Virus record (IMG/VR): IMGVR_UViG_3300034126_000020 | Coordinates: 128,001-192,000 of that record | DNA length: 64,000 nucleotides | Reading direction: 5' to 3' (one strand) | Source: a virus | Taxonomy: Duplodnaviria; Caudoviricetes | The notes under the pieces: model-generated | Told to the model about the DNA's origin: nothing | The model's database searches: none | Seen by the model: only the letters and a program-made list of their open reading frames with translations | Position numbers and translations under genes: made by a program | Shown here: positions 1 to 64,000 of the stretch, piece by piece | Position numbering within the stretch: the stretch's first letter is position 1 | How the letters are laid out: the number at the start of each line of letters is the position of its first letter

Positions 1-396
1 CTGAAGTTTGGCCTCAACCCGCGCTAGGTCAAGTTCTCCATTCTTCACGGCGATGGCCACTAACTCCATGAAGATAGATTCGGATTTCCACACGTTGGTC
101 ATCTGGATGTAGTATCCGGGCGGCATCGTCCACGATTCACGAATCCACCAATCTGCTATCCATTGGGTAGTTGGGGTAGCCGGTTCGTCCAACTCTTTCA
201 AAATGTGTGCCAGTACCTGACACGCCATCTTTATTCGCTGGCGACGGATGTACAGCATCTTCCGCTCACCGTACTCTCGCTCAAACTTCCGACTGGTGAT
301 AGGTTTGAAGTCCAGCATTGGCCAGATGAGCTTCTGCAAGGCTCGATTGTCTGCCCAGTGTTTATAGGTCCAATACAGTCCGATGATAAATCGCAT
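1..396 (-). CDS. Hypothetical protein, 3'-truncated by window edge (MRFIIGLYWTYKHW...)
   Basis: Manual translation: ATG at 396 after GAGAGG RBS, frame open to base 1; absent from the ORF track. Confidence 0.6.
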   Translation of the reverse strand, partial: MRFIIGLYWTYKHWADNRALQKLIWPMLDFKPITSRKFEREYGERKMLYIRRQRIKMACQVLAHILKELDEPATPTTQWIADWWIRESWTMPPGYYIQMTNVWKSESIFMELVAIAVKNGELDLARVEAKLQ

Positions 397-412
397 GTCA
401 CCTCTCCTCTAT

Positions 413-889
413 CTACTCTACCCGCAGCAGGACGTTGTCTTCAAACGTGTGCCACAGGTGAAGAGACTGCTTCTCCATCATCACAGCTTGCATCGCAGGG
501 ATGTCCAGAGCGTCGTAGGTCGAGGCGTAAGTGGCCAAGGCATGTACGACACTGTTCGATCCGGCAATCGACACCATGCGATCCTGAGAGGCTTGTGTGA
601 TCTCTTTGAAGTCCAAGTAGTCGCCCACGACGTTGATGGTCTGTGGGATCTCGTTGTTGGCATACTTGCTTGTCAGGTGTCGCAGGGCTATTGCTGCCAG
701 CATGATTCGCTGACGTGCGACAAACATGCCGCCCTCCCGACCGATCTTCTCCAATGCCCGTGTAGGGATGTGTTGGAGACCACCGTGCTGCTCACACAGT
801 GCCATGTACTTCTTCCCGGCTCGCTGACCACTGAAGTAGCCTGTGAAGTAGCCTTTAATGAAACCGATGTAGTATTGAACTGAACGCAT
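413..889 (-). CDS. Hypothetical protein (~158 aa)
   Basis: ORF 413..958; start trimmed to MRSVQYY because a terminator hairpin lies at 932-947. Confidence 0.6.
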   Translation of the reverse strand: MRSVQYYIGFIKGYFTGYFSGQRAGKKYMALCEQHGGLQHIPTRALEKIGREGGMFVARQRIMLAAIALRHLTSKYANNEIPQTINVVGDYLDFKEITQASQDRMVSIAGSNSVVHALATYASTYDALDIPAMQAVMMEKQSLHLWHTFEDNVLLRVE

Positions 890-931
890 GGTGGATTCCC
901 AATGGTAGGTTATACTGGTGACGGCATAAGT

Positions 932-947
932 GGAGGCCGAAGCCTCC
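932..947 (-). terminator. Hairpin with cUUCGg loop on the minus strand
   Basis: ggaggc-cgaa-gcctcc just after the stop of 951..1334. Confidence 0.6.
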
Positions 948-950
948 GAG

Positions 951-1334
951 TTATGCACTGAATTGTGTCGCAGGCATTACTGGTGCATCCACGATCTGTT
1001 CAATGACGTCGTAACGCCCTCGATGGAGGAGCAACGCGATCATTGACAGCTTACCCTTATCGCCCGGCGTTTGTGCCTGTAGCGAGAAGCCAAACCGATT
1101 GATGACTCTTTCCATGAGAGAAGCGTACTTCTCGTCAATAATGGTCACCTTCATCGATTCAACCAGAGCGAGTAGCGGTATCTGTGCTTCGTCCGCTTCT
1201 AGAGAGCGGATCTTCTCTGTACCTAACTCCATTGCGTGGCTGTATGACTTTCCAATGCCCATGAACTGAGCCGTCAGGTCAGCATTGTCATCGAAAGCCC
1301 CACGGAATGAAGGATGAAACAGGTAGTAATGCAT
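951..1334 (-). CDS. Hypothetical protein
   Basis: 127-aa ORF with GGAG RBS, co-oriented with neighbours. Confidence 0.65.
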   Translation of the reverse strand: MHYYLFHPSFRGAFDDNADLTAQFMGIGKSYSHAMELGTEKIRSLEADEAQIPLLALVESMKVTIIDEKYASLMERVINRFGFSLQAQTPGDKGKLSMIALLLHRGRYDVIEQIVDAPVMPATQFSA

Positions 1335-1574
1335 GTAGCGCTCCTAGTGTGTGCTGCTTCTCCCCAAGCAACGTGGTCCGGCATAACTGCCCGCCTGCCT
1401 CGGAAGACAAGCGGGCAAGCTAGAGGCTTTGTCGATCACTGTTCGATCGAGTCACATGTCGCGGCTGGCATGAGCCAGATCGTACAACAGTCCATCCGGG
1501 TAACACTCAGGCATCTACTCAGACGGACCTCGAGTAGAGACTGCTCACTGGGTGTGCACCCCCATGAGATGTGT

Positions 1575-1826
1575 TCAGTTACAGTTCATCGGAATGGGCG
1601 GATCGAACACCTCGGTAGTCACTAGACGACCACTGGCATTGCCCAGCCCATCTTCCTCAAGAACTATGAAGCCTTTGGAGCGCAGTAGATAAGGTTGCGG
1701 TGGAAGGGTGAAGAACCCATCTGGTGGAGTCCAACCTTCCAACTTCAACTTCTCCAGATCAATCGGAGGAGACGGGGGTGCTTCTAAACGCCGCCTACGA
1801 GCACCTTTACGATTGCACATTCTCAA
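1575..1826 (-). CDS. Small hypothetical protein
   Basis: 83-aa ORF with GGAG upstream of ATG. Confidence 0.45.
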   Translation of the reverse strand: MRMCNRKGARRRRLEAPPSPPIDLEKLKLEGWTPPDGFFTLPPQPYLLRSKGFIVLEEDGLGNASGRLVTTEVFDPPIPMNCN

Positions 1827-1841
1827 CTCCGAAATAAAAGA

Positions 1842-1955
1842 CAGTGAAGCCGTGCTCCTCTCGTGTCCGGGACTTTTCCCTCATCCTGAGGACTATACCC
1901 GCTGTTCACCTTACGAGGGTTACTTTGGGCTCGGCTAACGAGTACAGCTTCACTG
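1842..1955 (-). ncRNA. Putative structured RNA A (114 nt)
   Basis: 16-position closing stem CAGTGAAGCTGTACTC/GAGCACGGCTTCACTG (one GU pair, one mismatch), internal hairpins, followed by TCTTTT. Confidence 0.55.
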
Positions 1956-1964
1956 GCGCGCTCT

Positions 1965-2038
1965 TGGGGTGAACGGGGGAATCGAACCCTCGTGCGACGA
2001 TTCACAGTCGTCTGCCTTACCACTCGGCCACGCACACC
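1965..2038 (-). tRNA. trnH: tRNA-His(GUG)
   Basis: Anticodon arm GACGA-CTGTGAA-TCGTC, TTCGATT T-loop, encoded CCA; acceptor and T stems imperfect. Confidence 0.85.
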
Positions 2039-2111
2039 ACAAATTGAATCAACCAGCGGGACGGCGTCCGCCTACACCCTGCGCGCCGCGCAGGAATGCC
2101 ACTGATTGAAA

Positions 2112-2229
2112 GGGTCGTCCTAGGGAGACTCGAACTCCCGACCTCTGCCGCGTTGTTAAGCCCCTGATTCCCCCGCTGAGGAGGGAGGGGCTTGAAAGGC
2201 AGCGCTCTAACCGACTGAGCTACAGGACT
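2112..2229 (-). tRNA. tRNA-like gene with a hairpin inserted in the anticodon loop (identity uncertain)
   Basis: Canonical D arm GCTC-AGTCGGTTA-GAGC, T arm GGGAG-TTCGAGT-CTCCC and anticodon stem CTGCC/GGCAG, but the loop is 48 nt and the 3' end reads ACCC rather than ACCA. Confidence 0.75.
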
Positions 2230-2233
2230 AAAA

Positions 2234-2309
2234 TGGCTCCACGACCTGGACTCGAACCAGGGACACTACGGTTAACAGCCGTATGCTCTACCAACTGAGC
2301 TATCGCGGA
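2234..2309 (-). tRNA. trnN: tRNA-Asn(GUU)
   Basis: TACGG-CTGTTAA-CCGTA; full cloverleaf with CCA. Confidence 0.97.
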
Positions 2310-2310
2310 A

Positions 2311-2410
2311 TGGCGTTCACTGCTGGGCTGTACCCAGACCCCCTGAGCGACCTACCCTTGTCCGGTTGACCCGCAGGCGACCGAGGATAAGCTGCCAATG
2401 GGCAGTGAAC
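2311..2410 (-). ncRNA. Putative CCA-ended tRNA-mimic RNA B (100 nt)
   Basis: GTTCACTG/CAGTGAAC 8-bp stem + G + CCA; adjacent 5-bp hairpin CTGGG-TACAG-CCCAG; long irregular inner hairpin. Confidence 0.6.
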
Positions 2411-2419
2411 GGTTTATCA

Positions 2420-2532
2420 ACATCTTCAAGTAGATTTCACCTTGCCTACGCCGGTTGTTACTTTCTACTCGCTGACCCGAAGGTTGACTCCCTGCATCCA
2501 GGCTCACGCTTTAACTGGATACTTGAAGATGT
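2420..2532 (-). ncRNA. Putative structured RNA C (113 nt)
   Basis: 13-bp perfect terminal inverted repeat acatcttcaagta/tacttgaagatgt; inner ATCCAG/CTGGAT stem and ACC-TTCG-GGT tetraloop on the minus strand. Confidence 0.55.
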
Positions 2533-2539
2533 CGACAAC

Positions 2540-2614
2540 TGGAAGAGGTATCTGGGATCGAACCAGAGAATGATGGGATCAAAGCCCATTGCCTTACCGC
2601 TTGGCTATACCTCT
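2540..2614 (-). tRNA. trnQ: tRNA-Gln(UUG)
   Basis: ATGGG-CTTTGAT-CCCAT; cloverleaf with CCA. Confidence 0.95.
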
Positions 2615-2619
2615 AAATG

Positions 2620-2696
2620 TGGCGGCTCCAAGGGGACTTGAACCCCTGACCCCCGGCGTGACAGGCCGGTGCTCTAACCAACTGAGCTATGGAACC
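2620..2696 (-). tRNA. trnD: tRNA-Asp(GUC)
   Basis: CCGGC-CTGTCAC-GCCGG; cloverleaf with CCA. Confidence 0.97.
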
Positions 2697-2869
2697 TATG
2701 ACAGCTACCATCCCGCCGCGCTGCGGCCCGTCTACACTGCCAGCACCACGATCTTATTCAGACCGCTGCTGAGAATTGAGGTTGGGACCCGACGTGCGGC
2801 AATCCCGTCCTACGACGATTCATGGGAGGTACAACTCTGCATCCCACCGCCAAGGCAGTGGGCAATAAA

Positions 2870-2957
2870 TGGTGGAGAGAGAAGGATTTGAACCTTCGAA
2901 GTGCGATCGCACGTCAGATTTACAGTCTGATTCCTTTAACCGCTCGGAAACCTCTCC
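2870..2957 (-). tRNA. trnY: tRNA-Tyr(GUA)
   Basis: TCAGA-CTGTAAA-TCTGA; long variable arm; CCA. Confidence 0.97.
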
Positions 2958-2965
2958 GGATAGGG

Positions 2966-3065
2966 TGGAAAGGCCGGCGCCCAAAGCCGCAAGTGGCACG
3001 AATGCCGATCCCTTCGCTGCTCAAAGGCTGCACGGATCACGGCGGCGGAGGCGCCGGCCTTTCCA
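2966..3065 (-). ncRNA. Putative structured RNA D (100 nt)
   Basis: 16-bp perfect closing stem tggaaaggccggcgcc/ggcgccggcctttcca enclosing a branched GC-rich core. Confidence 0.55.
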
Positions 3066-3200
3066 AACGCTCGAAGCCTAGGACGTTTTTCGCCTACAAC
3101 CGTTTTAAGGGGTAAGGGACAAAGGCTCTTCACATAGACTACGTACATCGTGTATTTTTTTACACGATTACAAGGACTTACCGGAGAGACAGGCATAAAC

Positions 3201-3218
3201 GCCGTGCTTTTGCACGGC
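3201..3218. terminator. Hairpin downstream of 3235..4077
   Basis: gccgtgc-tttt-gcacggc flanked by gcata...tatgc. Confidence 0.5.
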
Positions 3219-3234
3219 GCTATGCAGGAGGGTG

Positions 3235-4077
3235 TTACACCAGACGACGGTTACCGTCGGCCAGTTGGACTTCGATTTCGATCTGGAAGTCTTCAGAGAA
3301 CGAGGAGGTCACGTGAGTGATACCGCGCTGTACGTCCATGCCGATGTCGAACAACAGTTCTTCACCGATGTCGCCCGAGATGCCGAAGCCACGCACCATC
3401 TTCTCAACGCGCACAGTGGCGTCGTCGATCTGATCGCCATTCGGACCAAAGACCTTGACGGACTTGACCGGGACGTTGTAGATAGTGCCGGTGTAGCAGC
3501 ATGCGTCGATCTGACCTTCCAGCGCCTTGAAGATGCGTGGCATGATGTCGAAGCGAGTGCCGTTGGCCACCGAGAAACGGATCAGTGCTTTGTGCTGAAC
3601 ACGGGCTTCTGGCAACAGCAGTTCCAGACGCTGGGTCAGAACGGTTTCCAGACCTTGCATCAGACGCAGTTGCTCTTGTTGCAGAGCAAGCTGGTGGATG
3701 TCGAGGACTGGCAGGTTTTCGATGCTGCTCAGTTGAGCTTCAGTCAGCTCTTCTTTTGGCAGCGTCAGCAGCTCTTGACGGAACAAGAAGTCAGAGAGCT
3801 TTTGAAGACGATCGTAGTTCTCAGCACGCTCGCCTTTGAGGCGCTGAATGAACGGAGGCAAATCGGAAGCATCACCGATAGCGATGTACGCTTTCTCGAA
3901 CGTTTCCACTGGCGAGAGGCTCACGTAACCGTCTTCGTATTCGACTACGTAGACTTCCTCTTCCATGTTTGGATGGTTACCGCCGACTGCGCGGGTTTCA
4001 GCAGCCAGGCTGCGGGACATCTTGGCAGCGCGAACAATCTTGGTGCCAGTGTAGTGTTGGTAGGTTGGAAGCGACAT
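3235..4077 (-). CDS. Multi-domain phage protein (YxGTK...YEDGY.S.SP..TFEKAY N-terminal domain, coiled coil, C-terminal beta domain)
   Basis: 280-aa ORF; N-terminal motif recognised from a widespread small phage protein family. Confidence 0.7.
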   Translation of the reverse strand: MSLPTYQHYTGTKIVRAAKMSRSLAAETRAVGGNHPNMEEEVYVVEYEDGYVSLSPVETFEKAYIAIGDASDLPPFIQRLKGERAENYDRLQKLSDFLFRQELLTLPKEELTEAQLSSIENLPVLDIHQLALQQEQLRLMQGLETVLTQRLELLLPEARVQHKALIRFSVANGTRFDIMPRIFKALEGQIDACCYTGTIYNVPVKSVKVFGPNGDQIDDATVRVEKMVRGFGISGDIGEELLFDIGMDVQRGITHVTSSFSEDFQIEIEVQLADGNRRLV

Positions 4078-4246
4078 CGGTAGATCCTTACCGTAATGAG
4101 AAATAGGCGGGGGCTTGTAGCCGTTCCATGTTGCGGACGGGTGCGCTAGGTTCGAAACGAGGTAGATGGCCTCTCTACAAACCCCCTAAAGCAACCAACG
4201 TGATGGCACATTGGTCTTTCATAGACTACTTCTCAAACGGACTTTT

Positions 4247-4675
4247 TTACTCGGCCCGGAGGCGCTTGTCCAATTCGTCACCCAGGATGTTGTAGGTATA
4301 GCGGTCCAGGGTGCCCGACTTGATGCAGCTGTTCGCGTGATCGTGCTCGAAGCCTTCGAGCTGGGCGAGGGTGGCGCAGATCGTGTACGAACGAATGCGT
4401 CCTTCACCACACTGAACGTAGACCACTTCAGCACCGGCGTCACGTTGCTCTTCAGCGAACTTGAAGATCTCTGCTGCACGCTCTGGTGTCATGCAACCTT
4501 CCGGGTCGAGTTCCGGAGCATGGTCACGAGGGAAGAACATCACTTGCAGCAGTGGACGTTGGTCCTTGCCGGGGATGGCTACGCCGTTGCTGTAACGGTC
4601 AGTGATCGAGATCACAGGGGCTTTGGGGTCGACTTGTTGCAGACGGCCCTTGCTGATGTTAACGAGACGGGTCAT
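4247..4675 (-). CDS. Cys-based (Cx5R) phosphatase-like protein
   Basis: VYVQCGEGRIRS P-loop, N-terminal ISITD. Confidence 0.65.
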   Translation of the reverse strand: MTRLVNISKGRLQQVDPKAPVISITDRYSNGVAIPGKDQRPLLQVMFFPRDHAPELDPEGCMTPERAAEIFKFAEEQRDAGAEVVYVQCGEGRIRSYTICATLAQLEGFEHDHANSCIKSGTLDRYTYNILGDELDKRLRAE

Positions 4676-4690
4676 GCGTTTCTCCTAGGG

Positions 4691-5575
4691 TTACTTCAGT
4701 TGGTAGTCTTTGACGATCTTACCGCCGACTCCGGCGTTAATGACCATGGGGTTGATCCAGATGGTTTTACCAGATCGTTTATAAGTACGGTCATGACCAC
4801 GGCGATCATGTTCGCGACTCTGACGACGTTCACCGCAATCGCCAGTCTCAGTCCGACCTGCACTGACGATACGCTCTGACTTGTTGACCACCAGAATCCG
4901 GTAGCTGTCATACGGCAACGCTTTCTTACGTTGTTCGGTGAAGGTCATCTTCTTGGCAGGTATCTCCTGCTCAGAGATGTTACTGAAGGCAAAGGCTTCG
5001 CACAACTCACAGAGAGCCAGGGTTGGTCCTCGCATGGTGGCACCGGCCAGCTTCTCGAACCACTCCTTGCTCAGGCCAATGTCATTGGTCAGGGTGCAGG
5101 GGAGGATGCCGCTCTCAAGAAGCTCAAACATCGGGCCTTTCTCTGAGGGCATCTTGGCGATGAACGGTGCACTGATCCACGTGCTTTGATCAGGCACGTG
5201 ACTGACCACGGTGATCTCAATAGGGCCTGCGCCTTCCTGAGTGGCGATCACAATGATCTTGTCCCGATAACAGTGACCGGAGGTCATCAGTTTCAGTATC
5301 GGGTCCTCAATGTGGTGCAGGGCGGCTTCGGCTGCTATTGCTGCCAGATAGTCTTCCTTGTGGTAATACTCAATCACCACACAAGGGTAGGGCAACCGGA
5401 TCTTCTCCGGAAGACAACGCAGGTTGTTGTCCAACACCCGACCACCTTCCGGCAGTGCGAACTTAGGAGCTGTCATGGCTGCTTGAAGCGTCGCTGCCAA
5501 CTCATTGTTACCGGCAATCCGCTTCGAGCGTTTGAAGAACTCCATCGCTGTTCGGAAATAGTTAGGACCTTCCAT
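4691..5575 (-). CDS. Conserved phage protein with a C-terminal REHDRRGHxR..GK.IWI motif
   Basis: 294-aa ORF; basic His-containing C-terminal motif suggests nucleic-acid binding. Confidence 0.65.
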   Translation of the reverse strand: MEGPNYFRTAMEFFKRSKRIAGNNELAATLQAAMTAPKFALPEGGRVLDNNLRCLPEKIRLPYPCVVIEYYHKEDYLAAIAAEAALHHIEDPILKLMTSGHCYRDKIIVIATQEGAGPIEITVVSHVPDQSTWISAPFIAKMPSEKGPMFELLESGILPCTLTNDIGLSKEWFEKLAGATMRGPTLALCELCEAFAFSNISEQEIPAKKMTFTEQRKKALPYDSYRILVVNKSERIVSAGRTETGDCGERRQSREHDRRGHDRTYKRSGKTIWINPMVINAGVGGKIVKDYQLK

Positions 5576-6023
5576 TCTTTCTCCTGCTGTCGCCTAAGGC
5601 AACCGTGATATCTGCTTGGATGAACGGGTAGATGGCTCGGTAGACGTAACTGATGTCGTCTTCCCAGCTCAACCCGCCATGTCCACAGCCCATGGGTGGT
5701 AAGACAATGCGTCCGAGTCTGTGCCGTTGGGCCAAGACTGCAATCTTGTTGATGTGATGGACAACCAGACTACGGGGAGATGCGTCTCGCCAGTCTAGTT
5801 TCGTGGGCACCAACAGATAACGAATGTCGTTGTGTTTATACGTGATGATGTTCCCTGGCTCAATCGTTGGGTACATCTTGCGATAGTGCTTGTGAAGCCC
5901 TGGGACCGTGTTACGGGCAGTTCGAGCCACTCCGGCTCCCATTGCCCCGACCAGATTGATCGTGATCACACGGGTGTCCGCAGGGACGTCAAACAGGTCT
6001 TGTTCCACGATCGTTAGTGACAT
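5562..6023 (-). CDS. Macrodomain ADP-ribosyl hydrolase (DarG/Poa1p-like)
   Basis: NLVGAMGAGVA, PTKLDWRDAS and LPPMGCGHGGLSW motifs. Confidence 0.85.
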   Translation of the reverse strand: MSLTIVEQDLFDVPADTRVITINLVGAMGAGVARTARNTVPGLHKHYRKMYPTIEPGNIITYKHNDIRYLLVPTKLDWRDASPRSLVVHHINKIAVLAQRHRLGRIVLPPMGCGHGGLSWEDDISYVYRAIYPFIQADITVALGDSRRKNGRS

Positions 6024-6048
6024 TGAGATGGCCTCTGGTGTACAACTT

Positions 6049-6059
6049 GATAATGTATC
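6049..6059 (-). promoter_or_regulatory. Putative early (virion RNAP) promoter motif GATACATTATC
   Basis: Same 11-mer upstream of nvRNAP subunit and PhuZ genes. Confidence 0.7.
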
Positions 6060-6081
6060 GTCTTAACCAAATCGAATAAAA

Positions 6082-6099
6082 GGAGGGCCGAAGCCCTCC
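6082..6099 (-). terminator. Intrinsic terminator (UUCG loop, U-tract)
   Basis: ggagggc-cgaa-gccctcc preceded by aataaaa on the plus strand. Confidence 0.8.
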
Positions 6100-6101
6100 C
6101 C

Positions 6102-6512
6102 TTACTTTTTCTTTCCGCCAGGCGGACCCGCGACACCACCCATCAACTTGTTGACCTCGGTGTCCTCTTTCGTGGAGACCGTGTCACACCGCTTGAGGAC
6201 TGCTTCCGCACGATCACGGGGCATCCTCATGAAGGTGTCAAGTGACATGCCGGTGTATTTGAGTACGTTGGCAACCAAGTATCGCTCAAGGTACACATCA
6301 AACGGATCAACCAGTGCCAGGTCTTCGGACTCGTGCATCGCAATCGAGGCGTACGGACTCATGCCTTGAGAGCTTTGTGCGTGGACCCCGAAGTAGTCGT
6401 CGTAACACTCGGTGATGATGATCTGGGCTGGAATGCTGTCAAGAGTCCCTTCGAACTTTGACAGCACTTCGTCAAGGGCAGTGATGCTGTCCTTGTCCTC
6501 CAGCTTGTCCAT
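6102..6512 (-). CDS. T4 gp51-like C-terminal module; probable -1 frameshift extension of 6554..8152
   Basis: GMSLDTFMRMPRDRAEAVLK resembles the gp51 C-terminus; no clear RBS; frame open back to the slippery site. Confidence 0.65.
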   Translation of the reverse strand: MDKLEDKDSITALDEVLSKFEGTLDSIPAQIIITECYDDYFGVHAQSSQGMSPYASIAMHESEDLALVDPFDVYLERYLVANVLKYTGMSLDTFMRMPRDRAEAVLKRCDTVSTKEDTEVNKLMGGVAGPPGGKKK

Positions 6513-6553
6513 CCCGAACCGACGATCACCAGCATGGTAGCCTAACGGAAGGG

Positions 6554-8152
6554 TTAGACTGCCGCGCCTTCTACTTGGCTGATCTTCAGTGCGGCTAGGG
6601 TGAAAAAAACGTAACCGATGTCGATTGGGATCAAGTACGGATGCGTTTGGTCTTCAGGCTCCTTCTGGCACGCCGGGCACTTGACTTTCGGCAGGCCGAT
6701 GTAGGAGACCGTGGACTTCTTGATCCATTCGATGATTTCGTTGGTGAAGCGATCACCGACTTCTGGGTCTTCGGACAACATCTCGAGGATACGGTCTTTG
6801 TTCACCAGGTCATCGTAGATCACCGGCGCCGAGTCAGCGTCCAAGGCGTGCTCGAAGTGAGCCACCCAATGACTGTACTGACGCAGGTTCGTCAACGCAC
6901 CACTGCGCATGATGTGTCGAACGCGGTCCATCTCAGACAGACGCGCACCGAACGCATCGTTGGTCGCTTTGGAGATACCGTCAACCCACACGTGACCGGA
7001 ATCGATCTGTGCAGCCAGCGAAGGCACCTTCAATACCGCAGTCAGGTTGTTACCCAGTGCGATACGCTTTTCAGTGAAGGTGAACTCGGCTTGGTATTCA
7101 GCCAGCCACTTCGCATCACGCTTGGCGCTACGCGAGGCCATCTTCAGCGCTTGGCCCGGGGTGAACTTGGAACGGTCAACAAAGCCCATACGAGCAAAGT
7201 TGATCAGCACTTCGTCGACGTGCTTGCACTTGTCCGGATCGGCAACGCACGGCTGACGCAGCGGGTAACCGTCTGGGTACATTGCACAGGCCAGACCCCA
7301 CAGCACTTGCTGGTAGTCACGGCTACGGATCACGTCCATCAGCTCATCAACAGTCTCGCCAGTTTCAAAGGCGTAGTTGACGGAGACGACGTGCTCCAGA
7401 GCGAAGCGCATGTAGGTTTCAACAGTGTAGACTTCCACTGCCGAGAACACCATGCCGTTCGAGGAGCGACCGAGGTTCATCTTCTCCATGCGGGTCTTCT
7501 GTTCGAAGTCCAGCAGAGCCTGGATGGTCGGGGCACGGAAGGTGAGCCACAGACCGGTGTTCCACAATGGCACTTGCACCATCGAGCCTTGGCCAAAGGT
7601 CGCACGGATTGCCATGATCGGGTCTTTCATGTTGGCAGGTTTGACCTTACCAGCACCCAGAGCCGTTTCATTGTGCATCAACGTGTTGTGCCAGTTGCCT
7701 TCTTTGTCGATGCCGTCGAAGTACATGTCTTGCCATACGGCGGACAGACTGCGGGACAGGTTGACCAGACGGCGGTCTTCAGGCGAGAGGGTCTTGGCCT
7801 TCTCGTCAGTGAGATCGTTCAGACCACGGTGATCCATGATCATGCCCATCTCTTCCATGCCGACCTTCAGCGCAACGAGGCCTGGGCGACCTGGATCGAG
7901 GTCTTGACGTTTGAACATGGGTGACGCCATGGTGACGTGCGGGTTCGGACTGTCGAACTCTGCCCACAGTCCTTCGATTTCCATGCTGACTTCGGGTACT
8001 TGTTCTTCTGGAGCTTTAGCAGTGGCCGCTGCTGTGGTGGCTTGGGCGAATGCTTCAGCGCTGGTAGCGCCGTCTACGTTCGGTACCAAGTTGGACGTGT
8101 CCAATTCCACCTCGTCCATTCCTTCATTCTGGGGTTTCTGGTCGTCGCTCAT
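6554..8152 (-). CDS. Conserved Chimalliviridae protein (phiKZ gp77-like); T4 gp26-like tail/baseplate-hub assembly chaperone
   Basis: 532 aa; C-terminal VKCPACQK...YVFF resembles T4 gp26 IKCPECGK...EFF. Confidence 0.65.
   Translation of the reverse strand: MSDDQKPQNEGMDEVELDTSNLVPNVDGATSAEAFAQATTAAATAKAPEEQVPEVSMEIEGLWAEFDSPNPHVTMASPMFKRQDLDPGRPGLVALKVGMEEMGMIMDHRGLNDLTDEKAKTLSPEDRRLVNLSRSLSAVWQDMYFDGIDKEGNWHNTLMHNETALGAGKVKPANMKDPIMAIRATFGQGSMVQVPLWNTGLWLTFRAPTIQALLDFEQKTRMEKMNLGRSSNGMVFSAVEVYTVETYMRFALEHVVSVNYAFETGETVDELMDVIRSRDYQQVLWGLACAMYPDGYPLRQPCVADPDKCKHVDEVLINFARMGFVDRSKFTPGQALKMASRSAKRDAKWLAEYQAEFTFTEKRIALGNNLTAVLKVPSLAAQIDSGHVWVDGISKATNDAFGARLSEMDRVRHIMRSGALTNLRQYSHWVAHFEHALDADSAPVIYDDLVNKDRILEMLSEDPEVGDRFTNEIIEWIKKSTVSYIGLPKVKCPACQKEPEDQTHPYLIPIDIGYVFFTLAALKISQVEGAAV
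6602..6608 (-). other. Candidate -1 ribosomal slippery heptamer T_TTT_TTC
   Basis: Codons GTT TTT TTC; the -1 frame runs stop-free into ATG 6512. Confidence 0.7.
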
Positions 8153-8164
8153 GTCTCTGCCTTA

Positions 8165-8608
8165 TCACGCAGTTTTCTTTTCGGAACGAACAAGATCACC
8201 AATCAGGTCCATCAGCTCACCGGAATGGGGAGAGACGGTTGCAGTGGTCTGTTCAATGAAATCATAGTAATCACCACCGGCCTTCAACAGGACAGGGTGA
8301 TTAGGATTATTCAACACAGCTGAGGTGATCTCAGCGCTGTGCTTGGACTTGATCCCGTCGAGACGTTTCTTCATCTCTTCCAGATCACGTTTGATGATGC
8401 GGGTCAGCTCAGCGACGCGCTTGCCGTTTGGAGATTTGCTCCAGTCGTAACGAGCAGCGTCTTGGGTGGTTGTAGCGAAACTGTGCAGAAGTCTCAAGGA
8501 CTGTTGGTGAAGGGACTGCAACCCCTGACTCCGTGTAAGCTTGGACATGATCGTTTGAACCCCAGTAATATGGAAAATGGACTGGCCAATTATTTGTACT
8601 TTACTCAT
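8165..8608 (-). CDS. Conserved hypothetical protein (start may be 8548)
   Basis: 147-aa helical ORF upstream of the chaperone gene. Confidence 0.7.
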   Translation of the reverse strand: MSKVQIIGQSIFHITGVQTIMSKLTRSQGLQSLHQQSLRLLHSFATTTQDAARYDWSKSPNGKRVAELTRIIKRDLEEMKKRLDGIKSKHSAEITSAVLNNPNHPVLLKAGGDYYDFIEQTTATVSPHSGELMDLIGDLVRSEKKTA

Positions 8609-8645
8609 AGTAGGTCGGCTAAACTTTTTTTATTAGGAATACACA

Positions 8646-9482
8646 ATGTTCCAAGAACTCTCTGACATTCTTCTGGACAATGTGCACCCTGCCATCTACA
8701 GTGGAATGGTGTCACTTACCCGGGCGCTGGAAAAGCATCAAGCTGTCCAGTACAAGGAGCGCATCATTCAATTGCGGATGGATGCGAATAACCGTGAACC
8801 ACTCACCTTGACTGACGAAGCGATCTCGATCGTCTACGATCAGGTGCGTGCCCTGACCCAACAGATGAAAATCCAGTTGGAGTTGGACACCTTGAGCATG
8901 GACAAGCTTTCCATGATCCTGGAGTGTCTGACCTTTACGCCAAGCGATAATGATTCAGAGTATCTGGCTGCTTTGGATGCCGGAGAAGACTCTGAAGACA
9001 CCCTGCACGACATCTTGGCCATCTACATGCAGTGCGAACCCATCGAACTGATGGAGTACGTCACGGGTGTAGACGGCGCAGTCATCATTGCCATCCGTGA
9101 AGTCGTGGAACGTAACCTCAGCTACCTCGAGAAGGCAGAAGAGGGTGTCCAAGACGCCGTGGTACTGCTCAACAAGCACCAAGCGTTGGTCGGTGAGAAG
9201 TTGACGGTCGGTATGGAGTCGTTGTCAGCGGGTATGGGTGTAGGTGTCTCGGCTGAAGAGCTGGTGAACCAGTCCCGTGGTCGTTTGGCTGACCTTCCGG
9301 CTGAAGACTTGGCGGATCAATTGATTTCCATCGCCATTATCGCCAAGACCCCACGTGATGCTCTGCAAGATGAAGTCATGTTCTTCGCAGAGAACATCAT
9401 CCAGGACCCGTTCATGGTTCAGAAGGCTTACAAGCGCGTTACCAAGCGTTTGGCTGAGCTGCCCCCGGAGAATACGCCGTGA
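8646..9482 (+). CDS. Conserved hypothetical protein (phiKZ gp79-like by synteny)
   Basis: 278 aa, AGGA RBS, overlaps the start of the vRNAP subunit. Confidence 0.7.
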   Translation: MFQELSDILLDNVHPAIYSGMVSLTRALEKHQAVQYKERIIQLRMDANNREPLTLTDEAISIVYDQVRALTQQMKIQLELDTLSMDKLSMILECLTFTPSDNDSEYLAALDAGEDSEDTLHDILAIYMQCEPIELMEYVTGVDGAVIIAIREVVERNLSYLEKAEEGVQDAVVLLNKHQALVGEKLTVGMESLSAGMGVGVSAEELVNQSRGRLADLPAEDLADQLISIAIIAKTPRDALQDEVMFFAENIIQDPFMVQKAYKRVTKRLAELPPENTP

Positions 9483-10825
9483 AGAAGCTTGACTTTTACA
9501 TTGATGCGTTGCAAGCAGGCGCTTACCGTCGCAAGGACTGGGTCATCAGTGCTTTTTCGGTGGTGCGTGAGCAAGCATCGTTCCATGGACCGGTTCCTGA
9601 GGCCCAAATGGGTAACGGGGACATCAGCGGGACGGAACTGTACTCCATTCGCTACGGTCGTGAGAGCACTGAGGTGTTTGTACCGACCATGGCCGGCAAT
9701 GAGTGGATCTCCATTCAAGATACCGTGGCCATGACACCGTTGTTCTACCCGGCTGACCCGTTGAACGTGACCCCGGCCATGATTCCGAACTGCAAAGCCG
9801 CCGTGGAGTCCACGTTTGGTGATTTGCTGTTCAACTGGATCGCCTTGGTGGAGCCTTTCCATGATCGCATCGACTATCAGGTCGGTCCGGTGAAGATTGG
9901 CAACATCGAACGCATCATTGCCAAGAAGTTGGTGGACGATCCGGAGATCTCAGGCATCGAACCCGGTCCTGACCAGATCCCGGTGAAGATGTACATGCGC
10001 TTTGGTCGTTGTGTAGGGGCTCTGGCAGGCTTTACGCAGATCTTCGTGCCTACGTTGACACCCAAGTCACTCCAGACTGACCCTCAAGTGCGTGTGCGCC
10101 GTGGTGAACTGCTGGAAGAGAACGCTGATCGTCTCCATGACCCTGTTGTCGTGGCTAAGATCCAGAACGAACTCATCGACATGGACAAAGCGTGGCTCAA
10201 AGACGACCCGTCCGAAGGTTTCCTCTTGTCGAACAAGACGTGGGGCACGGCACGTAAGCGGATGTTCCTCATTCACGGTCCAGAAGCAGGCTTCAACGAG
10301 GGCGGTAACGCTGAACTCGTGGTCAACTCGCTGGAAGAAGGCTGGGACACCGACAAACTGGTGGCCATGTTCAACTCCACACGTGCGGGTTCCTTCTATC
10401 GGGGTGCTTTGACAGCCCTCGGCGGGGAAGCGGTGAAGTTCTTCATGCGAGTCTTCCAAAACGTGGCCATCTCGGAAGAGGATTGCGGGTCCCGACTGGG
10501 GATCGAGCGGACCATCGAGAAGGGTCAGGGCGAATACTACGCCGGTCTGTGGGAAATTACCTCCACAGGCATCACGTTGCTCACGGAAGAACGTGCCAAG
10601 AGTCTGGAAGGCAAGACCATCCGCACTCGTTCCCCTCAATTCTGCAAGACAGGCGGTACTGACTTCTGTGCCCGTTGCGTAGGTGATGCTCTGGCAGCTA
10701 TCCCATTCGCTATCGGTGCTGAAAGTACCTCTGTCGCTTCCAAGTTCATGGACATCATGATGGCCTCGGCTCACGCTAAGGAACTGAAGACGGCCAAGTT
10801 GAACGTGTTGGAAGCATTTACCTAA
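9479..10825 (+). CDS. Virion RNA polymerase beta-prime middle subunit (phiKZ gp80-like)
   Basis: EEDCGS...RSPQFCKTGGTDFCARCVG zinc site typical of beta-prime; 448 aa. Confidence 0.88.
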   Translation: MKKLDFYIDALQAGAYRRKDWVISAFSVVREQASFHGPVPEAQMGNGDISGTELYSIRYGRESTEVFVPTMAGNEWISIQDTVAMTPLFYPADPLNVTPAMIPNCKAAVESTFGDLLFNWIALVEPFHDRIDYQVGPVKIGNIERIIAKKLVDDPEISGIEPGPDQIPVKMYMRFGRCVGALAGFTQIFVPTLTPKSLQTDPQVRVRRGELLEENADRLHDPVVVAKIQNELIDMDKAWLKDDPSEGFLLSNKTWGTARKRMFLIHGPEAGFNEGGNAELVVNSLEEGWDTDKLVAMFNSTRAGSFYRGALTALGGEAVKFFMRVFQNVAISEEDCGSRLGIERTIEKGQGEYYAGLWEITSTGITLLTEERAKSLEGKTIRTRSPQFCKTGGTDFCARCVGDALAAIPFAIGAESTSVASKFMDIMMASAHAKELKTAKLNVLEAFT

Positions 10826-10834
10826 GGGTGCCTC

Positions 10835-13711
10835 ATGAGCGACAAATACAACGGCAACTATCCCAAGGCGTGGACAGTTCAGGAAACGGCCACCTACATC
10901 GAATCGGGAACCGAGCCTCCCAAGACCAAGAACGGTCTATGGGTAACCGATGAGGAACGTGAAGAAAGGGAATTGAAAGACTGGTCCCTGGCTGAACTGT
11001 TCGCTCTGGCCAACGGTGAGCTGTATTCGTTCCACACCACTGGCAATGATGAGTTCTATCAGGCTGTTCGTGGTAAGGCGCTCCTTGATGATCGTGATGC
11101 GGTCAAGTGGGGTGAGGAAGATCTCTACAACTGGCTGTTGTTTGAGCGTCCTCCAGAGAAAAGCCCGAACGGTTACTACATCAGTGACCCTGAGCGTTGG
11201 GTCAAGGATGCCAGCAAGTGGAACGACACTGAATTGGCAGACTTGGGTGCGGGTTACTTCGGGGAACCGGAGAAGAGCCAGCTCTACATCCTCGATGAAG
11301 CGTCTGATCGGTTCGCTCTCCCACACGGCATCACGTGGGAAGACTTCTGTCTGTACATCACGACCAAAGCAAAGCCTGCCATGACGAGCAATGAGTTACT
11401 GGTCAATGACCGTAACCGTGCTGGCAAGTTGATCAGTGACTGGTCCGATGAAGAAGTCGAAGCGTGGTTGCTTGACGAGATCGTTGTCGAAGACGAGAAG
11501 AAGACAGCTCTGCTACTGGCCCGTTCCATTCAACTGTTCAATGCTGGACGGTACTGGACGCAGCAGATGGTCAAGGACTACGTCATTCGTGACATCTATC
11601 CTGACGTCGACTACAAGTCGTACACCGACGAACAGCTGACAGTCCTTGCTGAACAAGACAACGACAAAGAAGCTCAACATGAGTTGCTCAGTCGTCATCC
11701 AGCGTTTGATCCACCACCGGAGCCCGAAGATGAACCAGCCCCAGTACCCCCTGTTGCCGAAGAACCGGTCGACGACGGAGGAGCGGAAGAACAAGGACCT
11801 GATCCAGAAGACGGAGGCCCTGTTGACGAGCCTCAAGAACCTGGACCTGAGCCGGATGCACCTAGCGATGACGATAGTGGCCCGGAGGAAACGGAACCGC
11901 CTGCGGTGCTCTGGACGGATCTGGTCCCGGAAGGTACGCCAGTCTATGAAGCGCTTGTCGCTGGGACATCTGATGAGCTGATTGCCAACACCGATCGTCG
12001 TCGTTTGCTCAGTGCTTCCAAGTGGACACTGGACGAACTCATCGGTTGGGCTCGTGGTCTCATCGGCAACAGCATGAACACCACTGACGACACCCTTATC
12101 AACGCCTTGCGCGTCGCTCTTGGGTCGTTCGTCACTAACTGGTCTGACAGTGTGGTAAAAGCCTTTGTCGTCTCTCAGGAGCTTCCTGAGGGCTTTGCGA
12201 CCGGGGTTCTGGTGGAAGACTGCATCCGTGATCGCATGCACCCGGGCGACTGGCGTGATGAGGAAGTCAAGGCATGGGCAGCGGATAAGATCCGTACCAG
12301 TGTCCCTGATGACCGTATCCTCTTAGCGGCTCGGAACCGGTTCAAGATCCCAGACCGGCTGAACGACGAAGAAGCCAAGGAGTACATCGTGACAGGTATC
12401 TTGCCTGATGACACGATTCCTCCGATCGAGGCATGCAAGCCTGTGTCCAAGCGTCAACTGGATGCGTGGTTGAAAGGCGATCTCCCGGCTGACAAGGCCG
12501 ATGAAGAACGTCTGTTCGTGCAGGCTCGCCAAGCGTACGGCATTGACATCCATTGGACCAATGCCCATCTCCTCGCCTACATCCGTAACGGCTCTTTGCC
12601 TCAGCGGTTGGCAGATGGGACTCTGGTGGAAGATCGGATGCGTTGTGCTGACACCTGTGTCAATTGGTCGTGGAAAGAGTTGCGTGCTTTGGCCTCTGGC
12701 CAGATCACGGCTACCTTCGCCATCACCGATGCCATGGAACGTATCCGTCGTTTGATTGACGTGCAGTTCGGCGTAAGCCCTGCTCACTGGTCGGACGAGG
12801 ATGTCCTCAACTACCTGGTCACCAACGACAAGCCTAAGGCATTGGAAAGCGGGGTCTACATCAATGACCCTACCCGTCCAATGAAGCAGGCTATCGAATG
12901 GCGTGACGCTGAACTCAAGGCGTGGTTGCGCGGCGAGATCACCGAAACCGTCAAGGCTCCAGAAGAGGTTCTGTGGGACGAGATCTACATTCGTTTCCGT
13001 GTTCCGTTGTTCTGGTACCGTGAGGATGCCAAATCGTATGTGCTGACCGGCAAGCAAGTCCCTTCGACACCGTCAGGCATTTGGGTACGTGACCGTAACC
13101 GCGATGCCCGTCCGGTGAAACATTGGACACGCCGGGAAATCAAGGCCTGGTGCCGTGGGCAGATCATGCCTTCGATCACTGCCAGTCCTGAGACAATGAT
13201 CAAGCGTGCTGCTGATCTCTTTGGGGTAACCACCCTGCTCGATGCTGATTCGATCAAGAAACGAATCAGTGCCATCACTGAGGAATCCATGACCATGACC
13301 GTTAAATTCGTTGACAACGACCTGAAGTCGTACGAAGAAGGCCGTAAAGCAGCCGGTGACAATGCCGCCGCCGCTGCGCCTTACCAGACGCTGCTGGACC
13401 GTTGCATCAGCCGTGTACTGCGCCTGGAAGGTGAAGACTTCGTGCAGGGTTGGACCGAACTGCTGAACTTCTTCCACAAGAACAGCAACGGCATCATGTC
13501 CGCCAAGAAGATCTACACCGGCGTTGGCCAGATGTCGATCACCCCTAAAGGCCTGCGTCTGTTCAACAACATGACGTCGGTCCTGATGCAGACTGCTGAC
13601 CCGGCGACCCGTGATCGTCAAGTCAAAGTCATCGAGTGGAATGCTTCCCTGAAGGAAGTGACCAACGAGAAGACAAGACAGAGCATTCTCGCGTATTACG
13701 GGTTGAGCTAA
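10835..13711 (+). CDS. Large Trp-repeat protein (~9-10 units of ~75-80 aa) with a P/E/D-rich linker
   Basis: Alternating W..xELxAWxxG and W...xxYxxxxP...GxxVxDxxR motifs. Confidence 0.8.
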   Translation: MSDKYNGNYPKAWTVQETATYIESGTEPPKTKNGLWVTDEEREERELKDWSLAELFALANGELYSFHTTGNDEFYQAVRGKALLDDRDAVKWGEEDLYNWLLFERPPEKSPNGYYISDPERWVKDASKWNDTELADLGAGYFGEPEKSQLYILDEASDRFALPHGITWEDFCLYITTKAKPAMTSNELLVNDRNRAGKLISDWSDEEVEAWLLDEIVVEDEKKTALLLARSIQLFNAGRYWTQQMVKDYVIRDIYPDVDYKSYTDEQLTVLAEQDNDKEAQHELLSRHPAFDPPPEPEDEPAPVPPVAEEPVDDGGAEEQGPDPEDGGPVDEPQEPGPEPDAPSDDDSGPEETEPPAVLWTDLVPEGTPVYEALVAGTSDELIANTDRRRLLSASKWTLDELIGWARGLIGNSMNTTDDTLINALRVALGSFVTNWSDSVVKAFVVSQELPEGFATGVLVEDCIRDRMHPGDWRDEEVKAWAADKIRTSVPDDRILLAARNRFKIPDRLNDEEAKEYIVTGILPDDTIPPIEACKPVSKRQLDAWLKGDLPADKADEERLFVQARQAYGIDIHWTNAHLLAYIRNGSLPQRLADGTLVEDRMRCADTCVNWSWKELRALASGQITATFAITDAMERIRRLIDVQFGVSPAHWSDEDVLNYLVTNDKPKALESGVYINDPTRPMKQAIEWRDAELKAWLRGEITETVKAPEEVLWDEIYIRFRVPLFWYREDAKSYVLTGKQVPSTPSGIWVRDRNRDARPVKHWTRREIKAWCRGQIMPSITASPETMIKRAADLFGVTTLLDADSIKKRISAITEESMTMTVKFVDNDLKSYEEGRKAAGDNAAAAAPYQTLLDRCISRVLRLEGEDFVQGWTELLNFFHKNSNGIMSAKKIYTGVGQMSITPKGLRLFNNMTSVLMQTADPATRDRQVKVIEWNASLKEVTNEKTRQSILAYYGLS

Positions 13712-13740
13712 GCTCTAGCCCGAACAAAGAAAAAAGAAAG

Positions 13741-13768
13741 GAGACAGGAGCCCTAGGGCTCCTGTCTC
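13741..13768. terminator. Terminator between convergent genes
   Basis: gagacaggagcc-ctag-ggctcctgtctc with an A-tract on the left. Confidence 0.8.
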
Positions 13769-13775
13769 TATTCCG

Positions 13776-14405
13776 TTAGACAAAGTTCCAGTCAGGATCA
13801 TCAGAGTTAAGCTTATTGCGGATAGTGGTGCGACCCATCTTCAATTCACTCGCGGCGATCTGGATACTGGGGTATGTAGTCCCATTAATCACGATCTCCT
13901 TCTGTCGAGCCTCACCTATACGGCGCTTGTGTTCATCAGAGTGAGGTCTGCCCTTACCGATCTCGGAGAGTTTACGACAAGTCTCTTCAGACGGTGGAGC
14001 GCGGTGTATTGCAGCTACACGCATCCGTTGAAGTGTCTCTTCGCTGTATACTCTCCCGAGATTAGCTTGACGACACTTCTCTCGACTCTCTTCAGGCATC
14101 CCATGAGACCATGCAGCAATCGATCCCGTACCAAGGTTGGCACAGTCCGGGTCACCATGATGGAAGTTAATGAGGCTCTGTTCAAGCCGCTTTGAATGAT
14201 CTTCCGATGTTGCAGCGATGTACTCCACCTCAACATTGTCCCAGCTCGTAAAGCCGCGTTGTAGGTTTTCATTCGGATGGTTCCCGAGATTAAAACGACT
14301 ACGATGATCTCGTAGTCGCTTATCGAGATTATTGGTGCTTCCGACGTAGAACGTGCCGGACTGGGTGTCTGTGATTTTATACGCTGCAACGATCGGCTTT
14401 GTCAT
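13776..14405 (-). CDS. Free-standing GIY-YIG homing endonuclease with NUMOD3 repeats and a C-terminal NUMOD1/HTH
   Basis: AAYKI...FYVGST..LDKRLRDH; SEET.xKMS-type repeats; INGTTYPSIQIAASEL. Confidence 0.9.
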   Translation of the reverse strand: MTKPIVAAYKITDTQSGTFYVGSTNNLDKRLRDHRSRFNLGNHPNENLQRGFTSWDNVEVEYIAATSEDHSKRLEQSLINFHHGDPDCANLGTGSIAAWSHGMPEESREKCRQANLGRVYSEETLQRMRVAAIHRAPPSEETCRKLSEIGKGRPHSDEHKRRIGEARQKEIVINGTTYPSIQIAASELKMGRTTIRNKLNSDDPDWNFV

Positions 14406-14740
14406 GCCGAGATTTCGATGATCGATTGCCACTTGTTCAGTTGTTCGTGTTGATAGCTGAACAGCAACGTGAAGTTCAGGAAGTCATCCCCCATCTCTTC
14501 GTTGTGACGATGACACACCGTCATCACTTCGTAGAGTTTCGTTTTCTGTTCCTCTACTTCGGGCCATCCCAACTTGCTATCGCGAGGAAGGACAGACAGA
14601 TACTGTCCTCCATTCGGTGAACAGGTATGGACACCCGTATGTTGCAAGCCAAGCTCTTCACACTTGGCCAGTACCTTTGCCATCCCCTGCTTGTCGGAGA
14701 TAGCGTACACATGCAACGTCCTGAATCCGTACTCACTCAT
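14402..14740 (-). CDS. Hypothetical protein
   Basis: 112 aa; stop overlaps the endonuclease start (ATGA). Confidence 0.65.
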   Translation of the reverse strand: MSEYGFRTLHVYAISDKQGMAKVLAKCEELGLQHTGVHTCSPNGGQYLSVLPRDSKLGWPEVEEQKTKLYEVMTVCHRHNEEMGDDFLNFTLLFSYQHEQLNKWQSIIEISA

Positions 14741-14751
14741 TACCTTCTCCC

Positions 14752-15348
14752 TTACAACAATGCGATTTCATCACGCTGCTTTTGCAGCTCTTCACCAAAG
14801 CACGTCAGATACATTTCAGGATAGCGTGCATAACCGCCAACCCCAAACTTCTCTTTCAGATGCTTGACCGATTCTTCGTACCGCTGCCCTTCCGATTGTT
14901 CCGGATGATGAGCCACTCGATACAGAATCGCTCGCTCCAACATATCCGAGACATTCCCCGGCAACATCCGATCCGCAGCATTGATCAGCTCACAGAACTG
15001 ACTATGGAACGAACCCTTAAACGATGCCCGATGCTGATGACATCCCCACGCGACCATCTTCGTTTCCAATGGATCAAGATTATCGAGGATCGCTGGATGA
15101 TCTGTACTCATCATCCAATGGAAACTCAACTCATGATGATTCACGCGACTCCACGCAAACATATCGTGAAAGTACGCAGCAAATAGAATCAGTTTCGGAT
15201 CATACCCAAAGTCCATCCGATTACTGATCGCAGTACCACATTGAAATACCGCTTCAAAGTGATTCTCCCGATGCGCTTTATCATTCAGTTCCCACACATG
15301 CGAGAACCCTTTAATAATCTCTTGACGCCATTCTGGAATATTCTTCAC
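14752..15348 (-). CDS. HD-domain phosphohydrolase
   Basis: H...AAYFHD...HH...H...AADR signature. Confidence 0.85.
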   Translation of the reverse strand: MKNIPEWRQEIIKGFSHVWELNDKAHRENHFEAVFQCGTAISNRMDFGYDPKLILFAAYFHDMFAWSRVNHHELSFHWMMSTDHPAILDNLDPLETKMVAWGCHQHRASFKGSFHSQFCELINAADRMLPGNVSDMLERAILYRVAHHPEQSEGQRYEESVKHLKEKFGVGGYARYPEMYLTCFGEELQKQRDEIALL

Positions 15349-15380
15349 TGCTCACTCCTTAGTGATGGTTATCTCACCTT

Positions 15381-15391
15381 TACAATGTAGG
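15381..15391 (-). promoter_or_regulatory. Degenerate early-promoter motif
   Basis: CCTACATTGTA shares the TACATT core; 33 nt upstream of the HD gene. Confidence 0.4.
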
Positions 15392-15420
15392 GTTACAGAT
15401 TCTTGGAATCAAAAAAGAAA

Positions 15421-15436
15421 GAGGGCCGAAGCCCTC
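15421..15436 (-). terminator. Intrinsic terminator
   Basis: gagggc-cgaa-gccctc with A- and T-tracts on either side. Confidence 0.75.
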
Positions 15437-15441
15437 TCCTT

Positions 15442-15819
15442 TTATTCTGCGGCGAAGCGCAGTTCAATGCGCCCCATTGTGGTGAAGTGTTGGGTCATGG
15501 CTGTCATGGTCAGTAGCTCACGCAGGTTATTAGCCTGGAACTTCTGATCGTTGATGCCCGTCTGATGCCGGTGCATCCAGTAACCTTCCAACTCGGTGAG
15601 TTTCTTACGAGTGGTCGGATATGCTGACATTGCATCGTCCCAGCTTTCCTGCTTGATGAGGGCCATCGCGGCTGGGATGCCGTTGTACAGCGCTTGCTCG
15701 TACCGTTCGACATTTGCCCATTCGTGAGAATTGATAGCCCTGTAGACCTCGTACAGCTCCTCTAGAGCACAGACGAACAGATGCCAGTGAACCAACCGTG
15801 CACCAATTGAATTGCTCAT
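15442..15819 (-). CDS. Hypothetical protein
   Basis: 125-aa ORF in an operon. Confidence 0.6.
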   Translation of the reverse strand: MSNSIGARLVHWHLFVCALEELYEVYRAINSHEWANVERYEQALYNGIPAAMALIKQESWDDAMSAYPTTRKKLTELEGYWMHRHQTGINDQKFQANNLRELLTMTAMTQHFTTMGRIELRFAAE

Positions 15820-15824
15820 CTTGC

Positions 15825-16832
15825 TTAGACCTCTTTCATTTCTAATTCGTGACGGTCAATGAGACCTTGTAGGAGGTTGTCCATGTCGGCCAACAAGTCT
15901 GCCACCAACAACGGGTTCTTCCACCAGTAGTTAACTGAACGGTCGTGGTTACGATCGTCCTCGTTGCGCAAGTGCATGACCGACACCTTGAGGATGTTCG
16001 TCGGGTTGCAGTTCCAGTCACGCTTGGTAGAGAACTGGAGACGGTAGCCATTCCAATCATCCACGTAGACGTACGACCGGTTGGACTTGCCGTAACCGCC
16101 CATGTCAAGCAGGATTGCCAGTTGCTTGACGTTGTGCTCGTCGGGCACTTCGATCGGGTTCTCGCGGGTACCGTAGTAGTGCTGACTGATCAGGAGAGCG
16201 GAATCCTCTACAGTCACTGGTTCGATTTCCCAGATCTCCAACATGCGAGGCAAGAGTTGATCGTACAAGGTGCGTTGGAGATAGGACATCTCGACGTCCA
16301 CGTCATACGGCACATGGAACAGTGGGCACTCTAACCGCGCAGCGCTGCGGGAGAAGTTGGGAACCACCAGCTCCATGTCGTTGTTGGCCCAGTAGTAGAT
16401 GGCGTCCTTCCGACGGAAGTTGAGGATGACTTGGTTATCGTAGTCCTCAGGCCCGTCCAGGAAGAAGTGCCACTCTTCGTCGCCCTCAGGGTTTGCCCAC
16501 CCCGCAAGGAAGTAATCAAGGACATCTTCCCACGGCATCTGCGGAACTGTGTAGCCACGTTCTGGACAGAGGTTCTTCAAGATGGTGCGATCAGGGACTT
16601 CGATCTTCTTGCCCGTCTGGATCTCATACATCTTGGCTATCGGCGATTCGCCAAAGAACAGCTCGGAACGCATCGACCCCATCATCTGGTTGAACAGATT
16701 GTTAAGGTCCATGCCCAGGACTTGGAGCACAGGGACCAGTTGCGGGTAAGCGTGCCCTATGTGGTTGTTCATGAGATTCTGGGAAAGCGTACCGGCCATG
16801 TGCATGACCATGTTTTCGTTATCAGGTAGCAT
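15825..16832 (-). CDS. Hypothetical protein
   Basis: 335-aa ORF with coherent codon usage. Confidence 0.7.
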   Translation of the reverse strand: MLPDNENMVMHMAGTLSQNLMNNHIGHAYPQLVPVLQVLGMDLNNLFNQMMGSMRSELFFGESPIAKMYEIQTGKKIEVPDRTILKNLCPERGYTVPQMPWEDVLDYFLAGWANPEGDEEWHFFLDGPEDYDNQVILNFRRKDAIYYWANNDMELVVPNFSRSAARLECPLFHVPYDVDVEMSYLQRTLYDQLLPRMLEIWEIEPVTVEDSALLISQHYYGTRENPIEVPDEHNVKQLAILLDMGGYGKSNRSYVYVDDWNGYRLQFSTKRDWNCNPTNILKVSVMHLRNEDDRNHDRSVNYWWKNPLLVADLLADMDNLLQGLIDRHELEMKEV

Positions 16833-16837
16833 CTACA

Positions 16838-17323
16838 TCACCCCAAGTTGAATTTCTTTGGTTCATCGACGGTAATGCCCAGTCGAGCCATTACCGAGTT
16901 GGCGAAGAAGTCTTTTCGAATGTCCTCTACATTGTGATCCCAGACGCGTTTTGCGTACGCCTCGAACACGTCTGGGTTGCGCTTGGGCATTTCCTTTATT
17001 AGGAGACGTCTGGCCTTGGCTTGTTCATTGAGCAGTTGCTGGAATTGTTCTTGCCAATCGATTTCATCCATGGCCTCTTTACAGACGCAGGCGTAACCGT
17101 GTGGGTCAGCACCAACGCAGGACTGGATTGGGAACGCCCGGTTACCGCAGAAGACGCAGAATCGAGTGTGTGCATGGATACCCATCGTCGAAGTGGGTTT
17201 CGCCTCACTGATCGCGTCCCAGCTCGTCCTGTAGCCTGTGTTGCCATCGCCATGACTGGTGCCCACGAATCCCTTGCTGAAATGCTTGTGGGATCGGGGA
17301 TCGGCGTACTCTGGAATTGCCAT
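16838..17323 (-). CDS. Hypothetical protein with a CxxC...CxC putative Zn site
   Basis: FCVFCGN...YACVCKE; AGGAG RBS. Confidence 0.7.
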   Translation of the reverse strand: MAIPEYADPRSHKHFSKGFVGTSHGDGNTGYRTSWDAISEAKPTSTMGIHAHTRFCVFCGNRAFPIQSCVGADPHGYACVCKEAMDEIDWQEQFQQLLNEQAKARRLLIKEMPKRNPDVFEAYAKRVWDHNVEDIRKDFFANSVMARLGITVDEPKKFNLG

Positions 17324-17346
17324 TACTTGCTCCTAATCGAATAAAT

Positions 17347-17366
17347 GGAGGACCCGAAGGTCCTCC
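17347..17366 (-). terminator. Intrinsic terminator
   Basis: ggaggacc-cgaa-ggtcctcc. Confidence 0.75.
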
Positions 17367-17373
17367 ACCTCAA

Positions 17374-18291
17374 TCACTTCTTGTCAGACTGCGATTCAGC
17401 GTACGCATCTGCGATCATCGCTATGGTGCCTGGTGCGTCAGGGTCCTTTGGATCAAGGGTGATCTTCACAGTCTTGCCCAAAGCCGCAGACAAGTCATCG
17501 GCCCACTCTTCAATGCAACCCTTCATCATGGATTCATTGGTGGCGATGCGCACGTCTGCATTCCAGCCCACAGCAGCCATGTGCTTGACCATATCGTGCT
17601 CCAGCCGCGGGGGAACATCGTTCTCACGAGGGTTCAGCCAGAAGCCCACGTCGATGTCCTTAGGACTGCTGTGCATGACCAATGCGTAGTGGTTCAATGT
17701 GCCGATCTGGATGACCAGCTTTGGCTCGCGGCTGAAGACAGGGTATTGAGACCGCTTGATGCGACGAACGACCACGCCTGTTGGCGTCCGCATGCTGAAC
17801 CGCCCAGTCACGAAGTTGTACTCGAACCAGAACACTGGGCAAACGAAGTTCAGGGTCTGGTTCAGGCGATCCAGATCTGCTTTCCCGAGAGGATTGCCTA
17901 GCTCCTTAAAGATCACGGGCGCAATGACTCGGTACAGGTTGCGAATGGTGTCGTCGTATTCGGACCACTCGTACAGGCGGGCAGGTGCCACCAAGAAGTA
18001 CGTGTAGCTGTTTGGGTTCCCCAGCGTGAGGCGAAGGTTAGGGACTTGGTCGATGTTCTTGACCGACCCGCGTTTGTGTCGCACCTCGGTGACCGTCAGC
18101 ACATGACTGAAGTCCAGGTGCTCGGTCTCACACACCTTTTGGATGAGGATGGCGAGGTTCTCGGATGACAGGCGCATGCCGTCGTAGATCCGGAGTGAAT
18201 CGCACAGCGGTGCGCCTAGGACTTCACGCAGGAACCCACCTTTGAATTGGCGGTTCAGCATTGAATCTAGGTTGCTTCGTGTATCGGACAT
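17374..18291 (-). CDS. Hypothetical protein
   Basis: ORF 17374..18321; start trimmed to MSDTRS (GGAG RBS). Confidence 0.7.
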   Translation of the reverse strand: MSDTRSNLDSMLNRQFKGGFLREVLGAPLCDSLRIYDGMRLSSENLAILIQKVCETEHLDFSHVLTVTEVRHKRGSVKNIDQVPNLRLTLGNPNSYTYFLVAPARLYEWSEYDDTIRNLYRVIAPVIFKELGNPLGKADLDRLNQTLNFVCPVFWFEYNFVTGRFSMRTPTGVVVRRIKRSQYPVFSREPKLVIQIGTLNHYALVMHSSPKDIDVGFWLNPRENDVPPRLEHDMVKHMAAVGWNADVRIATNESMMKGCIEEWADDLSAALGKTVKITLDPKDPDAPGTIAMIADAYAESQSDKK

Positions 18292-18450
18292 GGCTGTATC
18301 TCCAAAACCGACTGGCCTCATTTGAGGGCTTATTCTGTCGGTGAATTGATACAGGAACGGAATGCTCCTGCAATCTGCCCAAGCCGGGCAAATACGGTGT
18401 GTTGCTTGTACGATTGGTTGAGTTTGTTTTCTTTGACATTCGGAATAAAA

Positions 18451-18468
18451 GGAGGGCCGAAGCCCTCC
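18451..18468 (-). terminator. Intrinsic terminator after the helicase gene
   Basis: ggagggc-cgaa-gccctcc, identical to 6082-6099. Confidence 0.8.
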
Positions 18469-18470
18469 CG

Positions 18471-20027
18471 TTATCCGTTCGTGGTGAGGACGTACCGCGA
18501 CATGACTTCCATATGCGAGACTACCTTGCCTTTGAAGAACTCCTGCTTGTTCCTGTGGTACTTACAGTGCTGCTCGATTTCCAAGCAACCAAAGTAAATG
18601 AACTCAGGGGTGACGTCAGGCCAGCCGATCAGGGGACGGGTACGGCCCAGTACCTGTTCGTTGGATTGACGCGAGTCAATTGCAGTCGACATGAACGAGC
18701 AACGCAGGTTCTTGATGTCGATGGCGGTACCGCCCGAGCCGATGGTGGTGACACCGATGTCAGCTTCCAGCAATTCCTCGTAGGAGTCCCCCTCAGAGCC
18801 GACGTAACGAACGACGTTCAACTCTGGGTACATCTTCTTCAGACGCTCCACAAACAGCGTACAGAGGTCCACACGGGCAAAGAACACCAGTGCCTTCTGT
18901 CCTTCCTCACGTACCGATACAAAGCGGTTGTAGATCGCATGGTCGATGATCTTGAGGTAGGACTTCAGAAGCCCCTTATGCCGCATGACGGATTCTTCGA
19001 ACGTGGTGTGCGAGTAACCCTGAGCCCCCATGAACTTGATCCGAACTTCCGGGTCCATGTGGTACAGGATCGCAGTCACACCAATGTAGACGTTGTAACC
19101 CCCGCCATCGTGGCGCTGTTGCGTTGGGTAAGCAATGTCATACATGCGGTTCTTAAACGCGTCAGAGCTGACCATGGTGGCGGACAGGCCCAACGACTTG
19201 TACGTGTGAGTGTACAGGTCAATGCGGTAGTTGTTGTGGAACTCTTGGTGCAGCTCATCCGTCACCCGGAAGCCAATACCGGTCTTCGGGTAGAAGTCGA
19301 TAGGCTTGATCGGGTACAACTTGCTGTTACCGTTGGACTCCTCGTAGTTCTTGATGTACTCACGCATGGTACCGGCCGTGATGATCACGACCTTCAGTTT
19401 GTCCAGATCCCCATCCAGCGCCATTTGCTGTAGGGCGATCATGTCCTTACCACCGCGGACAATCAGGAACTCACCACGCTTGAACTTGAAGGTCTCCTCC
19501 AAGTCATCCTTCCACCGGGAGACGTAACCGCCTTTAAAGTGGATGGCTGTGCGCAATTGAAGCTGGTTCATGCAGTACTGGGCGACGTAGGTCTTACCCC
19601 CGCCGGTCTGCAACGTAACCATCTTGATGATCGCGTCCCACTTAGGATTCTGATCGTCAAGCACGTACTCAATGATTCCGACCTGCCGCTCACGGGGTGG
19701 GAACATCTTACGGACGTCGAACTCTACCTTTGGAAGTATATCCTTGGCAACGACGTGGTGAGTGATGGGGACCAGATGCTGAGCGTAGCCCAGGTTCCCG
19801 AATAGATGGCGCTTCAGGGCGTCGAGTTGGTTCCTGTGAAAGCTGAACTCTTTCCGATTCCGTGTAGCCGCAGCAAATGTACGAAGGCCTTTTGGAACGA
19901 ATCGCCTGCCCTGTTTCTCATATCCCATCTCGATCAAGGGCCTGCAAAACGCCAACATCGCCTGGAGGTCACGATCGTTGGTTACATCGGTAACCCGTAA
20001 TCCGTGACTGTAGACATCGATTTTCAT
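18471..20027 (-). CDS. SF2 (DExH) helicase (phiKZ gp75-like)
   Basis: LQTGGGKT, DELH, GLSAT and QVLGRTR motifs. Confidence 0.92.
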   Translation of the reverse strand: MKIDVYSHGLRVTDVTNDRDLQAMLAFCRPLIEMGYEKQGRRFVPKGLRTFAAATRNRKEFSFHRNQLDALKRHLFGNLGYAQHLVPITHHVVAKDILPKVEFDVRKMFPPRERQVGIIEYVLDDQNPKWDAIIKMVTLQTGGGKTYVAQYCMNQLQLRTAIHFKGGYVSRWKDDLEETFKFKRGEFLIVRGGKDMIALQQMALDGDLDKLKVVIITAGTMREYIKNYEESNGNSKLYPIKPIDFYPKTGIGFRVTDELHQEFHNNYRIDLYTHTYKSLGLSATMVSSDAFKNRMYDIAYPTQQRHDGGGYNVYIGVTAILYHMDPEVRIKFMGAQGYSHTTFEESVMRHKGLLKSYLKIIDHAIYNRFVSVREEGQKALVFFARVDLCTLFVERLKKMYPELNVVRYVGSEGDSYEELLEADIGVTTIGSGGTAIDIKNLRCSFMSTAIDSRQSNEQVLGRTRPLIGWPDVTPEFIYFGCLEIEQHCKYHRNKQEFFKGKVVSHMEVMSRYVLTTNG

Positions 20028-20090
20028 GGGACATCCCTAACTGGCGGCATACGACTGTTACATAACAAACCTCTTTTAGATGATAAAAAA

Positions 20091-20140
20091 CTGTCCACCA
20101 ATGTCCACGGGCGTCCATAGACGTCCACGGAGATCCGTCA
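20091..20140. repeat. Five 10-bp-phased direct repeats with a GTCCA core
   Basis: ctgtccacca atgtccacgg gcgtccatag acgtccacgg agatccgtca. Confidence 0.75.
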
Positions 20141-20153
20141 AACAAAATAAGAA

Positions 20154-20173
20154 GAGGAGCCCGAAGGCTCCTC
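20154..20173 (-). terminator. Intrinsic terminator after the nvRNAP operon
   Basis: gaggagcc-cgaa-ggctcctc with an A-rich flank. Confidence 0.75.
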
Positions 20174-20179
20174 TAATGG

Positions 20180-22282
20180 TCAGATCACTTCTGGGAACAC
20201 GAACGGATCGAGGAGTCCAGCAGGCCGCTTGGTAATCAAGTAGCTGTCTGGGTCTTCGATCATGTCCGGTTGACGCTCGTACGCCAGTTGCTGACCGCCG
20301 GAGCGGTACTGCATCAGTGTCCGGTGTTCCTCGAACTTCGCTGGCCGGCCAAACTCTGGCAGGCAATAGTCATCCGGGTCATCGGCTGGGCGCATGAGCG
20401 ACAGCAGGATCACTTCAAGGTGGCTGACGGAAACTTTCAACTGAGAGTTCACCAAGTCACTGAAGTCCAACAATGCTGCCACGGGATCGGTGTAGCTGGT
20501 CAACATCTTGCCAGAGAAGCCGTTCCGTTCCGACTTCTTCGCCGGGGATCGGATGAAGGCCTCTACTGCTGCCATGAAGTCCAGCGTACTGGCATGGCGA
20601 CGTGGCAAGGAGAATGCAGGTGCACCGAAGTCCCAATCGCTCAGGTCGATGCAGAAGTCCCCGTTCTCGTTGATCGTGTATCCCTTGTCCTGGATGTAGT
20701 ACAGCATGAGGCGAGACAGCGACCCCAAGCGTGCACCCTGACAGACCGGCACCCAAGCGTCATAGACTTCATCACGCAGGTTGGTGGTACGGATCTGCAC
20801 TTCCCGGAAGGCAGTGAAGCGGTGGATGTTCAGACGTTCGATGACGGTATCTTTGTTGATACCTGCCAGTTCGGTCCCGTTGTCGGTGTTCTTGTCCGCA
20901 GAAGCCTGAAGGATCAGAACCGGCTTCATCTTCTTCAGGCGTGGGTTGAACTTCAGCAACGACGATTCACGGGCAGTCTCAGGAATTGCTTCACCGAGTG
21001 CTTCTTCCGTGACGTTCGACATCACTTCCACATCTGCGTTGTCGTTCATGGCCGGGTCGCTGGCGCAGACGTCGATGTACGGCAAGTGTTCCTCCGCAAT
21101 CACGATCTCCTCCACCACCGACGAGCCGTCCAAGTGTTTCACGGACAGCGTTCGCTGGGAACCTTCCCGGCACAGTTCGGTAGCACACACGTGGCCCAGG
21201 CTGGTTTCCCGAGGGATGGACCAAGCCAGTTCACCGAAGCAGACATGGCAGACTTCGCCTTTGCCGCGGTAACGACAGTAGAACCCAGAACGCATCTTGA
21301 TGGTCTGACCCTTCAGCGCCTTCATCTGTGCCGTGTTATCGGCATGGATTGGGGTGAGCTTGTTGGTCTTCTCGTTCAAGAAGAACTTGCCATCCAGGTG
21401 GGACCAGAGGCTGGAGTCCACCACGATCTCGGAGTACTGATCCGAGCCACAGTCGTTCCAGATGAGCTTATCCACAACTGTAGTGGAGAGCTGCATTTTC
21501 CGGTTAAAGTATTCCACGATCCGCAGGGGCTTCTTGGTAAACAGCAAAGCCTTCTTCGCGGAGCACGACTCGATCATGATGTCGTGCATCTTGGTCAGGC
21601 CTTCGAAGAAGCCTACCGTGATCGGTTTACGGAAGATCACCTGGTCGAGGTCAGTCCGGTAGCCCAGGCAGAGGATGATCTGCATGAACTGGCCCATCTT
21701 GATCTGCTTGGAGCGCAGGCCCCGCACGATTGGGTTGTGCAGGATCGCTGGGTCTTTCATCAAGACTTCAGCGGTTCTGTCCATCGCATTACTGATGGAG
21801 AGCTGGTTCTCTTGCAGCGTGCCACGAATCTCCACCAGAGGCGGATAGTCGTACAGCTCCAGCAAGTGGAAGCCGTTGATGTGCACGTGCCACTCTTCGA
21901 GGTTGATCGACAACACGTTGTAGATTTCGTTGCCGACATCCTTGACCACACGCCACACGTCCTCCCGGTCGTAGCACAGGTCATGGTTGGCCATTTCCTG
22001 ACCAGGGGTGAAGTAGGTGTAGTGCAAGGACCGCACGATGTTGGACAGCGTCTTGGGCACCATGTCGGCGCTTGGGAACGCATTACCAATGTGGTGGTTC
22101 ATGTTCAGCGGGGTGCGTGGGAACTGACGGTGCAGCTCCCAGCAGAACCAGCTCAACGCAGAACGGCGAGTGGTAGTCTCAAGGACACCATCGTCGAACT
22201 CGATCTCCAGCCGCTCATCGTCCAGTGGCCATTCCGCAACGATGTCGCGGTTCATGAACTCACGTGCTTTGATTCGACGCAT
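20180..22282 (-). CDS. Non-virion RNAP beta-prime C-terminal subunit (phiKZ gp74-like)
   Basis: DCGS...C...CHVCFG zinc site, QRTLSVKH trigger-loop-like motif; synteny. Confidence 0.9.
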   Translation of the reverse strand: MRRIKAREFMNRDIVAEWPLDDERLEIEFDDGVLETTTRRSALSWFCWELHRQFPRTPLNMNHHIGNAFPSADMVPKTLSNIVRSLHYTYFTPGQEMANHDLCYDREDVWRVVKDVGNEIYNVLSINLEEWHVHINGFHLLELYDYPPLVEIRGTLQENQLSISNAMDRTAEVLMKDPAILHNPIVRGLRSKQIKMGQFMQIILCLGYRTDLDQVIFRKPITVGFFEGLTKMHDIMIESCSAKKALLFTKKPLRIVEYFNRKMQLSTTVVDKLIWNDCGSDQYSEIVVDSSLWSHLDGKFFLNEKTNKLTPIHADNTAQMKALKGQTIKMRSGFYCRYRGKGEVCHVCFGELAWSIPRETSLGHVCATELCREGSQRTLSVKHLDGSSVVEEIVIAEEHLPYIDVCASDPAMNDNADVEVMSNVTEEALGEAIPETARESSLLKFNPRLKKMKPVLILQASADKNTDNGTELAGINKDTVIERLNIHRFTAFREVQIRTTNLRDEVYDAWVPVCQGARLGSLSRLMLYYIQDKGYTINENGDFCIDLSDWDFGAPAFSLPRRHASTLDFMAAVEAFIRSPAKKSERNGFSGKMLTSYTDPVAALLDFSDLVNSQLKVSVSHLEVILLSLMRPADDPDDYCLPEFGRPAKFEEHRTLMQYRSGGQQLAYERQPDMIEDPDSYLITKRPAGLLDPFVFPEVI

Positions 22283-22285
22283 TGT

Positions 22286-24520
22286 TTACTCCGTGTATTC
22301 GTTGGTGAGTTGCTTGCCGGAGCATTCGAACATGTTGCGCATGTAGGCCAACGGTCGATGTCCCCCAACAGGCACCACGGCACGGTCGAGTACTTCTTCG
22401 ACGTTTGTAGGTGTAGGGTGGGTCAACAACCGTCGCAGCACGAACTTGTGCGCAATTGGGTTGTTGGACGCATCCTTCTGATCCGCGATCGCTTCACCAC
22501 CGCACACGGCAGCTTCGGACCGGAACTCAGACTCACCAACACGGATGGATGACTGACGACCTGGAGAGTCGTACTTGTCGTTGTTACTCAGACGAGCAGT
22601 CGTACCAAAGACGTTGCACTTCGCAGACGATGCAGCCATCCACGAGTCTTCAGCAGTCTTCTCAAGGTTGATGTAGTAGGACGGGGCAATCAACATCGGT
22701 TCACGAGAAACCTTCATGTTGCCATCGCGACCACGGAAACGCACCGGCGTAATAAACGGCGGCCAGCGTTCTTTGATGGTGCGAATCACGTCCGGCATGT
22801 GAATCGGGTTGTTGGTCGGCATCTCCAGATCGAGCCCGTACATGTGGTCGTACATCACGGACGCCACTTGCGTGTACATGTACTCCGGGTTGAACCGGCG
22901 GTACTCGGGGTCGGTCAGGTCTTGCCAGTGGAACGGTACCACAACCTTGTAGAACTCCAGCAGCTCATTAAAGGCTGCCTCTACCAAGTCACGGTTCTCC
23001 GGCGCGAAGACCGCGTCGTCAGCTTCTTCTTCAGTGATCTGCGTATTCAGCGGAAAGCCGAAGGAAGCTTGGATGCGTTTGCCCAAGTCGCGGGCTGCAC
23101 CCGAGATGATCATTTCGATCGGGGACGCTGGAGTTACCCGGTTCCACCGGGAGTTCGGGTCGACCACGATGTCAGCGACGATACCGTTCTCATCGACTGG
23201 CATGTCTTCGTCATCAACCACCTCAACGACTACCGACTTGTTCCCGTTGATGTCGGTGATCTTATAGCCCTTGTTGGGAACCGACAGGTACTTGAACGTA
23301 ATCTCTACGCGCCAAGCATCCAGTTTGAGCCCACGGTAGACTTTGTCGACCTTGCCGTTGTCATCGTACTTCTTGTTGAACCCACCGTCAGGACGGATGT
23401 AGTCCGGCGTCACGCGGCCAATGGCCTCGTACACCAGATGGCTCAGTGCCGGTTCCATGGGCAGTTCAGTGAACCCACGGCGGCGTGCATCTTTGCGCTT
23501 CTCGACCCAGAAGTCCACAATCTTCTTGTAGAACTCAGTGTCAGCGTTGTAGTACTTGAGCAGTTGCTCATCCATACCCACAGGCAGCGGCGGAATCGGG
23601 ATCGAGGTGTTACGCTCAACCTTGATGTCCACTACCTCAGCATCAATGTGCTGTACGAAGCGCTTGCGGTCGAAGATGTAGTCCGGCTGCATCAACGCAT
23701 CGACAGTCATGTTTGCCACAGCGCTGATTGGATCGTAGCGGCGCAGAGCCACCAACAGTCCGGTACTGCTCACCTTCTCGCCCAAGTCCGGCATGATCTT
23801 GTAGATCCCCGGGATGGTCGATTGGTTCGTTGGGAAGAACTCTCGACCGAATTCAAACACTCGGGTCTCAAATCCTGTGGGAGCCAACGACTCCAGATAA
23901 CCACGGCGTGCCTTAACGCCGTCTTCAGTCCCTGCCACGTCGGACGCCATGAGCACGTTTGTCTCACGGCCGTACATGTAGTTCTTGTGTTCGTCAATCA
24001 ACGGGCTGTGTGCCAGTCGAGTGCCTTTCTTGAACCTGACCCCTTTGCGCATCTTGTCGAGCGCATCGCGGTTACGCTTGAACTCCGTGCCGAAATGCTG
24101 GTGAGTGACGTGATAGTCCGTCAGCATGGTAAGCCCAAGTTCCTTCGTGCGAAGGTTCTCGTAGATCACCGCTGTCTGAGGAGAATGACGGATACGGTTT
24201 GCGCCTGCCGTATGGCCAAAGCGTGGGATGATCTCGAGCACCTCGACATCGTCATCGAACTCGATTGAGAACGTGGCTTCGCCAAAGGGCCGCTCCATCC
24301 CAGAACGGATGCGTTTGCGCATGGGGCTTTTGATAACCACCATCTGCGCCAAGTTACCAGTAAACATCGCCGCCCGGCTGGCGGAGATGTGCCGGATAAA
24401 CGGGTTGAGTCCGTACAGCGACATCAACTCAGGGTGCAACTCAACTGGGTTGTGCCATTCTTGCTGCGCATAGAGCCGAGCCAACTGCTCTTGCACGGAC
24501 GGGGTACTGTCGTTGAACAT
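22286..24520 (-). CDS. Non-virion RNAP beta C-terminal subunit (phiKZ gp71-73-like), uninterrupted
   Basis: GYKITDINGNKSVV, DMPVDENG..ADIVVDP and YYINLEK beta motifs. Confidence 0.9.
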   Translation of the reverse strand: MFNDSTPSVQEQLARLYAQQEWHNPVELHPELMSLYGLNPFIRHISASRAAMFTGNLAQMVVIKSPMRKRIRSGMERPFGEATFSIEFDDDVEVLEIIPRFGHTAGANRIRHSPQTAVIYENLRTKELGLTMLTDYHVTHQHFGTEFKRNRDALDKMRKGVRFKKGTRLAHSPLIDEHKNYMYGRETNVLMASDVAGTEDGVKARRGYLESLAPTGFETRVFEFGREFFPTNQSTIPGIYKIMPDLGEKVSSTGLLVALRRYDPISAVANMTVDALMQPDYIFDRKRFVQHIDAEVVDIKVERNTSIPIPPLPVGMDEQLLKYYNADTEFYKKIVDFWVEKRKDARRRGFTELPMEPALSHLVYEAIGRVTPDYIRPDGGFNKKYDDNGKVDKVYRGLKLDAWRVEITFKYLSVPNKGYKITDINGNKSVVVEVVDDEDMPVDENGIVADIVVDPNSRWNRVTPASPIEMIISGAARDLGKRIQASFGFPLNTQITEEEADDAVFAPENRDLVEAAFNELLEFYKVVVPFHWQDLTDPEYRRFNPEYMYTQVASVMYDHMYGLDLEMPTNNPIHMPDVIRTIKERWPPFITPVRFRGRDGNMKVSREPMLIAPSYYINLEKTAEDSWMAASSAKCNVFGTTARLSNNDKYDSPGRQSSIRVGESEFRSEAAVCGGEAIADQKDASNNPIAHKFVLRRLLTHPTPTNVEEVLDRAVVPVGGHRPLAYMRNMFECSGKQLTNEYTE

Positions 24521-24565
24521 CGGTTACTCCCATTACACTACAGGTTAGCGCTCGCTTACCAATTA

Positions 24566-24576
24566 GATAATGTATC
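24566..24576 (-). promoter_or_regulatory. Early promoter motif GATACATTATC
   Basis: Exact copy 46 nt upstream of the nvRNAP beta subunit. Confidence 0.7.
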
Positions 24577-24607
24577 TCTGAAGAAAATTCAAACGAGGAA
24601 CACGGGC

Positions 24608-24946
24608 ATGAGTCAGTTGCTTAACAACCTAATGGTGGCCGATGGAGCTACCACCTTTCACTCACCAGAATTCCTAAGCTTCGTACACACCCATGAAGCA
24701 TACCTCAAGGCGAACTGTGTAAGAGTCCCACTAGATCCGGGAATCGTTCACAAGTTCGAGTACAACTTCATGTCGCTCATCGTAGAACTGAAGTACCCAG
24801 TCGAGAATTTGCTGATCTTCATGGTTGTTAACGACCTCGATTGCCCTACACAGATGACCAGAGACTTCAAGGAAATGAGGCTGCCCGACTTGGGAGTGGT
24901 GGACAACCTCAAGAACCTTTACCTACAGACACCAGGCCGTATCTAA
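24608..24946 (+). CDS. Small conserved protein oriented opposite to the core operon
   Basis: GAGG RBS + ATG at 24608; 112 aa. Confidence 0.7.
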   Translation: MSQLLNNLMVADGATTFHSPEFLSFVHTHEAYLKANCVRVPLDPGIVHKFEYNFMSLIVELKYPVENLLIFMVVNDLDCPTQMTRDFKEMRLPDLGVVDNLKNLYLQTPGRI

Positions 24947-24954
24947 CAAAGAAA

Positions 24955-24980
24955 GAGGGAGGGGCAATCGCCCTTCCCTC
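24955..24980. terminator. Terminator between convergent genes
   Basis: gagggaggggc-aatc-gcccttccctc with an A-tract. Confidence 0.75.
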
Positions 24981-24991
24981 TATGCCGTCAG

Positions 24992-26428
24992 TCAGAAGCG
25001 ACCGCGGCTCTGTGTTTGCTGTGCACCGCTACCGAATGGACGACGACCGGAGGTGCTACGTTCTTCACGACGGAAGTCAGTACGGCTCCAGCTATCGCGA
25101 TCACGGTCAGCATCACGGTCCTTGTCCAGACCCAGGTCGAAACGACGACCGCCACGATCCGTGTCACGGCTGTCACGACCATCACGGTTGTTCCAGCGTC
25201 CACCGCGATCATCACGATCACGGCCACGGTCATCGCGGCTCCAGCGGGTGTCGCGATCACGGTCACTGCCACGACGATCGTCATCACGACGAGTATCGCG
25301 GCCACCGGACAAGTAGTCGTCCAGCGACTTGCCACCCGAACGACGGGCAGGTGGTTCGTCACGGCGAGCTTGGCTGCCTTGGTTGGTGTCATCGTTCAGA
25401 TCGAACGGCAGGTCCAGCGTATCTGCACGCTCAGTCCGACGGGTTTCACCGCTGGCACGAGTAGGCGGAGCAATACGGCTGCTCAGCTTCTCGGTGGTCT
25501 TGGCCACGTCTTTGGCTTCGGCCACGATGATGCAACCTTCGTTACCTTCTTGCGGAGGCACGATACGGCGCATGTCAGCGAGGTCGTCCATGCCGTCAAC
25601 CCAACTGGTGTCGATCAGCAGGTCGTCAGACAGCCAACGGCCAGTTTCCTTGCCGTCTTCGTCCACTGCATGACCCAGCAACTTCTTGTGCGTCTTGATG
25701 ACCGCATTGAGGTGCGAGGCGAACGCATTGAAGCCCATCATCAGCGCGTGGAAGTACGGCGCTGCCATGTTCTTGCTGCCGTAGTCGTAGCCGGCACGAG
25801 TGTCCTCGTCGCCCAGCACGATCTCGAACAGTGCAATCATGTTCTGACGGGCTTTCTTGGACGGGTACTTCACACCCAGCAGTTCGTGTTCGTCGGTCAG
25901 CAACTGATCGAGAACCGGGAACTTGAACTTCGCTGCACGCAGCACGCCGTCCTTGTTGCCCTTACGCAGGCTGATGGAGACCAGACGCTTCTCAGGCTCC
26001 GGCCCGATACGCAGGATGACCTTCTTCAGGAACTCGTAGGAACGTGCGTCCATACCCGAGACCTGCTTGAGGTACTTCGATGCGTCCTTGCCCAGGCGCG
26101 AGTGTTCGCTGTCAGTGGCAGCCACACGGCCCAGCTCGGAGATCAACTGCACCGCGATCACGGTCAGCTTGAACATGATCTGGTCACGCATGGATTTGAT
26201 CATGTCCGATTCACCACGGGTGATGTTCTCGGACAACGGGTGATAGATCACCACACCGCTGTCGTCACCGCGCAGATGCTCGGAAGTAGGCAGCACCACG
26301 CGCTTGTCACCGATCATGAACGGCACAGTACGGTCTTCGCCCAGCACACGGCTCAGGTGACCCTTACCCGTTTCGTCTACGATCCCGATGGCATTGAGCA
26401 CACGGGGGTTAAAATCATGGAGATCCAT
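24992..26428 (-). CDS. Conserved core protein (phiKZ gp70-like) with an R/D/G low-complexity tail
   Basis: 478 aa; tail RRDDDRRGSDRDRD...; synteny. Confidence 0.75.
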   Translation of the reverse strand: MDLHDFNPRVLNAIGIVDETGKGHLSRVLGEDRTVPFMIGDKRVVLPTSEHLRGDDSGVVIYHPLSENITRGESDMIKSMRDQIMFKLTVIAVQLISELGRVAATDSEHSRLGKDASKYLKQVSGMDARSYEFLKKVILRIGPEPEKRLVSISLRKGNKDGVLRAAKFKFPVLDQLLTDEHELLGVKYPSKKARQNMIALFEIVLGDEDTRAGYDYGSKNMAAPYFHALMMGFNAFASHLNAVIKTHKKLLGHAVDEDGKETGRWLSDDLLIDTSWVDGMDDLADMRRIVPPQEGNEGCIIVAEAKDVAKTTEKLSSRIAPPTRASGETRRTERADTLDLPFDLNDDTNQGSQARRDEPPARRSGGKSLDDYLSGGRDTRRDDDRRGSDRDRDTRWSRDDRGRDRDDRGGRWNNRDGRDSRDTDRGGRRFDLGLDKDRDADRDRDSWSRTDFRREERSTSGRRPFGSGAQQTQSRGRF

Positions 26429-26439
26429 GCGTTACTCCC

Positions 26440-27936
26440 TTAGAAATTGAAGTTGCCAGTGTTGCTGAGGATTGGGGACTCTTCGTAGTCATCGTCGGCA
26501 CTCGACCGGCGATTGGACCCGAGTTTGTCCACGATGTCGGTAAGCGAGGAACTCATGGCCCCGATGGTGTCCTGATCATTCGCAATGATCGGCGGTACCA
26601 AGGAGTCACAGAACACAGGGAAGACGTCCTCGAACGGATCTTCGCCTTCCAGCTTGAGCTTGATCACGATGTCGTTTGCCAGACCGGCTTGGACTTCGAT
26701 CTCGAACATGCAGTCCGGCCACGGGAGCATGTCGTAGAACAGCTCGGTCACACAGCGCTCTTCGAACGCCATCAGCGAGCGATCGGTGATCTGCTTGCCA
26801 ATGATCGGCAGGCACTGCGGGATGATCATGACAGGTTCGCCCAACGCCGACATGTTGTCCGCCGAGAACTCGACGTACGCGATGTGGTGGAACGCCATGA
26901 ATGCTGGGAGAGCCCGGGCAATCTGGATAGCGGCGATGGTGCTGTTGTCACGACCGGACCAGCCGGAACGGTTGTGGTGGCTGCGTGCAGTCTCAGGGCG
27001 CTCGAAGAACACCTTGACGTCGTCCCAGACATACTCCGGGTTCATCGCAATCAGCTCACCGTAGGTGATGAAGCCTTGCTCGAGGATGTTGGTCTCACGA
27101 GCAATGTCGGCCAACACTGGGATGCTGCTCACAGTCTTCTCACGGACTTGGGAGCGTGCATCTTTCAGGATCGAGCCGGTGTCACGATCGAACTGGTTGC
27201 CTTGGCCGAAGACTTCGCCTTCATTCGCAGTTGCCAGCGCTTTGATCGAGCGGTGCAGGTAACGAGTGGAGGAGTCATTGAGACGGTTGGACATCCGCAG
27301 GCCTTTACCGGTGAACCCATGGCGCATGTCCAGGTAGTTCTCTTTCTCGGCACGGCGGTTGAACGCGTTCGACACCACGTTCTTCGGGTTATTGTGGAAC
27401 ACGTCTTCTGGACGCATCACCAGCGTACCCGCTGACATTCGGTCACGGCTGAAGTCCGGCAAGACTTGCGGCGCAATCAAATGGTTGGAACTGGCAATCT
27501 GGGTCTGCCAACCACGACGGGTCGGGGTATCCATGTAGCTTTGGTTCAGCTCGGTCACGGAGTTGAAGTACAACGCCATGTTCTCATCGAGCTTGATGCC
27601 GCGGATGCCTTGGGAAGCGCCCACGTAGTCGGTATAGCCGGAGATCTCCAGGGTCCGGATGTCGGTACGGCTTTTGCGAACCAGAACGGTCATCATGAAC
27701 ATGAACCGCTTCTCGCCCCAGCCATTGGCAATGATCGCACTGCCTTGGTGTTGGGACGCCGGACGGATGATTCGACCCGCCACACGGCTCAGAGCCGCTG
27801 GAGTCAGGTCTTCACCGCCACGGGTGTCACGGTCCAGGATGCCGATCAATTCGTCGGTGGCATCGGCGTAATAAGGACGGAGTTGCATGTCCTTGTAGCC
27901 CGAGCGCTCACGGAATACGAGATCAATTAGTTGCAT
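26440..27936 (-). CDS. picA: Nuclear-shell import factor PicA/Imp1 (phiKZ gp69-like)
   Basis: Position between gp68-like and gp70-like genes and ~500-aa size; start set at MQLIDL (GGAG RBS). Confidence 0.72.
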   Translation of the reverse strand: MQLIDLVFRERSGYKDMQLRPYYADATDELIGILDRDTRGGEDLTPAALSRVAGRIIRPASQHQGSAIIANGWGEKRFMFMMTVLVRKSRTDIRTLEISGYTDYVGASQGIRGIKLDENMALYFNSVTELNQSYMDTPTRRGWQTQIASSNHLIAPQVLPDFSRDRMSAGTLVMRPEDVFHNNPKNVVSNAFNRRAEKENYLDMRHGFTGKGLRMSNRLNDSSTRYLHRSIKALATANEGEVFGQGNQFDRDTGSILKDARSQVREKTVSSIPVLADIARETNILEQGFITYGELIAMNPEYVWDDVKVFFERPETARSHHNRSGWSGRDNSTIAAIQIARALPAFMAFHHIAYVEFSADNMSALGEPVMIIPQCLPIIGKQITDRSLMAFEERCVTELFYDMLPWPDCMFEIEVQAGLANDIVIKLKLEGEDPFEDVFPVFCDSLVPPIIANDQDTIGAMSSSLTDIVDKLGSNRRSSADDDYEESPILSNTGNFNF

Positions 27937-29488
27937 GGGTACGGCTCCCGATGGTGTTATTGACATGAATGATCATGTCTGCAAGTTGTCGTCTGATGTC
28001 GCCCGAGATGTACATGTAGCCAGTCTGGGTGAGCATCGGTACGCGGTTGATAATGTCGCGGGGTGCATGTGGTTTCCAAGCCCGGCCACTCATCCAGTCC
28101 ACAACCATGTCGATTGCAGTCACGGCGACGTTGCCACGCTTGCCCGGCTCTTGACGTTTCGTTTCCTGACGCCAGTGCGGGTATTGCTTGTCCAGGATCT
28201 CGGCTTGGATCTTGGTGATCTTGTTACGAGTTTCCGTCGGGATGTAGGTCTCGCCTTCATCGCTGATGTACTCCTCTGCCGATACCAGGATTGCCAACTC
28301 ATGAAAGCCCCAGTGATCGAGGATGGCCTGAGCCACGCCCATCAAACGGAACTCTGTGCGCTTGAGCAGCAATTCACGGGCTTCTGGCGAGATCGTCCGG
28401 ATAACCCAGAAGATGATCGCTTTCTGGAAGTCTTCCACCTTGCGCTCTTCATGACGAGAGCAGATGGCGACACACTGCTGCACACGAGCAATGTCCAGAG
28501 TTGCATCAGCCCGTACGACGATGACGTTGGTGTTCTCGCTGAACACTTCGAGCAACTGACGGTCGCCTTCGGTGATCTCGGTGGTTTGACCGTAGTCATC
28601 CCAGACCGACGAGTTATCCTCATCGCCTTTGTCCAGACTGCGAGAACGTTTGGCCTGTACCACGCCGGTGACGCTTTGGAAGCGACCATCCATGCGCAGG
28701 TGCGTACCTGTCACGTAGTTGAACAAGATGCGAGCCAGACTATCCCGATCCACCGGAGTGGACAGTGGCCCGATGGAGATCTTGCGGACTAATGCCATAG
28801 CCATCAAGTGACGCGGTACTTCTTCACTCGACAGGCCCGCCATGACCATGGTCATGCTGATCTCTTTGTCCACCGATGCCTCGATGTACTCCATCATGCG
28901 GATATAAGGAGGCCATTGGTTGACGCCAGCCAGCTCGATGAGCTTGACCGCTTCGGATTCCTTGTAACCGTTGCCGTGGGTAGACGCCACGTTCTGGATG
29001 TACATGCCCCATACGGGGACAATCATCCGCAAACCCAGTGCCATGGCTTGCAAGTCGATGTAGTCCGAACGGATGTACGTACGACTGCGGTAGTTGCGAC
29101 CGCGTTCGTTGAACTCCTCGAACTTATCGTTCACATCGCTCGGAACTTCCAAGCGAGCATGATCAACCCATTCACGCACCACCGGCCAAGTGATGATCTT
29201 GTACAGGTCTTTGACAACCTGCTCGATCTCAGCACGGATAAAGAACGAAGAACGGATCTCTTCGGAAGACAGGTACTCGTTTACTTTGAGGTACAGATCC
29301 CACAGCTTGGCCTGTTGCTCAGGCGGAAGGCTTGAAAGGAACTCATTGGTCTCCTTGAACAGTGTGTCACGGTTGATGATCGCAGCCGAATGGTAGCTGC
29401 CTGCCGACAGCTTCATTGAATTGCCGCGGTGTTCCAGGGTGAGGGAGGTGATTCCCTTACTTGACAGTTCATTAAGCTGAATCTGCAC
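27923..29488 (-). CDS. nvRNAP promoter-specificity subunit (phiKZ gp68-like)
   Basis: ~520 aa, N-terminal LTLEHRG motif, synteny; GTG start with GAGG RBS. Confidence 0.8.
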   Translation of the reverse strand: MQIQLNELSSKGITSLTLEHRGNSMKLSAGSYHSAAIINRDTLFKETNEFLSSLPPEQQAKLWDLYLKVNEYLSSEEIRSSFFIRAEIEQVVKDLYKIITWPVVREWVDHARLEVPSDVNDKFEEFNERGRNYRSRTYIRSDYIDLQAMALGLRMIVPVWGMYIQNVASTHGNGYKESEAVKLIELAGVNQWPPYIRMMEYIEASVDKEISMTMVMAGLSSEEVPRHLMAMALVRKISIGPLSTPVDRDSLARILFNYVTGTHLRMDGRFQSVTGVVQAKRSRSLDKGDEDNSSVWDDYGQTTEITEGDRQLLEVFSENTNVIVVRADATLDIARVQQCVAICSRHEERKVEDFQKAIIFWVIRTISPEARELLLKRTEFRLMGVAQAILDHWGFHELAILVSAEEYISDEGETYIPTETRNKITKIQAEILDKQYPHWRQETKRQEPGKRGNVAVTAIDMVVDWMSGRAWKPHAPRDIINRVPMLTQTGYMYISGDIRRQLADMIIHVNNTIGSRTHATN

Positions 29489-29522
29489 TTGGTACAACCT
29501 CGATGGTTACTGGTTACAATGA

Positions 29523-29533
29523 GATAATGTATC
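29523..29533 (-). promoter_or_regulatory. Early promoter motif GATACATTATC
   Basis: Exact copy upstream of the gp68-like gene. Confidence 0.7.
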
Positions 29534-29574
29534 GCCGAAAAGCACTCGAGCAGAACGCCGTCAGGGTATAAGAG

Positions 29575-29606
29575 TCGACACAGGACCAAGACTGGTCCTG
29601 TGTCGA
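29575..29606. terminator. 14-bp hairpin downstream of the ChmC-like gene
   Basis: tcgacacaggacca-agac-tggtcctgtgtcga. Confidence 0.55.
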
Positions 29607-29628
29607 TGCTGGCTATGTCGGGCTCGTT

Positions 29629-30420
29629 TTAAAGAGGCACGTCGTCACTGAAGTCGAAGCCAGTGCCGCCAGATACCTGGGCAGGCGCTTGAGTTTGACC
29701 ACCACTGTTGCCACCCCAACCGCCGCCGCCGGAATTACCGCCGCCATTGTTGTTGCCGCCCCAGTTATTACCACCGCCACCTTGACGGTTACCGCCGTTG
29801 TTGCCACCACCGCCCCACTGGCCACCGCCACCGTTGTTGTTCTGCTCACGGCGCTGCATCCAAGCTGGCTTGGCGTAGTTCTTCTCGATCACGACCGGCA
29901 GGTACTCACGCACCACGTCGATCCAACCCAGGCAGTACAGCTTCGAAGCCACGTCTACTGGCATGGTGCCTTGGCCATCGCGGAACTGATGGTAGGTGCA
30001 GTCCAGGAACGGGAACTCGATCAAAGGACGGTTCTTGCCTGCACTGATGCAGATCGAGATCACGCCTTCGTTGTTTTTTTCGAGCTTGATCATGCTCATG
30101 ATGGACGGGTTCGGGTCACGCTTCTTATCAACGAAGCGGTGGCCTTTGTTGTCCAGGAACACGATGGTCGGACCAGTCGCGTTAGCAACCAGTTCCAGCG
30201 CACGGAGAACGGAGAAGAAGGCACGGTTAGACAGTGCGGCTTCAATCTTGCCGTGGTTCTTGTCGTTCGGGACGCGAGTCTTCACGACAAGACGTGGGTT
30301 GTTCTCGTAGTAAGCCGGACGCAGAGTGGGTTCGCCCTCCATGCCGTCTTGTTTCTTTGCTTTGAGGGCCAGCGAAGGGTCGTCGAGAATCGTTTCGACC
30401 CGCGCGTTCTGTTCACTCAT
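29629..30420 (-). CDS. chmC: ChmC-like nucleic-acid-binding protein (phiKZ gp67-like) with a G/N-rich tail
   Basis: NNNGGGGQWGGGGNNGG low-complexity tail ending FDFSDDVPL; lies immediately upstream of the gp68-like gene. Confidence 0.72.
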   Translation of the reverse strand: MSEQNARVETILDDPSLALKAKKQDGMEGEPTLRPAYYENNPRLVVKTRVPNDKNHGKIEAALSNRAFFSVLRALELVANATGPTIVFLDNKGHRFVDKKRDPNPSIMSMIKLEKNNEGVISICISAGKNRPLIEFPFLDCTYHQFRDGQGTMPVDVASKLYCLGWIDVVREYLPVVIEKNYAKPAWMQRREQNNNGGGGQWGGGGNNGGNRQGGGGNNWGGNNNGGGNSGGGGWGGNSGGQTQAPAQVSGGTGFDFSDDVPL

Positions 30421-30503
30421 CTGTGTTACTCCAAACCAAAAAGTGTGATCGGCTTCTATTCAAAAGATAGGACCTTGGTGTTTCTTTTTACCCACGGGCT
30501 CCC

Positions 30504-31373
30504 CTAGCCTTTCGAGTAAAGATTGATCACCAGTTTTTCAAGTTCAGGCTCGTAAGCCTTCTTTACAGACTGGATGATGTAGTCCTTAGTCGTCATGGCA
30601 TGCCAGCGGTTCTTCTGAGCGATGTCGAGCATGATCCTTCGGTACTTGATCGGAAAGCCTGTGAACAGGTTCCCGTTGTCTCCGAAGAACTGTAGCGTCA
30701 TCCGATCAAACGGAATGTGCTCAAGCTCTTTACCATTGGTAAGCTTGGTGTACCACAGGGCTGGAGGCTTAGTGGCGCCGGTGTGCGATTCGAGCAACGT
30801 GATGGCTGCGAACTTGTACCGCTGCAAGAGATCCACAGCGTAGTTCGACAGCAGCAACACTTTACGGGCGTCCGGTGGCAGCTCCATATCGGTTTCGATA
30901 GGGCGGATGTTCGGATGCTCGTGCAGGATACGGCGGAACTCAATGACCGTGTTCTCTTCACGAAGCGCTGCGTAGCGCTGACGATCGGTGTTCGCGTTCT
31001 TGAGAATGCCGTACTGGAACTTGCGAGGCAGGTCCCGGTAGTTACATAGATAAGGCTGGACTTTCACCCGACCTTTGGAAACCAGCGACACCGCTTGTTC
31101 AATGGTGGTCAGCTCATTCACCAGGCTGAAGGCCAAGTCTTCCGGGAAGACCGCGCTGAGCTGCTCAGCGTCAATGGCCCCGACCATGTTCCGGATCAAG
31201 GTCCGGATGTTGACGTACAGGACGTCCACGTTGTGAATGATGGGCTTGGGGTTGTGGTTGTCCTCAAGGATGCCGAAGGCACCCTCAAGGGCCAGACTGG
31301 TGCCAATGGAGATGGGGATTTGCCCCAGCTCACGTCCCGACAGCGCCGCTTGGGCGCTAGGATCACTGATCAT
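30504..31373 (-). CDS. Conserved core protein (phiKZ gp66-like)
   Basis: 289 aa; synteny between the SbcD-like and ChmC-like genes. Confidence 0.7.
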   Translation of the reverse strand: MISDPSAQAALSGRELGQIPISIGTSLALEGAFGILEDNHNPKPIIHNVDVLYVNIRTLIRNMVGAIDAEQLSAVFPEDLAFSLVNELTTIEQAVSLVSKGRVKVQPYLCNYRDLPRKFQYGILKNANTDRQRYAALREENTVIEFRRILHEHPNIRPIETDMELPPDARKVLLLSNYAVDLLQRYKFAAITLLESHTGATKPPALWYTKLTNGKELEHIPFDRMTLQFFGDNGNLFTGFPIKYRRIMLDIAQKNRWHAMTTKDYIIQSVKKAYEPELEKLVINLYSKG

Positions 31374-31381
31374 ACTGACTC

Positions 31382-32545
31382 CTATGCTGCCTCTTTATAT
31401 TTGTCCAAGACAGCAAGGACCTTGAGCGACCGAACATCAGTGACGTCAACACCTTGACGCGTCATCCGTTCAGACACTAGGTGGCCAATGTTGGTAGGTG
31501 TGATACTGATTGGTTTCACCACCGGAGCCTGCTGCTGAGTCAGGACTACTTCTTCCTGAGTCTTCAGATCATCCTGCTGTGTGGTCAGTCGGAACTGAGG
31601 GAACCGCTTACGCAAGTCCTTCAACCCGTACTGCACCGTACCACCCCGTTGAATCAGCAGCCGGAAACTCGACTGGTCTGGTTCGTTCTCGTACTGAGCC
31701 AAGAGTTCGATGGTCTCATCAATGTCTTGGTTACGGCAGTCCAGCGTCTTATAGAGCCGGGCACCGGTGTTCTCGACGAACCAATGGTAGTTACCGGCAG
31801 GCGATATGCACGCCCGGTAATGTCCCTTAGCAGCTTCCTCACCGTGAGACAGACGATCGAATGACCCTTGGGCCAAGATCCAGGCGCCGTAGCGTGTCAT
31901 CTCAGTGCGGATGTGTACGTGACCAATGCCGATGAAGTGCCGGACAATGGACAGGTACGCGTCGCTGTTGTGGTTCTTGCTCGACTCAATCGGCAACTGG
32001 TAATCAAAGGAGCCGTGCATACAGCCCACGTCGACTTTGTCCAGCCCGTGAATCGACATCAATTCTTGGACCTGAGCCCATGTAACACTGGCGTCAGCGT
32101 TCCACTCATCCGGCACGTACAGCACGCTCAGGTTGTCCAGCTCTGCAATCACCTCAATACTCAAGGTATCGACGTAGCGCAGGTTAGCGGGATTGTCCAG
32201 CGTGTTGTTGACGTTGACGAACTGTTTCGACTGGCGCCAGTCATGGCTTGGAGTGCCTTCGAGGACCCGCACGATAATGTTGCGTTTCGCGCAGATGCGA
32301 AGAAGATCACCGATCCACTCTTGGATGGCATCCACCTCATCCTGAGGTAAACTCATCAGGCGGTCAAAGACATCGCCTGCAAAGAAGATAACATCAAGCT
32401 TGCCCGTCTGCTCATCATCGGGAAACGCCTTGCGGAGGTTGTCGATGATGTGGTACGTGTTGGTGCGTGGATGGGCTAAGTGGATGTCGGAGATGAACGC
32501 CATGAGTCTTTCAGAGCGGTTCGATGTCGTCGTCTTCAATCTCAT
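31382..32545 (-). CDS. SbcD/Mre11-like metallophosphoesterase nuclease
   Basis: SDIH, AGDVFD, GTPSHD, MHG and GHVH motifs. Confidence 0.88.
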   Translation of the reverse strand: MRLKTTTSNRSERLMAFISDIHLAHPRTNTYHIIDNLRKAFPDDEQTGKLDVIFFAGDVFDRLMSLPQDEVDAIQEWIGDLLRICAKRNIIVRVLEGTPSHDWRQSKQFVNVNNTLDNPANLRYVDTLSIEVIAELDNLSVLYVPDEWNADASVTWAQVQELMSIHGLDKVDVGCMHGSFDYQLPIESSKNHNSDAYLSIVRHFIGIGHVHIRTEMTRYGAWILAQGSFDRLSHGEEAAKGHYRACISPAGNYHWFVENTGARLYKTLDCRNQDIDETIELLAQYENEPDQSSFRLLIQRGGTVQYGLKDLRKRFPQFRLTTQQDDLKTQEEVVLTQQQAPVVKPISITPTNIGHLVSERMTRQGVDVTDVRSLKVLAVLDKYKEAA

Positions 32546-33107
32546 CGAGGGTTTTCCTGACCGGGGTAGCGTCCTTACCGGTGTCTTCACCGAGGAAGCC
32601 GAGTTGGGCGGCCACTGCTGGGGCATTCTCACCGAACATACGTTCCAGCGGAATGTTGTAGCGGCGGTAGATCTTGGCCCACATCAGACCATAGACAGCG
32701 GAGATCGCGTCAGCCGGACTGTAGTTCAAGGCCATCAGGCGCTGCACGAAACCGTCGATCACCATGCCTGGGGCGTTGGTGGTCACTTGAGCGTCGTACT
32801 CTGCACTCAACTCGCCGATGTCCGTTTCAGGCCGCGCATGAATAGAGCGGATCGTCATCGGAGTCGGGGAGATCAGTGGTGGAACGGTGAACAGGATCTT
32901 GGCAGGGTTGCCATTCTCGTAGACGTCGATCATGCGGTTGGCATGACCAGCAGCGGCTACATAGATGTCAACACGCACGTTTTCACCTGACCCATTGGGC
33001 ACAAGGTGGGGCAAGAGTCGCTGGATGAAGTCACGCTCGTTCATGCGAGCATTGGCTTCTTTATCCATTTCGTCGAGCCGTTTGAAATCGTCATCGGTCA
33101 GCTGCAT
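32511..33107 (-). CDS. Conserved core hypothetical protein
   Basis: 198 aa, GGAG RBS. Confidence 0.75.
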   Translation of the reverse strand: MQLTDDDFKRLDEMDKEANARMNERDFIQRLLPHLVPNGSGENVRVDIYVAAAGHANRMIDVYENGNPAKILFTVPPLISPTPMTIRSIHARPETDIGELSAEYDAQVTTNAPGMVIDGFVQRLMALNYSPADAISAVYGLMWAKIYRRYNIPLERMFGENAPAVAAQLGFLGEDTGKDATPVRKTLDEIEDDDIEPL

Positions 33108-33125
33108 GGCAGTCTCTCCGGTAAA

Positions 33126-33147
33126 GGGAGAGGCCGAAGCCTCTCCC
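33126..33147 (-). terminator. Intrinsic terminator
   Basis: gggagaggc-cgaa-gcctctccc. Confidence 0.75.
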
Positions 33148-33155
33148 AGTGCGAC

Positions 33156-34001
33156 TTAGTGAACGATCGGAGCTTCCGACGCCGACAGAGCCGGGTCAAC
33201 CGCTTCGCCAGCCGGAGCCTGGGCTTCTTCAGCCACCGGAGCGGCAGCGCCAGCCACTTGGCTCAGGGCTGCCTTGGCGCCTTCTTGAGCTTGCTTGCGG
33301 AAGGTTTCCAGGTGCACGTCTTCAACGACGTAGTACGGACGACCGATGGATGCGCCGTAACCGGCCAGCAGGTTGCCGAAGACTTCCGGGATCACTTCGG
33401 ATTGCAGGCTTTCGGACAGCTTGTCGCCGCTTACCCATTCGCCGGTTTCTTTCAGCTGCTCTTCAACCAGCACGCCGCCTTCTTCCAGCAGGGTCACGCG
33501 GATTGCGCCTGGGATTGCCTGCTCGATCACGACCAGTTCAGGAGTGCGCTGAACGGAAGCACGGGCCTTGAAGGCAATGGCGTTGGCGCCGGCGATCAGG
33601 AAGCGCTGAGCCAGGCTGTCGACCATGACCTGATCGGTGAAGATACGGTCGATGTGCGAAGCGGTCAGTTCGACGATGGTGCGTTGCAGGCCCAGCAGCG
33701 CGTTGTTGGCGCTTTCCAGAGCGTGTTCGGTGGTTTCCAGGCGGGAGCCCAGATCAGTCACCAGCTCTTCCAGCTTGGCAATGCGCGCGTTCTGACGGTA
33801 TTCGTCTTCTTCGGCTTGCGAAGCAGGCTGGATGCCTTCGACGGTTTCAGTGAACACAGCGCCGCCACGGGTCACTTGGTACGTATCACCAACAACCAGG
33901 TCACCGGCACGGACTTCGGTGCCGTCTGGACGGGTGAACAGCGCGTCAGACAGAGCGAACACAGGGCCGAGGGCAGTGAAGAGTTTGATAAGGTGGGACA
34001 T
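33156..34001 (-). CDS. Hypothetical protein with a coiled coil; codon bias suggests high expression
   Basis: Start MSHLIK with AGGAG RBS; strong GC3 bias. Confidence 0.75.
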   Translation of the reverse strand: MSHLIKLFTALGPVFALSDALFTRPDGTEVRAGDLVVGDTYQVTRGGAVFTETVEGIQPASQAEEDEYRQNARIAKLEELVTDLGSRLETTEHALESANNALLGLQRTIVELTASHIDRIFTDQVMVDSLAQRFLIAGANAIAFKARASVQRTPELVVIEQAIPGAIRVTLLEEGGVLVEEQLKETGEWVSGDKLSESLQSEVIPEVFGNLLAGYGASIGRPYYVVEDVHLETFRKQAQEGAKAALSQVAGAAAPVAEEAQAPAGEAVDPALSASEAPIVH

Positions 34002-34011
34002 GAAGCACTCC

Positions 34012-34434
34012 TTAGTTGAGTAGGTCAGCCAGAATGAAAGGCTTACCGTCATTTTGCAGATCAATGATGCTGCGAATTTTGGAATCGGTGGACGTCACTA
34101 CGTGTTGAATGTCAATCGTCTTGTCACCGTCTCGTAGGATAGCACCGATTTGTAAATCAATACTGGGTCCTTTGACTACGGTGTTAACATCGAGAGTGAC
34201 CTCATCGAATTGACGCCCGAAGTAGTCTTCCAGGATGTCTCGGACCTCGGTCTCAAGGTCTGAGGGGCTGTTCCCGAAACGACTGATGATGTCCCCCAGG
34301 CTCGCAATGGAACCGCGATAGAAGTCGGACTGCGACCGCTGGGAGGTGTAGAAATTGGTCAGGGCTTCATCAGCCTTGATGGTCAAGTCGGTAGCAAAAC
34401 CAGGACTACCCAAGACCGGGATAACACGTGCCAT
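34012..34434 (-). CDS. Conserved core hypothetical protein
   Basis: Start trimmed to MARVIPVLG (GGAG RBS). Confidence 0.7.
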   Translation of the reverse strand: MARVIPVLGSPGFATDLTIKADEALTNFYTSQRSQSDFYRGSIASLGDIISRFGNSPSDLETEVRDILEDYFGRQFDEVTLDVNTVVKGPSIDLQIGAILRDGDKTIDIQHVVTSTDSKIRSIIDLQNDGKPFILADLLN

Positions 34435-34519
34435 AGGACACTCCAGACGAAAAAGAAAAGGGGTGAGGCGGTTGCGGAGCACATACCCATAGGGCAGTGC
34501 TCCACTAGGCCTCGCTCCT

Positions 34520-35143
34520 TTACAGCGACCCGTTGTTAGGATCGCTTGGATCGTCCAAGCCGTCGTCGAGGAAAGCTTCGAAGTTAGCCCACATGCTGTC
34601 CTTAACCAAGGTTTGCTCGGCAAAGCGCAGCGGACCACGGTTGTCACCGTCACGGATCGTGAGGTACTGAGTACTTACAGCACCGCCTTCATCGTTAAAG
34701 GTGAACAGCCCGTCCATGACAGCCTGGTAATCTGGGTTATCCTCGCCATGCTTCCCTTGGAAGTAATTGACGAAGGAATCACGCCAGCCATTCATCATGT
34801 CCTTCTCGAACAGTTTCTGAGCGCGCGGGTTAGCCATGAGCCAACGCTGCTGATCAGGCCCAGCTTGTTGGAACTGACCGATCTTGAACATCGGCCGGAT
34901 CTCATCCCGATCAAACAGGTGACTGACTTTCCGTTTGAGTGCGTCCATCTTGCGTTCCAGACGATCAAAGTCAAACGACTCGAACCGCTGTACCGCTCGA
35001 CTGAACACTTCACTGCCCGCAAGCCCATAGGACCGAGCAGTGTTTTCCATACGCTGTCGGATAGCCGCACGGTCCTCCGATCGCGGAAGTCCGTAGTGCA
35101 TGACACCGAACTCCTGATCATCAGCGTAGATAGCTATCGCCAT
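34520..35143 (-). CDS. Conserved core protein (phiKZ gp59-like by synteny)
   Basis: Start MAIAIYAD with GAGGAG RBS, directly after the nvRNAP catalytic subunit. Confidence 0.7.
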   Translation of the reverse strand: MAIAIYADDQEFGVMHYGLPRSEDRAAIRQRMENTARSYGLAGSEVFSRAVQRFESFDFDRLERKMDALKRKVSHLFDRDEIRPMFKIGQFQQAGPDQQRWLMANPRAQKLFEKDMMNGWRDSFVNYFQGKHGEDNPDYQAVMDGLFTFNDEGGAVSTQYLTIRDGDNRGPLRFAEQTLVKDSMWANFEAFLDDGLDDPSDPNNGSL

Positions 35144-35153
35144 GGTGTACTCC

Positions 35154-36617
35154 TCATCGTGATACCTGGTCGCCCTCGACGATCCAGCTGGTAATCGTCG
35201 CAATCAACGGCGGCGGAAGCGTCGTGTTGCGGGACACCGTGAATGGCTTGTCGAGGTCCATGACGCCTGTGACGGGATCATGGCGGGACATGACTTTCGC
35301 GTTCTTCAGGTCAAGCGGTAGCTCGCCCCAGAGTGCGTCACCATCGAAGTCAGCGTTCTTGTCGATCAAGTTGAGCGGCGAGATGCTGATGGTGTTGTCT
35401 GTCGGGTCCGGCTTGATCGTGTCGATCTGGTTGTAGCCAATCGAGCCACGGGTCAGCGTCGGGTTACGACCGAAGGTGGTTGGAATGGTGCCGTTCGGAG
35501 CTTCGGCTAGTAGCTCCTTGAACAACCGGTCCAGCTCAGGGTGCCAACGCAGTGTGTTCTCGTAGATCAGAGCCTGCATCTCGTTGGGGATATACCCCTG
35601 AGTGAGCAGCTTGTTCTGCAAGTGCACCTTAAACAGCAAGGTACTGGCAGACCACGGCATCTCCATCCCATCTTGACGGTGGGGCTTCTGACGCGACGTG
35701 ATCACCGCACGGAACCCGAAGTACGGACGTGTGCCGTAGATCAGCTTACGTGCCACACCAGGCTTCTTGAAGATCACCTCAGACTCGAAGGTCTTATAGT
35801 AGTCATTGAAGTGCTGGAGTGCGCTGACAACGCGACCCTCTTTAACAGCCTGAGCCAGCTTGGGCTGATTCTCGGCAGTCTCACGGTTGTCGATCCCGAT
35901 CAGGATGTGCGCGGCGTTAACCGCAGACACCATCTTGGGGTCAGCCGTGATACGGTTGTTGGAGTTTTCCTTGATGAACCCAAGACGCGTTGGGAATGGC
36001 AGGTAATCCGAGAACGTCCGGTCGAAGTTCTCCTGCAAGAAGCGCATGATCTTTCTACGCTTACGAGCAGATGCCGAAGGACCAATCAAGCCAGCCTTAA
36101 ACAACGCTACCAGGATGGACTCGTAGTGCTCGACAAAGTGGTTGTAGCCACGAGGGATTTCCAGCTTATCCAACTTGCGCATCTTGTCGGGAGCCAGGGG
36201 AGAGGCTGCCGTGTAGCGCGGGTTACAAAGATACTCCAGGATGTTGAAGTTCGAATGCGTCAGGTTCTTCGACAGAATCCGCCACACTGTTAAGTTGATG
36301 AATTTCTTGATGCCTGCCGGGCACTTGATCCACAGGAGAGTCTCCAATGGTTTCTCAGTGATCGGCATAACCAAGCTCAGACAGTCATTACAGCGGATGC
36401 CGTAATTGTCCATGCCGTGGATAAGTCCACAGTCACAGCTCGCCGTGTTGTTCAGCGAGTCCCCGTCCAGGCTGGCGTAAATCAGGTTGTTCAGCTTGAG
36501 ACGATCAGCCTCAAGATCGATGTTGAAGTCGTTCATCAGGATCGCTGGGTGCGACTGATGCATGAACATGGTGTCGTAGCCCACCACACGTAAGTAAATG
36601 CCATTACGCTTTTTCAT
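35154..36617 (-). CDS. Non-virion RNAP beta-prime N-terminal catalytic subunit (phiKZ gp55-56.1-like), uninterrupted
   Basis: SCDCG...CNDC zinc finger, GRNPTL, catalytic NADFDGD. Confidence 0.93.
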   Translation of the reverse strand: MKKRNGIYLRVVGYDTMFMHQSHPAILMNDFNIDLEADRLKLNNLIYASLDGDSLNNTASCDCGLIHGMDNYGIRCNDCLSLVMPITEKPLETLLWIKCPAGIKKFINLTVWRILSKNLTHSNFNILEYLCNPRYTAASPLAPDKMRKLDKLEIPRGYNHFVEHYESILVALFKAGLIGPSASARKRRKIMRFLQENFDRTFSDYLPFPTRLGFIKENSNNRITADPKMVSAVNAAHILIGIDNRETAENQPKLAQAVKEGRVVSALQHFNDYYKTFESEVIFKKPGVARKLIYGTRPYFGFRAVITSRQKPHRQDGMEMPWSASTLLFKVHLQNKLLTQGYIPNEMQALIYENTLRWHPELDRLFKELLAEAPNGTIPTTFGRNPTLTRGSIGYNQIDTIKPDPTDNTISISPLNLIDKNADFDGDALWGELPLDLKNAKVMSRHDPVTGVMDLDKPFTVSRNTTLPPPLIATITSWIVEGDQVSR

Positions 36618-36659
36618 TGACCTCCCCTAGTGCCCGCTGAAAATAAAAAGGCATAACAA

Positions 36660-36679
36660 GGGGGAGCACAGGCTCCCCC
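36660..36679 (-). terminator. Terminator after chimallin
   Basis: gggggagc-acag-gctccccc with aaaataaaaa flank. Confidence 0.7.
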
Positions 36680-36695
36680 AAGCTATGAACGTCAG

Positions 36696-38606
36696 TTAGA
36701 AGCTATTGCCGAAGCCAAAGCCGTTACCAACGTTGCCACGCAGCGAACGAGCGCCGTCACCAGTCACGCGGCGGCTCGAGAGCATGCCGTGAGTGAGGTC
36801 ACCGCCGACGAAGTCACGGATGCGAGTGTTACCACGCAGGCGACGGTTGCCGAAGGTGTAGTGAGCGGAACGCTGGTCGATGTTGATTTTGCAATCAGCA
36901 ACGGCCATTGCCAGCGCTTCGATGAACTGCGGGTTGACGAAAGCCAGGTCTACGTAACGAGCGAACTTCACGTTGCTCGCGCCGAGGGCGCTGGTCAGTT
37001 GGTCGTACTGCTCGCTGACGCGGATTTCTACGTCCAGGTCAACGCGGTCGATCACGTCCTGATAACGCAGGGCAGATTCGCCTTCGTCATTCGGGTTGGT
37101 GGCCATCCAGCGCAGCAGGTCCCATTCACGCAGATCGCGCTCGTTGCCCTTCTCGTCGATCCAGGTGCCAGTCAGGTAACGAGCACCGGACATTTGCAGC
37201 GGGGTTTCGACGCCCAGTTCACGGGCACGGCGGGTGAAGTTGCCGTTGGTCAGACGGTCGGCGTAGTCGTACAGACGGCCGATGGCGTCCTTGTTGGCGC
37301 TGTCGTCAGTAGCAGCGTCGGACAGCAGGGAGGTGATCCAGCTGTTGTCGCCGCCTTCTTCCAGCTCGATAGCCCAGGCCAGGTTGTCGTCAACCAGGCT
37401 GAAGAAGTACTGAGCCCACTTGTGGGTGTCCAGCGACGCACGGTTGTCGAACTCGACCGGAGTCTTGTCCTGATCCGGGCCGAGGATGTTCAGCAGGCCA
37501 GCATCACGGTGGTCGATTTCGCCGCGAGCGATGTCGCCCGGCAGGTAGGTCTGAGCCCACGCTTGGTCTTTCGAGATGACCGACGCACCAGCCAGAGCCA
37601 GCAACAGCAGCTCAGGGGTGATGCCGTTGGCGTTGGTGTCCATGCGGTTGATCACGTACATCGGAGTGAAGTACGGCTGATCACGGCGCTGGGTACGGCT
37701 CCAACGATCTTGTTCGACCGGCGGGGTGTACATGATGCTGACGTAACCGCCCAGGTTGGCCAGGCCAACAGGGATGTTCTGGTCGCCTTTGCGCACGATG
37801 CCGGCAACGGTAACGGCCAGGTCGGAACGACGTGGCAGACCGTCAGCGGTCATGGCTTCACGGCCAGACAGGTCGACGTTGATTTCCAGGGTCGATTGCT
37901 TGCTCAGCCAGTCCAGCGAGAAGAACAGGTCAGGCTGGAACAGGTTGCTGTAGATCGCTGCCAGAGCGGCCTGGGCGTAGAACACGACCTGACGCACTTC
38001 GGTGTTTTCCGGATCGTTGAAGTCCACTTTGTGGGACACTACGCGCCAGCCGGCACGAACGATCTCGACGCTACGGCGCGACTGATCGAAAGCCTTCTTC
38101 GCGATTTCGTCAACCAGAGCCAGGTAGCTCTCGGTGATGTAGTCGGAGGCGATGATCGGCAGCGGGTAGGTGCGATGGTTGATTTCGACGTTACGCACGG
38201 TGGCGTCGTCGGTCATGCTCGAGGACAGAGCCAGAGCCGACACCAGAACCTTGACGGTGCCGTTGTCTTCGACTGGGTAAGCCAGGATCACCGAGGAGAT
38301 GCTGACGTTGTGCTCGGAAGCTTCCAGACCCAGAACTTGGATCTTGGAGAGGTCGATCAGGCCGGCGCCTGCAACCTGACGCTCTGGATCGAACCAGTGC
38401 TTAACCGACTTAACAGCGTTGACCAGAACTTCGCCGCTGATGCGACGGGACATCGGTGCGCCGAGCAGGCGGTTGATGTCCAGCAGGCCAGCGGTGCCAG
38501 CCTGCGATTCACGGGCAGGGCGCTCAGCACGTTCGCTGCGAGGTTGTTCGGTGCGCGGACGCTCGTTGCTCGAAGCGGTGTTGTCGATGTCGTCTTGTAC
38601 AGCCAT
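36696..38606 (-). CDS. chmA: Chimallin, major nuclear shell protein (phiKZ gp54-like)
   Basis: 636 aa directly upstream of the nvRNAP catalytic subunit; disordered N-terminus, G/F-rich C-terminal tail, extreme codon bias, own promoter and terminator. Confidence 0.88.
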   Translation of the reverse strand: MAVQDDIDNTASSNERPRTEQPRSERAERPARESQAGTAGLLDINRLLGAPMSRRISGEVLVNAVKSVKHWFDPERQVAGAGLIDLSKIQVLGLEASEHNVSISSVILAYPVEDNGTVKVLVSALALSSSMTDDATVRNVEINHRTYPLPIIASDYITESYLALVDEIAKKAFDQSRRSVEIVRAGWRVVSHKVDFNDPENTEVRQVVFYAQAALAAIYSNLFQPDLFFSLDWLSKQSTLEINVDLSGREAMTADGLPRRSDLAVTVAGIVRKGDQNIPVGLANLGGYVSIMYTPPVEQDRWSRTQRRDQPYFTPMYVINRMDTNANGITPELLLLALAGASVISKDQAWAQTYLPGDIARGEIDHRDAGLLNILGPDQDKTPVEFDNRASLDTHKWAQYFFSLVDDNLAWAIELEEGGDNSWITSLLSDAATDDSANKDAIGRLYDYADRLTNGNFTRRARELGVETPLQMSGARYLTGTWIDEKGNERDLREWDLLRWMATNPNDEGESALRYQDVIDRVDLDVEIRVSEQYDQLTSALGASNVKFARYVDLAFVNPQFIEALAMAVADCKINIDQRSAHYTFGNRRLRGNTRIRDFVGGDLTHGMLSSRRVTGDGARSLRGNVGNGFGFGNSF

Positions 38607-38675
38607 GGTGTGACTCCTTGGTATATAACGTTACTAGGCCTAGTGAACTCGAAGCTTGGCTTCTGTATTCATGTT

Positions 38676-38686
38676 TATAATGTAGC
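38676..38686 (-). promoter_or_regulatory. Early promoter motif variant GCTACATTATA
   Basis: 70 nt upstream of chmA. Confidence 0.55.
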
Positions 38687-38931
38687 ACCGTACGAAGTTC
38701 GAATGGAATTCGTGCAGAGAGCCTCATTATGATTCGGCCAGGGGGTTTAAAAATACGTGTGATCTTACCGGAAAAGGAAATACCCTCCTCTTGTGCTGAG
38801 CTATAAACTCAGCCGGAGCAGATCTCCTATAGCATATGCAGTCTCAGGTTATTTTTTACGATTGCACTCGCACCACCTCTGAAAGAATTCCGGCTATCCT
38901 TTGAGACTTTACCCGCCAATGGACCATCGCC

Positions 38932-40071
38932 ATGTACCAACTGTTCAACACCGAGTCCAGGATCAAGCAGACCAATATCGCTACCTTTGGCCTGGACTAC
39001 GTCAAGCGCGAACTGATGAACGTACAGGTGAACCGCTATAAACAGCTTCGGGCTGCAAACCCCGGGTACCTGAAGAGCGACCACCTGCTACAGAAGATCC
39101 TGGGCATGATCGACATCCCTTTCGATGGCGACCTACCCGACTACTATCTCCGTGTCTCCAGCATTGTAGACCGGCTTGCTGGACAGATGGGCTTTTGCAC
39201 CGCCGGCCACCACGGGCGGGTCAGGAACCATAGCCACTTCTACGGTAAAGGCGTGAATGAAGTCATCATTGCCATTGCTGACGATGAAGTCACTCCAGGC
39301 CAGATCTGGTTTAACTGGCGGAATATGAGCCCTGTGAGGGTACTCTCACATCCTATCATGGGATGCGGTATTATTGAACTGGATGGGACCAACGACATCA
39401 AGGGTTTGCCTTGGGGTGCGACGGCCGTTATCGAGATCAACATTCCTTTGCTGGCTTGTCAGTATCACCTGTGGCGGGTGGCTGTACGTGGACTGGCCCC
39501 AGAGGGCTTTGCCTTCCCCGTGAGCCATTTCCTGACACAGATCATCATCCCCAACATGCTGCCCGGTCACTTGGACGTGGCAGTGGGCAACACGCTGCAC
39601 CATTTGATCGGTGGCACGGGTTACGTCAAGGTAGAGAGCGACATGCCCTTCTACACGGCAGACCTGTACCCCAAGCTGGAGAAAGGCTTGCAGGAGTTGG
39701 CTACCCGCTTCTGCAACCAGACACTGTACTACCGAGACATCCTCTCGAACGTCCCTGTGTTTGGCAACGACACCTTGATCCAGACCGTTCGGATGCCAGA
39801 CATCGCGTACACCAACCAAGCGATCTGGGCACTGACCATGGCACGGCTTCCTGTGATTGCCATGCTCTTGAAGTTCGACCAGTTGGCCAAGAACGTAAAG
39901 AACGATGCTGACCGTAACCGTATCCGGCGTAGTCTCACGGAAGCGGAGAGCGGCAAGTACTTGGTGAACCAGATCCCAGCCGATGTTGCAGCAGGGATTG
40001 CGAACTTCATTGCACAGAACGTGGCACCTCTGTTGTTCAAGTCGCCCCAAGCGGCAGAGCAAACCCTGTAA
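38932..40071 (+). CDS. Conserved core protein, probably virion-associated (phiKZ gp52-like by synteny)
   Basis: 379 aa, divergent from chmA. Confidence 0.7.
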   Translation: MYQLFNTESRIKQTNIATFGLDYVKRELMNVQVNRYKQLRAANPGYLKSDHLLQKILGMIDIPFDGDLPDYYLRVSSIVDRLAGQMGFCTAGHHGRVRNHSHFYGKGVNEVIIAIADDEVTPGQIWFNWRNMSPVRVLSHPIMGCGIIELDGTNDIKGLPWGATAVIEINIPLLACQYHLWRVAVRGLAPEGFAFPVSHFLTQIIIPNMLPGHLDVAVGNTLHHLIGGTGYVKVESDMPFYTADLYPKLEKGLQELATRFCNQTLYYRDILSNVPVFGNDTLIQTVRMPDIAYTNQAIWALTMARLPVIAMLLKFDQLAKNVKNDADRNRIRRSLTEAESGKYLVNQIPADVAAGIANFIAQNVAPLLFKSPQAAEQTL

Positions 40072-40072
40072 A

Positions 40073-40102
40073 CATAGAGAGGAGCCTAGGCTCCTCTCTA
40101 TG
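40073..40102. terminator. 13-bp hairpin between convergent genes
   Basis: catagagaggagc-ctag-gctcctctctatg. Confidence 0.75.
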
Positions 40103-40107
40103 CCGTG

Positions 40108-40683
40108 TCACTCAAACAATCGATCAATCGAGATACTGCTAAGGATAGGCAGAGAAGCGATGTGCACGCTCCGTGGTTGTACGAAGGCCTCAGGCATCGG
40201 TACAAGCCCGGGAACCACACGGCGGATCACTACACCACCGGGAAGCTCTCGCACCGCAGGCTGCGCCTCACGCTCTCTGGCCCACCGTTCTGCCTGAAGG
40301 CGCAGACGTTCCCGTCGAGCCACGTCGTCAAGCTTACGCTGGACTTGGCCTTCTGGGTCCATCATGCCTTTCTGGAACAACGCCATCAGCGGGGTCTCAT
40401 ACACCGTACCACTACGATGCGTGAAGTCCTGCTTGAAGGTAATGTCGTCCCGGAAGGTCACCAATCCATGAGGCCAGACAATCAGCCAATGGCCACCTTC
40501 TGGCTTAAAGAGCTGGTAGAAGTCAGGGTCGATCTGCATGACCTCTTTGGGATTGAACCCATAAGCGGTGTAGGACGGATCGTCATGGAACATCCAGTCC
40601 GTACGGTCAACTCGCTGGATCTGGAACGCGTGGACCTTGGACCACGGGGTGATCCTGAGTGTTGAGACGGTGCAGCTGGGCAT
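40108..40683 (-). CDS. Hypothetical protein
   Basis: 191-aa ORF; start uncertain. Confidence 0.6.
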   Translation of the reverse strand: MPSCTVSTLRITPWSKVHAFQIQRVDRTDWMFHDDPSYTAYGFNPKEVMQIDPDFYQLFKPEGGHWLIVWPHGLVTFRDDITFKQDFTHRSGTVYETPLMALFQKGMMDPEGQVQRKLDDVARRERLRLQAERWAREREAQPAVRELPGGVVIRRVVPGLVPMPEAFVQPRSVHIASLPILSSISIDRLFE

Positions 40684-41011
40684 CGTGAGCCCTCCTCAAT
40701 GTGTTCAAGGCATCACCCAATCGCTTGGCCACCTGAATGTTTATCTTGCCGTGCTGGCGTACCGCAGTCTCCACCAGCAGGAATATAGGCACCCCGCTGA
40801 TCAGAGACTGCTCCACTGCCTTCTCGACCATCTCCGAGAACACATCAATGATGGCTTGATTGCTCATCGGATCAAGGTTGATGGACGACTTGGTGACGCA
40901 TGCCTTGTTGTAGTCGCCAGTGAGGTCACCCCAGGTTGTCAAGACCGGCCCACGCCGGTCAGGGAACCTGAGGATCTTGCACTCAGTCGGCGAGCCAGTC
41001 TTCTCCGTCAT
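40607..41011 (-). CDS. Hypothetical protein
   Basis: MTEKTG...KILRFP; overlaps the DNA polymerase stop. Confidence 0.55.
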   Translation of the reverse strand: MTEKTGSPTECKILRFPDRRGPVLTTWGDLTGDYNKACVTKSSINLDPMSNQAIIDVFSEMVEKAVEQSLISGVPIFLLVETAVRQHGKINIQVAKRLGDALNTLRRAHDAQLHRLNTQDHPVVQGPRVPDPAS

Positions 41012-43274
41012 CTTCTTCATACTCCTCATCGTCATCCTCGTCGATCTTGAGGATGATGCTGTTGGCGTCAGTCGGATCAGGTTGCAGGTTGACTTCGCCT
41101 TTTGGTGTATAGATGTCGCTGATCAAGCGGACGTACTTGCTGTCGACTTGGAAGATCCCCAGCGTCTCGAGGATCATGTAGAAGGACTCCAGGATCTCGT
41201 AGGTGAGACGACGGACGTCGATCTGTGCCATGACCTCATCTGGCATCCCGATGCCCGACAGGATCGACAGAGGCAGCATGAGCGTGCCCATCTTGTCCTT
41301 GCCAGCCCGTTCGCAATACTCGCGCAGGCGTGCACCCAGCTCCTTGTCCGTGTTGTCCACGTGAGTGAGCCATTCCTGCATGTCGGTCTTGTTATTGATC
41401 GCCAGCGGAACCTTAATCACGGAGAACGGTGGGCTTTCTACATGGCCGTACTTCGGTGCAAAGACGTGCTCCCAGAAGTGATAGTGACGATAGTTCGTCT
41501 TCTCACGGAATGGATCTTCCTTGTTCATGTTCGGGTACGATTCCTGAACCTGTGCAGACTTCAGGTAACGGTGTTCCCCGGACTTGATCGAGGTGTAGAT
41601 GTCTTGCTCCAAACGCCACACCAGCAGGTACAGCTCTTCCAGTGTGAACTGACGGTTCTCATCCGCACGGGTCATGACTTCCTTCATGAACGCCTTGGCC
41701 TGCTTGATGATCGCTACCGGCACGGTGGAGGAACGCAGGGCTACGCCTTTGATCTCCATCTCGTAGTCACGGTACACACGGCCTTCACGAGCACTCATGA
41801 ACGCGTAGTAGTGCTTCGCCCGACTGGTCAAGGTAAAGACCGGGAAGGCGTACTCGTTCTTCATGGTGAGGCGGTGTAGGTCTTCCTGAATCACGCCCAT
41901 GTTGGCAGACAGCTTCGCCAGCACGTGCACGATGCATTGGCAAGCCACGAAGGTCGTAGTGTACCAGATGCCGTCACCTTCACGGCTACGCACGTCGCTA
42001 CCGGTGTACCACGTTACCCATTCCTGCGTGGTGAAGATCGTGGAGTCTGTGTCAGACGCCAGTACCACACGACGGAGGATGCCCTTGATGTTCGCTACGG
42101 TTGGAGCCAGCAACACTGGGGTCAGGAACACACGGATGAACTGGAAGTAGTCCTGCAACGTGTTCTGGATGTTAGCCGAGGACTTGGCAACCAGTGCCAG
42201 CTCAGCCGTCATCCCTTTTTCTTTCATGGAGTCGAAGTCTTCACCCCGAGTGATGTCCGCGTTGAGGTACGTGGCCAGCATCTTGGTGTCGTCGTCGAAT
42301 GCCTTGCTGCGAAGCATGGCAAAACCGTCTTCCACTTCCATGGAATCGTTACGTGGCTCGTGTTTGATGATCCGGTCCATGAACCCACGGACAAAACCAT
42401 CGTTGAGCTGGGCAATGTGGTACAGGTCGCCCGTGTACATCACGATCGCACGCTCCAGCGGGGTCAACTTCTCGATCAGGTCAGCGATCTTCTGGAAGTT
42501 GGCCTCGTTGCGCCAGTACAAGTCAGTGCTGCGCTTGATGCACTTGACAGTTTGCTCGGTGGAAGGGTAGACAAAGCCGCAACTGTCCATCACTTGACGG
42601 AATTCCTCGTGCGGTTGGCTCTTGACCAGCGCGAGGATGTTGGCAATCGTTATCTTGGGTGACCAATAGTGTCTTGACCCTGCCAGTAGCTTCTCGTTAC
42701 TGGCGTTACCGTAGCCGGTGGCAGAACGGCACATCGAAGTCAGGCTGGAGTGGCCCGATTTCACGTAGAGAATGTTACCAGTGAAGCCGTGCATGCCAGA
42801 CAGCGAGTTAATCGCGATCTTCTTGGCGTTCTGCTCGGCGTCCTTGATCTTCTCAAGGGTCTCATCCCCTGCTACCTGAGCAAGGAACATCTCGTTCTTG
42901 GCTTTCTTACGTCCTGCGATGCCCGATTCAACGAACTTGGCCGAAGGGGACTTCAACACCTTCGGGTTCTCGTAGCACACCATCGATGGACTGATGATGC
43001 GGTTGGTGTCAGTCACGGTTTTGACGTAGTTGAGCAGGGTCATTTCAGTTTTGACCCGGTTGCCCGGTGATTCTTGTTTCAAGACCAGCATGTTCGGATC
43101 ACGAAGCGGGTACTTCCCACCTCGGGAGAGTGTACGCTTCAGGAACGCCAAGCACTTGTCTTCCGGCTGCCCGGTCATCCGATGCAGATAGTGGGTATTC
43201 TGTTCGAAGTACCCCTTCAACAGATCGAGGTCACGGGTATAGGCTTCCTTCGGAAGTACAAACGGATTTTCCAT
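40983..43274 (-). CDS. Family-B DNA polymerase catalytic subunit (phiKZ gp50-like)
   Basis: KIAINSLSG (motif B) and ASDTDS (motif C); start MENPF; acidic C-terminal tail. Confidence 0.92.
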   Translation of the reverse strand: MENPFVLPKEAYTRDLDLLKGYFEQNTHYLHRMTGQPEDKCLAFLKRTLSRGGKYPLRDPNMLVLKQESPGNRVKTEMTLLNYVKTVTDTNRIISPSMVCYENPKVLKSPSAKFVESGIAGRKKAKNEMFLAQVAGDETLEKIKDAEQNAKKIAINSLSGMHGFTGNILYVKSGHSSLTSMCRSATGYGNASNEKLLAGSRHYWSPKITIANILALVKSQPHEEFRQVMDSCGFVYPSTEQTVKCIKRSTDLYWRNEANFQKIADLIEKLTPLERAIVMYTGDLYHIAQLNDGFVRGFMDRIIKHEPRNDSMEVEDGFAMLRSKAFDDDTKMLATYLNADITRGEDFDSMKEKGMTAELALVAKSSANIQNTLQDYFQFIRVFLTPVLLAPTVANIKGILRRVVLASDTDSTIFTTQEWVTWYTGSDVRSREGDGIWYTTTFVACQCIVHVLAKLSANMGVIQEDLHRLTMKNEYAFPVFTLTSRAKHYYAFMSAREGRVYRDYEMEIKGVALRSSTVPVAIIKQAKAFMKEVMTRADENRQFTLEELYLLVWRLEQDIYTSIKSGEHRYLKSAQVQESYPNMNKEDPFREKTNYRHYHFWEHVFAPKYGHVESPPFSVIKVPLAINNKTDMQEWLTHVDNTDKELGARLREYCERAGKDKMGTLMLPLSILSGIGMPDEVMAQIDVRRLTYEILESFYMILETLGIFQVDSKYVRLISDIYTPKGEVNLQPDPTDANSIILKIDEDDDEEYEEDDGEDWLAD

Positions 43275-43344
43275 CAGTTGGGCCCTTGATACGGCAAAAG
43301 AAAAAGAAAGGGAGGATCGCTCATAATAGAGCAACCCTCCGTTT

Positions 43345-43923
43345 TTATTCACTGAAGTTCACGAACGTGTAAACGACAGTGTCTTCTTCCCGCATTGGGA
43401 CTACCTCGGTAAGAACGAAGCCATCTTCCTGTGCCTGGATCAGGCGGAGCGTGTCAAACCCATGGGGTCGGATGCCGCAGTTGTGGAAGTTGACCACCTC
43501 ATCGAGGAAGTCTTGCGCTACAGCATCATCGAAGTTGCTGTAGATGTCGTCCATGTGGGCTTCGGTGTACGCGGTGTCACCATTCTCCTCATGGATCATG
43601 ATGTCAACGTGCAAGGCCGGGTGACACATGGCAATCATGTCATTGTGCACTTGCTCAGTGACGCGGTGTTTGTGCGTCACCTTCTCAACCGCTTCAAGAA
43701 AGTCGCCGTACGCCTTGAAAAACTCATCGTCAAACGGGAACAGGATGTGGTTCTCCGTCCCCGCTTCGAATTGCAAACGCTTTGGGCGACGGGGAGGCCA
43801 CTTAATACTCGATCTTGAAATCCTTGATGCCATTTTGGAGAAGTGCCTCGCGCACGAGTTGTTCGGTCGAATCACTGACACTGCCCACTGTAACAACCAG
43901 CTTGCGGTCGGTGATAACCTCAA
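43345..43923 (-). CDS. Small acidic protein, paralogue-array member (true start probably ~43776)
   Basis: ORF track; C-terminal LRLIQAQEDGFVLTEV hairpin motif. Confidence 0.55.
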   Translation of the reverse strand: MRLSPTASWLLQWAVSVIRPNNSCARHFSKMASRISRSSIKWPPRRPKRLQFEAGTENHILFPFDDEFFKAYGDFLEAVEKVTHKHRVTEQVHNDMIAMCHPALHVDIMIHEENGDTAYTEAHMDDIYSNFDDAVAQDFLDEVVNFHNCGIRPHGFDTLRLIQAQEDGFVLTEVVPMREEDTVVYTFVNFSE

Positions 43924-44194
43924 TGGTGTTTAGGTCGATCCACGGCACACCCAGGACTTCAACAGCCCCGTTGCCGTAGCGCAACTTCACGTAACTGTAC
44001 GAACCTGCCGACTGGGGCAGGGTGGTCAAATAGTTCTTGACCTGGCTGTGCTTGGACTTGACATCGGAAATCAACTGGGCCGTGTCGAGGTCCAAGTCCG
44101 CAGCCACAATGGTGACGTTATCGCGGTTGGCCCCGAGGATGTTCGGGACCAGCGTGTTGAAGCGAACCGTCTTACCTTTGTAATCGGTGATCAT
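43802..44194 (-). CDS. Conserved core small protein (phiKZ gp49-like by synteny)
   Basis: MITDYKGKTVRFNT...GVPWIDLNTI; GAGG RBS. Confidence 0.75.
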   Translation of the reverse strand: MITDYKGKTVRFNTLVPNILGANRDNVTIVAADLDLDTAQLISDVKSKHSQVKNYLTTLPQSAGSYSYVKLRYGNGAVEVLGVPWIDLNTIEVITDRKLVVTVGSVSDSTEQLVREALLQNGIKDFKIEY

Positions 44195-44492
44195 GCGGAT
44201 GTTCCTCAATGATTAAAACGAATGTCCCTTCTGTGTCCACTACTTCCACGTCAACCCACTGCCTGTGTGAGAGTGCGCTGAAGGAGCGGTCTTGGCGGAT
44301 TCGTGCCAACCATTCACCATGATGCCGCAGGTCTTCCCTGAGGGCTATGAAGAACGCGTGGAGGATCAAATCCCTCACGTAACGGCGAACCGCACTGGGC
44401 AGTTCCTCGTCATGTGGCAAATCTGGGTCGAGGGAGTAGCAGACCTCGGGCAGGAGGTCAGCCAGAACCTCTGATGTGTTGATGACAATCAT
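44172..44492 (-). CDS. Small protein, paralogue-array member
   Basis: 106 aa, AAGGA RBS. Confidence 0.6.
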   Translation of the reverse strand: MIVINTSEVLADLLPEVCYSLDPDLPHDEELPSAVRRYVRDLILHAFFIALREDLRHHGEWLARIRQDRSFSALSHRQWVDVEVVDTEGTFVLIIEEHPHDHRLQR

Positions 44493-44501
44493 GGGTGGTC
44501 C

Positions 44502-44858
44502 TTAGCGCACAACGACGATCAAGGCCTCTTCTTCGGGGTAGTACGCGGCATGTACAACGCTGCGTCTATCCAGTCCAGGAGTTGCACGGTCTATCGCACA
44601 GTAGAGGTTGATCATAGCATTTCTCAGCGCTATGAAGTTGTCTTGGGCATCTTCCTGCTCTTCTCGTGTGGAGCCGGGGTAGACGGGGTACATCGGTTTG
44701 CAGTAGTTATCTACCGCGACCTCACCCCTCCGGCACCAGTCAGCATAGAACGAATACATTTCGTCCATCACATACGAGTGGTCCATGACTTGGGACAAGT
44801 CGGTTAAAAAGGCTTCGTGTATCTCGCCTCCATTGAAGATCATGCTACGCTCAGCCAT
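44502..44858 (-). CDS. Small protein, paralogue-array member
   Basis: 118 aa; ends AAYYPEEEALIVVVR. Confidence 0.7.
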   Translation of the reverse strand: MAERSMIFNGGEIHEAFLTDLSQVMDHSYVMDEMYSFYADWCRRGEVAVDNYCKPMYPVYPGSTREEQEDAQDNFIALRNAMINLYCAIDRATPGLDRRSVVHAAYYPEEEALIVVVR

Positions 44859-45255
44859 TGGATATTCTCACAACGAGTGAGCCGTCTGACGCGTCGTAAG
44901 CTACCAGTTCAGTGAACAGATGCTCAAGTCTACGGAAGCGGCTCAGTTGGTCTGCAAAGTCAGAGAATACGGGAATGACCAGCTCGTAAGCTTCATCGAC
45001 TTCCAGCATTAGCTGGTCACGAAGGGCATTCCGATTCGCAGACTCTCTCATCCAATAACTGAGTACTTGGCCATATTCAATCGCGATCGTGTTCTTGATG
45101 ACGCCCCGTAATACTGAGGACACCGTGGCGGCCAGCAGTTTTCGATTGATACTTAGGAGCCAGTTTCCTTCGACGGGGATACACAATACTAGCGGGATCA
45201 ACGGTGGGGTCTCCTGTTGTTCGCGGGGTAATCTCGACAATGGCAGAATCATCAT
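44851..45255 (-). CDS. Small protein, paralogue-array member
   Basis: Ends ELVAYDASDGSLVVRIS. Confidence 0.6.
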   Translation of the reverse strand: MMILPLSRLPREQQETPPLIPLVLCIPVEGNWLLSINRKLLAATVSSVLRGVIKNTIAIEYGQVLSYWMRESANRNALRDQLMLEVDEAYELVIPVFSDFADQLSRFRRLEHLFTELVAYDASDGSLVVRISNG

Positions 45256-45541
45256 CAAACACCTCCACCAGTTGGAAGTCACCTAACTGATCGACGAAGT
45301 GACTGGTCGAGTGGGACAGATCTTCGACGACGTCATGGATGATGCTGGCCAGCTCTGACTGGATCGACTCGGGAAGCCGGTCATTCATCATGGGCTCGTT
45401 CATCATGTCAGAATGACGATGGAGCCTTCCAGCGGCGGCGGATAGGTACGCGAATAGTTGGTCGAGTGACAGGCCTGTGGCCTCCAGTACCCGAGCCACA
45501 TTCTGTAAGAACTCGCCACTGGTTTCCAAGGTGATAATCAC
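45077..45541 (-). CDS. Small protein, paralogue-array member
   Basis: GTG start at VIITLET; QLVEVFDDDSAIVEI motif. Confidence 0.55.
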   Translation of the reverse strand: MIITLETSGEFLQNVARVLEATGLSLDQLFAYLSAAAGRLHRHSDMMNEPMMNDRLPESIQSELASIIHDVVEDLSHSTSHFVDQLGDFQLVEVFDDDSAIVEITPRTTGDPTVDPASIVYPRRRKLAPKYQSKTAGRHGVLSITGRHQEHDRD

Positions 45542-45923
45542 TTTGGTCTCGGGAGGCTTGGATGTAGAGATCTTCGTCGGGCTCCCAGTAGACAACCTTG
45601 AGGAGGCTGAATGGCTTCCGAGTGCGCCAATTCTGACCTGATCCAGAAGATTTATCGGTAGTCTCATAAAAAGTCCTGAGGTTATCAAAGAGGGTGTAGA
45701 AGGTGGAGTAGATGTCGTCGCACCACCAGTTCAGTTCCTCTTCCATATCCGGATTGTTGTCGTTGATGTCCTCCAGATAGAAGGCGTCATCGAAGACAAA
45801 ATACGCGATGGCGGCATAGAGTAAAGCTGAGGCACCAATGTGATCGGCTAACTTCTTGCCGAGCATATCGAATGCCTCATCATACGGTAGATTCAAAGCG
45901 ATTGAGCTTATTCCAGTCGACAA
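45408..45923 (-). CDS. Small protein, paralogue-array member
   Basis: GAGA/GAGG RBS; KVVYWEPDEDLYIQA motif. Confidence 0.6.
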   Translation of the reverse strand: MSTGISSIALNLPYDEAFDMLGKKLADHIGASALLYAAIAYFVFDDAFYLEDINDNNPDMEEELNWWCDDIYSTFYTLFDNLRTFYETTDKSSGSGQNWRTRKPFSLLKVVYWEPDEDLYIQASRDQSDYHLGNQWRVLTECGSGTGGHRPVTRPTIRVPIRRRWKAPSSF

Positions 45924-46368
45924 CTCGTCTCACCTCTATTACCATTACGCCATCACAGTATTCAAGAACCCGGCAATCGGAACAAGCATTCCTGAGCAGG
46001 CCCTTGAAGCAGGCTTGCATGATACTGTTGACAGCGTGGATATTCATGCGCTCAGCAGCAAGTACTGATTCACGCACGCGGTTTATCCATGAACGGCCGG
46101 CTCGGGTGTCAAGCACATCTCGGGCAATGATGGCACAGTTGATCATCTCGACCATAGGAATCATGATGCCAATCTTGCCCAATCGCCTGTAATGGCGTTT
46201 GAACTCATCATGATCCATAGGCGATTCAATCAGGACGTACTGGGTGTGGTCGGGCGCCTGCCCTACCGTCACCCGACTCACTGTGTATGGCTCATAGGCC
46301 CGAGGATATAAGCTCTTCGAGCGCTCGACGTAACCGTTCAGGATAGAAATCTCCCTGCGCTTGAGCAT
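45880..46368 (-). CDS. Small protein, paralogue-array member
   Basis: RVLEYCDGVMVIEV motif. Confidence 0.6.
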   Translation of the reverse strand: MLKRREISILNGYVERSKSLYPRAYEPYTVSRVTVGQAPDHTQYVLIESPMDHDEFKRHYRRLGKIGIMIPMVEMINCAIIARDVLDTRAGRSWINRVRESVLAAERMNIHAVNSIMQACFKGLLRNACSDCRVLEYCDGVMVIEVRRVVDWNKLNRFESTV

Positions 46369-46735
46369 GGTTGAAGTCTTCCTTTAATCGGTGGCTAGGC
46401 TTTGGCACCGGGCGAGGACGTTGCTCCACGAACAAGGATTCGTTCAGTGGATGGTACTCCAGTTCAAGGGAGTACTTTTTAAGATCAGTCCCGGTTTCAA
46501 CCAACCGGCGGAATTGATCTACAATGTCATCGACAGGGGAGTAGTCTGAAAGGTTGCCCTTAACCGACTCGATCACATCATCAACCAACGTGGCTGATTC
46601 AGTCCGGTTGTATGAATGAACCATCGCTATCACAGCTTTGGTCACGGTAGAGGAAAAGCATGAGCCATGCTGCTCAAGGAACATCTCCCTGAGCATCGTC
46701 TCAACTTCCCCAGTGGAGACTAGGAATGTTGTCAT
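46292..46735 (-). CDS. Small protein, paralogue-array member
   Basis: LELEYHPLNESLFVE motif. Confidence 0.65.
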   Translation of the reverse strand: MTTFLVSTGEVETMLREMFLEQHGSCFSSTVTKAVIAMVHSYNRTESATLVDDVIESVKGNLSDYSPVDDIVDQFRRLVETGTDLKKYSLELEYHPLNESLFVEQRPRPVPKPSHRLKEDFNHAQAQGDFYPERLRRALEELISSGL

Positions 46736-46746
46736 CTGAGCACCTG

Positions 46747-47355
46747 TTACTGACGGCTGAGCTGCTCCATGTACATGCGCTTGACTTCGTCACGGATGAC
46801 CGGGTTGTGAATGTCCTTGAATGTTTCACGAATGCAGTAGTCAATGTACTCACTGTATTCTTCAAGGTCGTCCACTTCACGCACCATCTTCGGCGGAGTG
46901 AGGCGCTTGACTTGGCGGAGCAAGTCCTTATACCGTTGTAGCAGTGGGTCACTTTTTACCTCGATGATGAGGTCTTCAGTGAACTTCACGTGCCGGAACT
47001 CTACCTGACGAGTCCCGATGTTCTTCAAGATCGTGTTGATCATCGGATCGATGGTCATCATGATGGCCATGAAGTGCTCATCGCACTCCGCGCACAGATC
47101 GTCCACTTCATCGTGGGACATTGCACGCGTTGGATACCCCAATGCCTTGATCAGTATTTCGAGCGGGTCTGGCTTTCTCCGAAGGTGTCGCATGGACATC
47201 TGGATATAAGCTTGCGCGAAAGCCGCAGCGGCTTCCACCAGAACCTCATTTCTACGCGGACCACTGCTCTCGACTGTATGACCTCGTGGCCACAAGTCCA
47301 GTGTATCGTCGAGGTAAGACACTACCTCTGAAATGGGAACTGAGATGTTCTGCAC
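46747..47355 (-). CDS. Small protein, paralogue-array member with a C-terminal extension
   Basis: 202 aa; VEFRHVKFTEDLIIEV motif. Confidence 0.7.
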   Translation of the reverse strand: MQNISVPISEVVSYLDDTLDLWPRGHTVESSGPRRNEVLVEAAAAFAQAYIQMSMRHLRRKPDPLEILIKALGYPTRAMSHDEVDDLCAECDEHFMAIMMTIDPMINTILKNIGTRQVEFRHVKFTEDLIIEVKSDPLLQRYKDLLRQVKRLTPPKMVREVDDLEEYSEYIDYCIRETFKDIHNPVIRDEVKRMYMEQLSRQ

Positions 47356-47359
47356 GGTT

Positions 47360-47704
47360 TCACTCCAAACTAAGTCTTTTTCTTTTGACCATGACCAGGA
47401 TCTCGTTGGTCATTTCGATCGCTACGACGTAACGTTGCAAGTGCGCGATTACGTTTCTATCCAGCTGATCGACGAATGTCATCCCACACCGGTCCTGAAG
47501 AGCATGGATCTGTCGGTACTGGCTGTCCAACGATTTGCACCGTGGGGTAGATGAGACTAAAGTCATTCCGGTTTTCTCAACCAGCTCTCGTTCGATCACA
47601 TACTGCCATGCAAGCAACGATAGTTCTCCACCCTCGTCAATGGTACCAATGAGGAACGAAACGTCGAACACGAGCGCTGTAGGGCCCTTAAATTCGATGT
47701 TCAT
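47360..47704 (-). CDS. Small protein, first gene of the array
   Basis: 114 aa, GAGGGG RBS. Confidence 0.65.
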   Translation of the reverse strand: MNIEFKGPTALVFDVSFLIGTIDEGGELSLLAWQYVIERELVEKTGMTLVSSTPRCKSLDSQYRQIHALQDRCGMTFVDQLDRNVIAHLQRYVVAIEMTNEILVMVKRKRLSLE

Positions 47705-47762
47705 ACATGTCCCCTCAAAGGATACCGGGTGTTGGTATTTAAAGACCTAAAAAATAACCCAC

Positions 47763-47788
47763 TGAGAGCAGGGAAGTCCCTGCTCTCA
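47763..47788. terminator. Strong hairpin terminator
   Basis: tgagagcaggg-aagt-ccctgctctca with an A-tract. Confidence 0.7.
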
Positions 47789-47798
47789 TTATGGAGTG

Positions 47799-48008
47799 TC
47801 ACCCCAAGCTCGGCCAACCATCATTACCGATCGGGTCGGACTTGTTCAGCGCAGGACCGTGCTTCTCGAAGCTGTAGCGCTCTTCAGGGAACTGATGGTG
47901 CCACTCGCCATTCTTGCAGCGGCCACATTCGTAGCCAGGACCCGTTTGCTGAGTCGCATGGATGTTGTCGACTTGGCCACAGGTCTCACATTCAAACACG
48001 TCGGTCAT
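47799..48008 (-). CDS. Small Zn-ribbon protein
   Basis: CETC...CGRC; AAGGAAGG RBS. Confidence 0.7.
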   Translation of the reverse strand: MTDVFECETCGQVDNIHATQQTGPGYECGRCKNGEWHHQFPEERYSFEKHGPALNKSDPIGNDGWPSLG

Positions 48009-48059
48009 GATTCTTTCCTTCCTTAAAGGGTTCTGTATACACCTTGATGATGTATGGCT

Positions 48060-48395
48060 TCAAAAGTTTGCAGGTACACGAACCCGGCGTTGTCCACGCA
48101 TTACTGGTTGATCGGGGGTGACGTCGTAGTAGTCGTAGATGCCCACCACGCGGTTATCTTCCGTGACATAGGCATAGTCACAGAGTTTGTCTTGGCGATT
48201 GGCCTGACAGGCCTCCAGAGCCTCTACAAGGGAAGGGTAAGGAGGGCTGGTCTGCACCAGACGCTTAGCCGAATGCTGAGCCACGTATTCCTTATCTTTA
48301 AGCTCCTTGTCTTCACGGGCTTTGTTTTCAGTCTCAGCCCGCAGTTCCAGATCCTGACGATAGGCTTCCAGTGGACTCAGCAACGACTTGGTCAT
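48060..48395 (-). CDS. Hypothetical protein
   Basis: 111 aa in an operon. Confidence 0.6.
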   Translation of the reverse strand: MTKSLLSPLEAYRQDLELRAETENKAREDKELKDKEYVAQHSAKRLVQTSPPYPSLVEALEACQANRQDKLCDYAYVTEDNRVVGIYDYYDVTPDQPVMRGQRRVRVPANF

Positions 48396-48809
48396 TTACG
48401 TTTCCTTCTTAAACAGGTCAGTGAGGTATTCGTTCCCGAACGGTGAATCGCTATCGGAGGCCTTGCCGACTGGCTTGATGGACTGATAGTAGTAGTAGTT
48501 CGGGTTGATGTGTGGGAACCACGTCTTGAGCTTCTCAACCGACCGCTTCGGACTGACGTCGTAGTCATGGATCATGTAGTCCACGCCTTTGAACGTCATG
48601 CCGATGCTGTAGTTGACCGAACCGTCTTCCATCTCGTGCTTGACCATGATAGCGCAGCAAGGCGCGTCATCTTGTTTCCACACGAGTTCGTTGTACGGTT
48701 CAAGCAAGGCATGGATCTGCTTATCTTCACTGTTGGACAGGAACATAAGCAGATCCACCAAGGACGCCGTGGAGTCTGCTGCGTGCAGGACGGTCGTCAG
48801 TTTGATCAT
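48396..48809 (-). CDS. Hypothetical protein
   Basis: 137 aa in an operon. Confidence 0.65.
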   Translation of the reverse strand: MIKLTTVLHAADSTASLVDLLMFLSNSEDKQIHALLEPYNELVWKQDDAPCCAIMVKHEMEDGSVNYSIGMTFKGVDYMIHDYDVSPKRSVEKLKTWFPHINPNYYYYQSIKPVGKASDSDSPFGNEYLTDLFKKET

Positions 48810-49612
48810 TCGGCTTTCTCAACCGGCAGAGTCGTGTAGGTAGGGCTGAACTGACTTGGAGAAGTCTCGATCGTCGATTCCGAGATGATGCCGACGTCAG
48901 GACTGCGTGGATGTACGCGTGGACCACGGAAGAGTGGGCGTGGTTCAGTCTGACTGCTGTCTCGCCAGGTCTTGACCACTTTCAGAGGAGACCAAGCCAA
49001 CAGGATGTCAGCTTGAGTCGCAGCCTTGTTCTCTTCGAAGTGCACGGTTCGCCACTTACCTTCACCGTCCAGCAATTGAAGGGAACCCTTCTTGCCATTG
49101 CGCAGGTAGTTAATCTGCACCAGCTCATTAATGGTCAGAAGCTCAGGGAGCATCTCGCCGACTGGCATGAGTTGGTGGTTGAGAATGGTGTCACGCAGAC
49201 CCATGTACAACAGCATGTTCTTGAACACCTTGCGGCGGATTTTACGCGGCTTGCTGCCCAGATGGATGCGATTCTTCTCACGCATCTTGGCCTTGAGCTT
49301 CTTGCCAGCCCAGCCGATCAGGAGATCTTGCTCCGTCACGTTCTCACGATCAAACATGGCCATGTAATCTTTGCCGGCACGTTTGGCGTACTTCATCAAC
49401 TTGGCTTGGAAGTTGGACTTCGTAGCGCAAAGGTTGCTTGGGTACTTGGTGTCTTGGCGAAGAATACCGCGCCACAGTTGACGCCGGTACAGTTCAACGT
49501 TATTCAGATAACTCATCTTGCGGGGTTCCTTGATGGAGTAGCCGCTGAGGCCGTGCTTGTTTCGAAGCACGACCCCATCAGCGCCAATAGAGAGGTTAGA
49601 GTGGAAGTCCAT
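48806..49612 (-). CDS. Basic hypothetical protein
   Basis: 268 aa; K/R-rich middle. Confidence 0.65.
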   Translation of the reverse strand: MDFHSNLSIGADGVVLRNKHGLSGYSIKEPRKMSYLNNVELYRRQLWRGILRQDTKYPSNLCATKSNFQAKLMKYAKRAGKDYMAMFDRENVTEQDLLIGWAGKKLKAKMREKNRIHLGSKPRKIRRKVFKNMLLYMGLRDTILNHQLMPVGEMLPELLTINELVQINYLRNGKKGSLQLLDGEGKWRTVHFEENKAATQADILLAWSPLKVVKTWRDSSQTEPRPLFRGPRVHPRSPDVGIISESTIETSPSQFSPTYTTLPVEKAE

Positions 49613-50322
49613 CAGAACTTGAAGTTCGTCGGGAGTCCACCTTCTTCGAGGTTTGCCGGGGTGTGGAACTTGACCAGCTCTTCGTAACGAGACTTGGCTT
49701 CGTCCATGTTGTTCGCCGGGTAGATCTCGATGGTCAGGGTTTCCCAGGTCTTGTACTCGGCCTGGAACTCATTGCTTGGGTGAACGCCGTATTCCAACTT
49801 GTGGTTGTTCAGTTGGATGGCGTAGTCCAGGTCATCGCTGTAGCCCAGGATGTTGAAGGTGTCGTCTTCGTCGTCGAAGATACGGAACGCACCGATCTTT
49901 CGTGGTGCAACTTTGAAGTCGTCAGCGTGCACTTCTTTGAGCCAGCTTGGCTCTTGGAAGTTGGCGTTGAAACCGTAGCGCGTGGCGTTGTTCTCGAAGA
50001 CGGTGATCTCCGTGGCTTCAGGCCAGAAGGTCGTGATGTCGTCGATGCTTTCCACATAGGCCATCATCATGTTGGCATCGTGGGACATGCGCACGATCCA
50101 GTACGGGTGGTACAGAGGCCAAGCAATCGGGCGGGAGTCGTGGATGTATTCCGGGTCGTCGAGGTGACGCGGAGGTACCGGCGACAGGAAGCCCACACGG
50201 AACAGTGGCGTGCCACCGTAGACCGGTTGCCAGATGAACGCTTGCTCAGCGTGTGGCTTGGTGATGAGTTCGTACATCGGCTTACCGTCAAGGCCGAGGA
50301 TGACTTCTTTCTTCTGGCTCAT
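49612..50322 (-). CDS. Two-domain protein with a C-terminal degenerate GIY-YIG domain
   Basis: C-terminal ~80 aa aligns by eye to the GIY-YIG domain of 13776..14405. Confidence 0.7.
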   Translation of the reverse strand: MSQKKEVILGLDGKPMYELITKPHAEQAFIWQPVYGGTPLFRVGFLSPVPPRHLDDPEYIHDSRPIAWPLYHPYWIVRMSHDANMMMAYVESIDDITTFWPEATEITVFENNATRYGFNANFQEPSWLKEVHADDFKVAPRKIGAFRIFDDEDDTFNILGYSDDLDYAIQLNNHKLEYGVHPSNEFQAEYKTWETLTIEIYPANNMDEAKSRYEELVKFHTPANLEEGGLPTNFKF

Positions 50323-50332
50323 GTTGTAACTC

Positions 50333-50692
50333 CTAGCAGATGGGGCTAATGATGATGACCGTATCGTCAAGCTTGAAGCCTGGGATCGGCAATGGATCGC
50401 TCATGTCGGTGTAACCCAGTCCCGTGTTCATATCCACGAAGATCAGGCCAGCCAACACACGCTCAGGCGTAGTGGTGATTTCAAGGAACTCACGACGAGC
50501 TCCTTCAGCACTACGGACAGGTGGGTGCATGGTGTCTTGCGGTCTCGGATGTGACTCGACGCGCATGGTGATTGTGTGGTCAATGAAACGACCGAATACG
50601 CGGTAGACCTTTTCGCTGCCACCACGAATGAATTCGTCGCCCGGTAACAGGCGCTTGATGTTGATGGGGGTGCCTTGGCGTGCCTGTACCAT
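50333..50692 (-). CDS. Hypothetical protein
   Basis: Start MVQARQG with GGAG RBS, after the PhuZ terminator. Confidence 0.6.
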   Translation of the reverse strand: MVQARQGTPINIKRLLPGDEFIRGGSEKVYRVFGRFIDHTITMRVESHPRPQDTMHPPVRSAEGARREFLEITTTPERVLAGLIFVDMNTGLGYTDMSDPLPIPGFKLDDTVIIISPIC

Positions 50693-50717
50693 TGTAACTC
50701 CTACATGCGGCATAAAG

Positions 50718-50742
50718 ACCGTGGAAGATCCCCCTCCACGGT
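50718..50742 (-). terminator. Hairpin downstream of phuZ
   Basis: accgtgga...tccacggt. Confidence 0.55.
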
Positions 50743-50750
50743 CCTTGTGT

Positions 50751-51740
50751 TTACCAAACCAGGCCGGAGGCCGTTGGCTTGTCCTTGTCGCCAGTGAACG
50801 CGACTGCTTCAGTAGCAGCTTGTTCTTGGTCGGCGATTTCACGCTCGAGGTCTTCGACGCGCTTACGCAGTTCACCCATGGAGCCGTTTTCGATACCGAA
50901 GAACAGGCTGCCTTTGGCTTGTGCGATGGAAGGCATTACGCCGTAAGTGCTGTAAGGCACGAACATTTCCGGAGTCGGATCGGTGGCTTCACGCAGCAGG
51001 TAAGCAGAGGCCAGAGCGCCGCTACGCATCAGCTTGGTGAAGTCTTCGATGTTGTCCGACACGTGCATGCGGCACAGTTGGGCACGAGCCTTGGTCGACT
51101 TGGTGAAGTTGAACAGCGACTTCAAGTCTGCGGTGTCCAGGCCGTGGTTACGGCGAGAGACCAGAGCAGCCAAAGCGGTGATCATCAGGTGCGCTTCGTT
51201 GTCGACAGCTTTGTCAGTCATCTGGCCGGCTTTGTTGAAGCCCAGGTGAATGATGCCCGGCATGCCGCAGGAGCGCGAGATGTTGTCCAGGGTCTTCACG
51301 CCACCGATGGTGTTCTCGGCGTTGCGGATGGCCTGTTGTGCCCAGACCACGATACCCATGGCCATGTGACCATCGTCCAGCAGCTTCTTCAGGATCAGGG
51401 GACCCGATACCGAACCAGTACCGCCAGCCAACGTGAAGACCACAACGGTCATGTCAGCAGGTGGGAACTTGCGCAAGATGTCAGGAACAGCTTTGGCAAT
51501 CGCTTCAGCGTTTTCAGGACGCAGGCCGCCTGAGCCGTCCAGACCATCGAACAGCCAGGTCTTGTCAACCAGACGGTCATCGAGGTTGGAGTCAGAGGTG
51601 TCCACGAAGCAAACTTCGATGTTCGCGACGTCGGCGCTGTGACCAGCTTCCAGGTATTCCTTAGCGATGTTGACACCGCCGCCACCACAGCCGATGATGC
51701 GCATGGTGCCTACAGGACGATTAGAGAGACCGTGACTCAT
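50751..51740 (-). CDS. phuZ: PhuZ phage tubulin
   Basis: IIGCGGGGVNIA, DTS, GLDGSG and AGGTGS tubulin signatures; 329 aa from MSHGL. Confidence 0.95.
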   Translation of the reverse strand: MSHGLSNRPVGTMRIIGCGGGGVNIAKEYLEAGHSADVANIEVCFVDTSDSNLDDRLVDKTWLFDGLDGSGGLRPENAEAIAKAVPDILRKFPPADMTVVVFTLAGGTGSVSGPLILKKLLDDGHMAMGIVVWAQQAIRNAENTIGGVKTLDNISRSCGMPGIIHLGFNKAGQMTDKAVDNEAHLMITALAALVSRRNHGLDTADLKSLFNFTKSTKARAQLCRMHVSDNIEDFTKLMRSGALASAYLLREATDPTPEMFVPYSTYGVMPSIAQAKGSLFFGIENGSMGELRKRVEDLEREIADQEQAATEAVAFTGDKDKPTASGLVW

Positions 51741-51786
51741 TGTGACTACCTCATTGAGGGTTGTTGATTTGGGTGTTGCACACAAT

Positions 51787-51797
51787 GATAATGTATC
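51787..51797 (-). promoter_or_regulatory. Early promoter motif GATACATTATC
   Basis: Exact copy 47 nt upstream of phuZ. Confidence 0.7.
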
Positions 51798-51813
51798 ACT
51801 GTGGAAAAGTTGA

Positions 51814-52473
51814 CTAGCTGCCTACACGGGCTGCTGCTGCGGTCAGCTTACGAAGACCTTTGCGTTCACGGCCCTCGTTGATGATCATGAGCATCTGTGC
51901 TTGCAGCCGGTCGCCGAACATGTTCTTCTCTTCAATGAAGTTCAGTCGGGCATAGATTTGTTCGATAAGGTCGCGTTCGCTCTCACCGAAGTAACGGAAG
52001 ATCCCGGTGTAAGCGTGCATCATCGTTTGCAAGCTATCCACGACTTCACCGATGGGATTGGTCTGGGCCATGTGGTCGATGTCCTCGACAGTCTTGGCCA
52101 GTGCACCCACTTTACGGATCAGTTCTGGGAAGCAGCATTCGAACGCCCAGAACGTCTGTTGACGTGGGCGGTCGCTGTACAGCTTATTTGCCACGTTCAG
52201 CATGGAGAGGCTGACGATCATGCCATCTACACACAGGCGCTGGATGATGGCTTTCGCATCTTCGTCTTCATGGAACGCAGGACGTCCCGTCACGGCCCGG
52301 ACTTCGGTGTCGAACAGGGTGAACAGCTTCGAGGTGTACTTGCAATGGTGTAGGACCAAATGCGTTAAACGGTGCGGTTTGGTCAGGTTGTAGATGTCGC
52401 CATGAAACAAGCGATCGTGCAGCTCTTGGCGAAACTGAACCTCATCCCACAAACCAGCGATGTCGTTATTCAC
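51814..52473 (-). CDS. All-alpha protein, possible MazG-like NTP pyrophosphatase fold
   Basis: Q..HD...H.DI....RL.H..LH..KY...D..I pattern. Confidence 0.45.
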   Translation of the reverse strand: MNNDIAGLWDEVQFRQELHDRLFHGDIYNLTKPHRLTHLVLHHCKYTSKLFTLFDTEVRAVTGRPAFHEDEDAKAIIQRLCVDGMIVSLSMLNVANKLYSDRPRQQTFWAFECCFPELIRKVGALAKTVEDIDHMAQTNPIGEVVDSLQTMMHAYTGIFRYFGESERDLIEQIYARLNFIEEKNMFGDRLQAQMLMIINEGRERKGLRKLTAAAARVGS

Positions 52474-52533
52474 GCTATGCTCCTTTTCTATTATCCAATC
52501 ATGTGTACCTTCGTCTTATCGAGGCAAGTCACC

Positions 52534-53361
52534 ATGATGGACCTTATCACAATTGCCCTTGACAGGGTAGGTTTCGAAATTCCGCAGGAGGTGCTCCGCT
52601 ATACCTTCTCACCCACCCGCTATGACCCGTCCAAGAATGGACTGATCCGTGACTACAGCACTGGCGTCAGCAACGACACCGTGATCCGCCGTCAAGTGAT
52701 CGATGCCCGCGTAATGGTGGACATCAACCTGTGTTCTGGCGTAGAGCTGTTCATCCCACTGAACGGTTGCCCAGCGAAGATGGTTGACCGCTGGACGTAC
52801 GTCTACACGATTCCCAAGGAGTTGACCCAAGGCCGGTCGATCACAGTCCCCTACGGGCTGAGTTACGGTCAAGGCAACAACATGGGTCAGGCAGGCTCTT
52901 TCGCTGAAGACCGTTCGATGGTCTTGGAAGCGGCAGCCGGTCTGATCCAGTCCAACTCTGCCTGGACTCAAGTGCAGACAGCGTACTGCACACTGGTGGC
53001 CGACAACGTCGTTGAAATCACCAATATGAGTCGTGTCCCGGGGATCAGTTACTTGCGCTGCTTGGTCAGCCATGAACCGAACCTTGCGAACATTCCCCCA
53101 CACTACGCAGACAAGTTCACCGAACTGGTGATCCTGGCTGTGAAGGCGTACATCTACACGCGGACTATCATTCCATTGGATGAAGGTGCAATCCGCGGTG
53201 GTGCTTCGTTGGGTCGGATTCGCGAGATCGTCGATTCGTTTGCTGATGCCAACCAGATGTACAAGGAGTTCCTCAAGGACAACTGGCGCAAGTCGGGCGT
53301 CATGGCGAACCGTGCACAGCATCATCGCCTACTCCGGTATACAGTAGGCAGCCGCCGTTAA
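52534..53361 (+). CDS. Conserved core protein, probably a virion component
   Basis: Start MMDLITIAL with GAGG RBS; 275 aa; opposite strand to the early genes. Confidence 0.7.
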   Translation: MMDLITIALDRVGFEIPQEVLRYTFSPTRYDPSKNGLIRDYSTGVSNDTVIRRQVIDARVMVDINLCSGVELFIPLNGCPAKMVDRWTYVYTIPKELTQGRSITVPYGLSYGQGNNMGQAGSFAEDRSMVLEAAAGLIQSNSAWTQVQTAYCTLVADNVVEITNMSRVPGISYLRCLVSHEPNLANIPPHYADKFTELVILAVKAYIYTRTIIPLDEGAIRGGASLGRIREIVDSFADANQMYKEFLKDNWRKSGVMANRAQHHRLLRYTVGSRR

Positions 53362-53391
53362 GAAAGACAGGAAACAAAGAAAAAAGAAAGG

Positions 53392-53407
53392 GGAGCCCGA
53401 AGGCTCC
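53392..53407. terminator. Terminator between convergent genes
   Basis: ggagcc-cgaa-ggctcc with aaagaaaaaagaaag flank. Confidence 0.75.
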
Positions 53408-53420
53408 TCTCTCTATTCCG

Positions 53421-53561
53421 TTACTTCTTGAAAGAAGCTTTATAACGGAAGCGGAGGCCGTCTTCCGACACCTCCTTTTCGATCACGGTGCAGTCGCGAA
53501 GGCACTTCACGAAAGCTACACCGACGAAGCCGATGATGGCTCCAGTAATGAAACGACCCAT
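53421..53561 (-). CDS. 46-aa single-TM microprotein (MGRFITGAIIGFVGVAFV...)
   Basis: Manual translation; AAGGAG RBS. Confidence 0.7.
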   Translation of the reverse strand: MGRFITGAIIGFVGVAFVKCLRDCTVIEKEVSEDGLRFRYKASFKK

Positions 53562-53571
53562 GGTGGGCTCC

Positions 53572-53700
53572 TTACGTTACAGGGGTGTCGGGTGTCGGCT
53601 CAGTAGGAGCAGCCGGTTTGAGGGTCTTGCGGTGTTCGTCGGTCTTGTCCAGGAAGCAGTAGACAACAGCACCGGCTACAAAGCCCAGAATGAAACGCAT
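53572..53700 (-). CDS. 42-aa single-TM microprotein (MRFILGFVAGAVVYCFL...)
   Basis: Manual translation; GAGGAG RBS. Confidence 0.7.
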   Translation of the reverse strand: MRFILGFVAGAVVYCFLDKTDEHRKTLKPAAPTEPTPDTPVT

Positions 53701-53713
53701 GGTGTTCTCCTCG

Positions 53714-54076
53714 TTAAACAGCTTCGCGCAGTTCTACGCGGTCGATGAAGCCAGGGCACAGCGGGTTACGCTTCTGGCCTTCGTTGTATTCGTCAACGCC
53801 CAACTGGACATCACCGAATGGTTTGATCACGCCACCCACCGACCAAGTCGACAGGTGTGGTCGACCTTCCTCATCGAGGTAGATCGAGTTGATGCTGAAG
53901 TGAGAGACGCGACCGTAAAGGGCCACGACTTCTTCACGACCACCGGCTTTGTGGACACCCACAGCGCAGATGGTCTCCAGCCCACGTTTCGAATCGTGGT
54001 TGTCGATGATCTTGAAGCCAGCAGCTTTAACGGCTTCGATGATTTGTGCTGGAGTTGCTTTAGGCAGAGTGTTCAT
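53714..54076 (-). CDS. Hypothetical protein
   Basis: 120 aa, AGGAG RBS. Confidence 0.7.
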   Translation of the reverse strand: MNTLPKATPAQIIEAVKAAGFKIIDNHDSKRGLETICAVGVHKAGGREEVVALYGRVSHFSINSIYLDEEGRPHLSTWSVGGVIKPFGDVQLGVDEYNEGQKRNPLCPGFIDRVELREAV

Positions 54077-54121
54077 GGTGTATCTCCTGATGTACTGGTT
54101 AGGGTTTGTGTAGCGGGGTTG

Positions 54122-54256
54122 TTATTCGGAAGCTTTGCGGATGACCGTGCCGATCACCCAACCTACAGCAGCAGCCACTGCGATCTTGCCAGCGAAGACA
54201 GCGAGGTGGCCAGCGGTGGAACGGCTAACGGCTTTAGAAGTTTGTGCAGTTTTCAT
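54122..54256 (-). CDS. 44-aa hydrophobic microprotein (...GKIAVAAAVGWVIGTVIRK)
   Basis: GGAG RBS, first gene after a promoter motif. Confidence 0.65.
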   Translation of the reverse strand: MKTAQTSKAVSRSTAGHLAVFAGKIAVAAAVGWVIGTVIRKASE

Positions 54257-54292
54257 GTCGATCTCCATTGATCGTGGTGGGTATGTCACATG

Positions 54293-54303
54293 TACAATGT
54301 ATT
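54293..54303 (-). promoter_or_regulatory. Early promoter motif variant AATACATTGTA
   Basis: 37 nt upstream of the microprotein operon. Confidence 0.5.
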
Positions 54304-54341
54304 GTTTCAAACTTTTCGAATCAGATTCGACACGGCATAAA

Positions 54342-54360
54342 GGCGGGGTTGATCCCCGCC
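54342..54360 (-). terminator. Intrinsic terminator
   Basis: ggcgggg-ttgat-ccccgcc. Confidence 0.7.
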
Positions 54361-54366
54361 CTATGC

Positions 54367-54840
54367 TTAGTGGTTGTAGAACGCCGCAGCCTCCATTCCT
54401 TTCTCGAACGTCAGGTGTTGACCAGACGCCATTAACCGAATCGCGTAATACATCGACCCCATGGTGTCCTTGATCTTTTCGCTGGTCACTTCGCTCTCGT
54501 GCCATTCCGATTCTGACATAAGGGCGATCTCATGTGTTTCAGACACGAGTGCACCGAAGACCTTTTCCGCCACCATTGCACGATCACGGTCGTACATGTA
54601 ATGCGGATGAGCAGGGTTGGCCAGGATCTCGTCCACCAGTTCAGGGCCGAGGATACGATCCATGCGACGAACTGTGACAGGATAGCGTTCCCGTGCCTCA
54701 GATGACCGGGCTGCCAAGAAAGTAGCCCCGACAGCCAACCACGTTAGAGCATCTTGTCTCCAGCGAGGATCACCGGCTACAGGCTCAAGGAGTGTGCAAA
54801 GAGTGACGATGTGATGGTTCAGCGGAGTGGCAAGGATCAT
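54367..54840 (-). CDS. Hypothetical protein
   Basis: 157 aa. Confidence 0.65.
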   Translation of the reverse strand: MILATPLNHHIVTLCTLLEPVAGDPRWRQDALTWLAVGATFLAARSSEARERYPVTVRRMDRILGPELVDEILANPAHPHYMYDRDRAMVAEKVFGALVSETHEIALMSESEWHESEVTSEKIKDTMGSMYYAIRLMASGQHLTFEKGMEAAAFYNH

Positions 54841-54852
54841 GGGTGGTTCCTG

Positions 54853-55194
54853 TTAGTACTTCTGGGGCTTGTAGCGGTACCCAGAAGCTTGAGCGAGGTG
54901 AAGGAGGTACATCAGGTGGAAGAAGTAGATAGTGGCCGCACAGGCGACCTTAGGGAAGATGGCACACAGGAAGAACAGGATCGTGATGATCCCAATCAAC
55001 CCTGACAAGTCGTTACGCGCCATTCCTTGAAGGACCATGGCGTAACCGATACCGTTTTCCTTCATCGACCCTTTGAGTGTCCGGTAGACACGGTAGTGAT
55101 CGATGTAGGGAACCAGCAGGAAGAGGAAGAACCCTGCCACAAACGCCCACTCAACGAAATTCGTGATCGCCTTGAGAGTTATCATCGTCTGCAT
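54853..55194 (-). CDS. Multi-pass membrane protein
   Basis: Three hydrophobic segments. Confidence 0.65.
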   Translation of the reverse strand: MQTMITLKAITNFVEWAFVAGFFLFLLVPYIDHYRVYRTLKGSMKENGIGYAMVLQGMARNDLSGLIGIITILFFLCAIFPKVACAATIYFFHLMYLLHLAQASGYRYKPQKY

Positions 55195-55564
55195 CCTTAA
55201 TCATGCCCAGGTATTCAGCCAGTTCTTTCATCTTGCCTTCGACACTGACTTTCACGTTGCCGTTGTCTGCGACCAAGACAGGAATGCTGTCGGTCACGTC
55301 TTCCGGTTTGCCTTTGTAATAGAACAGGACCTGAGGAACCTGACCGTCCGGTACAGGGTCTTCCTTCACGATTCCGTTAACGAACGATTCCGCCGAGTAC
55401 GACTGCGTCTTGGGGATGGTCTGCACCGCGTAACCGAGGTTGACCAACGCGCCAGCGGCGTCTTGGACGTTCTCATCCCAGTCTTCGACCATCAGGCCGA
55501 CCACAGGGGCTTTAGGCTCACCGTGGGGCGACAGGGTTTCTTCCAATGATGCAAAGATGTTCAT
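55151..55564 (-). CDS. Acidic hypothetical protein
   Basis: 137 aa. Confidence 0.65.
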   Translation of the reverse strand: MNIFASLEETLSPHGEPKAPVVGLMVEDWDENVQDAAGALVNLGYAVQTIPKTQSYSAESFVNGIVKEDPVPDGQVPQVLFYYKGKPEDVTDSIPVLVADNGNVKVSVEGKMKELAEYLGMIKDADDDNSQGDHEFR

Positions 55565-55568
55565 GGGT

Positions 55569-56285
55569 TCACCACTTGAATGCAGGAGGAGGGTTGAGCG
55601 ACAACATGTCAGCCGACAGACCCTTCAATTTAGCGTATTCACCAAAGCCGATCTTGTTGACCGAGTAAGGCTTGACGTTGGACCAGTCACCGTGGACTTC
55701 AGGAGACGGGCCATCAATCATCCAGTAGCCTTTGTCCAACATTACGTCACCGCCGAACAACACCCCACCTTCACGTTGGACGTCGACCAGCAACTTGACC
55801 ATGTACTGAGGATCTTTCCCCGTCTGAGGCAACATCTTCAGCTCAGCGTAGAACATCTTGGCGACGATGTTACCCTTGTACTCCCGGGTCTGGGGAGAGT
55901 AGGTGACCAGCCAGTGCTCATTGCTCTGCTCTACGTCGAACAGTTGTTTCTTGTTGGGCTTGATGGCGTACTCGTACGGGAGGTCGTAAAGGTACCAACC
56001 GTTCTTGTGACGTTTGCCATCGTAGTTAGGCCAGGTGATGTCACCCCAAGCCGCCACGTACCCAATGAAGCACCCCATGATGCTCGGGGCCACAGAGACA
56101 CGCGGTACAGAGATGTTCTCTTTCTGGGCAGCACGACGAGTCACGTACGGAGTGAACTTCTTGATCTCCCCATCCAGACTCATGTGGAACATGGGACCTG
56201 CATCCTCAGCAGAGACAAACTCCACTGCCTTACGGATGTTAGTGGGCTGTAGGTCTAACCACTGTTTGATAGCCTCTGCACTCAT
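55569..56285 (-). CDS. Conserved phage protein, possible ADP-ribosyltransferase-like fold
   Basis: FHMS...FTP...PRVSVAPS...D...SNEHW pattern. Confidence 0.5.
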   Translation of the reverse strand: MSAEAIKQWLDLQPTNIRKAVEFVSAEDAGPMFHMSLDGEIKKFTPYVTRRAAQKENISVPRVSVAPSIMGCFIGYVAAWGDITWPNYDGKRHKNGWYLYDLPYEYAIKPNKKQLFDVEQSNEHWLVTYSPQTREYKGNIVAKMFYAELKMLPQTGKDPQYMVKLLVDVQREGGVLFGGDVMLDKGYWMIDGPSPEVHGDWSNVKPYSVNKIGFGEYAKLKGLSADMLSLNPPPAFKW

Positions 56286-56682
56286 GGCAGTATCCTGACG
56301 AATGTTCTATACACTACCTAACAATCAAAATAAAAAACGCCAGCTAAGCTGACTGATTGTAAGTCCCTTGAGTTTTTCACTATGAAATCAGACATATAGA
56401 GTGAGTACGTTTTCCCGGTATCTAGTATAGGTGAGGCTTCGCCTCACTAGAACGGCTCATTGCGTCGTCTATCCTCCGGTCAGTAACCTTCCCTCCAGAC
56501 AGCCACCACAACGGCAGACCATTCCCTTCCTATCCCAACCCCCAGACTAATTCCTCACTCCGTTCGTCATTAGTCTTGCCCCCTTCCCTTTCCTTCCCAA
56601 GAAGTTGACAAGCCTTGCATACTATACAGACCCTCGTTTTAGAAAAGAAAAGAAGCAGGGGGTGACCCTGCTCCTATGTCCG

Positions 56683-57099
56683 CTAGTGAACCAACGCCCT
56701 TTCCATCGGGGTGTTGTTCATCAGCGTGTAGATCTCTGAACTGTCGAAGGCATCAGTGACATTGCGGTAGATGCAGATACCGGTATCTTTATCAGTCAAG
56801 CGTACTGCAACCGCACCATCGTTAGCGTACTGGCCGTACTTGATCCCTTCAGCGTCCAACCGGTCAAAGACATCTTGACGCACTGAACTCATGAGGACCA
56901 CAGTCTCTGCTGCTGTGAGTCGTTTCATACCCGCACAAGGAATGCCCACCACCATGGTAGCGATAGCGTCTACCAGTTTACCGATCTGCTTACGGATCTC
57001 CTGCTTCTCAGTAGGGCTCACCGTCTCACCTTTGCCGGACTGTTGGAAAGCGACTAGCGCCTTGAACTCCCGGACCAGTTGCTCGAACGTTTGTTCCAT
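56683..57099 (-). CDS. Hypothetical protein
   Basis: Start MEQTFEQ with AGGA RBS. Confidence 0.65.
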   Translation of the reverse strand: MEQTFEQLVREFKALVAFQQSGKGETVSPTEKQEIRKQIGKLVDAIATMVVGIPCAGMKRLTAAETVVLMSSVRQDVFDRLDAEGIKYGQYANDGAVAVRLTDKDTGICIYRNVTDAFDSSEIYTLMNNTPMERALVH

Positions 57100-57207
57100 T
57101 TGACATTCCTGCAAAAAAAGATCCTCATCACACCGGTCGCTTAAAGCGAAGGGGAATGCACACGACCGGATTGGGGGACGTGATGAGAATCAATGGGGTG
57201 TGTAGGG

Positions 57208-57816
57208 TTATACCGCAAAGCTGACGTAGTACGAAGTCGACATTTCAATGTTGTCGATTGCGTCTTTGCTCGGCTCTTTGAAGATCTTCCAGGACTCGTT
57301 GGTCATCGGGTCATTGAGGTGACCGATCAGACGCTTGTTGCCCAAATCCACCATGCGAGTGCGCTCACGGATAGCCGCACGCATTTGTGGTTCGTTCAGG
57401 CCGATGGTCACGAGACCGCGGTCTTTCTCGAAGGTCACGATGGCACCAGTGGATTCGATGATGTCGAACTTCTGGTTCAGGTTGCCTTCTTCTTTTGCAG
57501 TGCGCAGTTCATCGCGGATCAGGATGAACGCCGGGTGTTCCAGGACGGTGTCTTGGAAGTCGGCTTGCACTTTGCACCAGTGAGTGGCTTCAAGCAGGGA
57601 GAACATCCGACCGAAGAGAGTGCCTTCAGCTTGTTTGTGTTGGCTGATGTCGGCGGCGTTTCGAGACACGACGCGAACGGTGCCAACGGTACCAGTGAAG
57701 TTGCTGTCTTCCTTAGCCATCAGTTGCTCCAGGGCAGTGTCATCAAGATGTACGTGAGTAACGTCTGATTGTTGGGTCAGTGCGTTCATGTAGGCGACTC
57801 CTAATGCGTTAGTCAT
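57208..57816 (-). CDS. Hypothetical early protein
   Basis: 202 aa; alternative start at MNALT (AGGAG RBS). Confidence 0.7.
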   Translation of the reverse strand: MTNALGVAYMNALTQQSDVTHVHLDDTALEQLMAKEDSNFTGTVGTVRVVSRNAADISQHKQAEGTLFGRMFSLLEATHWCKVQADFQDTVLEHPAFILIRDELRTAKEEGNLNQKFDIIESTGAIVTFEKDRGLVTIGLNEPQMRAAIRERTRMVDLGNKRLIGHLNDPMTNESWKIFKEPSKDAIDNIEMSTSYYVSFAV

Positions 57817-57841
57817 TTGGTTATTGTTTCTAGCTCACCAG

Positions 57842-57852
57842 TTTAATGTATC
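57842..57852 (-). promoter_or_regulatory. Early promoter motif variant GATACATTAAA
   Basis: 26 nt upstream of 57208..57816. Confidence 0.6.
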
Positions 57853-57934
57853 GTTGAAATAAATTCGAATTGACCTGTGCAGACAGCGTATCGCTATGAA
57901 ACTTCGACTACTCTGTCCCAACAGGATACCAGTT

Positions 57935-59194
57935 ATGTCAACCCCGGCTCCTAATGTGAAGTCGTTGTTCGAGGAGGCTACTAAGCACCTGACCATCGAC
58001 CGCAAGTTCCTCCACAAGCTCCAAGGTTACCGCCAACACTTTGCCAACAAGAATGATGACCACGTCGCGTTCTTCGGTGGCCACTTGATGGGTGTACAGG
58101 ATGTGCGCTTTACCAAGGCAGATCGTCTCGAATGGCTCAGCGGTGTCTTGGACATCGACGACGTCACGCTGCAAGAAGACCTCCTGACCCTGAGCACCCT
58201 TGTACCCGATCCCAACAAGGTCCGCTTCGTATCCACAGACGTGATGAACCTCTCGTGCCTGTGGTTGGTTCACGCCATCTACAACTCGTCCCTGACTGAC
58301 AAGGAAAAGCACCAAGGCATGATCGATGCCCTGCTCGTCCTCGAATACAAATTCATCACCTCGATCTTGGCCTACTGGTTTCCCAACCGGGCCGACGAAG
58401 CAGTGGCTACGGCAACGTACGCTCGACTGCCGAAGAAGTTCAAGCTCAAGGAATTGGGCTCGTGGGGTGCATTGCTGGTCTACCGGGCTGAAGCCACAGT
58501 GGATTCAGTGTCGCCACACTTCAAGAACAAGACGTTCCAGAAGTTCGATGACGACTACGACATCATCTACATGGTCAACGACATCCAGGGCCGGATCAAA
58601 GGCTACCTGAAGAACATCCGGGACGTGTTCGAGATCGTTCGGAAAGACCCTACCGCGTTGATCCGCACCAACAGCAACACCTCGATCAACATGGACGGTG
58701 AAGTCGTCGTCAAGAACAAGAAGAACGTGTACTCAACCTATCGTCGTTACATTGACGAAGTCATGACAGACCGCAACAGCTTCATCATCCCGGAACTCTC
58801 CGAGATCGTGGCCAGCTGCATGCCGAAGTTGCCACTGCACAACATGATGCAGTGCCTTGAGTACATGACACGTCACTCGTCCAAGATGAAAGGCGATCCC
58901 GATGTCGCTCGACTGGTGGACTTGACGCTGGAGCATTTGTTCGACTACATCGCCACCAACCGCAATACCATCAACGTCCGGGACATTCCTGGTTTGCTCA
59001 CCAAACTGTGCAATCTGTACAAAGCCTCGCGGGCTAACAATGACCTGTTACTGGGCATGCGCGAAGTCGGTGAGAAAGTGGTGCGTAAAGCGGTCAAGAC
59101 CAAGAACGACAACTTGGTCATGTCGATTCGGACTGGCGCGATCCTGTACTTGGTGGCTCGTACCATCACCATGAACTACTATCGCAAGAGCTAA
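57935..59194 (+). CDS. Conserved core virion/structural protein (phiKZ gp32-like, tentative)
   Basis: 419 aa from MSTPAP; convergent with the terminase. Confidence 0.65.
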   Translation: MSTPAPNVKSLFEEATKHLTIDRKFLHKLQGYRQHFANKNDDHVAFFGGHLMGVQDVRFTKADRLEWLSGVLDIDDVTLQEDLLTLSTLVPDPNKVRFVSTDVMNLSCLWLVHAIYNSSLTDKEKHQGMIDALLVLEYKFITSILAYWFPNRADEAVATATYARLPKKFKLKELGSWGALLVYRAEATVDSVSPHFKNKTFQKFDDDYDIIYMVNDIQGRIKGYLKNIRDVFEIVRKDPTALIRTNSNTSINMDGEVVVKNKKNVYSTYRRYIDEVMTDRNSFIIPELSEIVASCMPKLPLHNMMQCLEYMTRHSSKMKGDPDVARLVDLTLEHLFDYIATNRNTINVRDIPGLLTKLCNLYKASRANNDLLLGMREVGEKVVRKAVKTKNDNLVMSIRTGAILYLVARTITMNYYRKS

Positions 59195-59209
59195 GCGAGA
59201 CAACATACA

Positions 59210-59230
59210 GGGCGGGGGAATCCCCCGCCC
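59210..59230. terminator. Terminator between convergent genes
   Basis: gggcggggg-aat-cccccgccc. Confidence 0.7.
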
Positions 59231-59241
59231 CTTATGCCGCA

Positions 59242-61461
59242 TCAACAGATCACGTAGTTCTTACCAGGCATCTTGAAGGTCTTGCGTTGCTGAACCGTGT
59301 TGAAGTTGATTGGACGGTCGATCTCCAATGCACGACCCGGACCGAAGTTCCGGTTGGCAATGTTGAGCTTCTCACGGCTGCTTTCCCTGATCTGGTCAAG
59401 GGACATCGTGCCTTCCATTTCAAACTCGTCGGTAATTTGCAACAACAGCAATTCCAGACGGTGTTGCAGTTTCATCCGTTCGAACGTATTACGCTCTTGA
59501 CCGATGCGCTCACCCAATTGAGTGACTTCATCGCGGACTGCCTGCTGTTGGTCATAACGACGTTGTTCTTCCCACGAGAGTTTGTGCTCGGCTTCGTAGA
59601 TACGACGCTTCACTTCACTCAGGGTAATGCCGTAGTGCTCAAGGTTACGGCCATAGGTCAGGAACCAATGGCAGAGCAACCAGCTGATAACGTGGTCATC
59701 GTGGCCCGAAGCATCGTGGTCGATTCGACCATTACGTTCTACGAGGCGAGACAACTCACTCTGGAGTTTAGCGTCGCGTACCACCGCACCGGTCTTCTTG
59801 GCTGCTTCTTGCAGCACAGGACCGTAGATGATTTCGCGCAACTGGGAATTGGTGGGGAAGCCGAAGTACTTCCGGTAGGACCGGTAGTTGTCTCGGTCGC
59901 CGATGTATTCATGGTACCGCTTACGGTCTTCAGGCGACGAGTCCTTGGCATCCACGAGTGTCGAGTAGATACGTTTGGCCGGGTCAATCTTGAACGTAGG
60001 CATGGTGAGGAGCAAGGTGTCGAGGATACCGATCCAGGTAGACTTGGATTCAGGCACCATCGTCAGTTTAGGGAACCGGACCAAGATCTTACCCACCCAC
60101 ATGGCAAAGGCCGTGAGGTTGGAGTCGTTGACTGTCCAAGCACCTACAACTTCAAGTGTACTGTTGTCTACAATGACCCCAGTGATGTTGTCTCGACCCA
60201 CGGCGTTGGAGGTATCCATGCCCATGGTGAGTTCGCGGTTACGAATGCCTTGTTCCACTTCCCATTCCGGGATGTACCACCGGATGGAATAGTTCTCCTG
60301 CTTGTCGATCTCCAAGTACAGCGGCTTAGTGACGCTGGCATGGATCTTACGCAGGGTGTCCTTGGACAATGGGTTACGGGCGTTACCCGAGGTCCATTCG
60401 TTCAAGTAATCTCGACGGACGTTGTCACCGGTCTGACGGGATTCAGCGATCTTCTGACGCAGCCAAGCATCGGTCTTACCGAGTTGCTTGTGGTTGAAGG
60501 TACCGTTGATAAGGATCGCGTCCTTGTTACGGCATTGCTTACGCACCACGTCGTACAGGTGTTCGCTGCTGTCGCAATCGTAGAAGTGATCGTTCCACTC
60601 TGCGCCGCCGGTCATCAGGTCGTAAGCGTAAGCGCCTTCGTCCGTATCCAGTTCGCCAGCAGTAGTGGTGAAGATGTTACCGTACGGCAGGCCGTTACGT
60701 GCAGCTTCTTCACGAGCCGCACCACCACCCGCCAGCATAACGCCGAGGGAGATGTGTACGTTCTTCAGGAACGCGATTTCGTCCGTGTGGGAGTGTGGGG
60801 TGGTCAGACCACGACCCAGGTTACGTGCCGCTTCCTCGTCCTTCTGAGGAATGTACACCACCATGCGGTTGCCCTGAGACATGTTGGTGAATTCTTTCTG
60901 GTTGTCCGTGTCCTTCTTGACAATGTTGACCAGATACTTCGGCAGCAAGCCCCGCAGCTTCTTGAGACGGGCGATGTGTTCTTTAAACAAGTCACCCTTG
61001 GTGAACAAGTTAGAACGGGAGTTCCGTGCCCCGAACATCTGGTACCATACCGAGATGCCGTCGGAGTTCAACGACTTACCGGTCTGACGAATCTGCACCA
61101 GGAAGTAGTCGATGTGGTTCAGGAAGCTCCACCACAGTGAGATGTTACCTCGGTTAGCCTGAAGGACAACCGGCGTATCACCAGCGGCAGGTGGTACACG
61201 CATCACTTCACGAATGAAGTACCACGGGTTGAAGGTGCACTCAATTTTGATCTTGAGTTTCATCTCCTCGGTCAGGAACGGGTCGTAAGGATCGACGCCC
61301 TGAAGGTCAGGCTGCATCAAAGCCAGCATGAACAAGTGGTTCTGTACGCCCATGTGTTTCAACAGGGACGAGAACTCGAGGAATGACGTGTTGGTCGTTT
61401 GGGTATCCCAGATAGCGGTAGGATATCGGTCCCAGTCGGGTTTAAAGAGGATCGTTTCCAT
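59242..61461 (-). CDS. terL: Terminase large subunit
   Basis: RQTGKS (Walker A), HTDEIAF (Walker B), GMDTS and HDDHVIS nuclease motifs. Confidence 0.95.
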   Translation of the reverse strand: METILFKPDWDRYPTAIWDTQTTNTSFLEFSSLLKHMGVQNHLFMLALMQPDLQGVDPYDPFLTEEMKLKIKIECTFNPWYFIREVMRVPPAAGDTPVVLQANRGNISLWWSFLNHIDYFLVQIRQTGKSLNSDGISVWYQMFGARNSRSNLFTKGDLFKEHIARLKKLRGLLPKYLVNIVKKDTDNQKEFTNMSQGNRMVVYIPQKDEEAARNLGRGLTTPHSHTDEIAFLKNVHISLGVMLAGGGAAREEAARNGLPYGNIFTTTAGELDTDEGAYAYDLMTGGAEWNDHFYDCDSSEHLYDVVRKQCRNKDAILINGTFNHKQLGKTDAWLRQKIAESRQTGDNVRRDYLNEWTSGNARNPLSKDTLRKIHASVTKPLYLEIDKQENYSIRWYIPEWEVEQGIRNRELTMGMDTSNAVGRDNITGVIVDNSTLEVVGAWTVNDSNLTAFAMWVGKILVRFPKLTMVPESKSTWIGILDTLLLTMPTFKIDPAKRIYSTLVDAKDSSPEDRKRYHEYIGDRDNYRSYRKYFGFPTNSQLREIIYGPVLQEAAKKTGAVVRDAKLQSELSRLVERNGRIDHDASGHDDHVISWLLCHWFLTYGRNLEHYGITLSEVKRRIYEAEHKLSWEEQRRYDQQQAVRDEVTQLGERIGQERNTFERMKLQHRLELLLLQITDEFEMEGTMSLDQIRESSREKLNIANRNFGPGRALEIDRPINFNTVQQRKTFKMPGKNYVIC

Positions 61462-61533
61462 GACTGTTCCTTGACAGGACAACATACGGAACACAGGACT
61501 GCCGGGGATCACCCCAGCAGCCCCATGCACCAA

Positions 61534-63210
61534 TCAGTTGCTTTGCTCGACGGCCAAGCCAGTCACACCCAACTGAAGCTGGGCGTTTGCGGTCTCCCGA
61601 ACCCATCGGATGTAGATGGTTTCGCCGACTTTCACGTCGTTGAGGATCGGGAATTCTTGATTCCACTGAGTCACTGCGAATGGGTACTCACGCGTCTTCG
61701 TTTGGATAACGAAGTGCGTAGGTTCAAGCGCGCTGACTTCACTGGTGTCATCGAACAAGTGGTTGAGTGGGTAGTAGACCTTGTTGAGCCAACCGTCCAG
61801 ATCTGTAGCCCCCGCTTTGAGATCCAGGTACGACAGGTTGACGTTGACGAAGCGGTTCTTGGCAATGACGCCTGCACCGAAGAACTTCTCCTGCGTCGGG
61901 TCGCACTTGACCTGCCACTTGTCGCCTTTCTCAGAACCGGGCTTCATCAAAGCAAACTCGGCAGATTGGACGAACCGGTGTTCAGGGAAGATCGGGTCGA
62001 TGTTGCTGAGCAACACACCGAACTTCAGGCGCTGACGGGACACGAAGTCCTTACCGTCGAAGGCCACTTCGTTGTCTGGGGTCTCCACAACCGAACGCGG
62101 TACACGGTAGTACTGATCACGGTCGATATTGAAGAGCCAGAAATCGAGGTCATAACGCGACGCTGGATCGTTCCAGGTCGGGAATGCGTACAGACGCACA
62201 CTATAAGCGTTGTCTGCCGCGATGGCCTTGATTGTGAATGGCTCGGTAATGAACCCGTTTTCCGTGATCCCGTGCTCCAGAGAGTACTCATCGTCGGACA
62301 ACTTGTACGCCAGAGTCAGCTTCGCAGCGTAGGTCTGGATCGTTGGGGAGTACCAGCGCAGGCCGTGCAACGACATCTTGCCAGTGCCGTCCAGTACCAC
62401 CGGGATCTCGAGTTCTTCACCGGTGTTGTACCGCACTACGCCGGTCATGACCACAGTCCTGAGGTCGACGTTGATTGGCACTACCAGTTGGCTCGGGTCC
62501 GCTTCGGACAGGTAAGGACTACGCAGGCCCACAGAACGGATCTGCTTACGACCAGCCGCCGTACGACGCACAAGGGTGGTGTTCTCCACCAACATGGTCG
62601 ACTTGCTCAGGGCGTTACCCGCAGCGTTGTACAGCACCACGGTGACCGGTTCGCCGTTGGACAGCTTACGGTTCGTGTTACCGGCCTTCGGTGCCCAGAT
62701 CGCCCAGTTGTTGATGTCATCGTGGCCGACATGTTCCAACCCAACGTTCTCGTTGATGTATTCGCCAGACGGAGAATAAGACGCAGAGATCAAGATGCCG
62801 TTGTCGGTCAAGTCCGTGCCGAGGAAGACCTTGTAGTGGTCCGCATCAGAACGGTACAGGTGGAGACGACCGTCGATCTGCATCGAGTACGGCATTTGAC
62901 GGGTGTCGATGTACACGCGCCATGTTTCCGATTGCGAACCGGTACCGACTCCCAGCAATTGGTCGACGATCACGTTGTTCTCGGTCACCATCGGCAGCTT
63001 CCACGGAATGAACGTGCACTTACCAGTGGTGATGTCGATTGTGGTCACCAGATACCAACCTGTGGTCAGGTCGATGATCAGGTCATCCACGTTGGGGCAG
63101 TGCAGACCAGTGCCTGGCTTGCCCGTGAAGATCTGTTTCATGAACCAGATTCGGGGTTCACGCGTCAGATCGACAATACCTACCTGAGGAATGTCTTCAA
63201 CAGTACTCAT
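61534..63210 (-). CDS. Virion structural protein (phiKZ gp26-like by synteny)
   Basis: 558-aa beta-rich ORF immediately upstream of terL. Confidence 0.75.
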   Translation of the reverse strand: MSTVEDIPQVGIVDLTREPRIWFMKQIFTGKPGTGLHCPNVDDLIIDLTTGWYLVTTIDITTGKCTFIPWKLPMVTENNVIVDQLLGVGTGSQSETWRVYIDTRQMPYSMQIDGRLHLYRSDADHYKVFLGTDLTDNGILISASYSPSGEYINENVGLEHVGHDDINNWAIWAPKAGNTNRKLSNGEPVTVVLYNAAGNALSKSTMLVENTTLVRRTAAGRKQIRSVGLRSPYLSEADPSQLVVPINVDLRTVVMTGVVRYNTGEELEIPVVLDGTGKMSLHGLRWYSPTIQTYAAKLTLAYKLSDDEYSLEHGITENGFITEPFTIKAIAADNAYSVRLYAFPTWNDPASRYDLDFWLFNIDRDQYYRVPRSVVETPDNEVAFDGKDFVSRQRLKFGVLLSNIDPIFPEHRFVQSAEFALMKPGSEKGDKWQVKCDPTQEKFFGAGVIAKNRFVNVNLSYLDLKAGATDLDGWLNKVYYPLNHLFDDTSEVSALEPTHFVIQTKTREYPFAVTQWNQEFPILNDVKVGETIYIRWVRETANAQLQLGVTGLAVEQSN

Positions 63211-63248
63211 CTAATCATCACGGGGACCGAGTCCCCGTGCTCCTGAGG

Positions 63249-64000
63249 TTATTCGATTGGCAGGTGGTCGATGACGATGGCATTGGTGATGTCGATCTTG
63301 TCGTTCAGCATCACCTTGATCGCCCGAGCCAGGAAGTTGTACTGGTAGATCGGGAGGCGGAAGACTTCGTTGCGTTCATGGGCTTCAATGCTCACGTACC
63401 GCTCGTCGAATCCCTTGGTCGTTGGCTCGTATTTGAGCAGCCAGTTATACCCCTCACACCACTTGCGCACATCCACGTCGCTGTAGTACTCAGTCAGCGG
63501 GATCTGGTCAAAGTACCCACTGATCAAGTCGTGCATCAGCTTGCCCACGAAGGGACTGTACACGGAGTGACGGTGCGGGATCAGGTTGACCTCTTGTGGA
63601 GGGACCTCACCAGCCCGGATGGTCATGTAGTCTTCGATCTGCTTGTCAGTGGCTTCCGCCACCGCTCGCATGTCGTACGCATCCTGATACGTCACGCCCC
63701 GCAAAGGGATCAACGGCTCAGTGACCTGATACGGTGCACCGTTACGCACGTTCTTCAGAACCACTTCCGGGCGGTCTTCTGCCCAGCTCAGTTCATCACG
63801 GCTCCAGATACGACCATCGGCAATGACGCGGATCACCTTGTCATCACGCAGGTTCCAACGGTTGTTACGGCTGAGCAGACCGTTCTCCACGAACCCGTAC
63901 TCTGCCTCTTTGACCCGAGACATGTCTGGGTTGCAGAAGCCGGTGTGACGGATGGTGATGACGTTCTTCGTCCCCACTTGGTTGCGGTACTGCCGGTTGA
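63249..64000 (-). CDS. Virion/baseplate structural protein (phiKZ gp27-like), 5'-truncated
   Basis: Frame stays open past GTG 63977 to the window edge. Confidence 0.7.
   Translation of the reverse strand, partial: NRQYRNQVGTKNVITIRHTGFCNPDMSRVKEAEYGFVENGLLSRNNRWNLRDDKVIRVIADGRIWSRDELSWAEDRPEVVLKNVRNGAPYQVTEPLIPLRGVTYQDAYDMRAVAEATDKQIEDYMTIRAGEVPPQEVNLIPHRHSVYSPFVGKLMHDLISGYFDQIPLTEYYSDVDVRKWCEGYNWLLKYEPTTKGFDERYVSIEAHERNEVFRLPIYQYNFLARAIKVMLNDKIDITNAIVIDHLPIE

Follow-up and report, generated by a model that had tools for sequence, protein, structure and literature searches.

Stable RNAs other than tRNAs have been known from phage tRNA clusters since T4. In T4 they come from rnaC and rnaD (the species 1 and 2 RNAs), two non-tRNA genes of ~120-140 nt that share the strand of the tRNAs and follow tRNA-Arg in the T4 record with gaps of 1-6 nt to the neighboring gene. 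RnaC is strongly folded (z -4.6) and has a canonical T-arm (CCGGGUUCGAAUCCCGG); to our knowledge, the function of neither RNA has ever been explained. In the chimallivirus 201phi2-1, ONT-cappable-seq mapped a 5'UTR-derived sRNA immediately upstream of a tRNA-Leu gene (PMC11512511), and a catalogue of structured RNAs in IMG/VR lists 8,495 candidates (PMC10690425). A 64,000-nt stretch of the genome of a nucleus-forming jumbo phage (hereafter, the window) contains a tRNA operon for which the parallel with T4, drawn in a preliminary description of this DNA, is apt: its non-tRNA modules are likewise on the tRNA strand and within a few nucleotides of their neighbors. Unlike the two RNAs at one end of the T4 cluster, the five described here are interleaved with the tRNAs, each is closed by a long helix, and none has a canonical T-arm.

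The operon is compact, occupying positions 1831-3137 of the window on the minus strand, where six tRNA genes, all minus-strand by Rfam and ARAGORN, alternate with five stem-closed modules (A, C, D, E, and F) separated by linkers of 1-10 nt. In every module the 5' and 3' ends pair with each other in a closing helix that encloses a multibranch fold. Upstream, a hairpin followed by a U-rich run at 3195..3220 on the minus strand (GCGCCGUGC-AAAA-GCACGGCG plus UUUAU), missed by a simple terminator scan and kept in L001 and L002, closes a 280-aa gene and marks the beginning of a separate transcription unit after it. The motif CUAUGUGAA (3129..3137, minus strand) is identical in L001 and L002, and similar motifs occur in G008 (ACTATGTGGAA) and in phage pPa_SNUABM_DT01 (DT01; GATATGTGAAA). 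It is a putative phage-RNAP promoter or operon start, a call based solely on conservation and position because CTATGTGRA occurs only twice in the window and is not significantly enriched.

In the direction of transcription, the minus-strand elements are module A, the leader RNA (2966..3065); tRNA-Tyr (GUA) with an encoded CCA (2870..2957); spacer B (2697..2869); tRNA-Asp (GUC; 2620..2696); tRNA-Gln (UUG; 2540..2614); module C (2415..2537); module D (2311..2410); tRNA-Asn (GUU; 2234..2309); a tRNA with a 41-43-nt hairpin in its anticodon loop (2115..2229); module E (2049..2109); tRNA-His (GUG; 1966..2038); module F (1842..1955); and a U-rich tract, GUCUUUUAUUU (1831..1841), 3' of the closing stem of F, that is the probable operon terminator. 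The preliminary description had counted five tRNAs; the sixth, at 2115..2229, is found by Rfam (52.4 bits) and by ARAGORN with introns allowed (-i), and its insert is a covarying hairpin according to the folds of three homologues.

Folding energies were compared with those of dinucleotide shuffles, giving z-scores of -5.1 for A (with a 17-bp terminal stem), -3.1 for C (2420-2532), -3.4 for D, -3.5 for E, and -3.0 for F. Four of the five stem-closed elements proposed earlier (1842-1955, 2311-2410, 2420-2532, and 2966-3065) thus fold, the third with its ends extended to a stem of ~19 bp over 2415-2537; the fifth, 2705-2862 in spacer B, folds no better than shuffles (z -0.65), and the 61-nt module E was missing from that list. 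Genome-wide, perfect stems of at least 9 bp closing 30-140 nt occur at 0.32 per kb, and the 1.35-kb stretch around the operon holds five against 0.43 expected, a density ~11 times higher. Only two perfect stems of at least 12 bp exist in the 276.8-kb genome, those of A and C. The minus strand folds better than the plus strand for B, C, D, and E, and a count of 40 G-U cells and no A-C cells in the C, D, E, and F helices assigns the RNAs to the strand of the tRNAs, as first proposed. No credible open reading frame was found in the modules, also in agreement with the first reading.

The modules fit no RNA family described in Rfam. An Rfam/Infernal search, among the checks suggested at the outset, returned the six tRNAs and chance matches lying over tRNAs, both for the whole window at the gathering threshold and for 1400-3600 at E-values up to 10. 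ARAGORN, run with introns allowed, at relaxed thresholds, and in tmRNA mode, called no convincing tRNA or tmRNA in any of the five modules, and BLAST of the operon against 50,697 phage records matched its tRNAs and nothing else. Apart from the strand complementary to the modules themselves, the phage genome contains no antisense target for the conserved loops of the five modules.

Module A has a GC-rich closing stem (P1) of 16-17 bp that continues via P2 into a three-way junction, whose arms are an invariant hairpin (GCAGC-CUUUGA-GCAGC) and a second, variable one; ACC follows P1 on the 3' side, and tRNA-Tyr starts 8 nt beyond P1. This architecture is alike in five genomes, across which 34 pairs are 98.8% paired by cell, a figure to be read knowing that alignments fitted to a covariance model are biased towards the structure of that model. 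Twenty of the 34 pairs are changed on both sides, compared with 8.5 in shuffles (0/500 reach the observed value), and slid controls are 35-45% paired. A covariance model built from G002, G008, and DT01 only, with the window left out (R3), recovers the A of the window at 91.8 bits as the sole match in the genome. An earlier model, R1, was too narrow, so that its genome search missed the copy in G008, which a local search found. There is one copy of A per genome, and it precedes the first tRNA in 5/5 genomes with an A detected by covariance model, including the cultured Pseudomonas phage DT01; A is a conserved leader heading the tRNA cluster. An A-like fold in G010 is detected by neither R1 nor R3 and was left out of the counts. 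Core patterns of A and D retrieved only two close relatives from IMG/VR, a looser A pattern gave five loci that are chance matches and were rejected by R1, and a metagenome scan with the neighboring protein yielded no new usable locus. The 201phi2-1 sRNA is like A in being a short non-coding RNA at the leader position of a tRNA unit in a nucleus-forming Pseudomonas phage. Its leader differs in having two small hairpins and no long closing stem, and R3 finds no match in the 201phi2-1 genome; the precedent is therefore positional only.

Module C begins 2 nt past the CCA of tRNA-Gln. Its closing stem encloses two hairpins, one capped by GUGA and the other by UUCG, along with a conserved single strand rich in purines. 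The G001 copy is 85% identical and has a GAAA hairpin in place of the UUCG hairpin; between the two genomes, 36 pairs include 8 G-U cells and none is broken. The long, near-perfect duplexes of A (16-19 bp) and C (~19 bp) resemble the RNase III stalks of bacterial rRNA operons, in which the flanks of an excised RNA form a helix, and cutting here is putative. Unlike those stalks, the stems of D, E, and F span 8-12 bp and the enclosed RNAs are of ~60-100 nt rather than rRNAs, and the phage encodes no RNase III.

Module D is a three-way junction. In each of the three genomes that have it, an 8-bp end helix runs without a break into a 6-bp hairpin, forming an acceptor/T-like stack. The end helix (8-9 bp) is followed by G-CCA, and D stops 1 nt before tRNA-Asn; the 3' tail reads GCCA in two genomes but ACA in G001. 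The tip of its long, irregular arm is exchangeable. In a tRNA, RNase P and the CCA-adding enzyme read the acceptor/T stack with CCA; in its stacked end helix and unpaired G plus CCA, D may be likened to the tRNA mimics (the tRNA-like domain of tmRNA, and YrlA). It is unlike them in having no T-loop sequence, D arm, anticodon arm, or tag reading frame and no match to Rfam tRNA, tmRNA, or YrlA, and unlike YrlA and other Y RNAs in that no Ro/TROVE protein is encoded in the phage genome. Module E, always immediately 3' of the insert-bearing tRNA, is two hairpins enclosed by an 11-bp closing stem. Only two to three closely related genomes are available for C, D, and E; over three, D has 36 pairs that are 99.1% paired, with 6 changed on both sides versus 2.0 in shuffles (0/500), and E has 24 pairs that are 100% paired with 3 compensatory changes, a number reached in 18/500 shuffles.

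Module F combines a variable 12-bp clamp stem with a conserved core (AAGUARCCCUCGUAAGGYGAA ... AUAG ... hairpin ... GGAAAA.GCC) that includes AAGUAACCCUCGUAAGGUGAA. Searches with its covariance model, R2, collected a family of nine phage contigs with matches of 38-143 bits, in which 30 pairs are 90.3% paired and 16/30 are changed on both sides, versus 8.8 in shuffles (0/500) and with slid controls ~40% paired. Conservation is higher in the core than in the clamp: 24 unpaired columns are invariant, compared with 1 column of the clamp. BLAST of F alone against the 50,697 phage records and a core-pattern search of GTDB genomes gave no match, and R2, the only model run there, finds none in the T4 rnaC/rnaD region. 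For A, C, D, and E, the canonical T-arm of rnaC, which none of them has, speaks indirectly against homology with the T4 RNAs. The family exists outside tRNA operons in unrelated phages: in L041 and L042, F lies far from tRNAs, and in L036 it is convergent to the tRNA cluster between two separate simple terminators, so F at least needs no tRNA processing. Stem and U-tract have the form of an intrinsic terminator in the window, G001, and G008; G010 has no U-run, which together with the L036 context indicates that the conserved 90-nt core is more than a terminator.

The folds of A, C, D, E, and F are kept by selection on the tRNA strand. Compensatory changes, whose absence from relatives the preliminary description had named among the grounds for giving up its proposal, are abundant. 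The modules are also gained and lost singly between close relatives, exactly like tRNA genes: G001 lacks tRNA-His, G002 lacks C, and G008 lacks C, D, E, and the insert-bearing tRNA. By analogy with T4 rnaC and rnaD, our best reading is that this chimallivirus operon carries five independent small RNA genes whose products would be stable passengers excised along with the tRNAs, to which we assign a probability of roughly 0.6. The entire array would be transcribed as one precursor, from which host tRNA-processing enzymes (RNase P cutting 5' of each tRNA, RNase E/Z, and 3' exonucleases) would free the modules, possibly with RNase III acting on the long stems of A and C (16-19 bp). With both ends concealed in the closing helix, the modules would survive as discrete, stable small RNAs. 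D may be treated like a tRNA on account of its 8+6-bp stack and GCCA, and the clamp stem of F with its U-tract may double as the operon terminator. Several observations go against this reading: C, D, and E are supported by two to three close genomes only, the CCA of D is not kept in G001 and D has neither a D arm nor an anticodon arm, the 201phi2-1 leader does not fold like A, and F is convergent to a tRNA cluster in L036 and away from tRNAs in L041 and L042.

The operon adds five new, structurally well-supported candidate RNAs of the T4 cluster type, in a nucleus-forming jumbo phage. A, present in a cultured phage, and F, common to unrelated phages and with a highly conserved core, are tractable families; the old question of what such cluster RNAs do becomes testable with defined boundaries, invariant nucleotides, and, for A, a cultured phage-host pair. 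As the tRNA precursors are presumably made in the phage nucleus and the processing enzymes are cytoplasmic, the transit and maturation of these RNAs bear on RNA export.

The strongest competitor, which we consider unlikely though worth keeping in view, is that the modules have a role in cis alone, serving as punctuation or insulators that guard against tRNA misfolding and display cleavage sites, and are degraded afterwards with no function in trans. Self-contained modules with paired ends and short linkers would suit such a role, as would the perfect stems of A and C, which are like RNase III processing stalks, and the capacity of the F stem and U-tract to end transcription. Insulation nevertheless appears unnecessary, since a gap of just 4-5 nt, without a module, separates tRNA-Asp from tRNA-Gln and likewise tRNA-Asn from the insert-bearing tRNA, and since relatives dispense with C, D, E, or F. 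Nor does F depend on the presence of tRNAs. Furthermore, conservation in A and F is highest in the unpaired loops and junctions and lowest in the closing stem, the reverse of what a mere clamp predicts. Were the modules passive spacers, there would still be three covariance models and a corrected annotation, with six tRNAs and five non-coding RNA genes.

The sequence-invariant loops and junctions instead suggest that A and F bind a specific partner in trans. A fuller version of this idea, which we put forward only tentatively, is that A and F are new classes of trans-acting RNAs whose invariant loops are read by a host or phage partner, with F an autonomous element spreading horizontally among nucleus-forming jumbo phages and ~40-kb phages, perhaps as a protein sponge, a small ribozyme, or a counter-defense RNA.

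Rather more doubtful is the role put forward in the preliminary description, that of decoys or antitoxin mimics which, once released, would act against RNA-targeting host defenses such as anticodon nucleases, toxin-antitoxin RNases, and Cas13. GUN-family tRNAs and tRNA-Gln, with which the modules are co-located, are typical nuclease targets; D resembles an acceptor end, and the modules turn over as accessory genes do. A counter-defense role for phage tRNAs is reported (PMC10264068). An upstream gene (5562-6023) had been cited as phosphatase-like with a Cx5R motif; it has no such motif and encodes a Macro-domain protein (Pfam), which would itself be in keeping with a decoy role. Nothing in our results supports that role, however: no module contains an anticodon-loop mimic, none matches a known decoy, antitoxin, or Y-RNA family in Rfam, and the complete 276.8-kb phage genome encodes no cognate protein (Ro/TROVE, PF05731; RtcB; RNase III). 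The folds do not, in themselves, reveal a function.

It is very improbable, for the operon as a whole, that turnover of tRNA genes left the spacers behind as decayed copies or neutral filler. Relatives do hold degenerate tRNA-like sequences and GGUUCGA cassettes, and spacer B would fit, being genome-specific, not significantly folded, and matched by BLAST only to itself, with no counterpart in relatives by BLAST or DNA search; in L001, tRNA-Tyr adjoins tRNA-Asp. A, C, D, E, and F, however, form no cloverleaf even at relaxed thresholds, their closing stems measure 8-19 bp rather than 7 bp, and pairing is kept through many compensatory changes. This covariation refutes decay for A, D, E, and F, and the explanation stands only for B. 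DNA-level elements (MITEs, recombination sites, or protein-binding palindromes), to which terminal inverted repeats and differing presence between close relatives might point, can be practically discounted, as each module is single-copy in every genome with terminal sequences that differ per module and, unlike those of MITEs, are not shared repeats, and as the 40 G-U pairs on the tRNA strand, with no A-C, would be mismatches on the complementary strand.

T-arm-like GGUUCGA cassettes or degenerate tRNA-like sequences are located in L001 (X1), L002 (X2 and 8020-8170), and DT01 (3415-3490).

The tRNA operon on the minus strand (1831-3137) is a compact array of self-closed, selected RNA folds lying on the same strand as the tRNAs, and its modules turn over singly among related phages, as the tRNAs do. 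The IMG/VR phage holding it has a complete genome of 276,810 bp with terminal repeats, the window covering bases 128001-192000. Since the window encodes both the nuclear-shell protein chimallin (36696-38606) and split multisubunit RNA polymerase subunits, this is a nucleus-forming jumbo phage. Its closest cultured relative is Pseudomonas phage pPa_SNUABM_DT01 (DT01; 54.5% identity across a 958-aa virion protein), in which the syntenic locus is present. A search with the 280-aa gene that precedes the operon recovered two close genomes, G001 (locus L001) and G002 (locus L002), with 83% and 70% amino acid identity, respectively, and chimallin as a query recovered ten further records.

The five tRNAs of the preliminary description were all predicted by ARAGORN on the minus strand: tRNA-His (1966-2038), tRNA-Asn (2234-2309), tRNA-Gln (2540-2614, anticodon UUG), tRNA-Asp (2620-2696), and tRNA-Tyr (2870-2957). 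Rfam adds a sixth (2115-2229, minus strand; the insert-tRNA), found by ARAGORN too once introns are allowed, and these six are the only tRNAs of the genome. Along the direction of transcription the order is module A (3065-2966), Tyr, spacer B (2869-2697), Asp, Gln, modules C (2537-2415) and D (2410-2311), Asn, insert-tRNA, module E (2109-2049), His, module F (1955-1842), and a U-tract, with linkers of 0-10 nt. Within the tRNA set (1966-2957, minus strand), Tyr, His, Asn, and Asp make up the complete group of four GUN (queuosine-family) anticodons; Gln(UUG) and the insert-tRNA are the other two members. Asn, Asp, and Tyr are kept repeatedly among relatives (G008, DT01, and contig L036). This GUN-rich set may replace nuclease-targeted host tRNAs rather than supply codons.

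Modules A, C, D, E, and F form multibranch structures with closing helices of 8-19 bp, and they fold more stably than dinucleotide shuffles (z -3.0 to -5.1). Perfect stems of at least 9 bp enclosing 30-140 nt occur genome-wide at 0.32 per kb, and five were observed in this 1.35-kb stretch vs 0.43 expected; the whole 276.8 kb has just two perfect stems of at least 12 bp, which close A and C. The helices of C, D, E, and F hold 40 G-U cells vs 0 A-C cells, and the minus strand is the better-folding strand for B, C, D, and E, so that the RNAs lie on the tRNA strand, as had been proposed. Together with compensatory changes in relatives, these results confirm and extend the earlier claim that the spacers hold stem-closed RNAs; E had been missed, and B, which had been offered as a possible closed element, has no fold beyond dinucleotide shuffles (z -0.65). 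Searched against Rfam 15 (E up to 10), the tRNAs alone match, and ARAGORN found a tRNA or tmRNA in none of the modules.

Independent minimum-energy folds, on which the homologues agree, give A a long P1, a P2, and a three-way junction from which two hairpins branch, the invariant GCAGC-CUUUGA-GCAGC and a variable one. In the five-genome alignment 98.8% of 170 cells are paired (alignments fitted by covariance model being biased towards the model's structure), compared with 35-45% in slid controls, and 20 of 34 pairs show changes on both sides vs 8.5 in shuffles, with 0/500 coming up to that number. A covariance model trained solely on G002, G008, and DT01 recovered A of the window with 91.8 bits and had no other match in that genome. 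A stands ahead of the first tRNA in all five genomes, with ACC directly after P1 in four. A 127-nt element of G010 (L025:436-562, z -3.1) is built like A, with a clamp of 11 bp, a three-way junction, and a GGCAGCC...GGCGGCC hairpin, and precedes tRNA-Asn by about 180 nt; it was not detected by the A models R1 and R3, and may thus be a diverged member of the family.

For D, E, and C the sequences are few and closely related: D is 99.1% paired in three genomes with six compensatory pairs (0/500 shuffles), E is 100% paired in three with three such pairs (18/500), and C has zero broken pairs in two, with a GAAA hairpin in place of a UUCG hairpin. D is a three-way junction in which a 6-bp hairpin directly continues the 8-bp end helix; G-CCA follows this helix, the CCA (ACA in G001) lying 1 nt ahead of the RNase P site of tRNA-Asn. 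As modelled, D is an acceptor/T-like minihelix without the remaining tRNA parts.

A core pattern scan of IMG/VR for F added four contigs, giving nine members by covariance model; 90.3% of cells are paired, and 16 of 30 pairs show both-side changes vs 8.8 in shuffles (0/500). The clamp covaries at 11 of 12 pairs and is the least conserved part (one invariant column), while 24 of 54 interior unpaired columns are invariant. F was not found in GTDB genomes or cultured phages at the sensitivity used. Since a U-tract follows F in the window, G001, and G008, F probably ends the operon as a terminator. It is more than that, however, because F is convergent to a tRNA cluster and between two ordinary terminators in L036 (a contig encoding a primase, a Sak4-like annealing protein, and SSB), and has no nearby tRNA in L041 (from a 40-kb record with a replication-initiation gene) or L042 (a 43.5-kb record, in which the two neighbouring ORFs searched matched no PHROG family).

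The insert-tRNA has canonical D and T arms, a mismatched pair 1-72, a 3' end of ACC-C, and a hairpin of 41-43 nt (43 nt in the window) in its anticodon loop. Among the three homologues compared (window 2115-2229, L001:7916-8027, and L002:7832-7940), conserved flanks surround a hairpin stem that differs wholly in sequence. The ARAGORN anticodon is UCA (called SeC) for the window copy and UUC (Glu) for the other two because the window copy is one U shorter (UUUCA vs UUUUCA). E directly follows the insert-tRNA in every case, and G008 and DT01 lack both.

The operon is modular, each module being single-copy. In G001, His and B are missing and a 234-nt cassette separates Asp from Gln; C and F are missing from G002, which carries other cassettes; G008 reads A-Tyr-Y1-Asp-Gln-Asn-Ser, with F after a small ORF; and DT01 reads A-Asn-Asp. 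B and the relatives' cassettes X1 and X2 are each genome-specific. Y1, absent from the window, is a 65-nt minus-strand cassette between tRNA-Tyr and tRNA-Asp in G002 (L002:7219-7283) and G008 (L024:1194-1258), with a GCAA-capped hairpin whose pairing is preserved by two compensatory changes. Relatives also have larger cassettes in which T-arm-like motifs (GCGGGUUCGAGUCCCGC) occur (L001:7291-7524; L002:7633-7831; L002:8020-8170; L008:3415-3490, the DT01 locus), a 10-bp stem closing one of them, as well as degenerate tRNA-like sequences under the Rfam threshold, which recall T4 rnaC.

One transcript would run from the conserved CUAUGUGAA region, just past the upstream gene's hairpin, to the U-tract of F. 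Host tRNA-maturation nucleases would cut the modules out (A and C, with their long stems, possibly through RNase III), and the modules would persist because both ends are hidden in helix. Insulation of neighbouring tRNAs is not required, since some lie 4-5 nt apart with no module between. That A and F keep conserved unpaired cores speaks for a specific partner and against a purely cis-acting clamp. No partner emerged: the phage genome has no gene for Ro, RtcB, or RNase III, and the conserved module loops have no antisense target in it. The closest known kind is T4 rnaC and rnaD, for which no function is known. In the T4 record they lie 1 and 6 nt behind tRNA-Arg; rnaC is strongly folded and carries a T-arm, and they show no homology to F. 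In the chimallivirus 201phi2-1, long-read transcriptomics placed a 5'UTR-derived sRNA just upstream of the tRNA, itself transcribed from a middle promoter (PMC11512511). That leader is unlike A. Candidate structured RNAs have been catalogued across IMG/VR (PMC10690425).

The upstream gene previously described as Cx5R phosphatase-like (5562-6023, minus strand) encodes a Macro-domain protein (Pfam, E 8e-5; motifs NLVGAMGAG and PPMGCGHGG) with no Cx5R motif; its DT01 counterpart is annotated as a tyrosine phosphatase. An ORF-free, hairpin-rich stretch (1379-1574, minus strand), upstream of gene 951-1334 and with a strong hairpin at its end, may represent a conserved 5' leader or another small RNA. 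Its 74-89% identity in G001, G002, G008, G009, G010, and DT01 exceeds the 70% amino acid identity of the 280-aa gene of G002.

Follow-up and report, generated by a model that had tools for sequence, protein, structure and literature searches.

A tRNA-like gene with a hairpin-closed anticodon loop and a conserved fold in the tRNA array of a phiKZ-like jumbo phage

Introduction

The tRNA array of an uncultured jumbo phage contains a 118-nt gene, called X in the following, that keeps the acceptor, D and T arms of a tRNA and has its anticodon loop closed by a hairpin. Phage tRNA genes are usually taken as a codon supply or as a means of escaping host defence. X keeps the tRNA shape, cannot decode as it is written, and has a design that is under selection. 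We class it among the tRNA-derived, tRNA-like small RNAs that come from phage tRNA operons. In a search of the literature at the level of full text we found no description of a phage or bacterial tRNA in which a hairpin closes the anticodon loop. Standard tRNA finders skip such genes, and one limited pattern scan was enough to bring up a dozen more in unrelated phages.

Results

The phage and its tRNA array

The window analysed here is a stretch of 64,000 nucleotides that corresponds to bases 128001-192000 of a virus record, complete at 276,810 bp and bounded by direct terminal repeats. The window's genome encodes the nuclear-shell protein chimallin, a divergent family-B DNA polymerase and a fragment of a beta-type RNA polymerase subunit (Rpb2 domain 6). 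Its nearest cultured relative is Pseudomonas phage pPa_SNUABM_DT01 (MW735835.1; DT01 below), with a chimallin identity of 85.5%. The gene set together with the kinship to DT01 therefore identifies the virus as a phiKZ-like (nucleus-forming) jumbo phage with a Gram-negative host. Using the protein encoded upstream of the array (3235-4077, minus strand) as a query, we retrieved two related IMG/VR phages of 276-277 kb, L005 and L006. In both of them X comes immediately behind tRNA-Asn, and its insert measures 39 and 35 nt, respectively.

On the minus strand of the window, ARAGORN and the Rfam tRNA model placed tRNA-Tyr, tRNA-Asp, tRNA-Gln, tRNA-Asn, X and tRNA-His in this order, the ordinary members lying within 1965-2957. 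All of these ordinary tRNAs carry U at anticodon position 35 and hence read codons with A as the second base (Tyr, His, Gln, Asn, Asp); four are GUN tRNAs and the remaining one is Gln(UUG). Codon classes with A at the second position are those cut by several known anticodon nucleases. The ordinary tRNA-Asp(GUC), at 2620-2696 of the minus strand, is the nearest normal kin of the X body inside the array, and the CCA of tRNA-Asn(GUU), at 2234-2309 of the same strand, stops 4 nt ahead of X. The sole terminator-like site on the minus strand is located beyond tRNA-His, which is consistent with a single transcript for the array.

Some members of the array have changed among relatives. The last member alone differs, being tRNA-His here, missing from L005, and tRNA-Ser in a further relative, G007. 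The tRNA-Asn gene is 100% identical in the window phage, L005 and L006. L005 and L006 also have a tRNA-Gln gene in common (100% identical), to which the tRNA-Gln(UUG) of the window (2540-2614, minus strand) is 77% identical; the Gln gene of the window phage has apparently been replaced.

Fold of X

X occupies positions 2112-2229 of the minus strand, and its homologs lie at L005:7916-8030 and L006:7832-7943. The Rfam tRNA model (RF00005) gave it 52.4 bits, well above the gathering score of 29, and located an insert of 43 nt in the anticodon loop. ARAGORN skipped X in its default mode; run in intron mode, as had been proposed when the sequence was first read, it called a tRNA(tca) with a 41-nt insert. 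The preliminary description of this locus, a tRNA with a hairpin in its anticodon loop, proved correct in its coordinates, its letters, the 48-nt loop, the mismatch at position 1:72 and the ACCC end. Minimum free energy folds were made for all three copies, and RNAfold reproduced the cloverleaf with its two-step hairpin.

The 5' strand of the acceptor (2223-2229) forms six pairs with 2122-2116 and leaves A1 mismatched opposite G72. The 3' strand (2112-2122) runs on through the discriminator A73 (2115) to a terminal CCC (2114-2112) rather than CCA. The D arm (2204-2220) consists of GCUC, a 9-nt loop with G18 and G19, and GAGC, a stem of 4 bp; the variable loop has 5 nt; and the T arm (2123-2139) reads GGGAG/UUCGAGU/CUCCC. 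Acceptor, D and T arms all pair as in a cloverleaf, and the tertiary contacts of the elbow, G18/U55 and 19:56, are kept.

What X lacks is the seven-base anticodon loop. The anticodon stem, with CUGCC (2198-2202) as its 5' strand and GGCAG (2145-2149) as its 3' strand, has 5 standard pairs in all three copies. Between its strands the window phage has 48 nt (46 and 42 nt in the relatives), made up of UUUC, a 36-nt hairpin and AACAACGC. The 5' strand of the resulting internal loop (2194-2197) is UUUC in the window and UUUUC in the relatives, and together with the next two A's it resembles the 5' part of an anticodon loop. The inserted hairpin (2158-2193) is composed of a 7-bp helix P1, a 6-bp helix P2, a 6-nt loop and a 4-nt bulge on the 3' side. 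The 3' strand of the internal loop is AACAACGC (2150-2157), of which AACAACGU and AACAGACAC are conserved forms. The insert is single-copy in the 277-kb genome, and we therefore rejected a repeat element or mobile hairpin as its source.

Other identities of the insert were tried and dropped. No U-run follows the hairpin, as a terminator inside X would have, the strand's one terminator-like site being the one past tRNA-His. Readings of the insert or of the next spacer as a preQ1 riboswitch, a hammerhead or an HDV-like ribozyme found no match in Rfam.

Conservation and compensatory change

The conservation of this fold was assessed by counting pairs with a script from helices set by hand; realignment with a covariance model had left P1 of the window one base out of register. 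With three sequences a formal covariation statistic is powerless, and what follows are counts only. Acceptor pairs 2-7, the D, anticodon and T stems, P1 (6-7 bp) and P2 (5-6 bp) contain standard pairs exclusively in all three copies, amounting to 33-34 helix pairs per copy with not a single one broken. Within P1, both sides are changed at pair 2 (A:U versus G:C), pair 6 (C:G versus G:C) and pair 7 (C:G versus A:U). The same is true of T-stem pair 3, which is U:A in L006 versus G:C, and of the tertiary pair 19:56, which is A:U in L005 and G:C in the other two copies. The sequence of P2 differs in each copy, that of L006 being GACCC-UUCG-GGGUC. Overall, the hairpins are 56-70% identical between copies and the segments of the tRNA body 79-95%.

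The unpaired parts of X show conservation of their own. Both strands of the internal loop are conserved, the 5' strand as UUUC or UUUUC and the 3' strand as AACAACGC, AACAACGU or AACAGACAC. Position 1:72 is A/G, G/G and A/G in the three copies, so that the mismatch is conserved, as is A73. All three copies of X end in CCC, in contrast to the CCA encoded by all 14 ordinary tRNAs of the three arrays.

That the helices are kept despite the divergence of the hairpin, with changes on both sides of pairs, marks X as an RNA selected for its shape and not as a decaying pseudogene. X is present in three independent assemblies, and thus represents neither an assembly artefact nor a chance fold. The preliminary description had named an artefact or decay of the arms as what might undo it; neither applies, since X recurs in two independent metagenome assemblies with all helices intact.

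Origin and distribution of X

A covariance model built from the three copies of X scored these copies at 125-136 bits. The search with it covered 14 sources (the window and 13 loci), in which the next-best eight matches were seven tRNA-Asp genes, six of them at 55-62 bits and the seventh at 52.3, and one tRNA-Pro that ranked between the sixth and the seventh at 53.2 bits. With the insert removed, X has 57-62 of 77 bases in common with tRNA-Asp genes and 43-53 with other tRNAs. The slot after tRNA-Asn that is filled by X in our phage holds tRNA-Asp in DT01 and tRNA-Ser in G007, which is the closer relative of the two (chimallin 88%).

X is limited to three phages whose chimallins are 95-98% identical, and relatives at 88% and 85% are without it. 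Pattern scans of IMG/VR DNA keyed on X recovered nothing beyond the two relatives and a single chance match in coding sequence; a scan on the acceptor motif of X added one unrelated phage type, represented by L054, L165 and L166, which are all identical. A metagenome scan with the flanking protein led to the same two phages, one contig that is cut before the array, and one distant match. The cultured-phage collection contained no copy of X, its best partial matches being ordinary tRNA-Asp and tRNA-Met genes, and X was found in none of ten further clade members that we identified through chimallin and searched for tRNAs. The Asp-like body and the confinement to a narrow sub-clade thus identify X as a young, remodelled paralog of tRNA-Asp; an ordinary tRNA-Asp is still present elsewhere in the array.

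Capacity of X to decode

If the insert is treated as an intron, as in ARAGORN's intron mode, the nominal anticodon of X is UCA in the window phage and UUC in both relatives. The 5' loop strand of the window is one U shorter, and the anticodon, counted from the stem, therefore differs. In the window phage TGA ends 117 of 285 greedily called genes (41%), with a coding density of 93% under code 11. TGA is hence an ordinary stop, and an opal reader would have no recoded genes to act on. The possibility of a tRNA-Sec or opal suppressor was likewise rejected: UCA is not conserved, X has a variable loop of 5 nt instead of a long variable arm and a D stem of 4 bp instead of 6, and TGA is a normal stop.

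Identity elements for charging are missing as well. In E. coli, G73 and G34 are identity elements for AspRS, and both of these features of tRNA-Asp are absent from X. The identity of E. coli tRNA-Glu depends on an augmented D helix with U11:A24 and U13:G22, the lack of base 47, and G1:C72. None of these features is seen in X, with its GCUC/GAGC D stem, 5-nt variable loop and mismatched position 1:72. A Glu-like tRNA disabled by an insertion, one of the readings offered earlier, agrees with the UUC of the relatives; it fails on the Asp-like body, on the missing tRNA-Glu identity elements and on the helices that stay intact in three copies. Because X ends in CCC, has a mismatch at 1:72, A73, no G34 and no conserved anticodon, and because no recoding occurs, it is probably non-decoding and presumably not charged.

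RNAs and genes found with X

Directly 3' of X lies a three-way-junction RNA of about 57-68 nt (2044-2111, minus strand; L005:8031-8100; L006:7944-8012). An outer stem of 9-11 bp, AAUCAGYGG/CCGCUGGUU, holds two hairpins, one of which contains a compensatory change (CCUGCGC/GCGCAGG versus CAUGCGC/GCGCAUG). No Rfam family matches this junction.

A different composite RNA, which we refer to as a 'double tRNA', occurs in relatives and is absent from the window's genome. It measures 151-153 nt and is encoded at L006:8019-8169 (plus strand) and at L046:552-704 (minus strand), the latter corresponding to G007:C1:7866-8018. Its outer part is a tRNA-like body, the anticodon loop of which holds a circularly permuted tRNA-like domain consisting of a T arm, a loop-closed acceptor and a D arm. 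Identity between the copies is 92%, each of the two acceptor stems shows compensatory changes, and ARAGORN reports a tRNA-Phe(aaa) with a 75-nt intron. With X and the 'double tRNA' in one clade, these phages have therefore more than once built a module into the anticodon arm of a tRNA.

In search of a partner protein, we compared all ORFs of the three phages with X against the two without it (G007 and DT01). Twenty-six small ORFs were confined to the X-bearing phages; among ten of the largest, which were scanned, those that could be named were a GIY-YIG homing endonuclease and an RNase-H-like PHROG. No convincing partner of X emerged from this comparison of gene content, in which ten of the largest of the 26 ORFs were scanned. 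The GIY-YIG/NUMOD3 homing endonuclease gene, at 13776-14432 of the window's minus strand, is present in the three phages with X and absent from G007 and DT01.

Inserts in tRNA genes of other phages

We also scanned IMG/VR for one common type of D arm followed by a T loop 55-85 nt later. Among the 119 matches, 14 (X included) had a full cloverleaf and a 5-bp anticodon stem enclosing 35-63 nt. Ten of the 14, against a chance expectation of about two, begin the enclosed stretch with seven bases that resemble a complete anticodon loop, with U33 and a purine at position 37. Without X the same form is seen in 9 of 13, and the types represented are Asn, Ile-UAU, Pro, Leu and Lys/Gln.

The 13 other loci (L054, L065, L070, L094, L115, L121, L122, L123, L125, L127, L146, L163 and L164) are on contigs of uncultured phages, and some of their genes end in CCA. 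One of the latter is the tRNA-Lys-like gene of L094, a contig that encodes a T4-type topoisomerase II subunit. L115 and L163 contain tRNA-Asn-like genes with inserts. In L054 the insert-bearing gene follows a normal tRNA-Thr after 5 nt and has an acceptor end like that of X, with N1 opposite G72 and with A73. On ten contigs that were checked, neighbouring genes match families of bacterial or archaeal viruses (tail fibre, DNA polymerase, helicase), and some of the insert-bearing contigs could be archaeal viruses.

Discussion

The explanation that we favour, if tentatively and with slightly less than even confidence, is that X is a functional, non-decoding mimic or scaffold RNA derived from tRNA-Asp. 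According to this proposal X arose from a duplicated tRNA-Asp gene and would be transcribed together with the other genes of the tRNA operon. With its elbow and its acceptor, D and T arms intact, the RNA could be excised by RNase P and 3' nucleases of the host and would be kept stable; processing by host enzymes thus seems plausible. In E. coli, RNAs built into the anticodon arm of a tRNA undergo processing and are stable (PMC3753655). A rigid, extended arm would replace the anticodon loop, with the 5-bp stem, an asymmetric internal loop UUU(U)C/AACA(G)AC and a hairpin of 12-13 bp in succession. This arm with its internal loop would be the working part of X, and it could not be accommodated in the decoding site of the ribosome. 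The A73 discriminator, the 1:72 mismatch, the CCC end and the loss of G34 would strip X of the marks required by AspRS.

How such an RNA might act can be pictured. By presenting a tRNA body together with the 5' half of a U-rich anticodon loop, X may occupy a tRNA-binding protein, for which an anticodon-loop nuclease or a modification enzyme of the host would be candidates. A decoy role against a tRNA-directed host protein would be the most economical guess, and such a decoy would help an operon that otherwise supplies only U35 tRNAs for Tyr, Asp, Gln, Asn and His. A non-decoding mimic or decoy had been among the first suggestions for this locus and fits best among them: the fold and hairpin are kept by compensation, the non-CCA end and the 1:72 mismatch are conserved, and the anticodon is not. 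Some observations speak against a mimic. In all three copies the insert directly follows position 37, and loop bases one to seven look like an entire anticodon loop (U33, purine 37), the state that an intron would leave; 9 of 13 unrelated insert-bearing phage tRNA genes have this placement too. Only three copies are known, all from one narrow sub-clade; the comparison of gene content gave no partner protein; and host enzymes may in principle trim the CCC end and rebuild CCA.

Could X instead be a real decoder interrupted by a short intron of a kind undescribed in bacteria and phages? Here a nuclease of the host, or one of the phage that has escaped recognition, would cut out the 35-41 nt after position 37, and an enzyme such as host RtcB would join the two halves, to yield tRNA(UUC) in the relatives and tRNA(UCA) in the window phage. 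The insert indeed sits at the canonical 37/38 site, at 37-39 according to ARAGORN in each of the three copies; in all of them a seven-base loop with U33 and A37 can be rebuilt from the first six bases of the 'loop' and its last one. Selection for the full tRNA shape, elbow pair 19:56 included, would be expected of a decoder, and with a UUC reader the array would also cover Glu among the codons with A second, after which Lys alone would be missing. An intron also gains some plausibility from the tRNA genes with inserts in the anticodon loop on 13 other contigs of uncultured phages.

Several results nevertheless make such an intron unlikely. A bulge-helix-bulge, which requires two 3-nt bulges with 4 bp between them, cannot be drawn, as the sole candidate for its central helix, UUUU/AACA beside the anticodon stem, is mismatched and the bulges are of the wrong size; the folds of X have an internal loop of 4-5 by 8-9 nt instead. 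The only tRNA introns known from bacteria are self-splicing ones of group I (PMC3400036). An Rfam search of the array region with E up to 1 found no ribozyme, group I or other intron family, and an insert of 35-41 nt falls far below the roughly 200 nt or more of a group I ribozyme core. Six-frame Pfam searches of the complete phage genome revealed no tRNA_int_endo, RtcB or Rnl2, nor did a six-frame search of the same genome find a CCA-adding enzyme. The anticodon left by splicing would differ among close relatives, an opal suppressor is at odds with a stop codon that ends 41% of genes, and the body is of the Asp type without tRNA-Glu identity elements and carries A73, the 1:72 mismatch and CCC. 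The earlier proposal that excision would leave an opal-reading UCA is right in its arithmetic for the window phage; it has against it the UUC of the relatives, the 117 genes ending in TGA, the lack of a bulge-helix-bulge and of an Rfam ribozyme match in the array region, and a genome in which no endonuclease or tested ligase family was found. A broader version, to which we give still less credence, takes X as one example of a general phenomenon: phages would carry inserts of about 30-60 nt at the canonical tRNA intron site, neither group I nor bulge-helix-bulge, that are processed by an unknown cut-and-rejoin pathway in infected bacteria, perhaps host anticodon nucleases combined with RtcB-type repair, so that the tRNA is active only in certain cells or at certain times.

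Two further explanations start from the tRNA body itself. X might be mainly a processing handle, its tRNA shape recruiting RNase P and 3' nucleases to free neighbouring RNAs, above all the three-way junction, with exact ends. In the herpesvirus MHV68, tRNA-miRNA units use their tRNA part as such a handle. X and the junction are kept as one block in all three phages whereas the tRNA beyond them varies (His here, none in L005, the 'double tRNA' in L006), and only a few bases (CCCUU) lead from A73 of X to the outer stem of the junction. An ordinary tRNA would be an equally good handle, though, and the conserved hairpin, the internal loop and the lost charging marks would go unexplained; we consider this account rather improbable. 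The account that we find least credible takes X for a dead copy of tRNA-Asp that an insertion inactivated and that persists, by chance, while its lineage is still young. The distribution over three genomes is narrow enough for that, the lost CCA, the 1:72 mismatch and the interrupted loop are what a dead gene might show, and the length of the U-run varies between copies. A dead gene would hardly have retained 33-34 pairs per copy with none broken in the face of hairpins only 56-70% identical, nor changed at least five pairs on both sides, a tertiary pair included; moreover, the insert is not a repeat element.

Several known RNAs resemble X in part. The engineered tRNA scaffolds of Ponchon and Dardel (PMC3753655) share with X the retained acceptor, D and T arms and, in place of the anticodon stem-loop, an insert closed by a hairpin; the body of these scaffolds is recognised by E. 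coli factors, which leads to precise processing and stability (PMC3753655). Unlike the man-made scaffolds, X is natural and has a conserved asymmetric internal loop, a non-CCA end and the 1:72 mismatch. Intron-containing pre-tRNAs of archaea and eukaryotes share with X an insert of similar size (35-41 nt) just after position 37 and an extended anticodon arm. X differs from them in its bacterial host, in having no bulge-helix-bulge and no conserved anticodon, in its CCC end and 1:72 mismatch, and in that its phage encodes no splicing endonuclease or tested ligase family (RtcB, Rnl2).

Phage T4 produces species 1 and 2, also called RNAs C and D, which are stable non-tRNAs from a tRNA operon, are processed by tRNA enzymes and have no known function. 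They are merely tRNA-like at one end, whereas X is clearly a remodelled tRNA-Asp. YrlA and other bacterial Y RNAs are, as X may be, non-decoding tRNA mimics in which another helix extends the anticodon stem. YrlA has a closed acceptor, and both termini of the RNA are located in the Ro-binding stem, whereas in X the acceptor ends are free and the arm is closed. X was rejected as a YrlA RNA, the Rfam score over an overlapping stretch being 21.7 bits against a threshold of 69, with no TROVE/Rsr gene in the genome. In phages of the T5 type, tRNAs with altered anticodon loops escape the anticodon nucleases of the host, and the likeness to X would lie in a tRNA operon adapted to defences that cleave tRNAs; such tRNAs still decode and differ by point changes, unlike X, which cannot decode as it stands.

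If X is a decoy, it would imply a tRNA-directed defence of the host and a new counter-measure, made of RNA, on the side of the nucleus-forming jumbo phages, a group with members in use against Pseudomonas. Were X spliced instead, tRNA splicing that depends on proteins would be seen for the first time in the bacterial world, which could be categorically new.

Odd anticodon arms are also met in cultured phages. In DT01 (MW735835.1), ARAGORN run in intron mode reports at 6941-7154 a tRNA-Gly(gcc) that would contain an insert of 120 nt, which may be a false call. The cultured Pseudomonas jumbo phage D6 (OQ363659.1) has, at L047:2006-2088, an Asp-like tRNA annotated as tRNA-OTHER, the anticodon stem of which has 6 bp and encloses 14 nt. 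This Asp-like tRNA of D6 could provide a tractable model for unusual anticodon arms.

Follow-up and report, generated by a model that had tools for sequence, protein, structure and literature searches.

A conserved non-coding RNA of about 100 nucleotides is interleaved with the tRNAs of a jumbo phage; its first 23 nucleotides copy the repeat of type I-F CRISPR arrays and its 3′ end resembles that of a tRNA. The element is located on the minus strand at 2311-2410 of the window, the 64,000-nt stretch of DNA analysed here, which spans bases 128001-192000 of an IMG/VR phage genome that is 276,810 bp long and has direct terminal repeats. The RNA is neither a tRNA nor a tRNA-Sec or tmRNA. We tentatively read it as a decoy for Cas6f resembling the RNA anti-CRISPRs of the Racr type, which would be cut from a tRNA precursor by means of its tRNA-like end, and we put the probability of this reading at roughly 0.4. 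A decoy against type I-F defence is the most likely function, and is favoured over a chargeable tRNA mimic.

A folded RNA in the tRNA operon

ARAGORN and Rfam searches together with a genome scan placed the only tRNA cluster of the phage on the minus strand of the window. In the order of transcription it consists of tRNA-Tyr, a 173-nt spacer, tRNA-Asp and tRNA-Gln, a 230-nt spacer, tRNA-Asn, a tRNA with a 41-nt insert, a 76-nt structured spacer and tRNA-His. All of the canonical tRNAs (Tyr, Asp, Gln and Asn) encode their CCA. The 230-nt spacer, bounded upstream by tRNA-Gln(UUG) (2540-2614, minus strand), contains two self-contained folds: a companion RNA, designated M1 (2537-2415), and then the 100-nt element (2410-2311), with tRNA-Asn(GUU) (2234-2309, minus strand) directly downstream of it. 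M1, on the same strand between tRNA-Gln and the element, is closed by a stem of 13-18 bp (ACAUCUUCAAGUA / UACUUGAAGAUGU) and matched no Rfam family; it was found in the window and in the related phages L002 and L018, and is missing from L003.

The element is numbered so that position i corresponds to window coordinate 2411 - i. Its lowest-energy fold is a Y shape (-46.8 kcal/mol, z = -3.4 versus shuffles) made up of the helices P1, P2 and P3 and an NCCA tail. A preliminary description of this DNA had reported an 8-bp terminal stem in which GTTCACTG (2410-2403) pairs with CAGTGAAC (2322-2315) on the minus strand, and this stem was recovered as P1, with the 5′ strand GUUCACUG at 2403-2410 and the 3′ strand CAGUGAAC at 2315-2322 given by both the fold and the alignment. 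The 5-bp hairpin with a TACAG loop reported there (CTGGG-TACAG-CCCAG, 2337-2323) is P3 (CUGGG-UACAG-CCCAG, 2323-2337, minus strand), which has a 5-bp stem and a 5-nt loop and indeed stacks without a gap on the 3′ strand of P1. Also as described, a discriminator G and an encoded CCA follow (2314-2311, minus strand), and one nucleotide, T 2310, separates them from tRNA-Asn starting at 2309. The interior is a single long irregular hairpin both by sequence and in the lowest-energy fold; this arm, P2 (2339-2402, minus strand), has an invariant base and a distal part that has diverged with its pairing kept.

Relatives were collected with a 532-aa protein encoded in the neighbourhood, which led to five IMG/VR contigs, and by a pattern scan of metagenomes, which led to L018. 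Besides the window phage, the element is carried at the same place by three related uncultured phages of 258-277 kb, namely L002 (90% amino acid identity in the 532-aa protein), L003 (identical to L017; 88%) and L018. It is absent from L004 (78%), where the Gln-Asn spacer is 5 nt long, and from Pseudomonas phage pPa_SNUABM_DT01 (72%). The four known copies come from close relatives only. A covariance model (R1) made from these copies found exactly one of them per carrying genome; an additional weak R1 match in G003 (23 bits) was rejected, as it lies in coding-like DNA with a fold z of -0.3. Pattern scans of IMG/VR and metagenomes for the element gave no copies beyond the three relatives, and BLAST against GenBank phages returned tRNA matches only. 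An 18-mer scan of 185,579 genomes yielded 13 matches, about the number expected by chance, in unrelated and mostly coding DNA, with no array carrying this hairpin among them.

In the four-way alignment 99.3% of the cells are paired and six pairs are changed on both sides, with none in the slid-partner controls. One of these two-sided changes lies in the terminal stem, where position 2 and its partner went from U-A to C-G, and the other five lie in or beyond P2. Both ends (nt 1-20 and nt 66-96) hardly vary, and the distal long arm is heavily diverged. The P3 stem is the same in all four copies, with one loop site either C or U (UACAG/UAUAG), and the folds of the homologues have z scores of -2.9 to -5.2. 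As 3′ tail, the copies of the window and L003 have GCCA, that of L018 has ACCA and that of L002, one C shorter, has ACA. Conservation of the stem and the CCA in relatives, whose lack would refute the reading of the preliminary description by its own account, was thus found for the stem, with one covarying pair, and for the CCA in three of the four copies, and the RNA is, as had been proposed, a discrete structured one within the tRNA operon, conserved in three relatives with covariation. The geometry of stem and NCCA alone is not significant: each shuffled window contains on average about 3.6 perfect 8-bp stems that enclose 40-120 nt and have NCCA after them. Therefore it is because of the conserved ends and the paired alignment with its compensatory changes, and not because of the geometry, that we conclude that the element is a real, selected, folded RNA of narrow distribution.

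Several other features of the operon were observed. The tRNA at 2115-2229 (minus strand) has canonical D, T and acceptor arms and a 41-nt hairpin inserted after anticodon-loop nt 38. Its anticodon was read as UCA by ARAGORN with introns; the relatives have ttttcag at this site, which may give UUC (Glu), and the stem of the insert covaries. A group I intron was rejected, the insert of 41 nt being too short, and the insert may make this RNA a natural tRNA scaffold or decoy. Long spacer RNAs with canonical T arms (GGTTCGA-type) and long closing stems were found in L002 (15828-16061) and L003 (15738-15936), and these are closer to T4 species 1 RNA than the 100-nt element is. Neither the element nor the other odd operon RNAs of the window, L002 and L003 matched any Rfam family, either at gathering thresholds or at E <= 10, and the non-tRNA modules of the operon vary from genome to genome. 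Upstream, between the terminator of the preceding gene and the first RNA of the operon, lies an inverted repeat (atcgtgta-aaaaaa-tacacgat, at about 3150-3175, minus strand) followed by tatg; it is conserved in L018 and may serve the RNA operon as a phage promoter or operator.

Comparison with tRNA-like RNAs and type I-F repeats

The preliminary description had taken the element for a tRNA mimic with an acceptor/T-like minihelix, comparable to tRNA-Sec, to a tmRNA-like domain or to T4 species 1 RNA. ARAGORN, run with and without introns, found nothing at 2311-2410. The Rfam models for tRNA, tRNA-Sec and tmRNA likewise gave nothing there even at E <= 10, and a tRNA-Sec or tmRNA-like identity was therefore discarded. 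With RNase P minihelices, tmRNA and tRNA-Sec the element shares a coaxial stack of 8 + 5(6) bp and an end made of discriminator and CCA, but unlike them it lacks a T-loop and a D arm and is not matched by the models. Of the T-like minihelix, the acceptor-like stem, the stacked hairpin and the NCCA hold; the T-loop does not, since the loop is the 5-nt UACAG/UAUAG and a 7-nt UUCRANY T-loop on a 5-bp stem is not present in the element. Neither G3:U70 nor any other obvious aminoacylation identity element is visible in the sequence.

T4 species 1 and 2 RNAs (rnaC and rnaD) resemble the element in being small non-tRNA RNAs on the tRNA strand of a phage tRNA cluster, and their function is listed as unknown. 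When both were fetched and folded, however, neither was like the element in sequence or fold, and rnaC has a canonical T arm (GGGUUCGAAUCCC) and no encoded CCA. The analogy to T4 species 1 RNA was therefore not sustained.

For comparison with CRISPR repeats, the I-F repeats GTTCACTGCCGCACAGGCAGCTTAGAAA and GTTCACTGCCGTATAGGCAGCTAAGAAA were taken from the supplement of Camara-Wilpert et al. 2023 (PMC10651486). The repeat-like segment of the element, GTTCACTGCC-CATT-GGCAGCTTA (nt 1-23; 2388-2410, minus strand), starts at repeat position 1. Aligned with GTTCACTGCCGCACAGGCAGCTTAGAAA, the element is identical at 21 of 28 positions, the match starting at nt 1 of both, and the differences are confined to the loop, which is one nucleotide shorter, and to the last four nucleotides. 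The blocks GTTCACTGCC and GGCAGCTTA are exact, a 10+9-nt match to the repeat. The copy in L002 is identical at about 18 of 28 positions. The validated Racrs IF1-3 are identical to their model repeats at 22-26 of 28-29 positions and differ from them mainly past the hairpin (PMC10651486), so that the element falls just under the validated range.

The pattern GTTCACTGCC N3-6 GGCAGCT was found once in the window and in none of 100 shuffles. In 401 Pseudomonas genomes (about 2.4 Gb) it identified I-F arrays with a 60-nt period, together with a few orphan repeats and about four matches that look like chance; the chance rate is therefore roughly 5e-4 per phage genome. By plain local alignment to the I-F repeat the element scored 17, which was reached by one of 60 simulated genomes and is marginal genome-wide, and against the Pseudomonas consensus repeat it scored 13. 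Therefore, the case rests on the pattern, exact in stem and flanks and free in the loop, and on its location in a conserved non-coding RNA. One pattern match is present in the window and in the whole genome, with no second repeat at spacer distance, and the unit is thus solitary. When repeats of types I-E, I-C and V-A were aligned locally to the genome, no match fell in the RNA operon. A second I-F-like site, TTCACCACCGCACACGGCAGCTT at 22493-22515 (plus strand; 20 of 23 identical, score 16), was set aside as a chance match, being antisense within a 744-aa ORF and forming no hairpin.

The segment contains a hairpin of potential Cas6f type, hairpin A (CUGCC-CAUU-GGCAG, nt 6-19; 2392-2405, minus strand), with 5 bp and a 4-nt loop, which would form in place of P1 and the base of P2. 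On its own it has a free energy of -7.2 kcal/mol; it lies outside the lowest-energy fold, and imposing it on the full-length RNA carries a penalty of 8.5-12.5 kcal/mol. Its formation would need capture during transcription or tight binding by a protein. The covariation is equally compatible with the hairpin A fold and the Y fold, because the covarying pairs are all in helices common to both. Hairpin A is intact in three of the four homologues, with a C-G closing pair and a C following it; in L003 the second pair from the base is broken by an A-to-C change (GGCCG) that is neutral for the Y fold. A loop of 5 nt is found in all 44 solitary I-F units of IMG/VR that have a repeat-like context, and the other IMG/VR pattern matches, whose loops measure 3, 4 or 6 nt, look like chance matches in coding DNA. 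P3, too, has a base of C-G and U-A pairs, with a C after it. Hairpins with a CUG...CAG base are common in the genome (146 in 277 kb), and the resemblance of P3 to a Cas6f substrate is for this reason only suggestive and was not counted.

The 9-mer GATAAACCG at 2410-2418 (minus strand) abuts the I-F-like repeat with an overlap of one nucleotide. It equals the 3′ end, part of the 5′ handle, of E. coli-type I-E repeats (supplement, PMC10651486), and L002 retains it, L018 has it with one C fewer and L003 lacks it. This likeness may be due to chance, because no Cas6e-type hairpin precedes the 9-mer.

Predicted function and alternative readings

Acceptor/T minihelices are substrates of RNase P, and 3′ trimming stops at CCA. 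From the sequence and its conservation we infer that the element is a non-coding RNA gene of about 100 nt co-transcribed with the phage tRNAs, and that its terminal helix, stacked hairpin and discriminator/CCA imitate the acceptor/T half of a pre-tRNA, so that RNase P, cutting at the 5′ end of the element and at the 5′ end of tRNA-Asn, and trimming by a 3′ exonuclease would release a stable CCA-ended RNA. The 3′ end of the element would in that case be set by the RNase P cut at tRNA-Asn. With nt 1-23 copying the I-F repeat, the released RNA would thus be a solitary-repeat mimic of the Racr type. Hairpin A, and possibly P3 with the same C-G/U-A base, would be shown during transcription or on later refolding, bind host Cas6f and titrate Cas6f/Cas7f away from real crRNAs, while its place in the tRNA operon would ensure high expression and clean ends and make a dedicated promoter or terminator unnecessary.

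In RacrIF1, Cas6f binds and cuts the repeat hairpin, a C6/G20 pair is essential and changes of the 5′ handle are tolerated; the inhibitor is the RNA upstream of the Cas6f cut, which ends in the hairpin and nucleates a Cas6f-Cas7f complex without Cas5f and Cas8f (PMC10651486). M1 would form the 5′ extension of any product that Cas6f would cut at hairpin A. Like RacrIF1-3 (PMC10651486), the element is a single array-less copy of the I-F repeat in non-coding phage DNA, with stem and flanks conserved and loop and 5′ handle diverged, and the predicted host genus has I-F arrays. It differs from them in several respects: it is located in a tRNA operon and has no promoter or terminator of its own, its repeat makes up the 5′ end of an RNA that is closed, Y-shaped and terminated by a tRNA-like NCCA, its loop has 4 rather than 5 nt, its hairpin competes with a stabler fold, it is carried not by a prophage but by a lytic jumbo phage that has a nuclear-shell gene, and no acr gene is nearby. 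To our knowledge, the RNA anti-CRISPRs known so far are stand-alone promoter-to-terminator units, mostly in prophages and plasmids. The element fits a candidate RNA anti-CRISPR of a tRNA-like, operon-embedded and possibly switchable form. If this is true, a repeat mimic would be delivered through a tRNA operon and tRNA-like processing signals, its Cas6f hairpin would be masked by an alternative fold, and there would be a first functional handle on the structured RNAs interleaved with tRNAs in the RNA operons of jumbo phages.

The nearest cultured relative, Pseudomonas phage pPa_SNUABM_DT01, has P. aeruginosa as its host, and P. fluorescens SBW25 is infected by a DT01-like jumbo phage. The genus Pseudomonas is classically associated with type I-F, as borne out by the arrays found: 18 of the 401 Pseudomonas genomes matched the I-F pattern, about 11 of them with arrays. 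None of 50 spacers from three Pseudomonas I-F arrays matched the phage. A Cas6f gene (PF09618) was not found in the phage, and none of seven neighbouring ORFs searched against PHROGs and Pfam belonged to an anti-CRISPR family; linkage to acr genes is supportive for Racrs but not required.

Homologues of phiKZ gp54, the nuclear shell protein (23% identity, E = 8e-13), and of gp55 lie side by side in the window (36774-38312 and about 35367-36602, respectively, both minus strand). Because this chimallin (gp54) homologue is adjacent to a homologue of gp55, the virion RNA polymerase beta subunit, the phage is probably a nucleus-forming chimallivirus that builds a shell. Phage nuclear shells are described in published work as keeping CRISPR nucleases off phage DNA. 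A shell that excludes DNA-cutting CRISPR enzymes makes a decoy against type I-F seem less needed, and a true decoy would place an RNA anti-CRISPR in a group of phages thought to be free of the need for defence against DNA-targeting CRISPR. A more elaborate and improbable version of the decoy reading would meet this difficulty: a switchable decoy on a tRNA scaffold, CCA-capped and mass-produced by the tRNA maturation enzymes of the host, with the repeat hairpin hidden in a stable closed fold and exposed to Cas6f only in transcription or refolding, would be aimed not at DNA interference but at Cas6f-dependent priming/adaptation or at RNA-targeting systems that borrow I-F crRNAs, and the neighbouring RNAs of about 100 nt would be decoys against other defences.

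Among the alternatives, we consider it possible, though rather doubtful, that the element is a stable tRNA-mimic RNA unrelated to CRISPR whose functional part is the CCA-ended acceptor/T-like minihelix. Such an RNA might be a decoy or substrate for RNase P, for the CCA-adding enzyme or for tRNA-targeting defence nucleases, or might act like T4 species 1/2, and the likeness to the I-F repeat would be vestigial or accidental. The covarying 8-bp stem with its stacked hairpin and NCCA, the CCA encoded by the canonical tRNAs of the operon and the strong energetic preference for the Y fold all agree with it, as do tRNA-derived oddities nearby, such as the tRNA with the 41-nt insert and the long RNAs with true T arms, and the T4 precedent for small stable RNAs within a phage tRNA operon. 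However, it leaves the 10+9-nt exact repeat match starting at nt 1 unexplained, and it has to accommodate a missing T-loop, the lack of any match to tRNA, tmRNA or tRNA-Sec models, an imperfect CCA in L002 and the dissimilarity to both rnaC and rnaD. A passive processing spacer, or a decaying relic that goes back to a captured CRISPR repeat or a dead tRNA, is unlikely; the one role of such a hairpin-rich spacer would be to aid the separation and maturation of the tRNAs beside it, without acting in trans. The absence of the element from close relatives with an otherwise identical operon (L004 with its 5-nt spacer, and DT01), the high variability of spacer content between relatives and the damage to hairpin A in L003 and to the CCA in L002 would be expected of such a spacer or relic, but the six compensatory changes and near-invariant ends argue for a selected folded RNA, and 100 nt with three helices is far larger than the other junctions of the same operon, which have spacers of 1-7 nt. 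Even if the repeat likeness were merely a relic, the element would still be a well-supported new structured RNA of narrow distribution.

Two further readings are very improbable and were rejected. As a crRNA-like guide or regulator, a mini-array of the Cracr type, the element would be cut by Cas6f at hairpin A and at P3 to give a 69-nt RNA loaded into Cascade. It does have two hairpins in the same orientation with C-G/U-A bases, and conserved ends around a variable middle. Viral type I-F Cracrs, however, have pseudo-spacers of 17-21 nt between repeats (Liu et al., bioRxiv 10.1101/2024.10.29.618823), whereas the would-be spacer of the element, about 41 nt, is a conserved hairpin in its own right. 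The 5′ handle varies between copies (CUUAUCCU, CCGAUCCC or CAUAGUCC), only about 11 positions of the 28 nt around P3 agree with the repeat by hand count, and there is a single repeat-like unit, the 54-nt interval to P3 being a conserved hairpin, rather than two units flanking a pseudo-spacer of 17-27 nt. With the Cracr/crlRNA mini-arrays of the same study (Liu et al., bioRxiv 10.1101/2024.10.29.618823) the element would share, as predicted, the engagement of host Cas proteins by a phage CRISPR-repeat-like RNA; those mini-arrays, in contrast to its one unit with a structured interior, consist of repeat, short pseudo-spacer and repeat and guide Cas proteins to promoters. The other reading, a small mobile or recombinogenic palindrome acting at the DNA level through its 9-bp terminal inverted repeats (GTTCACTGC / GCAGTGAAC), would account for the presence and absence of the element among relatives, and the terminal inverted repeats are perfect. 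Against it, there is one copy per genome and no target-site duplication, no further copy was found in the IMG/VR, metagenome and genome searches, and G-U pairs and one-sided changes keep the RNA pairing on the transcribed strand only.

Besides the Racr-like decoy predicted here, one further repeat near a phage tRNA was noticed. In L114 (IMGVR_UViG_3300028581_000047, 3276-3536) a canonical solitary I-F repeat (GTTCACTGCCGAACAGGCAGCTTAGGAAA) precedes a same-strand phage tRNA-Met by 157 nt, a possible further link between a Racr and a tRNA.

Follow-up and report, generated by a model that had tools for sequence, protein, structure and literature searches.

The tRNA operon of a giant, Pseudomonas-type phage opens, directly ahead of its first tRNA gene, with a stretch that is closed by a long perfect stem (hereafter, element D), which raises the question of what this element is and how its ends would be made. 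To our knowledge, none of the small stable RNAs of phage tRNA operons, which have been known since T4, has an assigned function. An earlier note on this DNA took D for a structured RNA whose stem could be either an RNase III substrate or a stabilising clamp for a discrete RNA. The reading preferred here, to which a probability of about one half is given, is that D is a discrete, stable small RNA of ~100–115 nt, which would be released by the tRNA machinery and would have a protein-binding or decoy function.

Genomic setting and reading strand

The source genome is an IMG/VR phage genome of 276,810 bp with direct terminal repeats, and the window, i.e., the whole 64-kb stretch of DNA that was analysed, corresponds to its bases 128001–192000. 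The nearest isolate is Pseudomonas phage pPa_SNUABM_DT01 (hereafter, DT01), with 72% amino-acid identity in a 532-aa baseplate-hub-type protein. DT01 was cultured on P. aeruginosa (PMC8541153), and JPTI55, a DT01-like phage from compost, was cultured on P. fluorescens SBW25 (bioRxiv 10.1101/2024.08.29.610337). Three related contigs, RCUN, RCUO and RCUT, belong to one metagenome assembly series, and an RCUT protein is labelled 'compost metagenome'.

All tRNA genes of the region lie on the minus strand (Table 1), and D stands at the 5′ end of their array, so D is to be read on the minus strand as well. CCA is encoded in every tRNA of the operon. The strand of D was assigned from this context, because its folding energy is equal on the two strands, i.e., − 60.3 kcal/mol (z = − 5.1) on the minus strand and − 60.4 kcal/mol (z = − 5.9) on the plus strand; a choice of strand by folding energy was rejected, as both fold equally well. 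D and tRNA-Tyr are 8 nt apart, as the earlier note had it. The array also holds RNAs other than tRNAs, among them one that begins, at its 5′ end, with a copy of a type I-F CRISPR repeat (2412–2385, minus strand).

The placement of D at the head of the RNA operon, likewise proposed in the note, agrees with what lies upstream, where the stop codon of the preceding gene, a terminator-like hairpin and a promoter-like motif follow one another, the transcription start itself being a prediction. The preceding gene, P0001, encodes 280 aa, with a weak Pfam match to crAss001_48, and its stop codon occupies 3237–3235. The terminator-like hairpin begins 15 nt past this stop, is kept in two metagenomic relatives (L002 and L003) with an altered loop, and is predicted to end the preceding transcription unit; a simple terminator scan made no call there because the T run is short.

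The promoter-like site was recognised through a motif that recurs in this phage. A k-mer enrichment in the upstream intergenic DNA of the phage gave 13 copies of TACATTA against 1.0 expected, and the aligned copies yield the form TACAT(T/G)AT-N5-TG, with T-rich sequence ahead of it. Since a near-copy of this recurrent motif lies at 3156–3140, with its 'ACGATG' kept in the relatives, transcription is likely to start at about 3141–3135, which would leave a leader of ~74 nt ahead of D. Another candidate promoter motif, TATGTG, was rejected, as it is not recurrent. The sequence of the leader is conserved, and its outer stem changes from GAGCCU/AGGCUU to GUGCCC/GGGCAC in relatives, with both-side changes at 3 predicted pairs of its hairpin (alignments A1 and A9). 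The leader alone folds no better than its shuffles (z = + 0.4).

Table 1. Features of the tRNA operon head and array, in window coordinates
Feature	Position	Strand	Remarks
Terminator-like GC hairpin, then UUUAU	3200..3220 (with U run to 3197)	minus	read from sequence
Promoter-like site AATACACGAT-N5-TA	3140..3156	minus	1 mismatch against the recurrent motif of the phage
Leader	3066..3139	minus	~74 nt, weak hairpin; alignments A1, A9
Element D, structured RNA	2966..3065	minus	P1 closes P2, opening into hairpins P3 and P4
P1 5′ arm UGGAAAGGCCGGCGCC	3050..3065	minus	G3064 proposed + 1, U3065 proposed − 1, pairable with A2966
P2 5′ strand GCCGC	3042..3046	minus	partner 2986–2990
P3 hairpin	3007..3038	minus	GAUCC/GGAUC base, asymmetric internal loop, invariant tip
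P3 invariant tip UGC-A-GC [CUUUGA] GC-A-GCG	3015..3032	minus	A.A mismatch between G-C pairs
P4 hairpin GGCA-UUCG-UGCC	2995..3006	minus	
P1 3′ arm	2966..2981	minus	end ...CCUUUCC-A, then CC (2965–2964), i.e., the A-C-C tail
Spacer CCCUAUCC, D to tRNA-Tyr	2958..2965	minus	8 nt, CCUA core conserved
tRNA-Tyr (GUA)	2957–2870	minus	first tRNA of the operon; ARAGORN; Rfam tRNA 54.5 bits
tRNA-Asp	2696–2620	minus	
tRNA-Gln	2614–2540	minus	
123-nt operon RNA	2538–2414	minus	closing helix with 19-nt arms, 89% complementary
tRNA-Asn	2309–2234	minus	
tRNA-like gene	2229–2115	minus	insertion of ~40 nt
tRNA-His	2038–1966	minus	

Fold of element D

The perfect 16-bp closing stem and the 100-nt span described in the note were recovered exactly, the two 16-nt arms being 100% complementary and 68 nt apart. 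No other perfect inverted repeat of 16 bp has its arms within 250 nt of each other anywhere in the 64-kb window, and 30 approximately dinucleotide-preserving shuffles of the window contained no 16-bp repeat and a mean of 0.03 repeats of 14 bp per window. The folding energy of D was matched by none of 200 shuffles.

On the minus strand, D folds into a P1 helix of 16–17 bp, a small 3 × 4 internal loop, the P2 helix and a three-way junction with the hairpins P3 and P4. The minimum-free-energy fold includes the helices GCCGC/GCGGC and GAUCC/GGAUC, and both of the internal helices named in the note (GCCG/CGGC and GATCC/GGATC) are therein present. In a 281-nt model precursor, D folds independently as a domain, beside a correct tRNA-Tyr cloverleaf. 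Inspection of D revealed no K-turn, hammerhead or T-loop motif.

An 86-aa open reading frame on the minus strand (2936..3196), which runs from the promoter across D into the tRNA, was rejected, as indels in the relatives break its frame. D is taken to be non-coding because the relatives differ by indels (1, 5, 8 and more nt) that would shift a reading frame.

Relatives and synteny

Relatives were reached via homologues of P0001 in IMG/VR and the JGI/NCBI metagenomes, and DT01 via the hub protein. Two covariance models were used, R1 built from the window and L002, and R2 refined on six sequences. In total, 8 distinct copies of D were found, in the window phage, six metagenomic relatives and DT01, all of one phage clade, with R2 finding one copy each in L002, L010, L012, L009, L003, L036 and DT01 at 35–119 bits. 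Each of the four complete genomes searched contains exactly one copy of D. Protein matches point to about a dozen further relatives, at 51–85% identity.

Wherever the flank is present, the end of D lies 8–12 nt before the first tRNA of the cluster, which is tRNA-Tyr in six phages and tRNA-Asn in DT01; the stored DNA of L010 ends before a tRNA call. The modules between the tRNAs are gained and lost among the relatives, such that the Tyr–Asp gap measures 173 nt in the window phage as against 65 nt in L003 and 7 nt in L002, and D is the only constant non-tRNA module of the operon among the relatives examined. DT01 retains D with a cluster of two tRNAs only, and there ~290 nt separate D from the nearest upstream ORF, with another structured RNA in between.

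Outside these phages, BLASTN searches with D plus its leader, and with the DT01 copy, against 50,697 GenBank phage records matched DT01 only. Pattern scans of IMG/VR returned two known relatives plus two chance matches that failed the model, and nothing else. When 185,579 genomes of bacteria and archaea were scanned with a pattern that demanded the conserved loop and a P1 base, 62 matches in unrelated taxa were returned, which is about the number expected by chance, and none of them passed R2 (best 25 bits, E 0.015). The scan of these genomes thereby gave no evidence for a host-encoded homologue of D.

Covariation and conservation of the fold

Each of the eight D sequences folds alone into one architecture, i.e., a long P1, P2 and two hairpins, and P1 is uninterrupted over 12–17 bp in all eight. 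In alignment A8, which was fitted to the structure model and holds eight interrelated sequences of one clade, 97.1% of 277 cells are standard pairs and two-sided changes occur at 22 of 35 pairs; none of 500 column shuffles reached these values, and sliding the partners by 1–3 columns reduced the paired fraction to 33–44%. The two-sided changes among the eight homologues fall on P1 (13/16 pairs, part of which reflects register shifts of similar purine-rich sequence rather than covariation proper), P2 (3/5) and the P3 base (4/5). For instance, a G-to-U change in the P1 5′ arm of L002 is compensated by a C-to-A change in the 3′ arm, and the P4 of the same relative reads GGCG-UUAU-CGCC in place of GGCA-UUCG-UGCC. 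The junction strands vary in both length and sequence among the homologues. The check by covariation and conservation that the earlier note had called for thus finds eight phages keeping the fold with compensatory changes, and D is, as judged from these alignments, a real, conserved RNA element.

The same changes bear on whether D acts at the level of DNA, i.e., as a palindrome without RNA function, such as a protein-binding repeat, a cruciform or a mobile-element remnant. The perfect 16-bp arms and the equal folding of both strands would suit such a palindrome. However, three further internal helices are kept by compensatory change, the loops are asymmetric, and D is embedded among RNA genes in one transcription unit; moreover, D is single-copy and syntenic and is therefore not a dispersed repeat. 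Because four helices are kept despite sequence change, a DNA palindrome and a coding region are both disfavoured, and the palindrome is hardly credible.

The A.A-mismatch hairpins

The most constant part of D is the tip of P3, in which the four G-C pairs and the A.A mismatch of GC-A-GC/GC-A-GC are unchanged in all eight members. The loop of this tip is CUUUGA in 7 members and UUUU in DT01, which adds one C-G pair. In four members (L003, L009, L036 and DT01), P4 is replaced by a second A.A-mismatch hairpin (GGC-A-GC, loop, GC-A-GCC). A mismatch that is strictly conserved, doubled in half of the family and displayed by a junction that tops a clamp helix has the look of a specific binding site. 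A search of the phage genome for an antisense target of the invariant loop found none.

The junction and its invariant core segment, which lie beside a site that needs cleavage, could also be read as catalytic, with D being a ribozyme that cleaves itself, or a catalytic RNA of another sort, and so detaches the leader from the tRNAs. However, the junction strands are variable, the core motifs of the hammerhead are absent by inspection, and a 211-nt query had no match to a ribozyme family of Rfam 15 at E up to 10, which together make a catalytic RNA very improbable.

Ends and processing

The base of P1 and the nucleotides that flank it are constrained among the homologues. A G paired with C forms the base in 8/8 members, position − 1 is U in 6/8 and C in 2/8, and the tail 3′ of P1 is A-C-C in 6/8 and A-U-C in 2/8. 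In six members, the tail A is pairable with U − 1, which makes a blunt-ended helix a possible reading. The base of P1 bears the signature of a tRNA acceptor end, which it resembles in U − 1, G1:C72, A73, C74 and C75. The tail of D is ACC(C/U) and not the full ACCA, unlike the tails of the operon tRNAs. Two sibling RNAs of the operon end in a related manner, as the stem of the 123-nt RNA leads into A-C-C, to which G + 1 of the next RNA is directly joined, and that next RNA ends in GCCA ahead of tRNA-Asn.

Bacterial RNase P reads the acceptor end via contact with two C's, and its known substrates other than tRNAs include the P1/P7 C4 RNA. The end of 4.5S RNA reads ...CCCCC-ACCC. D possesses the features of hairpin and minihelix substrates of RNase P, i.e., a helix of ~12 bp or more, an N-C-C tail, G + 1:C and the preferred U − 1. 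The 4.5S precursor, a non-tRNA hairpin matured by RNase P (PMC12016569), and such minihelices share with D the long terminal helix, the G:C start, U − 1 and the unpaired A-C-C. D differs from 4.5S RNA in that it has no SRP domain IV, no Rfam SRP match and no full ACCA tail. Because the stem base is like an acceptor end and two sibling operon RNAs end likewise, excision of D by RNase P and the tRNA machinery is favoured here over cleavage by RNase III.

Cleavage of P1, perhaps stacked on P2, by RNase III would either excise the enclosed RNA with staggered ends or part the leader from the tRNA array, in the manner of the stems that flank rRNA. P1 (16 bp), the 3 × 4 internal loop and P2 (5 bp) would offer ~21 stacked pairs, in a layout like that of T7-type RNase III sites, and a conserved covarying helix would suit any helix-reading enzyme. 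In addition, a hairpin of 11 bp precedes the first tRNA of T4 by ~10 nt and was reportedly described as an RNase III site by Pragai and Apirion in 1981. D resembles RNase III processing stems such as those of rRNA operons, T7 R1.1 and the hairpin before T4 tRNA-Gln in having a strong helix at the operon head near the first mature RNA. However, the uninterrupted P1 of 12–17 bp by itself falls short of the ~two helical turns (~20 bp, continuous or as stacked helices) of canonical substrates, and the helix is perfect and very GC-rich, G-C pairs at certain positions being RNase III antideterminants. The conserved A-C-C tail, U − 1 and G + 1 play no part in recognition by RNase III, and a mere cleavage site needs no invariant internal hairpin, whereas D has a tRNA-like tail and encloses a conserved domain. 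Finally, no RNase III gene was found in the phage genome, so the cleavage would need the host enzyme. The RNase III reading raised in the earlier note is accordingly considered unlikely.

In the favoured route, D would be transcribed on the minus strand from the phage-type promoter ~75 nt upstream, as the first cistron of the operon, and would fold as an autonomous domain within the precursor. P1 together with U − 1, G + 1:C and the unpaired A-C-C would mimic a tRNA acceptor/T-stem minihelix, like the 4.5S precursor, and RNase P would cut at the P1 base to give the 5′ end of D. The RNase P cut at the 5′ end of tRNA-Tyr, 8 nt downstream, would delimit the D precursor on its 3′ side, and exonucleases would then shorten the 8-nt trailer as far as the C-rich tail, generating the 3′ end. 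P1 would serve as both a recognition helix and an exonuclease-proof clamp presenting the hairpins, and the one or two invariant A.A hairpins on the three-way junction would form a protein-binding site, possibly a host-factor decoy. The stabilising clamp that the earlier note offered as its other reading is consistent with the conserved fold, the autonomous domain and the kept place of D; the discreteness of the RNA, which was also part of that claim, is something we infer.

The N-C-C ending common to three unrelated operon RNAs may be the broader point. If these shared ends direct RNase P, one host enzyme would dice an array of unrelated RNAs, and this, if true, would give a design rule that could be reused in the search for such genes in other places.

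A possible cis-acting leader element

The position of D permits another reading, namely that it acts in cis, by insulating the folding of the tRNAs, aiding the 5′ processing of the first tRNA, protecting the precursor or modifying the polymerase, and is degraded after processing. The fixed place of D immediately before the first tRNA, irrespective of which tRNA comes first, suits a cis-acting role equally well as it does a released RNA, even in DT01, where D is kept despite a cluster of two tRNAs. The leader between the promoter and D is conserved as well, and D has two hairpins shortly downstream of the promoter. The HK022 put RNA, which modifies the transcribing polymerase, likewise has two hairpins just downstream of its promoter. 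However, neither insulation nor protection requires an invariant 14-nt tip, nor the doubling of this tip in four members, and in DT01, given the ~290 nt to the upstream ORF, D is not promoter-proximal. The tRNA-like tail that D has in common with its sibling RNAs suggests a released product, too. A purely cis-acting element thus appears doubtful.

Comparison with known RNAs

Rfam 15 was searched with 6 kb of the region at E up to 1 and with D alone and the DT01 copy at E up to 10, and gave no meaningful match, the best scores over D being 11–15 bits against gathering thresholds of 40–90 bits (E 0.5–8, including SRP, 6S, ribozymes, CRISPR-DR and Pseudomonas sRNAs). R2 likewise had no match in the whole records of phiKZ and Pseudomonas phage D6 or in the tRNA region of T4.

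The closest parallel in kind is provided by T4, whose species I and II are small stable RNAs matured from a phage tRNA precursor (PMC2330249). Like D, these two RNAs (rnaC and rnaD in NC_000866) are non-tRNA RNAs inside a phage tRNA operon; D lies in the tRNA operon on the tRNA strand and is without an ORF. The T4 RNAs have borrowed tRNA-like ends, too, as species 2 ends in ...CACC followed by A and species 1 has a T-arm-like hairpin. However, rnaC and rnaD have no R2 match at E up to 10, their folds differ from that of D, and they stand at the tail of their operon, whereas D stands at the head and has a much longer closing helix plus the A.A hairpins. D is here assigned, as a new family, to the T4 species 1/2 kind, i.e., to the stable non-tRNA RNAs of phage tRNA operons, and is not homologous to the T4 RNAs. 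This kind thereby gains a family that is backed by covariation and has a clear anatomy, with a tRNA-like end for processing, a helix that would act as a clamp and an invariant hairpin reminiscent of a binding site. Among the small stable RNAs that phage tRNA operons encode, D is the most promising one on which to test function first, since no other non-tRNA module is retained by all of the relatives examined.

YrlA and the Y RNAs are similar to D in that they are modular, have ends that form a long helix and are associated with tRNA-like sequences. However, D has no T-arm and no Rfam Y RNA or YrlA match, and a weak YrlA match at 2204–2265 falls on a tRNA rather than on D. Genes for Ro/TROVE, RtcB, a CCA-adding enzyme and a reverse transcriptase are absent from the phage, and Y RNA-like and retron-like readings were removed for this reason.

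An abundant ncRNA of ~100 nt was reported from the 3′ UTR of PHIKZ298 in phiKZ (Gerovac et al. 2021, PMC8545117). It shares with D its length, its origin in a Pseudomonas jumbo phage and its location in a tRNA-bearing region of the genome. However, it is derived from a 3′ UTR with a terminator, is AT-rich and has an unrelated sequence and fold.

A possible decoy for host defence

RNA anti-CRISPRs that mimic CRISPR repeats, called Racrs, have been described (Camara-Wilpert et al. 2023, PMC10651486), and the operon of D also encodes an RNA with a copy of the I-F repeat. Compared with the I-F stem, CUGCC/GGCAG, the arms of the invariant D hairpin (CAGC.../...GCAG; in DT01, CAGCC/GGCAG) carry a single substitution, U to A, and this very change creates the strictly conserved mismatch of D. 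However, D has none of the flanking handles of the repeat, and its helix runs on below the would-be Cas6f site. D resembles the I-F repeat in a stem of 4–5 pairs only, the flanks being unrelated, which is not the resemblance expected of a Racr. In view of the short, GC-rich stem and the missing repeat flanks, the likeness is treated as a lead and not as evidence.

It is conceivable, if quite unlikely, that D represents a new class of phage anti-defence decoy RNA, which would be supplied by way of tRNA processing and whose single or twin invariant A.A hairpins would trap a host RNA-binding immune protein. One candidate version is an uncleavable mimic of the I-F repeat stem (CUGCC/GGCAG changed to CAGCC/GGCAG), which would sequester Cas6f. 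If the decoy reading were true, the tRNA operons of jumbo phages would be general launch pads for RNA-based counter-defence, and the Cas6f version would complement the canonical repeat mimic that lies 550 nt downstream in the same operon.

RNA ends and spacers in the tRNA operon

Three unrelated RNAs of the operon, including D, the structured RNA at its head, would all share an N-C-C ending as in tRNAs, because the 123-nt RNA (Table) finishes with a stem followed by A-C-C, the operon RNA after it has the 3' end G-C-C-A, and D ends likewise. The closing arms of the 123-nt RNA, 19 nt each, show a complementarity of 89%. On the minus strand, this RNA starts 1–2 nt downstream of the CCA of tRNA-Gln, and its A-C-C abuts the first G of the next operon RNA.

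Close relatives were found to differ by the presence or absence of whole inter-tRNA modules (window 2697-2869 vs. L002:5207-5213 and L003:5219-5283, the latter two being loci of metagenomic relatives that carry D). The Tyr–Asp gap measures 173 nt in the window, 7 nt in L002 and 65 nt in L003, while the corresponding Asp–Gln gaps are 5 nt, 234 nt and 5 nt, respectively. As judged by sequence comparison, the structured inter-tRNA spacers act like exchangeable cassettes.

Other elements of the operon and its leader

A stretch with a stem CUGCC/GGCAG lies within a 100-nt operon RNA (window 2311-2410), and its close likeness to the type I-F CRISPR repeat makes it a candidate RNA anti-CRISPR. The exact module had no match among the relatives' loci retrieved for comparison. 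A tRNA-like gene carrying a ~40-nt insertion in the anticodon loop matches the Rfam tRNA model and received no ARAGORN call.

The leader before D contains the 11-mer AGAGCCUUUGU (window 3119-3129, minus strand), which is also the 3' arm of a hairpin located just 5' of the first tRNA, tRNA-Gln, in the phage T4 tRNA region (L101:3040-3055, minus strand). GCCUUUG is likewise present in the invariant loop of D, and the related GCCUUUC is found in the 3' arm of P1, the long closing helix of D. The recurrence of these sequences between the leader, D and the T4 hairpin may be a coincidence.

Long-stem modules in other phages and a recurrent intergenic motif

Pseudomonas phage D6 carries an RNA-like module, unrelated to D, 8 nt 5' of tRNA-Tyr; among jumbo phages of Pseudomonas, long-stem modules within tRNA arrays may be widespread. 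In the cultured relative pPa_SNUABM_DT01 (DT01), a second element, which is without annotation in MW735835.1, has ORF PA10_00178 on one side and that phage's copy of D on the other.

Across the whole genome, TACAT(T/G)AT-N5-TG has ~25 intergenic copies, nearly all on the minus strand and upstream of genes, and is probably the phage's own promoter class. ATTCGAA-like and T-rich sequence lies 5' of the copies.

Table. Positions of the sequence features
Feature	Location	Strand	Description
123-nt RNA	window 2411-2541	-	closed by arms 2414-2432 / 2520-2538
Type I-F CRISPR repeat-like stretch	window 2385-2412	-	GUUCACUGCC-CAUU-GGCAGCUUAUCC
tRNA-like gene	window 2115-2229	-	Rfam tRNA model, 52 bits
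D6 RNA-like module, ~135 nt	L100:3148-3283 (OQ363659.1)	-	13-bp closing helix UUUGAAACUAACU / AGUUAGUUUCAAA
DT01 second element	L006:4444-4524 (MW735835.1 ~170943-171023)		10-11-bp GC-rich closing helix GGAGGCUCCC / GGGGAGCCUCC
TACAT(T/G)AT-N5-TG	window 6057; genome 127886, 134057, 152574, 157531 (examples)	-	intergenic recurrence
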